The notes under the pieces were generated by a model, which saw nothing but the letters and a program-made list of their open reading frames with translations, did no database searches and was not told where the DNA came from. A program made the translations under genes and the position numbers. From the human T2T-CHM13v2.0 reference genome, Homo sapiens, in assembly GCF_009914755.1 (NCBI RefSeq), contig NC_060925.1: a stretch of DNA of 64,000 bases; one strand, written 5' to 3'. The first letter of the stretch is position 1; each line of letters starts with the position of its first letter. Positions 1-64,000 of this stretch are shown here, piece by piece.

Positions 1-99
1 TTTCGCTGCCTGGAGTGCAAGGAACAGTGCCGGGACAAGGCTGGCATGGCAGCTCACTTCCAGCAGCTCGGCCCCCCTGCCCCTGGGGCCACCAGCAAT
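1..99 (+). CDS. ZNF687: ZNF687 coding exon, 5'-truncated by window ([33 protein letters not shown])
   Basis: Open frame from base 1, CxxC finger motif, donor AAT|GTGAGT at 100. Confidence 0.93.
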
Positions 100-220
100 G
101 TGAGTCACCTTTCACAGCCCTTCTGTGGGGACAGGATCTAGGAAGGCGTTGGGGGCTTGGTTAGAAGTAATGGAGACAGGACACTCCTCACCGACTTTCC
201 TTGTTTAACCCACTCGACAG

Positions 221-399
221 GTGTGCCCAACCTGCCCCATGATGCTCCCCAATCGCTGCAGCTTCAGCGCCCACCAGCGCATGCATAAGAATCGACCCCC
301 CCATGTCTGTCCTGAGTGTGGGGGCAACTTCCTGCAAGCCAATTTTCAGACCCATCTCCGGGAGGCCTGTCTGCACGTCTCTCGCCGTGTAGGATACAG
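221..399 (+). CDS. ZNF687: ZNF687 coding exon (C2H2 fingers VCPTCP...VGYR)
   Basis: Acceptor CAG at 218-220, donor AG|GTGCCT at 400, phase matches neighbours. Confidence 0.95.
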
Positions 400-787
400 G
401 TGCCTCGGACCCTTCCTCCATAGAACTGTAGGGTTTCGTGTGTCCTAGCCTCAGCCTCAGATGGCCTTTCAAGATCCCCTATCTTCCCTGCTATATCCCT
501 CAGCCCTGTTGTTTTGCCAGACTCAACCCTGAGATAGTACGTCCTGCCTTCCCGTCGTCCCCCATGGAGATGGGGGGAAGCAGGGCCACCTCTGGAGCTC
601 CAGCTCTCCCTTGGCAGCCTCCCTTGGGGCACAGCCTCTGCACCTCTCTCCTTTCTCCACCCTGCTCATGCTCCACTACTGATTTCCTTCTTGTAGTCTA
701 CCCAGTCCCAGAGAATAAATGTATGGTCCCGGGGTGGGCATGGAGATGCCTCCCACCTCACCACAGGGCCTCCTGCTTCCTCCCTAG

Positions 788-964
788 GTGCCCCAGCTGT
801 TCAGTGGTGTTTGGGGGTGTGAACTCCATCAAGTCCCACATCCAGACGTCGCACTGCGAGGTTTTCCACAAGTGCCCCATCTGCCCCATGGCCTTCAAGT
901 CTGGGCCAAGTGCCCATGCCCACCTCTACTCCCAGCATCCCAGCTTCCAAACTCAGCAGGCCAA
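788..964 (+). CDS. ZNF687: ZNF687 coding exon (CPSCSVVF...QTQQAK)
   Basis: Acceptor TAG 785-787, donor GTGAGG at 965, two C2H2 fingers. Confidence 0.95.
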
Positions 965-1070
965 GTGAGGCCCGGGGGAGGGCCGGGCTGGGCCAGGGAG
1001 GGCTGGTGGGGCGCAGGAGGGGAGGGGCTGCACCCAACCCTGCCTGATGTCTGCACTGTCCTCACTTCAG

Positions 1071-1233
1071 GCTGATCTACAAGTGCGCCATGTGCGACAC
1101 AGTCTTCACTCACAAACCCCTCCTCTCCTCACACTTCGACCAGCACTTGCTGCCCCAGCGTGTCAGTGTCTTTAAGTGCCCGTCTTGTCCTCTGCTCTTT
1201 GCCCAAAAAAGGACCATGCTGGAACATCTCAAG
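1071..1233 (+). CDS. ZNF687: ZNF687 coding exon (LIYKCAMC...MLEHLK)
   Basis: CAG acceptor, AAG|GTACAG donor, C2H2 fingers. Confidence 0.95.
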
Positions 1234-1370
1234 GTACAGGAGCAGAGGGATGGGGAATGGGTGCTTAGCTGTACTGACCTGGGGCTGGGGCCACATACTT
1301 CAGAAGTGGGGGGCTTTGGCATAGCCAGGCCCTCCCCCACAACAGCAACCTCCCTTGTCTCCTCTCACAG

Positions 1371-1700
1371 AACACCCATCAGTCTGGGCGCTTGGAGGAG
1401 ACTGCTGGGAAAGGGGCCGGGGGTGCCCTGCTGACCCCCAAGACTGAGCCTGAGGAGCTGGCTGTTTCTCAGGGAGGGGCAGCCCCTGCTACTGAGGAGT
1501 CGTCTTCATCTTCAGAAGAGGAGGAAGTACCCAGCTCCCCTGAGCCCCCCCGTCCAGCCAAACGGCCTCGGCGGGAACTAGGGAGCAAAGGCCTCAAGGG
1601 TGGGGGTGGGGGGCCTGGAGGCTGGACCTGTGGCCTGTGTCACTCCTGGTTCCCTGAGCGTGATGAATACGTGGCCCACATGAAGAAGGAGCATGGCAAG
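1371..1700 (+). CDS. ZNF687: ZNF687 coding exon with acidic stretch, NLS-like PAKRPRR and a finger
   Basis: CAG acceptor, AAG|GTGAGT donor, 330 nt in frame. Confidence 0.95.
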
Positions 1701-1814
1701 GTGAGTGGGCCCCAAGGGGAGTACCATGGGCTGGGGGCAGCATTGGGACTGCCAGTGTGACAGTGGGGACGGGGTCCTGGAGCCTGGCTCTGACATCTAC
1801 CCCTGCTCTCCTAG

Positions 1815-1927
1815 TCAGTGAAAAAGTTCCCCTGTCGCCTGTGTGAGCGCTCCTTCTGCTCCGCCCCCAGCCTGAGGCGCCATGTCAGAGTTAATCACGA
1901 GGGCATCAAGCGAGTTTACCCCTGCAG
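1815..1927 (+). CDS. ZNF687: ZNF687 coding exon ([10 protein letters not shown]...VYPCR)
   Basis: TAG acceptor, AG|GTAAGT donor, C2H2 finger. Confidence 0.94.
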
Positions 1928-2124
1928 GTAAGTCTTGCTCCCCGCTTCCTCTTCCTGCCCAGCACGTGACTCTCCCTGTATGCCAAAGTACCTGTGCACC
2001 TGCGACGTGTCTAAGTGGCCTGATGGTTGGGGTCTCCCTCTGCTCTGGCAGCCCCCTCCTCAGAAGCAAGGGCCCTGGCCTTCGGGCTGTGCCGCTGCTG
2101 CCATCCTGTCCTCTCCCATTTCAG

Positions 2125-2266
2125 GTATTGCACAGAGGGAAAACGCACCTTCAGCAGCCGCCTGATCCTAGAGAAACATGTCCAGGTCCGGCACGGCTTG
2201 CAGCTTGGGGCCCAGTCCCCTGGCCGGGGGACCACCTTGGCTCGGGGTTCCAGTGCCAGAGCCCAG
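2125..2266 (+). CDS. ZNF687: ZNF687 coding exon (YCTEGKRTF...SARAQ)
   Basis: CAG acceptor, CAG|GTAGGC donor, frame continuity. Confidence 0.94.
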
Positions 2267-2407
2267 GTAGGCAGAGGCCCGGCCTGCTGTGCTAGGGCTT
2301 TGAGTGGGAAACTGGAAGGCAGAGACCATGGCCTCAGGAAGCGAGCATGGGGGTGCCAGGGACAGTAGGGGTGGTGGTAAGGCCCAGTTTCTTCCACTTT
2401 TCTTCAG

Positions 2408-2902
2408 GGGCCAGGTCGGAAACGCCGCCAGTCTTCTGACTCTTGCAGTGAGGAGCCTGACAGCACGACACCGCCAGCCAAGTCCCCCAGGGGCGGACCT
2501 GGATCTGGAGGCCATGGCCCTCTGCGCTACCGGAGCAGCAGCTCCACAGAACAGAGCCTCATGATGGGGTTGAGGGTGGAGGATGGTGCCCAGCAGTGCC
2601 TCGACTGTGGCTTGTGCTTTGCCTCCCCTGGCTCCCTGAGCCGACACCGTTTCATCAGCCACAAGAAGAGACGGGGTGTGGGTAAAGCCAGTGCCCTGGG
2701 GCTGGGGGATGGGGAGGAAGAGGCCCCTCCATCAAGGTCTGACCCCGATGGTGGAGACTCACCCCTGCCTGCTTCTGGAGGCCCACTGACCTGTAAGGTC
2801 TGTGGCAAGAGCTGCGACAGCCCTCTAAACCTCAAGACCCACTTCCGCACGCATGGCATGGCGTTCATCAGGGCTCGGCAGGGGGCTGTTGGGGACAACT
2901 AG
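2408..2902 (+). CDS. ZNF687: ZNF687 last coding exon, two C-terminal C2H2 fingers, ends GAVGDN*
   Basis: CAG acceptor 2405-2407, TAG stop 2900-2902. Confidence 0.96.
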
Positions 2903-3508
2903 TCTCCAAGGCCTGGGACTGACCAGCCCCTTCCTCTTGGAGCCTGGTTTTCCCTACTGCTGCCTGATCCCTCGGCTGGGGAGTTTTCATTAACATTAGT
3001 ATTTTGTTAATTCCTGTCTCTCCAACCTGAAGAAGAAGAGCATTTGAGGATTATTCTAGTTATTTGCAACCTCCCTTTGGGTTTGGCCCTGGAGTCCTAG
3101 TAGAGTGGACCCTCCATTCCTCCTTTCTGAGCCCAACACTAATTAATTTTATGCTCCTGCTGCAGAACCCCCAGTGTGGGCCTGGGGGTGGGAGGATGGG
3201 ACTTAGGTATGCCTGCTAGACAGGTTCAGGGAAGGACTGATGGGGGTGTCATGGATGGACACACCTCTCCACAATTCCTTCAGGCATGGACTGGAACTTT
3301 CCTCCTCTAGGCCGGGCCCTGCCCTAGTGCCCACCCCCGCCCCCGCCCCCGCCCAACCCCAACTCACTGGCACTCAAGCCCCCTACCCCTGCAGTGCCTT
3401 TCACTTCTTTTTTTCCCCAGAAATCCGGGGCGGGGGGGTGGGGGGTTGGTAGGGATGAGTCCTGTCAAGGGGGCCACAGGAGAGGAGGGGACAGGCTCTC
3501 AGGAATCC

Positions 3509-3514
3509 TTTATT
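3509..3514 (-). terminator. PI4KB: PI4KB distal poly(A) signal AATAAA
   Basis: tttatt on + strand. Confidence 0.65.
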
Positions 3515-3570
3515 CTTGTAGTAATAATAATACTAACAAACAGTTGGGGAACTAGGGAGAAAACCAGACC

Positions 3571-3576
3571 ATTAAA
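3571..3576 (+). terminator. ZNF687: ZNF687 proximal poly(A) signal ATTAAA
   Basis: Variant hexamer with downstream U/GU-rich sequence. Confidence 0.55.
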
Positions 3577-3838
3577 ACTGTTTGTGGTCGAATCTCCATT
3601 CAGGCCTCTCTTTTTCTGTGACTTGGACAATGTGGAGTTGAAGCGGGTGAGAGAACATGGAAGGCCCGCCCTTCTCAGGGAAGAGGTGGTAGTGACCAAG
3701 ACAGGCAGGGAAAAAGCAAACTTCTATGTGGTGCCTTTTGTATCTTGGACACTGAGGCATCCGTTCATACCTCATCACCCATCTCCCCCTGCACTCCCCC
3801 AGAAAACCTGGAAATGACACAAGTGGCTAACTAAGGAC

Positions 3839-3844
3839 TTTATT
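3839..3844 (-). terminator. PI4KB: PI4KB proximal poly(A) signal AATAAA
   Basis: tttatt on + strand about 700 nt past the stop. Confidence 0.7.
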
Positions 3845-3854
3845 TCAAACAAAA

Positions 3855-3866
3855 ATTAAAAATAAA
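3855..3866 (+). terminator. ZNF687: ZNF687 distal poly(A) signals ATTAAA+AATAAA
   Basis: Tandem hexamers with downstream ctctttttccctgggtttgg. Confidence 0.75.
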
Positions 3867-4544
3867 AAATTGAGAGCTCTTTTCCCTGGGTTTGGGGAAG
3901 GAGTCAGGGTAGGGAATTCCACATGGCTAGGCCAGTACCCTCAGTACACTGGAGGGCTGTGGGAATTCCCTTCCTTGCCCATGATGGGGAACCTCAGCAA
4001 GTGCAGGGCCCACGCAGCGCCCGCCAGCAAGGGGAGCTTGGGCCAGGGGTCGGTCCCTGGGAGGGGTAGGTCCCTGGGAGGGGTAGAGCTGGGCAGCAGC
4101 ATGGCCAGTGGCCAACCACAGGATCAAGTCCTAAGTACCGAGAACCTACTCTTCCCCACTTCCTGGGCCCCAGAACGGAATAAGAGGATGGCCTGTGGAA
4201 AGAACCTCTGAGAGACCCCTACAAGGAGAAGAAAGGCCCCAGTGTCCCTCACATTTGTCACCTCTGTTTTCTGGAGGGCAGTGAGTCCTGGAGTCAGTCT
4301 GGTGGTAATACTGACACAGACCAGGAGGGGCAGGGAAGCCCCAACAAGTCTGGACCCCACAGCTGGCTCTCCCACCCCTCAGCAAGCTCTCGCAGTTACC
4401 ACATGATCCTTCGTGTTTCTTGCCTTCCATTTCCCTTGGGTGGATGGTTGGGTAGGTGGGGTTTCCTGGTTTGGGGTTTCTCAGACAAGGGCCCTCTAGG
4501 GAGGGTGCCCTGGACCCCCCACCACTCCTGGGCTGAGGAGCGTG

Positions 4545-4898
<354 letters not shown>

Positions 4899-5092
4899 TC
4901 ATCACCCCACGCCTAAGCCCTTCTGTAGGTGAGGGCATGTGGGCAGAGGAAGGAAGGGGACCAACACCACATCTCCCTCAGTAAGGGTGGAGGGGCCCAG
5001 AGGGCAGGCTGGGAGGAGGCTGGAGGGAGTGGGCCCTGAGCTGGGCACTTATCTGGTTGCAGACCTCTGCCTATGCTACGTCTGACACTCAC

Positions 5093-5155
5093 AGATGACC
5101 TGGGCCACCGTCATCATGGGGCCAGATGGGGATGATCCTGAGCAACGGCGACAAC
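5093..5155 (-). CDS. PI4KB: Candidate PI4KB alternative 63-nt in-frame cassette exon (CRRCSGSSPSGPMMTVAQVIC)
   Basis: Polypyrimidine tract + CAG acceptor, GTGAGT donor, symmetric phase 1-1, no stop. Confidence 0.6.
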
Positions 5156-5642
5156 CTGTGGGGTAGGGGCAGGAATGGGGAGGAGGGGGAGACTGGCAGT
5201 TCAGACCTGGTATACACCTGGAGCCTTGAGGAGGGGGATGAGGACAGAAGGGGGTCCTGGGCAAAAGACTGTAGATGGCAAGACTGTAGTGGAAGGAGAT
5301 AATGATGAGAGGGGAAATACTTCTCAGAGCTGAAGGGTGGCAGAGGACAGGGCAATCAGAGGTCATAGTGGAATGGAGAAGACAGATGGAAGGAGACTGA
5401 GAAACTCAGAGCTGGACAGGGGTGGGGAGGTGAGAAGGGACCAGGAGGCTGTAAATGGGCCTGTTTTCTCCCTAAAGATGCCAAGGAGGCAGGTGCTGCT
5501 ATCCCCTTCCCCAGCCTTCTGGACTTAGCCTTACCAGGGTCAGGAGGAATGTCCTAAAGGAGAAACAAGGCACTGGACCAGAGCTAGAAACTCTCTGGGA
5601 ACCCCCCTCCCTCAACCGAGTCTCGTGGGATCAGCTTTCTTA

Positions 5643-5900
<258 letters not shown>

Positions 5901-5993
5901 CTACCAGAACTCCTCCTCCTCTTGGGGCCCTGTTATTTCCCCCTTCCTTATTGGGCAGGAAGCTCCCAGGAACTCCTGCCTCACCCCTAATTA

Positions 5994-6422
<429 letters not shown>

Positions 6423-7550
6423 TCAGAAAACTGCTAACAAAGGCTATGGGGTCTGAAATTGCTATTAATAATTTAATAAAAATAGTTTAAGATTCTCCCA
6501 ATTTCCCAGAAATTGCACTTCTGGCACCCAAACTATCCCAATCTAGTAGAGAATCCAGAAGCAAGGAAAGAGGGCCTCTGAGGCTCCAGCCAGCTGTCAC
6601 AGAGGCCAAGCGCTCTACTCAGGGGAGGCTCTATTCTGAGCCTGTTTACCTGTGGGTTATTTGTAACTCCTGTCAGCCCACTGCAGATCAGAGGCCTCAC
6701 TGGAAGGGAACAACAACAGAAGCAAGCAGGCTGAGTGGAGCTGAAATGTAAAATAGCGTGGGGGCTTCAAGGGGTAAGTTTTAAATCACTTACTTAAAAA
6801 GTCTCAGGATGAGGCAGTACTACAGGGCAGCTGTAGAAGAGTTAAAGGGAGATAAATCCCAGGTCTTTGTGATTCCCACATGAATGGCCAGTAGCAGAAG
6901 GAACAATTAACATGCTAAGCATGTGAGGCCTGGCCTATTCAGCATAACTGGCCTACTCAGTGTCAATAGAGGCTTTGTTAGGCTAAGAGCTGATGGTCTG
7001 AGGGCCACCTTCTCTGGGGTTGGTTTGGCCAAAAGAGGAGGGACAAAAGGAGAACCTAGTCCAACCTGAGTTCTTCCCCACTCAGGGAAAACACTAAAGA
7101 TTTAGCAATCCAGGCACAATCTTGTGAGCCAGAATGGTTCTAGGAGTTGTCATGGTTCAACCTCACATTTTACAGGTGAAGAAAACAGAGGCCCTGAGAG
7201 AGGAAGTGATTTACTTGCCCAAGGTGCCATAGCCTCTCTTTTCACTACCAGAGTTAGCTCCAGCTGGAAAGCTGCTTAGGACTACTTTTGAAGCAGTTAA
7301 AGAGATCCTAAAACCTGACTCCAGTATGGGGCCTCATTCATTGTTGCCACTTCTTTCCATTGGTTGATTCCATTCATGGCTCGACTATATCTATTCTTTT
7401 TTGAGGTACTATGAACGGCTTATCAGCTACCTGCCCTCCTCTATCCCTTCTTTTTTAGAGGATGGACTCTCATCTTCCAAACATACTAATTCCCTAAAGG
7501 AAAGCCCTGGGGCCTGACTAGTGCCAGCTTCCCTGCCACCCATTTACTCA

Positions 7551-9530
<1,980 letters not shown>

Positions 9531-10497
9531 TTATTAGCTAGATCTTAATGGGCCACCATGTTACTGGAAGCCCCAGCAGCACTGGCCATTGCATTTCCAC
9601 CTTTCCAGGACAGCTGCCCTGTGCCGAGGGTCTAGAGCTGGAACTCATAGGAGCATTCAGGGCAGAGACCCTGGGTCACTGTTGGGAGATACTCTTAGAA
9701 GGCAGGGCCTAGATGGTGTAATTATTTTTGTACATTATGTGCCTCACCTATATGTGTAGTTAGTTTTCATCAAGGTCATGTCATATTGAAAAAAAATGAC
9801 AGCTCTGGGCAAAACAACAGATACTTAAAAGCTGTGGAAATCATATGCTGGAATAAGAAGTGAGGAGAGTTCATGGCTGAGAGTTTCCACTTCATCTCCA
9901 TCATGTTTCTCCTTTCTGCTCTCAGTCACTAACCACTACCCTTAGTGCCAGGCCCTATTATCTCTTGCTTTGTTGCTAAACACCCAATTACATCCACCTT
10001 CACCCACAGTGCCACAGGGCATTTAATCAACACAGACTGGATCATGTCATTCCTCTGCCTGCAAAATAAAACACCTAAGCTTCACAATGAAGGCCCTTCT
10101 TCAACTGGCCTCAATTTACCTGCCTCATGGTACCACCTCCTACTCCACTGCCATGCAGTGCAGTCTGTGCTTTAATCACATTCAATTATTTCTTCTAGCT
10201 GGGATGTACCTCCCCTGCAGCTTCCTCTGTCATCATTTTCCCTTGTCCTTGAAGACCCTGCTCACTCAAACCCTTAGTCCTCCCATAAATCCTTCATTTC
10301 TTTGCCCTTTTACCCTAGTTCTTATTAGTCTGCCTCCTGACTTAATGTCATGGGAACACATCTGTCTCTGCTTAAAATACATTGTTTCATTTTTCACATC
10401 TTTGCCATGGAGGGCAGTAATAAGTAATTGAGAACTACACACGAAGGGACAGAGAGAACCCTGGAGAAATGTTAGGATGAGCAGCAGAAGTCACCTA

Positions 10498-10794
<297 letters not shown>

Positions 10795-11035
10795 TTATCT
10801 TTCTCCAAACTAGAGAAGAAGGCTAAAACTCTTCCCTTTCTCCAGCCTCTCTCCTTGGTAGCATTGAATTCTAAGCCATCAAATGAGTAAGACTCACTTA
10901 ACCCAGTGAGGACCAGGGAGTTTGGAAAGGAAGTCTAGGGCCTGACAAAGTCAGAAACTACACTCAGGTATGTGGGAAAAGGTATCACCTAAGTAGCAAG
11001 CCCAAGACAGGCAGGGAGAACAGGAAACTTCACTA

Positions 11036-11445
<410 letters not shown>

Positions 11446-11882
11446 TTATATGGTATAAAGAACAGTATTAAACAATTAAGTGGCTTGCAGGTGACCAACC
11501 CAGGGGTATCAGAAGATCAATATTTCAGCACACTATAACCTACCTGCTACAGACCAATTTGGGAAGTTTTTATGTTGTTTTTTAAAGGGGGGAGGACCAA
11601 ATTATTATTATTTAAAAATTTGATTACAACCAATTGTGTTGGCATTAAAATTAGAGGCATTAAGTCTGAATAATGGATATATGCCAAAAACCAAAAATTG
11701 AGTTTGGCAAAAACGGGCAAGGAAGTTTTCCAGTAATTTCAGATTAGAAATCAATTTAGAGAAATGAACCCCATGTTTACAATGATTGTGCCACAGATTT
11801 AAACTTCAGTAGTGCATTAGTAAACTGTTCACATTTAGATCTTCACCTTGAGATTTGACAGCTATTTCTTGAAAAAATCTCA

Positions 11883-12325
<443 letters not shown>

Positions 12326-12355
12326 CGCTGATTTCTTCAAATGCATATTTTTCTC

Positions 12356-13831
<1,476 letters not shown>

Positions 13832-13883
13832 TTACAACTGCCTCTGAGCTTTGAGAGGGGTTCAGAGACCCACACCCAACTCA

Positions 13884-14156
<273 letters not shown>

Positions 14157-14253
14157 CTAACTGATTGTAATCATGTTAAAATTAAGATTACCAGGCCCTC
14201 CATATTCCTCTACCAAGGCTGATTCAGAATGGGTGTGTCTCTAGAATTTGCAT

Positions 14254-14990
<737 letters not shown>

Positions 14991-15231
14991 CTCTGGTGCT
15001 TTCATCCCTTTGGAGTCTTTTTAAAATTTAATTTCCTTCTTTGGTAGCCCAAGTAATTTCTCAACCTACACCTTCATTGCCTCAAGTTTGGTGGCCCCAA
15101 ACAAGGACAGAATGAAAGAGGGAAAGACACAGGCCAACAACAGATGATTGAGATGGAGAGGAAGGTAACAAAGAGATGGGAAGTTCCTGAAAGAGGGATG
15201 AAAAATGAGGGGCAATGTGATCTGGCCATAC

Positions 15232-15341
15232 CGGATGTCCCCTGCTGCAATGAACACAGGCTCCTTGCTCTCCTGGCTGGTGATGCTGTCCACAGAGAAC
15301 TGGGAGATGTTGTCACAGCTGTTGGTATGCACTTCGGGGAG
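15232..15341 (-). CDS. PI4KB: PI4KB coding exon (LPEVHTNS...AAGDIR)
   Basis: AG/GTATGG boundaries, frame continuity. Confidence 0.95.
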
Positions 15342-15494
15342 CTGGAGAAAGGGGAGTGCTGGTCAGAAGTGCTAAAGTATAGGTCTCCCGTCTTTCCCCT
15401 CCTGCTTGCTTGCTATCACTGCAGCATGCTCATCCCTCTCTTTCAAACTCTGCTTACACACCATGTTGGTTACTGGGACCCCAGGCTGCCCAGA

Positions 15495-15662
15495 GCAGCA
15501 TTTCTCAACATGTGAACTACCTGCAGTAGAATTACCCAGAATGCAGATTCCCAGGCCCCACCATCAATCTGAATTATAATTACTAGGAATGGGATCTGAA
15601 AGTCTGAATTTTTAACAAGTTCTCCAGAAGACTTCCAATGCACTAAAGTTTGCAAACCACTG
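15495..15662. mobile_element. MER5-like hAT DNA transposon fragment
   Basis: cagcatttctcaa...aatgcagattcccaggcccc...tttaacaag...aagtttgcaaaccactg pattern. Confidence 0.65.
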
Positions 15663-15964
15663 CCATGACCATTACAGGAGCTCAAAATTTCAGCCTCACT
15701 GAGAGTCCCCCAAGGATAGGGATGCGTTCTCCCCTAGGGTCCAAAGCAGACTCTTTGCAGACTAGCTTCTGACAGTTTCTTCAATCTAAGTCATTCAATC
15801 TTATCTTCTCATCTCTCTCTAAATACAGAATATTCTACCAGACCCCAAGGCCCATGTCAAGTCTCTTCTGTCCTTCATACCAGAGCATTTCTTCTCAACT
15901 CCATTTGTCACCTAGTACACACTGCTTTGTTGTATATCTAAATTTTTTTTTCTTAAATGTCTAA

Positions 15965-17500
<1,536 letters not shown>

Positions 17501-17692
17501 GTATGACTTCTCATCCTCTGCTATTCTATGACAACTTTATGTAGGTGTTCAATAAATATTTTCATTAAATTTCCCTCACTCCCCTTGGCCTAGAAGCTCC
17601 TCTTTACATTTAAATCTGAATCCTTCACCTGGAAAATGAACTCCACCTGAATCTATTCCAGGCTAGAGTTGTTCAGAGCTTTCCCCATATTA

Positions 17693-18085
<393 letters not shown>

Positions 18086-18486
18086 TTACTTCCACCACTA
18101 ACCCCCAAATCTCAACTCTGTTAGCAAGGTTCTTCCTGCTGTCCTTTCTCCTAGCTCCAGCCTTCATCCAATAGTCCTCTGAAACTATGAACACTATATT
18201 TAGGGCAGATACTTGTCCTATGATCACCTATGTAAAGAATTTGTGTGACAGAATCCTTAAGTCTTCAAAATATTTCAACTGAGCTCCAAAATGTACAGAT
18301 GATGTGCTTGGGCCAAACCACTCTAGACTATCAATTACAGGCTGTAAGGGAGGCCTAGATGCCTCTGTGGGCTCGTCCTGAAGACAGGGCCCAGGGAGCT
18401 ACAGTGGACAAAAAGACTGGGACAAAGCTGGGCACTGTCCCAAGGAGTGTCCCAAACTTCAGTATTTCCTTTGAAAGAAGAATATG

Positions 18487-18780
18487 GGCCGGGCGCGGTG
18501 GCTCACGCCTGTAATCCTAGCACTTTGGGGGGCCGAGGCGGGTGGATCATGAGGTCAGGAGTTCAAGACCAGCCTGGCCAAGATGGCGAAACCCCGTCGC
18601 TACTAAAACTACAAAAATTAGCCGGGTGTGGTGGCAGGCGCCTGTAATCCCAGCTACTCAGGAGGCTAAGGCAGGAGAATCGCTTGAACCTGGGTTGCGG
18701 AGGTTGCAGTAAGCCAAGATTGTGCCACTGCACTCCAGCCTCCGCAATAGAGTGAGACTCCATCTCAAAAAAAAAAGAAG
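18487..18780 (+). mobile_element. Alu element
   Basis: Alu consensus, A tail, aaagaagaat flanks. Confidence 0.92.
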
Positions 18781-19229
18781 AATCTGAACCATGAATACTC
18801 ATTCCAGTCAGCACACAAATTCAGCTAATTCTCTCCAGTGTGAATTGGGCATCCTTCTCTCCTTTTGTCGGCTCATTCTGATCAGAAAAGGTCTTAGAAA
18901 CAAAATATTTCTCTATCCTTATGGTTGCTGTATCTGGAAAGCCCAAGAGTTATAGAAAGGCTGGAGAAAAGCTACCAAAATGACCATAAGGTGGGGTGAA
19001 GAGCAATTCTCCTAAGATACAGCAAGAAGGAAGCTAAAAAGATTAGGTTTCTTTGGTCCAGAAAAACAAAGCCCAAAAAGGGATACAGGGGGGCTCTCAA
19101 AATCACAATCGCACTGAGACAGAGTCATGGTTGACATATGCATCATGAACTATGAAGGGAGTCTAGGATGTTGGTGAGGGCCTCACTGGTCATACACGCA
19201 AACTCTGAACAACCATGGGTGAAGAGTCA

Positions 19230-19493
<264 letters not shown>

Positions 19494-21902
19494 CTACAGG
19501 GGTTTGGGGTAAGACAAAAGATGGTGAAGAAACCATAGAATACAATGGCACACCCACTCAGTCACTCCTGGCCATGCAGGCCGGGGACCCCACTATCTGG
19601 AGAACTCCAGGAAAGGAGCTGCTTTTTAGTCTTAGTAGGAGCTTCCACCCACCCTTCACAACTTGAATTGAGAATAGCCAGCACATTCCTTCCCTATAGG
19701 CTATCCCTTGAGGGTAAGGGAGGCCATGAGTCCAGGTAACTGGGATGCACTCCTCTTCTCCTGGACTTGGGTTCCTTAAGGACTGTACCAAGGCTTCAGA
19801 GTGAGCAGGGGGACATCTGGATAGGTTAGCCAGGGCCACAGAGAGAAGAGCTGCTTACACCTGAATTGTTTCACCCTTTTCAAGAACAGGGTTGTCCTTC
19901 TCCCCATCTGGATCCTTGGGCTAGATCTCTGCCGAGGGGCTCCGTCAAGTCCCGCAAGGCTAGAGAAGGGAGCCCCACATCATTTCCACTTTCAAAGAGG
20001 GAAGATGCTCGTCATTCAAATTACTTCTGTTGATTTCCATGGTATCCCCCTGTCCGTCCCACAATCTCTTACCAGGCGTCAATGCACATGCAGGGGATGG
20101 AAAGAGGATGAGCCGATGAGCAGACTTTGCATTAATCAAGGAGAAAGAAAAAGCAGATGGAAGGAGGTAGGTAGATGGAGAAAGCAACAGCTCCTTTTAG
20201 CCCTTGATGACGGCCCTGAAGGCCTGTCTCTTTTAGTGACTCCTCTTTGGGTCCTCTTCCCCTACCTCTCAGTGACTAGGTTCCTCATATTAATTCCCTG
20301 CTGTGAGTTTGGCTCCTTGTGCTGGGCAATTCAGTCATCCTCAGAAAGAGCAAAGTTGGTCTTGGAATTAAGGTGCAGGTGGGGAAAAAGAGGGACTCAG
20401 CTAGACACGAAGAAAGGCTCTCTTCCCAGTCTAAGCCCTTCTACCGTAAGGGGCATTTTATCAAGACAGCCACCCAACTCCCCATCCCATCTCCCCTCCT
20501 TTGTAGAAACAGCATTTGACTCACCAAGCCTTTCTCTCCCTTTCCGTGTGTCTTGCTTAGTTTCTGGATTGAGAGAATTTCTATCCTTGCTCCCTCGAAC
20601 TCTAAAAGAGCTTCTTTTGAAAACTGGGGAGTATCAGGCCTACCTCTACATGTGCAACAGTGCCAGGATTCAAAGGAAAAGCTCATTCCAGCCTCTGCCT
20701 CTTGGGAGATGGTTCAGAGTGCCACATAGGGACTGAAAGAGGGTGTCTGAATCCTTCAGGAATGCTTTAAGTGACATTGTTGAAAAGAGATAAAGAAAAG
20801 GAAAACAATGGAATTGGGTTTCTAAGGTCCCTGGAAATATCCTGGGGGTCTAATAGAGAAAGAAAATAAGAGGAAATTTGAAGACTCACTTCTTCCTTCA
20901 TCTGAATCCACTCAGATGGCAACTGATCTCTGTCCCAAGGACCCTCTACCCCACCCAATTCATAATCATCTCAGATTAGAAAAGGCAGAATTCCTTCCCA
21001 TTCTCAAATCAGCATTTGGGTTAGGGGCCCCTAAGTTACGTGAGCATGTTAGAAATGTGACCCCAGGCCTCAAGAGAGAGGCTCTGCCACATGAGAGGAG
21101 ATAGGAATCATGACTGAAAGGGGATTAGCACAGAACAGAGAAAACTGATTTGATAGACAAATCAAATAGAAAATATAAAAAAAATCAGCCAAACTCCCAG
21201 AGGTCCTGCATTTCCTCTCACGTCTTTGCCCAGCAACAAGGTCCAAGACCCTGTGGGACCAAAGGGTCAGGGGTTAGTCCAGAGGGAACAAGAAAGGAGA
21301 GGGGATTAAGGAACATCCTGGGCAGTGAGCTGGGAAAAGGGAAGAACTCAGACCTGGAAAAAATGTGGTTGAAGTTAAAAAAGAAAACCAGTTGTGGAGA
21401 GGCAAAACTTTCCTTCAGGCCAAGTCCTATTTGTTTTTGGAGTCAGCTCACCAGCACAGGGCCTAGCATTTAGAAGATTATGAATAAATATTTGATAATC
21501 TGACGGCAGAAGCCATGGGGAAAGGGTTCTGGGTGGGAGAAACAGGATCCTGGGGGTTTCTGCCAGGCAGTTTTTGGCTCTAATCCAGGAGTGAATTCTA
21601 CCTCTCTCCCAGCTGTTTGCTCCAGACACTCAGGAGCTGGGGGCTGAGCAGCACTGTACTCCAGCTGTCTCTGAGAGAAGGATCAGCTGAGCTCATCTCA
21701 GCCTGGGCTCAGGATTTCCACCGCAAAGGTCAGGGGAACTCCAGCAGATCTGGGAGGTCTGGGAGGGAGGAGCTGATCTCCCAGTAAGAAAAGGGGCATT
21801 TTAACTCCAGCCTTGGCCTGGGGGCTCAGAAGACCTGGGGACGGAGAGGAAATGCGGCCACTGGGGGAGCCTGCCACCCCGTCCCAGCCTGGCCCCACTT
21901 AC

Positions 21903-21947
21903 GGAACTGAATGAATTATCAATACTCTCGGTGCTGGAGGAGAGCTC
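21903..21947 (-). CDS. PI4KB: PI4KB 45-nt cassette exon (ELSSSTESIDNSFSS; 816 vs 801 aa isoforms)
   Basis: CAG acceptor, GTAAGT donor, phase 0-0; needed to reach 816 aa. Confidence 0.92.
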
Positions 21948-23379
21948 CTGGGAAAGGGCCAGAGGGCAAAGGGAGAAGGAGGGGGTGGGAAGGGAGGGGA
22001 GAGAGACAAAGGTAAAGAATTTAGCTCCAACTTGGATCGTAACTGCTTCTCTAGTGAAGTTCTACCTTTCTGCTTTAATAAAAGAAAGTCAACTCAGAAA
22101 TGCTACTTGCCCAGATGCTTGACCACTTGTAGGAGATGCTGGAAGGGCAGCTCAGACTTTAAGGTCAGAAGGACTGAAGAGACAAAGCAGCCTCTGCTTT
22201 TCACTTTATTCACTTCTATTCTCAACTGAATGGACCTTCCTTCTAGGCCAAAGCTCTAAAGCTGGGTCCCTAGGGCAGTAACTGCACTGCCAAGCTTCCC
22301 TGCTCTTTTTTTTTACCCACTCACATGCTCTCAACCAAATCCTTCTCCATGGGGACCACCACAGGACTGAACTTAATAAGCTGCATGGCTCCCATACTGG
22401 AAACCCCATGTTCCTCCAGCTTTTTGGAAACCTCAGGGAGGAAGAAAAGCTAAACTTTCAGTGGCAGGTATACCTCTTCTCTAATTAGCCTCATTATCAC
22501 CCTGGGAAGCTGAATCCCAACCTTGAACCTCTGTGACAAAGAGCATCCTAGACCAATAAGCCCAAAATCTCTGGGCTGGATGCTGATGGGAGTGAAGGAT
22601 AAATCAATCTCCTATCTACCAAACCTCCTTAGGCTTCCTATCAGGCTATCCACATGACAATCAATATACTACAATTTTTGATATAAGTTGGGGAGTTAGC
22701 TATATCCATCTAGAAAGCTGACTAGCTGGATAGCAGCTGTCCTAGTCCCAGCCCAGAGGATTTATCTAAACATCACCCCATTGCTGTGTCATATGTGTCC
22801 GTGTGCAAAAACAGGGGAAAGAGATGGTGTCAAACTCTCACTCAGCAGCTCTGAGGCAACACTCATGCACAGGGCTCATCCTGGGTTCTGTCCAACATGG
22901 TCTACCAGGGCAGGGAACAGAGCAGCACGTGTGCACAAATCTAGGTTGTGGGGGACGTTGAGGTCGGGGTGGGGGAGGTTAGACTTAAAAGACAAAGTCC
23001 TAAGAGCTCCCAGGGCAGGAGGGCAGTGGTGAGTTTCTACTCTGAAATCTGCTGAGTAGATTCAAGCATCCACTTGAACTCAATTCCATGGTTTCAGTTC
23101 TATTCTAGCTGGAGGTCCTATAGTCAGGTCCTTCCTTGAAGAATCTGGGGACTGGAGCACTTTGAGGGAGAAGCCACATTTGGAAACATGCCCCTAAGGC
23201 AACAACTCTTCCATTTTGGGTAGAAGGTGGTGGGAGAATTAAGGCAGTGAGGATGTCAGAGTCTATTATGAATTAGTGGTTCTATTTCTACCTATGAGCT
23301 GGTTGGAGAAGGAACAGCAGGCAAGATATTGGCTCCCTGAGCAACGCTCCAGCTGATTCTGTCACAGACAGGTCCTGTC

Positions 23380-23505
23380 TGACTCATTGACAGCCCTGGG
23401 GGAAGGGAGGTATATCATGACCTGCTCCTCTCCTACTCCCTGGGCTTGAGTCACTCACACTGAGTCAGCTCCGGGGAGTAAAGATGAAGCAAGAAGCTGA
23501 CATCA
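23380..23505. promoter_or_regulatory. Candidate intronic enhancer (3 AP-1 sites + CRE-like site)
   Basis: TGACTCA 23380, TGAGTCA 23447 and 23461, TGACATCA 23498. Confidence 0.55.
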
Positions 23506-24422
23506 CACCATATCAAGCTAGAAGGCCTACTGGGGCTTCCAGTGTGACATGCGGCAGATTTCTCTGTACAAAGGTTGCAGTCCTGAAAAGACAAAGCTAA
23601 TCTACTAACAGTGTCATCATATCGGGGAGGGTGTGATACCTAAATCACTCTCTCCTTTTAGCTCCCCCATTCTATACCAAAATATTTGCCATTTGGTTAC
23701 AAATGGGAGGACAAACTGCCTGGGCAGAGTTCCCCGACTAGGCTGATAAAATGGCTTTGAAGCGGCAGGCTTTGAGGAGCAGTGGTGGAAAATGTGAAAA
23801 ATCAGCACAAAGCCTTCTGACTGTGGGAGAGAGTGTAAAGGATTCCTCATAGTAAGAAAGAGAACACTGTGAGAGCTGAGCAGAGAACAACTCTGCAGGG
23901 AGACCATGGGCAGGAAGAGAACTGTACATGCTGCCCCTGAGCCTCTTCTTTGAGGCCCGACCTCATCCTTGGGAGCCCCTCTACTGGTGGTAGGAGCATA
24001 GTATTAAACTCAGAACCTAAAAGAAAAGCAAGAGACTGGGAGCAGAGTGTTAGGGTCTACCTAGAGATTCTCCTAGAGTATCTCTGCTTAGGTCTTAGAT
24101 AATTATGTGCCTCATTTTAGTAAGCTGTATACTTCCTGCTTATGGCAGAAAACAACTTTTTCAAGAGAGTCACAAACTAAACAGTTCCATAGATACTGGG
24201 GTTTTCATTATTACTTCACATGTTCCTAGAGGGAAGGATAACATTTTATCCCCCGTCCTCCACAGCACAGCTCACGGCTTTGGACATTGTACAAAGTCAA
24301 TAACTACATGTTGAGTGAATGAATGTTACATGAAAGGGAAGAAGGATGAGTAAAAGGAAAACCAATTCCTTTGGTATTTAGGGGACAAAAGCCTTGACAG
24401 ACGCATCCTCAAAATGCCAAAG

Positions 24423-24790
24423 GGGCTGGGTCTAGTCACTCATGCCTGTAATCCCAGTGACTTGGGAGGCTGAGGCGAGAGGATGACTTGAAGCCAGGAG
24501 TTTGAGACTAGCTTGGGCAATAGAGCACGACCTCATCTTTACAAAAAAATTTTTTAAAAATTAGCCAGGTGTGGTGGTACATAGCTGTAGCCCCAGGTAC
24601 TTGGGAGGCTAAGATGGGAGGATTGCTTGAGCCCAGGAGTTAAAGGCTACAGTGAGCTATGACTGTGCCACTGCACGCCAGCCTGGGCAACAGAGCAAGA
24701 CCCTGTTGCAAGAAAAAGGGCGGACGGACAGACAGACGGGTGGGCGGAAGGAAGGAAGGAAGGAAGGAAGGAAGGACGGATGGAAGGAAA
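24423..24790 (+). mobile_element. AluJ-type element with (GGAC)/(GGAA)n tail
   Basis: Diverged Alu plus simple repeat. Confidence 0.85.
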
Positions 24791-26664
24791 AGGGCTGGGA
24801 GAGACCCCTGTGCTGACGACTCTAATGCTTAGAAACCTAGTGATATTCATGTTTCTGTCTCTTTCTTGCTCTCCCATTTTCTGTGGAGCCATAATGAATT
24901 CAGGTATTTCATTCTGTCAGTATCAGATAACGCAGGAGTGCCTGGGAACATAGTATCTCCTTCCTCTCCTGGATCTAGTGACCCAAGATAAGGAGTCAGG
25001 TTGGAAGAACGGCAGCTACAGAACCCACCCTAAATGATGTAAGTATTCACCTAATACCTGCCTCTCAGTGCCATCCATAATCTTATCCTGGAGTGGGAGT
25101 TAGATGTAAGGAAAGAGGGACCAAGGATCAGCAGAGTAAGAAAAGCCCTGAGGCCTCAGCTTTTCTGGTCCTAAGATGAGCACTACAAAATGGATAAAGA
25201 GAAAAGCCAAGCCTGACAAGAGGCACCAAGGAATTCACTTCCAGCTGCTCACCCTCTGCTACAGGTTTGACTCCAAGATGAGACAGCTATCCAACCCTTC
25301 ATGTTCCACTAGAATCTGGATGACTCTTCTTGTTCTGCAGCAACTTCTCTTCATGACCCAGGGCTCTGCTGCCAAGCTCAACCAGATATGAAAACGGTTC
25401 ATTCTAGTTCTGACAACAGTTTTGGCTTTGCCTGTGCATGGATGTGGAAGCTCAGATGGCCATAGCCTGGGCCGTTCTTCCCCACATGGCTTCTGACAGC
25501 TGGGGACCTTGGGAAGTAGATATTGAGAAATAACCAAGGTAGTTCAGCTGAATGATTATGAGCACCAGCTGGAGATTTGAGTCCTGGTCTGACATTCACT
25601 AGTTGAGGGACCTTGGGCAAAACATCTAATCTTTCTAAGCCTCAGTTTCCTTGCTGGCAAAATAATACCTGTCTCTCAGCATGGTTGTGAGGATTAAATG
25701 TAAAGTACTTGGCAAGATGCCTGGCACATAAGTGCTGAATAAATGTTAGCACTTTTAGCTTTACCATTATTAAACTATCCTAACAAAATTCCAAATTTCC
25801 AGAGAGCAGGCTCTATAGTCTCCCTCCCTCTTCCTTTTCTCTAGTCACTCTGACTTCCCTCTATTTGAAAGAAGTCCCATTGTATCAAAAACGTGGGTGG
25901 GTTATATGCCCCACAGAGGCAGATGCCAAGACCATAGCTATCCGCATTTTTCAAAAAGTGCAAATTCCTCCTTTTTTTCTCCCTCTTTTCTAGGCTGGGT
26001 TGGAAGCCAGGATGGGAGCCTGGCCAATGGTGAGTCAGAGGGGAGGACTGGAGCACCATTGTCTGGCTGGGACACCAGGTCACTGACACTTGGTAGTCCA
26101 CTGGGCAGCTTTCCCTGCTATCTGTCCAGATGTGGAGTGAAGAGTGGGTATAACCTATTCATGTGGCCACCTCTTCCCTGCTCTATATCCTAAGTTATAC
26201 CTCCAACTGCTGCTGTAGCTTCCTCTTCTTCCCAGCCTCCAGGTCCTTGACTAGGCACTATATTTACTCTATACTAAGAGTGCTTTCTCTTCCCTTTGTG
26301 CTTCTCCCAAATGGTATGGGAAAGATACCAGCAAGGCACTCTTCCCCCTAAGGAAAGGCAGGCAATGAAGGCATTCTCCAGATGCCTCAGTGATAAGAAA
26401 TAAACCTTACACTTATGTCAACAAAAGGTAGGATCTTCAGAGGGTAGTGAAAAGGGATTAGATTATGAGGAGGAGTGGCCAGGAGAATGAAGCCGATGTT
26501 CTAACATCTCCCCTACCCCAGCACACAGAAAGACAATAGTACCTTTTCCTTTCCCACAGATGCTGCTCTGAGAGGCTCTGGTAGCTATCTCAAGTCTCAG
26601 GTCAGGGTGTGGAGGGCTTCTGCCACAGTTCTCATTAACATAGTAGATGTTAATGGAATGGCAG

Positions 26665-26968
<304 letters not shown>

Positions 26969-27264
26969 AGTGCAGTTTAATAAAAATGATTTGGGACACA
27001 GTCAGGAGCGTCAGCCTTGCCATGACCTATATGACCTGAGGCAACTCACTTTATCTCTCTGGGTCTGAGTTCTTCCTTTGTAAACTAAGGCAGGCAAAAT
27101 ACATGAATTCTAAGGCCTTTCCATTCTAACATTCCATGCTTTTATCAGTGAAATGAAACAGGGAGGACAGAAAGAACAGCGTAACCCTGTGTGTATATAG
27201 GAGGCATCCTGTCTCCATGCAGCCCTCTACCACCTTTTGTCTCTGGCCCTCCCCAGAATTTTAC

Positions 27265-28173
27265 CTCATCCTCATTCTCCACTTTAGGGTTGCTGGCTGT
27301 TCGTTTCAGGTTGCTGCTGAGACTTATGCTGGCAGTGGCATCTGACTTAGAGCGCTGGTGAGTCCTTTTGGAGGGAGACAGCCCTGTATCAGGGGCCGGG
27401 CTCAAGGAGGGCAGCTCCCTCTTCCTGTGAGCTGGCTTTAGCTCATCTGAGAGGATCAGCTTCCGTAGCTTGGTCCCACGGGAGTGTCGTTGAGTGGAAA
27501 TGTGCATGTCTGAAGAATAGGCCCCAAGCAACAGGGCACACTGGAGGGAAAAGTTAATGCTCTGGCGGCAACGGTGGACTATGTAGGGCTTAATGGCATC
27601 ACCCACGTCCTCATCCATGTGGATGTACATGTTAAGCAACTGGGGCAGATAGAAGTCCACGTCCTCGTTGCGAAAGCAGAAGAGCCGGTTGCCAATGTAG
27701 GCTTGTACTCCAGGCTCCTTGGAGTTATACAGGTATGAAATGGCCATGGAGATGTCAAACAGTTTTGACTCAAACAGCCTCAGCAGCCAAGACTGTTTAG
27801 CTGAGTTGTTCTGCCGCCGTCTTCTTGCTCCTTTGGCTGTGCCTGAGGCCACAGCGGCCCCCATCTCATCTTCCTCCTCCCTGATCTGGGCAGGTGGATC
27901 ATCTAGGCAACGGATCTCACTGTCCACACCATCCCCATTGACCAACTCCAGTGGGGTGCCTCTGCTAGAGACTGCCACGCCTCCATGCAAAAGCTTGACT
28001 TTCTCCAACACCTCCTGGCAGGCCTTCTGGGCCACCTCAGGGTCAATCACTGATAGTTCCCCGACCCCCTCCGTGATGACACTTAGCAGGGACCCCCCAT
28101 TATTCCCTGGTGGGCCAGAAGTGGGCTCAGAAGTTGGCTTCAAGGGGGCAGGCTCCACTACTGTATCTCCCAT
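27265..28173 (-). CDS. PI4KB: PI4KB first major coding exon, residues 1-303 (exon extends to 28201); ACBD3-binding region, helical domain, LKRTASNP (Ser294)
   Basis: ATG 28173-28171 in good Kozak context (GCCATGG), TAG acceptor 28202-28204, donor GTAAAA at 27264. Confidence 0.97.
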
Positions 28174-28491
28174 GGCCACAGCCAGACTTCGAGCTTCCAA
28201 GCTACAGGAAGAGGGAGGGAGAAAAGAACAGAAAGGGAGACACATACACACATTGGTTAGTGGTGCCATCCTCAGATCTTCCCTTTGCTATGACACCTTC
28301 CCAGGCACCTCCTCTTTTTGTCTTCCTGGACTCCTTCAAAATCAGATAAGAAGACATATCCTAGGAAGCTTTCCTGACTACCTCCACTTCTGATTACATT
28401 ACTCGTCATTCCTCCTGTAGTTACTCAGCTTAGCCTCTGTTCTTAGCTTATATATGTGAAATGTTGTTTTGTATATGTTGTATTTATATAG

Positions 28492-30562
<2,071 letters not shown>

Positions 30563-30887
30563 CTAAAACAACCATCATCAACCCTGCTGAAGCTGTGCCG
30601 TTTCTCTGGTTGTCTGACATCATGACATCACACCCTCTTTCTCCAGTGCCGTGGCTGCTAACATATAATGGAAAGAGCTCTGGACTTGAAGGCAAATAGG
30701 CTGGGGTTGAAAATCCTCATTCAGCCTTTCAGAAATGTGCAACTTATGCAAGCCATTTATCCTCAACTGCAAATTGGGAAAAAACACTTCCTTCTCATTG
30801 TTGCTATGTGGAACAAATACCATCACGTGTATGAAAGAATCTAGCACAGTCTTTGATACATAGTAGTACTCAATATATGCTAGTTGA

Positions 30888-36990
<6,103 letters not shown>

Positions 36991-37868
36991 GAAAGCTTCT
37001 AATAAGGGGAATTATGAGGAGACTGCACCATGACTAACGACAAGGAAGAGAAAGGAAGTGGGATAAGATGACATAACTACTCCCAAACAGACCTAGAATC
37101 AGAAAATGAATGGAATCTCACGTGCCCTTTCGCTATCACAGGCTGAGAGAGACATGGCAGCAACTAGTTGCCTAAGTCTCAGTTCACTCCAAGTTCTCTT
37201 TTCCAGCCAGCTTCCTCAAAGTGCTTTCCCACAAACATACTTTCTACCTATAGAATCTGGAGTTATGGATCAAGTACGTGAGGAACAGGACAGAAAATCA
37301 GCCACTTAATGCACTGGGGGAAAAAGCAAAGCAGATGAAGGAAGCAGGCCTGGAGCTTGTCTTTCAAAATGACTTACACCCCTGGTTGTGGACTAGAAAC
37401 ATCTGACAGAAAGACCAAGGTGAAGGAAAATTCTCAGGATGACTAAACCACTACTAATAAATACCTTTTGCCTGAGGAACCCAAAATGTTTTGTAAACAA
37501 ATAAACCAAATCTGATTTTTTCCCCCAACCCACATCCTGCTACCAACTTATTACTGCACTGATGCCTACAGAGAGTGGGCATTTTCCAAAAGGATCACTC
37601 TAGAGGTCAAGTGAGGAAGTCACATGCTGAACCCAGGAGTCCCGATTCTGAATGTACAAGCTCTTTCCATTGTCTCATGTTCCTTTTTCCAGTTATACCC
37701 TTACCCCACTCCAGGCCTGAATTCTTATGGAACCAACCAAAACTATTCTAGTAAACCACAAGAATAAACTGATTCCTCATGGATCTGGACAGGGGTGAGA
37801 AGGCACTCTATTCTGTGATTCCTTTAACAAAAGCCTAAAATTAAATAATCTGAAACAAGTTTTCTCAC

Positions 37869-38070
37869 AATCTCATTCAATTTCCACGCAGGCCTGTTCA
37901 TCCCTCTTAGTGGCTGCTCCGGAGTAGTCAACCAAGTGTAATCTGATAGGGACTTCTTCAAAACTTGCTCCGGCCTTCAGAAACACCCTTCTGTCCTGAA
38001 CGGCCTGAGGCAGCTGAGGCTCCCCCTGCTCACAACACATTTTTCTTCTTAGTTCAAGGTTTAGTTGATC
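37869..38070 (-). other. PI4KB: PI4KB alternative upstream exon supplying ATG AGA TT ([12 protein letters not shown]- 12-aa N-terminal extension)
   Basis: TTTCAG acceptor at 38071, TT|GTGAGA donor, ATG 37876-37874 joins in frame to the exon starting at 28201. Confidence 0.75.
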
Positions 38071-38949
38071 CTGAAATAAGTGGTATGTGGAGATAAAGAG
38101 TGTAACAGAGAACACATGAAGCCCACGGGAAAAACAGAACAAATGTCACAAGGATCAGAGAAATCCCTGAAACTCGAGGGAGGTGTCAAAGTTGGAAATC
38201 CTGAATGGGAAGGGCACTGTCAAATCTCTCCCCTACAGACAGAAACCTCTAGAAAGTTGGGGGATTGAGGAGGGAGAAAGAGAAGCTAAAGAAAGTTATA
38301 GGGATCATAATGCATCCCAGAGAAGAGTGAGGACTAGGTTCAAAGTAAGAATGTAAATGGTACTTTTGGATTGATGACAAGGGCCCGAGATCCCTTAAGG
38401 AGAAGGGAACAGGCAATTCTTGGAAGCCAGGAGCTGGCTGGGTAGGTGGGTGACAGTGAGGTAATGGAATCAGAAGCAGCACAGGAAGACAGGGATGCAA
38501 TCTTTAGCTCAGGGAAATGGGAACCCAGTGCTGGAGTTGCACAGGGACATAGGAGGAAAAGTGCAAACTAGGAAAAGAGATAAAGGTGGAGTCCATGGAA
38601 AAGGTTTGGGGCAGGGGCAGAGACGACGAGGAAGGACAAGGATGGGCATTATGGGAGTCGTCTGATATGGAAAGGGTTCATGACTTAAAAAAAAGAATTA
38701 TTCGAGACGTAGGCAACAGGGATGAGTGAGGGAGGGGGGAATCCCCGAGGCAGAGGGAGGAGCTAATAGAAGAGGAAGCCAAAAAGCGGAGGAGGACCCC
38801 AGGCCTGAGAGGAAAGGGTGGAGAAGGAACCCGGGGTGCAGCTGACACCAAGAGGGCAGTTTCGTAGTCGAACTCAGGTGGGGAAGACTGTGCGGGACAG
38901 GGTGGGAGAGGGACCCCCCCCCCCCACCCAACAGGGCAAAGGTGACTCA

Positions 38950-39960
38950 TGAAGGAGGAGTAGCTTACCTCTGGGGGACCCCCGCGGAGGGGGTGCGGGC
39001 AGTCGCGGTTGGACTGCCGACACTGCCGCCTCAGCAGCAGCGACCGCTCCCGGGTTCCATTGGCCGCCTGCGCTTCCCTGACAGCGGCCGCGGAGGCTGC
39101 ACCAGGCCCCGGCTGCGGGGCTGCCCGCGGCGCCGCCTGAGGGGGCCTTCAGGCTGCCACAAGTTCGACCGGGCCACACAACCTCTTCTTCCTCCCTCAG
39201 TACAACCAAGACCAAAAAAATAATAAAATAAAATAAAATTCCCCAGCAGGTCTCGATGTAGTATTCTTCTCCGGAGTCCAAGCCAAGCCTTTCTTCCCAG
39301 GATACGCTTTCCTGCTTCCCCAGCGGTCAGGACCCTACCGATTCCATAGTAATCTAAGGAGTCGGGTGAGCTGCCTGGAACATGCCTGTTCAGAAATAGA
39401 AAAGGGGGCGGGGAAAAGATGTTTGGAAGCTCTCGAGGGAGAGAGGGCGAAGGGAGGAGCTTACGGGTGGGAGGAGGGGCCAATATTTAAGAAGCGGACC
39501 TAAGCGATAGCGTTTGCGAGGCTAAAGAAGCCGAGAGAGAAGTAAAATTTGCTGCATAAGTAGGGTGAGCAGGCGGCCGTGGGTGCCCTGTTAAAGAAGT
39601 ATGGACATATGCATACTTCCAGAAGTATATTAACATGCAAGTTATATGTAAACGACCGTTTGAGTAACTAACCAAATTACCGTAATTGCAATCAATGACT
39701 TTTCCCCCTCCCGTATGCTACAAGACTCCCTTAGTAAATCAGGCCGTGGGATGGACGCTGGGTTCCTAGAAGGGCGCGCAGGAAGACGGCGGACGGGGAA
39801 GACGTTCTTTCTGACTGCCCTTTTCCTACTTATCTTGGAGGACGATGCGGAGTTTAAGCTCCTTAACATTTCGGGAATGGCGCGGTCCAACCGCGTCAGT
39901 CTTTTCGCCGTTAGAGGCCCGACTCGAGGCCGTGGTTCTGCCTCCGAGGTCACCAACCTG
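38950..39960. promoter_or_regulatory. PI4KB CpG-island promoter, probably bidirectional
   Basis: High CpG density, GC box GGGGCGGGG near 39405, CCAAT near 39480. Confidence 0.8.
38969..39400 (-). other. PI4KB: PI4KB first (5' UTR) exon; TSS approximate
   Basis: GAG|GTAAGC donor at 38968 at the edge of the CpG island. Confidence 0.75.
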
Positions 39961-40841
39961 CCTGGGCAGCCTGTGACCTCCAGCATCCATATGCCCAGCC
40001 CTCCAGGGAGGGGCTGGACAGGGCCAGGTTGGGAGAGGTGAGTGAAACGACAAAGGCTTGGAGGGCACAATCCCTTCTTCCAAACAAAACGAAACCATAT
40101 TAGGCCAAACAAATAAACAAAAACACGCCATGCAAATGGGCCTCTGGTGTTGCTTTTGTGTATTTTTCGTTTGTTTGTTTGTTTTGTAAAGACAGGGTCT
40201 TGCTATGTTGCCCAAGCTTGTCTCGAACTGTTAGCCTCAAGCAATCTGCCGGCCTCAGGTACCAAAGTGCTGGGATTATAGGCCCGACCTCGCCCAGCAA
40301 GTTTTTTGTGTATTTTTCGGTTAAGATTGTTGATTTAGAGCCCTCTTTGTCCTCAGAACCTCTATCTCAATGCCTTTCCTAGGGCTTTACTTAATATGCA
40401 ATGCCCCTCATTAGTGCCTTACTTAATACATTGAGGCTAGTTATTTGAGCCCGGGTCTTGAATGCCATCTTCCCTGCCACTTACAAGCCGTTTGATTTGG
40501 AATAACTAATGTAACCTCTTTAAACCTCAGTTTCTATGTCTACAAAGAAGACATATGGATGAAGTAATATTAGCCCATTACAGGGTTTTGTTAGGATCAA
40601 GAGAGTACAAGTTGCTACTATAGTACTTTATTATTAATTATTGGGACAATCATACAGGATAGATGATGAAAGAGTCACTGCTACAATGTTTAATTGGAAG
40701 GCAGAATAAAGTGTAATAGCTTGAAAATGCCTGTGTAAAACATGCAGTATATACAACAGTAGAACAAATGGGGTACCTAACCTAATTGCTGAAGGGACAT
40801 AGTGGAGTTTAAGTTAATTTGGAAGGCCTATATGTGTATGG

Positions 40842-40846
40842 ACACA

Positions 40847-40894
<48 letters not shown>
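40842..40894 (+). repeat. (CA)n microsatellite
   Basis: Directly visible. Confidence 0.95.
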
Positions 40895-40896
<2 letters not shown>

Positions 40897-41157
40897 AGTA
40901 TATGGTGAATGAATGAATGGAAGGCTTCTTAGAAATATTGTGAGTCAGGTCTTAGAATAGATATTGGATATAACCCAGCAAAATAAAAGACAAGCGAGCA
41001 TTCTGAAAGCAAAAAAATTGTATGTTGAAGAATATAAATGGGAATTTGCTCATATCATGAGGAGAGGGCAAGCAGACAAGCTAGGTTAAAGCAGGAGTAC
41101 AGTATGAAAGATGAACAAAGAATGGGGACAAGAGTGCCAAAGATAGTTTAAATTTGT

Positions 41158-49134
<7,977 letters not shown>

Positions 49135-49540
49135 CTATATAAAGGAAGAGCAACATGGAGTAGTAGAAGCAGGTTTACCCTGAGGACAAATCCCAGTGTC
49201 AGCATTGTGATCATAGTCTAAGCCTTGGGCCTAGGCCAAGGGAAGAGAAGAAAAACCTGCAACTCCTGAATTAAACCTGGACTCTTGAAGGGGCTAACAT
49301 AGTCCCAGGTTTATGCAAATGCAAATCCTCTCTGGAGGGAAGTATTCCTAATTTAGGTCCTCGGAATTCCCACAGATTAAATTTAACAAAAATGAGTTCA
49401 AAACCCCAAATATAAAATAGGCAAGGCACGCTGGCTCACACCTGTAATCCCAACACTTTGGGAGGCCATGGCGGGTGGACAGCTTGAGGCCAGAAGTTCG
49501 AGACCAGCCTGGCCAATATTGTGAAACTCCATCTCTACTA

Positions 49541-52480
<2,940 letters not shown>

Positions 52481-52743
52481 GTGGAAATAAATGAACACAT
52501 GAAGTCTCCCTGAAAGAAAATCAGTGTTTCTTGGGAAGAACCAAGATTCCCTGACAGAAGCTACCCTATGTAGAGGACAAAGTAGGTCTTCAATAAATAT
52601 TAGTTGGTTTACTGCTTTTCCCAAGGATACATCTGGAGGGTCTGCATTCCTTTCTCATTGGTGCCGCCTGACCACAGAACTAGCTTTTTCCGTGACATCT
52701 AACCTAAACCCCGCAGTCCTAAGTCCTGACACGTATGACAAGA

Positions 52744-52759
52744 TGCTGCCACCTGGTGG
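52744..52759 (-). promoter_or_regulatory. CTCF core motif CCACCAGGTGGCAGCA
   Basis: Near-consensus match. Confidence 0.7.
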
Positions 52760-53089
52760 ATACAGAATAGATTTAATGAAATGGCTAGGAAGTCTTTCAC
52801 TCTAGTTGGTGGAACTGGCAATAGGGTGAGAGGGAAGCAGGAATGAGAAGACAAAAATTAAGAAACAGGAAAAGGAAGGAGCTCCATCTCTAATATGGAG
52901 GTAGAAAAAAAGGGACTATCATCTAAATGAGACTGAAGAGTCCCTAGAGGAGAATGGCTTCCCTCTCCTTCCTTCTGAGACTAGAAACGAGGAAAGAGGC
53001 TGCAGCTTGTATTGAGGGAAATGCAAGACTGAGGAGAAAAGAAAGCAGGTCTAGCTGATCTCAACTTAGCAAGCTAAAATAAGAGTAGC

Positions 53090-53608
53090 CTGGTGTTAGC
53101 GGCCACCCAAGCAACTCCCTGCTCCTAGTTTCCACTTGGGGAATCCATGTGATTTTGGGGAGGCTGACCCCCACCCTTTTCCCCAAAGGTGTTGTCCATG
53201 ATATAGAATAAGCAAATTAGCATGTATCATCCTCCTGGCCACAGTGATTGGTCAGGGTGGACATGTGACCCAGGCCTAATCAGTGTGAATATTAGGGCTT
53301 TTGCTGAGATTTCTGGTACAAAGATGCCTTCTTTTTCTGATTGGACATAAATGGGGAAAAGTGTAATCTTAGGAATGCTGGCAGCCATTAAGTGGCCCAG
53401 ACTTAAATGGTCCTACAGAAGATGCAACAGTGAGAAAAAAGTCAGTCCGGTATTTAGAGACATACTGAACTACTGGGTCAAGTCTTCACCTGGAGCCAGC
53501 ACTACCTATGGACTTTCTAGTTACATGAACCAATAAATCCTTTTTATTTTAAGCCAGTTTGAATTAGGTTTTCTGTGATTTAAAACCAAAAGATCCCTAA
53601 CCTATACA
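53090..53608 (+). mobile_element. Ancient ERVL/MaLR-type solo LTR (LTR16/MLT1-like) in the RFX5 3' UTR
   Basis: tgattgg...catgtgaccca, aataaa, and terminal aaccaaaagatccctaacctataca pattern; 5' end approximate. Confidence 0.6.
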
Positions 53609-53889
53609 TTCATCATACTTAGCCCATTCCTACCTTCCCACAGGATAGCACAGGGAATACAGGTAAGGTCACTACAGATTTATTGGTTACACTAAAGCCC
53701 AGGGTATCAAGCTGAAAAGGTCAGAGGCAGCAACCAGGTACTAAGTAGACTGGGTGACTCAGCTGTCTGTACAGAGGAGAATGGACTTCCTTAGGAAAAG
53801 AATAGCCAAATGAGAAGCAAGTGCAAAGAAGGGCCTCTACTAGGCAAAGTTAACGTAGGGATATAAACACTCTTCCCCACAGACCTGTA

Positions 53890-55649
<1,760 letters not shown>

Positions 55650-55828
55650 TCAGAGATCAAAGACTATTGACCAAAGCTGAGACCAGACTGGGGATGGGAG
55701 TAGCCTCTACCTATCCCATTGCAGAAGCCCACAAGTTCTCTTCATCCTCTGCCTCAGCTACAGGGTTGGCAGAAGGGAACATCATACCTAGAAGCTATGT
55801 ACATAATGACTGAGGCTGTTAGCCCTCA

Positions 55829-56272
<444 letters not shown>

Positions 56273-56406
56273 TCAGAGAAGGAGGCCATGGGTAGGCTCG
56301 AAGAGTCCCTAGGGATCAAGTGTGAGGAACCCTTTAAGAAGGCAGGCTTTATCAAGGCAGGAAGCTCTTCATGGGTGAGGGGGTCCTATGCCCACCAATC
56401 CACTCA

Positions 56407-56586
<180 letters not shown>

Positions 56587-56808
56587 CTAACAGTTGTCCT
56601 GGTTCTTCCCAAACTACCACTTCAGTAGTGCTGGACCAAATTTAGTTCACCCAGAATCTAACTTTCCCTGGTAAACCAAGTCAGGGCGAGGACCTTTCCT
56701 CTTCATCAAGGACAGCATTTACGAGTATTCCTATTCACCTCACCCCTTCCCAGTGAACCTTTCTCTAAGAATCAGAACCTCTGCCATCTAAAACTACTAT
56801 CAAACCTA

Positions 56809-56976
<168 letters not shown>

Positions 56977-57031
56977 CTAGCTGACTTACAGGGTGTCAGA
57001 CTGAAAAAGGACCTTAGAAATTATTTGACAA

Positions 57032-57350
<319 letters not shown>

Positions 57351-57630
57351 CTAGGTGCTCTGAGGAGCCCTATAGGCTACCATGGAGAGGAGGGAAGTAG
57401 AGGGGATCAGCTCTGACTTCATCTCTGCTGGGCTTCTATGCAAGTGCTCACAGAGATCAAGTGAGAGGCACAAAGTCAAACTGGCAGCAAGTTTGCAAAG
57501 CCAACTATCTTCTGACAAGGCAGAGGACCCTACCTCTCCCACATCAATGTTTTGTTGATGCCCATCATCCTCACATCCTCCTCCCTCAGCATTTCCATCC
57601 CTCTCTTGCCCTCTTCCCCAACACACTTAC

Positions 57631-57664
57631 CAGGATCCCCTCTACTTTGTTCTGCACGGCCTTG
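57631..57664 (-). CDS. RFX5: RFX5 34-nt coding exon (KAVQNKVEGIL)
   Basis: CAG/GTAAGT boundaries, restores frame. Confidence 0.93.
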
Positions 57665-57906
57665 CTGTGGGGAAGAGGAGAAAGCTGGAGGTCACACACA
57701 AGATTTTCCCTGTCTCTTTATCTGACTGCTAGGGAGGGAAAAGGACTGAAATGCCCAGCAGGTGCTCAAGAATTGCTACCATGGCCAAAAATCTCCCTCT
57801 GCTCCCATGCCCTTGCTGAGAGGCAGTTCATCTACAGCCAAAGTGAAGTGCTGCAGGGATCTATACTCAGGTCTTGGACAGGACTTGGAGATGTGATGAG
57901 TACTTA

Positions 57907-58309
<403 letters not shown>

Positions 58310-58549
58310 CTGTAAAGGAAGAGATAGGGGGATTGGGAATCCATGTTAGCAAGAAATTTTCATTTCTGCCTCTGACCCCATACTGCCCTCCTCCCCCTCA
58401 AAAACAACAATAACAGCCACAAAACAAAGTTCTCTAATTCTCAAAAATACTCCTCACCATTGCATATGCCTGGGAGGTCAGAAAGGATACGAACATATTC
58501 TGCCCTTCTAGGCTTGGAAAAAAAACTGGGCCCAAGTTCTCATTACTTA

Positions 58550-59300
58550 ATCTCGCCACGACTTCCCCCGCTGCTCCCCCTCCCCACGTCGCCGGCCCCT
58601 ACGTCATCTCCCACAACAGCCCATCCTGAGGCGCGCCCCCACCTCCTTCCCTTCCCCCTCCATTCAATCCCCGGTTTCTGCAAAGTGGAGCGGGGGTGGG
58701 GCGGGGTAGCGGAACTCATGCGCTGGGCGTCAGAAACCCGGCAGGGGAATGGGGTCCCAGATTCCGGGCACGTGCACATGGGTGAAGAAGCTGTTGAAAA
58801 TACAGCTACAATCTTTTTCTGCTCTCCTCCCAACTCATCTTGCCCCTCCCTACCTCTGAACAGTCGCCTTCCAACACAAGCAACAATAAAGGTAAGGGAG
58901 AAAGAGAAACTACCTCGTAGCCACCTTCACTCCAGCCCAGCCCCAAGGTCCTGGCCCAGCCGGCTCGTGCGTTGCTTTATTTTCCTTTTTCTGAATGGTT
59001 GTAACAGCCGCGATCTGCCTAGATACACGGGCGGCCTGCTCTGTCATTGGTCACTGCTGCCACCCGGAGACAGAAGGCGCCGGGCTCGTACCGGCGGCCG
59101 CTGAAGTCTGCCTGGTAACAGAATCTGATTGGTCAATAGGGGAGGGAAAATCCAAAGTTGGTCTTATTTGAGTCAAGAGGGGGAAGTCCGGGTTGGGTTT
59201 CGGTTAAAACTGGGGTCGGTTGGGACTGCAGGTCCCAAGAGGTTCTTCTCTTAAAGGGACCGCAGGATGAAAGAACGGGCGCTCGGCTCCCTTTGGAACT
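58550..59300. promoter_or_regulatory. RFX5 CpG-island promoter with X-box-like and Y/CCAAT motifs
   Basis: CpG-rich; CCTGGTAACAG 59111, CTGATTGG 59125, ATTGG 59046, GC box near 58698. Confidence 0.8.
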
Positions 59301-59750
59301 GTCTTTTCTTTTGCCCTCCCCTTTTGTGTTTCAGTTTAGTCTACGGTCCTCAGAGCTGCCGGAAGAGAAGAATCAATGGATGATAAAATAACTAGACAAT
59401 GATGGGTAGGAGTGATGGAAGTTCACTGTAAGCTCCTATAACCCCCCATCACCATCACCACATGCCTAATACAACCTGCAGACACACTTACTCGCAACAG
59501 ACCTGCAATCTGGGCTCTCTTTTCCTTCTTGATGGAGGCCTCAAAACCTCAGCAGTTGTACCCATTAAACTAAAATGCTTTTTCCCTCTTAGTATTTCTT
59601 GGTTTCCCGTGTGTACTTTACTTCCAAAGAGTTGCAAATGCATTTGCATCCCCATAGTTCTGCAGTCGGTGAACCCTGGAATTTTGATGGACTCCCACGG
59701 GGGTGCTGGATGCCACAGGAACTTTTTACACTCAGGGAACATTGTACTGA
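58660..59750 (+). ncRNA. RFX5-AS1: Antisense/divergent lncRNA overlapping the RFX5 5' end; boundaries approximate
   Basis: Strong + strand donor AAG|GTAAGG at 58892 within the island; name from knowledge of the locus, not from sequence. Confidence 0.45.
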
Positions 59751-59998
59751 ATAGGTCATGGGTTCTTAACCCTCTTACTTAAGACATTTTAAGGTTATGA
59801 ATCAGACAAAAGCAATGGACCCTCTACCATGAAAAATGCACACAGAGACCAAGTTTTGCATCTAATTTCAGAGAGGTCATGGACTCCAGGTTGAAAGCCT
59901 CTTACATGGATGTATTTTGTTTTGCGCAGCGGTCATGTTACAACCAAAACTGTATTTGCCATCCTGACATCTAATATGTTCTCCAGGCTCATCATTAA

Positions 59999-64000
<4,002 letters not shown>

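What the first reader, a model, noticed from the sequence alone, without database searches (positions are those of the whole stretch)
5093..5155. Hidden 63-nt in-frame Cys-rich cassette exon in the PI4KB kinase C-lobe
The last intron has a long pyrimidine tract + CAG (5158-5156), then 63 stop-free nt in exactly the needed phase 1-1, then a GTGAGT donor. It also keeps three CpGs in a CpG-poor intron. Inclusion changes MQQG|SQLP to MQQG-CRRCSGSSPSGPMMTVAQVIC-SQLP (837 aa), adding a CRRC motif and a third Cys. Inference: this could allow S-acylation or redox control, or alter activity. PI4KB is normally a soluble enzyme recruited by partners, unlike the palmitoylated type II PI4Ks. The exon may already exist as a minor annotated transcript.
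Basis: partly seen in the sequence, partly recalled or inferred. Interest (0 to 1): 0.72.

Follow-up and report, generated by a model that had tools for sequence, protein, structure and literature searches.

The report
Annotated, conserved PI4KB alternative coding exon
This is a real 63-base optional exon of the human lipid kinase gene PI4KB that is already in the gene annotation, and it adds a 21-residue loop with three unchanging cysteines that is kept from newts and lizards to humans but has no tested function.

Summary
Window 5155..5093 (minus strand) is 63 nt. It follows a 70% pyrimidine tract and a CAG, is followed by GTGAGT, sits in phase 1-1 and is stop-free. Inclusion turns the 816-aa PI4KB into an 837-aa protein, with CRRCSGSSPSGPMMTVAQVIC inserted after G757.

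It is not hidden. The hub's RefSeq table already lists 5093-5155 as an exon of a non-selected PI4KB transcript.

The human sequence alone proves little. 39% of 63-nt intronic windows are stop-free, and 15 pseudo-exons have equal or better splice scores.

The strong evidence is comparative:
- The same 21-residue insert, at the same junction, occurs in PI4KB models of 31 named tetrapod species, in one full-length protein from a short, apparently intron-free unnamed contig, and in one unnamed intron read-through ORF.
- The 30 proteins examined give 19 distinct versions. C1, C4, Q18 and C21 are invariant, the TVAQVIC tail is nearly so, and the middle varies.
- No fish, bird, frog or mouse/rat row appeared. 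That absence is weak evidence.

AlphaFold2 keeps the kinase C-lobe and gives the insert low confidence.

The S-acylation/redox idea is untested. I found no paper on this exon. Verdict: an annotated, conserved alternative coding exon whose function has not been studied.

The parts
5093..5155 (-). 63-nt alternative cassette exon of PI4KB, phase 1-1. It encodes CRRCSGSSPSGPMMTVAQVI plus the first base of the final Cys codon.
   Evidence: Listed as an exon of another RefSeq transcript in the hub table. The same insert occurs in other species' PI4KB models.
5156..5215 (-). 3' splice region: CAG acceptor (5158-5156) and a C-rich polypyrimidine tract (70% C/T over 60 nt). No consensus YTNAY branch site lies closer than 5242.
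   Evidence: Acceptor matrix score 11.55, above 15 of 28 true acceptors of the window.
5087..5092 (-). 5' splice site GTGAGT. The last exon bases are TCT, which is not the usual exon-side consensus.
   Evidence: Donor matrix score 4.72, above only 7 of 27 true donors. The four in-frame codons that run from the exon's last base through the donor and beyond are kept in the unnamed read-through ORF P0003.
5711..5831 (-). Upstream constitutive coding exon ([10 protein letters not shown]...VEIMQQ plus the first base of Gly757).
   Evidence: Hub table. 40 of 40 residues match solved PI4KB chains, e.g. 4d0l_A 484-523.
4545..4726 (-). Last coding exon (SQLPCFHG...TNGIM and stop). Its first two bases, GT, complete Gly757 in the short form and the third insert Cys in the long form.
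   Evidence: Hub table. 59 of 59 residues match 8q6f_A 366-424.
4727..5710 (-). Last intron of the selected transcript (984 nt, phase 1, CpG o/e 0.14), which hosts the cassette.
   Evidence: No Rfam match reaches a gathering score. The cassette and its flanks (5000-5260) are single copy in the genome.

Best explanation
Window 5093-5155 (minus strand) is a genuine, already annotated alternative coding exon of PI4KB that has been kept since early tetrapods. When it is included, the reading frame is preserved, so no premature stop arises and no nonsense-mediated decay is expected. The product is an 837-aa kinase. It carries a 21-residue insert between the helix that ends ...VEIMQQG and the conserved LPCF motif, at the junction that leads into the last C-terminal helices of the kinase C-lobe.

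Shown:
- the exon anatomy;
- the annotation;
- the conservation pattern, with C-x2-C at the start, (T)VAQ(V)IC at the end, a variable Ser/Gly/Pro/Gln-rich middle and a fixed length of 21;
- a predicted C-lobe fold that is retained around the insert.

Inferred:
- The pattern reflects selection on the protein, not only on RNA signals.
- The weak donor (TCT|GTGAGT) and the absence of a nearby consensus branch site keep inclusion low or restricted.

The mechanism I commit to is that the insert is a surface regulatory loop whose three invariant cysteines are the working part. It would change how the C-terminal helices and the membrane-facing side of the kinase behave. My rough odds within this reading:
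- altered activity or partner/membrane engagement without covalent modification: 0.3;
- reversible S-acylation at the Golgi: 0.15;
- metal or redox site, possibly using the constitutive LPCF cysteine (spacing C-x2-C-x16-C-x4-C): 0.1;
- an impaired or dominant-negative isoform: 0.2.

The confidence of 0.8 is for 'a genuine, conserved alternative coding exon under protein-level constraint', not for any one of these sub-mechanisms.
For: Anatomy and frame. Annotation: hub RefSeq table.

Conservation:
- A search with the exon read in frame found 7 of 7 candidates carrying it: macaque, snub-nosed monkey, orangutan, sloth, ground squirrel and one unnamed read-through ORF.
- A search with the insert plus 10 flanking residues on each side found 37 proteins among 258 candidates. 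These were primates, 3 rodents, 2 xenarthrans, cattle, pig, bear, 5 cats, 5 bats, a rhinoceros, 2 marsupials, a newt, 3 turtles, 3 squamates and one unnamed protein.
- Repeating the search from the newt sequence at E<=10 returned the same 37.
- Both NCBI and UniProt/Ensembl-derived models are among them.
- P0034 is an 834-aa full-length protein from a 3,583-nt contig. That contig is too short to hold the introns, so I infer a spliced transcript.

Pattern of change:
- In the 30 fetched proteins there are 19 distinct 21-mers.
- C1, C4, Q18 and C21 are invariant.
- G6, T15, V16, A17, V19 and I20 are near-invariant, and their changes are conservative (V/I, T/A).
- There are no length changes inside the 21 residues.

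Island of conservation: in the read-through ORF P0003, similarity to the human intron covers the exon, the codons running into the donor and about 22 codons upstream, then vanishes.

Origin: the exon is single copy with no paralogous peptide in the genome, so it is not repeat-derived.

Structure:
- AlphaFold2 on 227 residues with a 107-row alignment gave mean pLDDT 87.8 and pTM 0.85.
- The flanking helices are kept.
- The model superposes on solved PI4KB at 1.2-2.0 A over about 208-210 columns for most solved chains. Four of the 16 PI4KB rows are worse: 2.6 A for two entries and about 7 A for the two full-length alignments.

The exon's CpG retention (3 of the intron's 11 CpGs) fits constraint.
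Against: - No human inclusion data could be seen here, and the selected transcript skips the exon.
- From human sequence alone the exon is not distinguishable from chance.
- There is ascertainment bias. Protein databases only show species where a model with an intact exon was built, so lineages with a broken exon are invisible. No fish, bird, frog or mouse/rat row appeared.
- Many carriers are automated models that combine the insert with other skipped exons.
- The two conserved blocks lie at the exon ends, where splicing enhancers could also impose constraint. No nucleotide alignments were available, so synonymous versus non-synonymous change could not be compared.
- The insert has low pLDDT (10-residue blocks of 74, 53 and 51), so no ordered site is predicted.
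- No paper on the exon was found.
Confidence: 0.8

Rival explanations
1. The exon is spliced in only as noise or as a non-productive by-product. Its conservation would then reflect an RNA- or DNA-level element in the intron, such as a splicing regulator of the last intron or part of the neighbouring annotated enhancer, rather than a useful protein insert.
For: - The conserved blocks sit at the two exon ends next to the splice sites, and about 22 upstream intronic codons are also similar in P0003.
- The donor is weaker than 20 of 27 true donors.
- The selected transcript skips the exon (hub table).
- AlphaFold2 predicts no confident structure for the insert.
- An annotated enhancer begins at 5247 (hub table).
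Against: - The length is fixed at 21 codons, with no stops, in 19 distinct versions spanning amphibian to human.
- Replacements in the tail are conservative at the amino-acid level (V/I, T/A). All three Cys and one Gln are invariant, while the middle changes freely.
- There is no Rfam match at a gathering score, and the RNA folds less stably than 195 of 200 shuffles (z = +1.69).
- One full-length protein from a short, apparently intron-free contig contains the exon (P0034).
Confidence: 0.12
2. The cross-species 'conservation' is an annotation artefact, in which one model with the exon was propagated to other genomes by homology-based gene prediction.
For: - Most carriers are automated 'isoform X' models.
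- The orangutan entry is a partial 'isoform 6'. I guess it may be an annotation projected from human; no call tested that.
Against: - Propagation cannot create intact splice-compatible sequence. Each genome must itself encode an open 21-codon insert, and the versions differ (19 distinct).
- Two independent pipelines (NCBI and UniProt/Ensembl-derived entries) carry it.
- Two unnamed assembled contigs (P0003, P0034) also carry it.
Confidence: 0.03
3. It is a young exon, either primate-specific or derived from a transposable element.
For: None found.
Against: - The 261-nt stretch spanning the exon is single copy in the 3.1-Gb genome (1 match).
- No second copy of the peptide exists; the next best hit has E = 0.8.
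- The insert is present in marsupials, reptiles and a newt.
Confidence: 0.01

Closest known systems
Known 15-residue alternative exon of PI4KB (window 21903-21947, ELSSSTESIDNSFSS). From recall, it distinguishes the 816-aa and 801-aa isoforms.
   Same: It is an in-frame cassette exon of the same gene that is present or absent among the fetched models. Both change a loop without breaking the frame.
   Different: That exon lies in the Ser-rich linker before the kinase domain and is included in the selected transcript. The 63-nt exon lies inside the kinase C-lobe, is skipped in the selected transcript, and carries invariant cysteines.
Palmitoylated cysteine cluster of the type II PI 4-kinases (PI4K2A/PI4K2B)
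   Same: It is a cysteine-bearing segment within the catalytic domain of a PI 4-kinase. [quoted passage not shown]
   Different: The fold family is unrelated. In type II enzymes the cysteines are contiguous (recalled), while here they are spaced C-x2-C and then one Cys 16 residues later. Acylation of the PI4KB insert has never been shown, and I could not test it.
Deeply conserved, frame-preserving, tissue-regulated cassette exons of vertebrates (the class catalogued in VastDB, PMC5630039)
   Same: It is short, a multiple of three, phase-symmetric, conserved in sequence together with its adjacent intron, and inserts a surface loop.
   Different: No tissue profile is known for this exon from anything I could see. 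None of the regulator motifs I scanned (RBFOX, QKI, CELF, PTB) lies within 100 nt.
Solved PI4KB kinase-domain structures (4d0l, 4wae, 5c46, 6gl3, 8q6f)
   Same: The flanking exons are 100% identical to these chains. The predicted long-form C-lobe superposes on most of them at 1.2-2.0 A.
   Different: In all six matched chain sequences the two flanking exons map to positions separated by a single residue. No insert is therefore present, and no experimental view of the insert exists.

Membership tests
Alternative cassette exon of PI4KB | Canonical AG acceptor with a pyrimidine tract, and a GT donor | tested here: met
   CAG at 5158-5156, GTGAGT at 5092-5087. Matrix scores lie within the range of the window's true sites.
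Alternative cassette exon of PI4KB | Frame-preserving and stop-free in the phase set by the flanking exons | tested here: met
   63 nt, phase 1-1. The product goes from 816 aa to 837 aa with a single terminal stop.
Alternative cassette exon of PI4KB | Present in a curated or computed transcript annotation | tested here: met
   The hub RefSeq table lists 5093-5155 under 'exons of other transcripts'. I did not see the transcript accession or its evidence.
Alternative cassette exon of PI4KB | Measured inclusion in human RNA | not testable with these tools
   No RNA-seq resource is available here. Supplements of PMC8187152 (4 files searched, 1 unreadable) and PMC5630039 (16 of 27 files not searched) gave no PI4KB row.
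Alternative cassette exon of PI4KB | Orthologous exon in other species | tested here: met
   37 proteins among 258 candidates, plus the orangutan fragment and the read-through ORF. These cover 31 named species from newt to human.
S-acylated PI 4-kinase (type II-like membrane anchoring) | Cysteine cluster conserved in the catalytic domain | tested here: inconclusive
   Three invariant cysteines are present, but spaced C-x2-C...C and not contiguous.
S-acylated PI 4-kinase (type II-like membrane anchoring) | Demonstrated thioester-linked acyl chains and acylation-dependent membrane binding | not testable with these tools
   This needs acyl-RAC or acyl-PEG exchange and fractionation of the expressed isoform.
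Structural zinc site (four Cys/His ligands in a compact knuckle) | Four suitably spaced ligands | tested here: inconclusive
   C-x2-C-x16-C-x4-C exists only if the constitutive LPCF cysteine is counted. That cysteine is at least 90% conserved in the family whether or not the insert is present.
Structural zinc site (four Cys/His ligands in a compact knuckle) | Confidently predicted compact fold bringing the ligands together | tested here: not met
   Insert pLDDT blocks are 74, 53 and 51. The prediction is a helix extension, a coil and a short helix. No coordinates were available to measure distances.
Exonised transposable element | Multiple related copies in the genome and a lineage-restricted age | tested here: not met
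   Single copy and present across tetrapods.

The most novel reading that the evidence does not exclude
The 837-aa form is a tetrapod-wide, so far unstudied 'self-anchoring' or cysteine-switched version of a type III PI 4-kinase. Its invariant C-x2-C...C triad would be reversibly S-acylated at the Golgi, or would bind a metal or sense redox state. That would give PI4KB a way to reach or stay on membranes, or to be switched, independently of ACBD3, Rab11 or Arf1. This would matter for Golgi PI4P control and for viruses that hijack PI4KB.
Probability: 0.12. Interest if true: 0.7.

Novelty: already known. Interest (0 to 1): 0.35.

Why it matters
PI4KB makes the Golgi pool of PI4P. It is described as a host factor for picornaviruses and as an antiviral inhibitor target (abstracts and passages seen). 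The work I saw uses UniProt isoform 1 (PMC4806292), and all six matched solved chain sequences lack the insert.

A 21-residue, cysteine-bearing insert inside the catalytic C-lobe has been kept with invariant residues across tetrapods. It is therefore a concrete, cheap-to-test candidate for isoform-specific regulation.

The exon itself is not a discovery, because it is annotated.

Tried and rejected
- Sequence-only significance. Splice-site matrices and stop-free statistics do not lift the exon above chance. I therefore dropped this as an argument.
- Repeat or paralogue origin. Rejected.
- RNA element. No Rfam match reaches a gathering score; the best was a snoRNA-like hit of 22.2 bits against a gathering score of 44, on the other strand. 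The RNA fold z-score is +1.69.
- Splicing-regulator motifs. There is no GCAUG, ACUAAY, UGUGU or UCUCU within 100 nt. The YCAY, YGCY and CCCC hits are unremarkable for a C-rich tract.
- Literature. Six full-text searches found nothing on this exon. One search was badly posed because PI4KB was not required.
- PI4KB splicing events in papers. All those I read are other events or could not be placed: an exon skip with an internal start (PMC3308168); exons 2-5 (PMC3553996); a cassette exon over 70 nt (PMC6868169); an unspecified event (bioRxiv 10.64898/2026.08.28.746988).
- Earlier-findings tool.
- Insertions at the same site in distant homologues. Of 87 family representatives, 86 have at most one extra residue there. 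P0097 has 20 extra residues, but its ends look like a poor gene model. P0094 has 37 extra residues just before the site. I treat both as probable intron read-through, not as evidence.
- Older or wider distribution. The search from the newt sequence added nothing beyond the 37.

Full report
**What is there**

PI4KB lies on the minus strand. Reading 5900..4500 on that strand shows three things:
- the upstream constitutive exon ends ...ATG CAG CAA G at 5711;
- the last exon starts GT TCT CAG at 4726;
- in the 984-nt intron between them, a C-rich pyrimidine tract (70% C/T over 60 nt) ends in CAG (5158-5156), followed by 63 nt (5155..5093) and then GTGAGT (5092-5087).

The frame set by the flanking exons is stop-free through these 63 nt. 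The in-frame read is GCRRCSGSSPSGPMMTVAQVI. The exon's last base plus the GT of the last exon makes a third cysteine.

Splicing the annotated CDS in a script gives 816 aa. Adding the cassette gives 837 aa with a single terminal stop, and the insert follows G757. The exon holds 3 of the intron's 11 CpGs, where 0.70 are expected (Poisson P = 0.035). CpG o/e is 0.53 for the exon and 0.14 for the intron.

**Is it more than chance?**

Not on human sequence alone.
- I scored splice sites with weight matrices built from the window's own 27 donors and 28 acceptors. The cassette acceptor is average to good: 11.55, above 15 of 28 true acceptors in leave-one-out scoring. The donor is weak: 4.72, above 7 of 27.
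- In 31,945 nt of PI4KB introns, 16 of 2,638 AG sites and 143 of 1,609 GT sites score at least as well. Together they define 15 candidate exons of 30-300 nt.
- One of the 15 lies in the 5'-UTR intron and has no phase, so I left it out. Of the other 14, only 5155-5093 and 5329-5093 are in-frame and stop-free, and these two share the same donor.
- 39% of 21,115 intronic 63-nt windows are stop-free in a given frame. The frame around the exon stays open for 109 codons because the upstream tract is pyrimidine-rich.

Openness and phase therefore carry little weight.

**It is not hidden**

The hub's RefSeq table lists 5093-5155 among 'exons of other transcripts' of PI4KB.

**Comparative evidence**

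This is the decisive part.
- A 45-aa in-frame read through the exon (P0002) was searched against longer proteins. It returned 7 of 7 candidates carrying the insert: macaque (two isoforms), snub-nosed monkey, two-toed sloth, thirteen-lined ground squirrel, an orangutan partial 'isoform 6', and an unnamed 232-aa ORF.
- A search with the macaque insert plus ten flanking residues on each side found 37 proteins at E<=0.001 among 258 candidates. They include marmot, guinea pig, tamandua, cattle, pig, polar bear, five cats, five bats, black rhinoceros, two marsupials, a newt, three turtles, three squamates and one unnamed protein.
- Repeating the search from the newt sequence at E<=10 returned exactly the same 37.
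- With the orangutan, that makes 31 named species.
- No fish, bird, frog or mouse/rat row appeared. This is weak negative evidence for two reasons. The database is clustered at 90% identity, and it only shows species for which a model containing an intact exon was built.

I fetched 29 of the 37 plus the orangutan fragment, 30 proteins in all. Eight near-duplicate rows were not fetched. Between ...VEIMQQ and SQLPCFHG every one carries the same 21-residue unit. Four reptile models have four extra residues in front, which is consistent with an acceptor 12 nt further upstream.

There are 19 distinct 21-mers:
- Positions 1, 4, 18 and 21 (C, C, Q, C) are invariant.
- G6, T15, V16, A17, V19 and I20 are nearly so, with conservative replacements.
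- Positions 2-3 vary. Position 2 is R in 14 and Q in 5. Position 3 is R in 15, C in 3 and Q in 1. From the genetic code, these are the changes expected from CpG decay of CGN codons.
- Positions 5 and 7-14 vary freely.

The conserved feature is thus C-x2-C ... (T)VAQ(V)IC at a fixed spacing, not 'CRRC'.

Two unnamed assembled contigs add evidence that does not depend on gene prediction:
- P0034 is an 834-aa full-length PI4KB with the insert, from a 3,583-nt contig. That is too short to hold the introns, so I infer a spliced transcript.
- P0003 reads through the intron. Its similarity to the human intron in the same frame covers the exon (19 of 21), the four codons from the exon's last base into the donor region (4 of 4) and about 22 upstream codons with one indel, then disappears. 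The exon is an island of conservation.

**Origin**

The 261 nt around the exon are single copy in the 3.1-Gb genome. No second copy of the peptide exists; the next best hit has E = 0.8. No Rfam family reaches its gathering score. The RNA is less structured than 195 of 200 shuffles. A repeat-derived or RNA-gene explanation is rejected.

**Where the insert sits**

- The flanking exons are identical to solved PI4KB chains. For example, 4d0l_A 484-523 and 525-566 leave only Gly between them. All six matched chain sequences therefore lack the insert.
- A phmmer search of 1.84 billion cluster representatives gave 6,827 relatives.
- I aligned 87 of these with 20 insert-bearing proteins. 86 of the 87 have at most one extra residue at this site. 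The cysteine of the following LPCF motif is at least 90% conserved.
- AlphaFold2 on the 227-aa orangutan fragment with that alignment gave mean pLDDT 87.8 and pTM 0.85.
- In that model the helix [14 protein letters not shown] runs on into CRRCS (helix 134-152). A coil follows (153-162), then a short helix over VAQVIC (163-168).
- Confidence falls to 74, 53 and 51 in the blocks that cover the insert.
- The rest of the model superposes on solved PI4KB at 1.2-2.0 A over about 208-210 columns for most solved chains. Two entries give 2.6 A, and the two full-length alignments give about 7 A.

The insert is thus predicted to be a tolerated surface excursion between the core C-lobe and its last helices. 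It is not predicted to be a confidently folded module.

From recall, not tested here: in PI3K-type lipid kinases the helices after this point form the regulatory arch and the membrane-binding C-terminal helix.

**Mechanism**

Shown: a frame-preserving, annotated, tetrapod-conserved exon, an insert with invariant cysteines, and a C-lobe fold that is retained in prediction.

Inferred:
- Selection acts on the protein.
- The weak donor, and the lack of a consensus branch site nearer than 5242, keep inclusion low or conditional.
- The loop modulates the C-terminal helices or the membrane or partner interface.

Type II PI4Ks are palmitoylated and PI4KB is soluble (PMC4806292 passages). It remains untested.

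A metal site with spacing C-x2-C-x16-C-x4-C is possible only if the constitutive LPCF cysteine takes part. It gets no support from the model's confidence.

**Rivals**

- RNA/DNA-level constraint with noisy splicing (0.12). This fits the end-weighted conservation and the weak donor. It explains less well the fixed length, the conservative amino-acid replacements and the invariant Cys and Gln.
- Annotation propagation (0.03). This is contradicted by 19 different genome-encoded versions, two pipelines and two raw contigs.
- Young or TE-derived exon (0.01). This is refuted.

**Literature**

Six full-text searches and passages read in six papers gave no description of this exon. The PI4KB splicing events I could place are elsewhere in the gene. 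The event in the preprint is unspecified. Supplements were only partly searchable and bioRxiv supplements are closed, so an entry in a large event table cannot be excluded.

**Verdict**

The exon is already annotated, so the novelty rating is 'already known'. The conservation pattern found here makes the isoform a sensible but modest target for experiment.

Noticed in passing
window 5093-5329 (minus strand): A second candidate exon uses an acceptor at 5329 with the same donor. It is 237 nt long and is also in-frame and stop-free. It is not in the hub's exon list. The open frame here runs 109 codons because of the pyrimidine-rich tract.
   Followed up: partly
P0037, P0038, P0040, P0041 (turtle and lizard PI4KB models): These models carry four extra residues (VCPL/VCSL/VCPP plus D or G) in front of the 21-residue unit, as if an acceptor 12 nt upstream were used. 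This adds a fourth cysteine.
   Followed up: partly
P0097 and P0094 (unnamed PI4KB-family representatives): P0097 has a 20-residue, three-cysteine insertion at exactly the same junction. P0094 has 37 extra residues just before it. P0097's ends look like a poor gene model, so intron read-through at a shared ancient intron position is the likely cause.
   Followed up: partly
P0023, P0029 (bat PI4KB models); corresponds to the intron between window exons 6102-6234 and 5711-5831: The bat models carry extra residues (SQEGE..., up to about 35 aa) just before VMGGLDGD. This suggests an alternative donor or partial intron retention one intron upstream of the cassette.
   Followed up: no
window 21903-21947 (minus strand): This 45-nt exon encodes ELSSSTESIDNSFSS. 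It is present in some and absent from others of the fetched mammalian and reptile models, independently of the 63-nt cassette.
   Followed up: partly
Fold search rows 1-2 (8q6f, 8q6g): Solved human PI4KB structures with covalently bound inhibitors exist. Whether extra cysteines in the long isoform would matter for covalent ligands was not examined.
   Followed up: no
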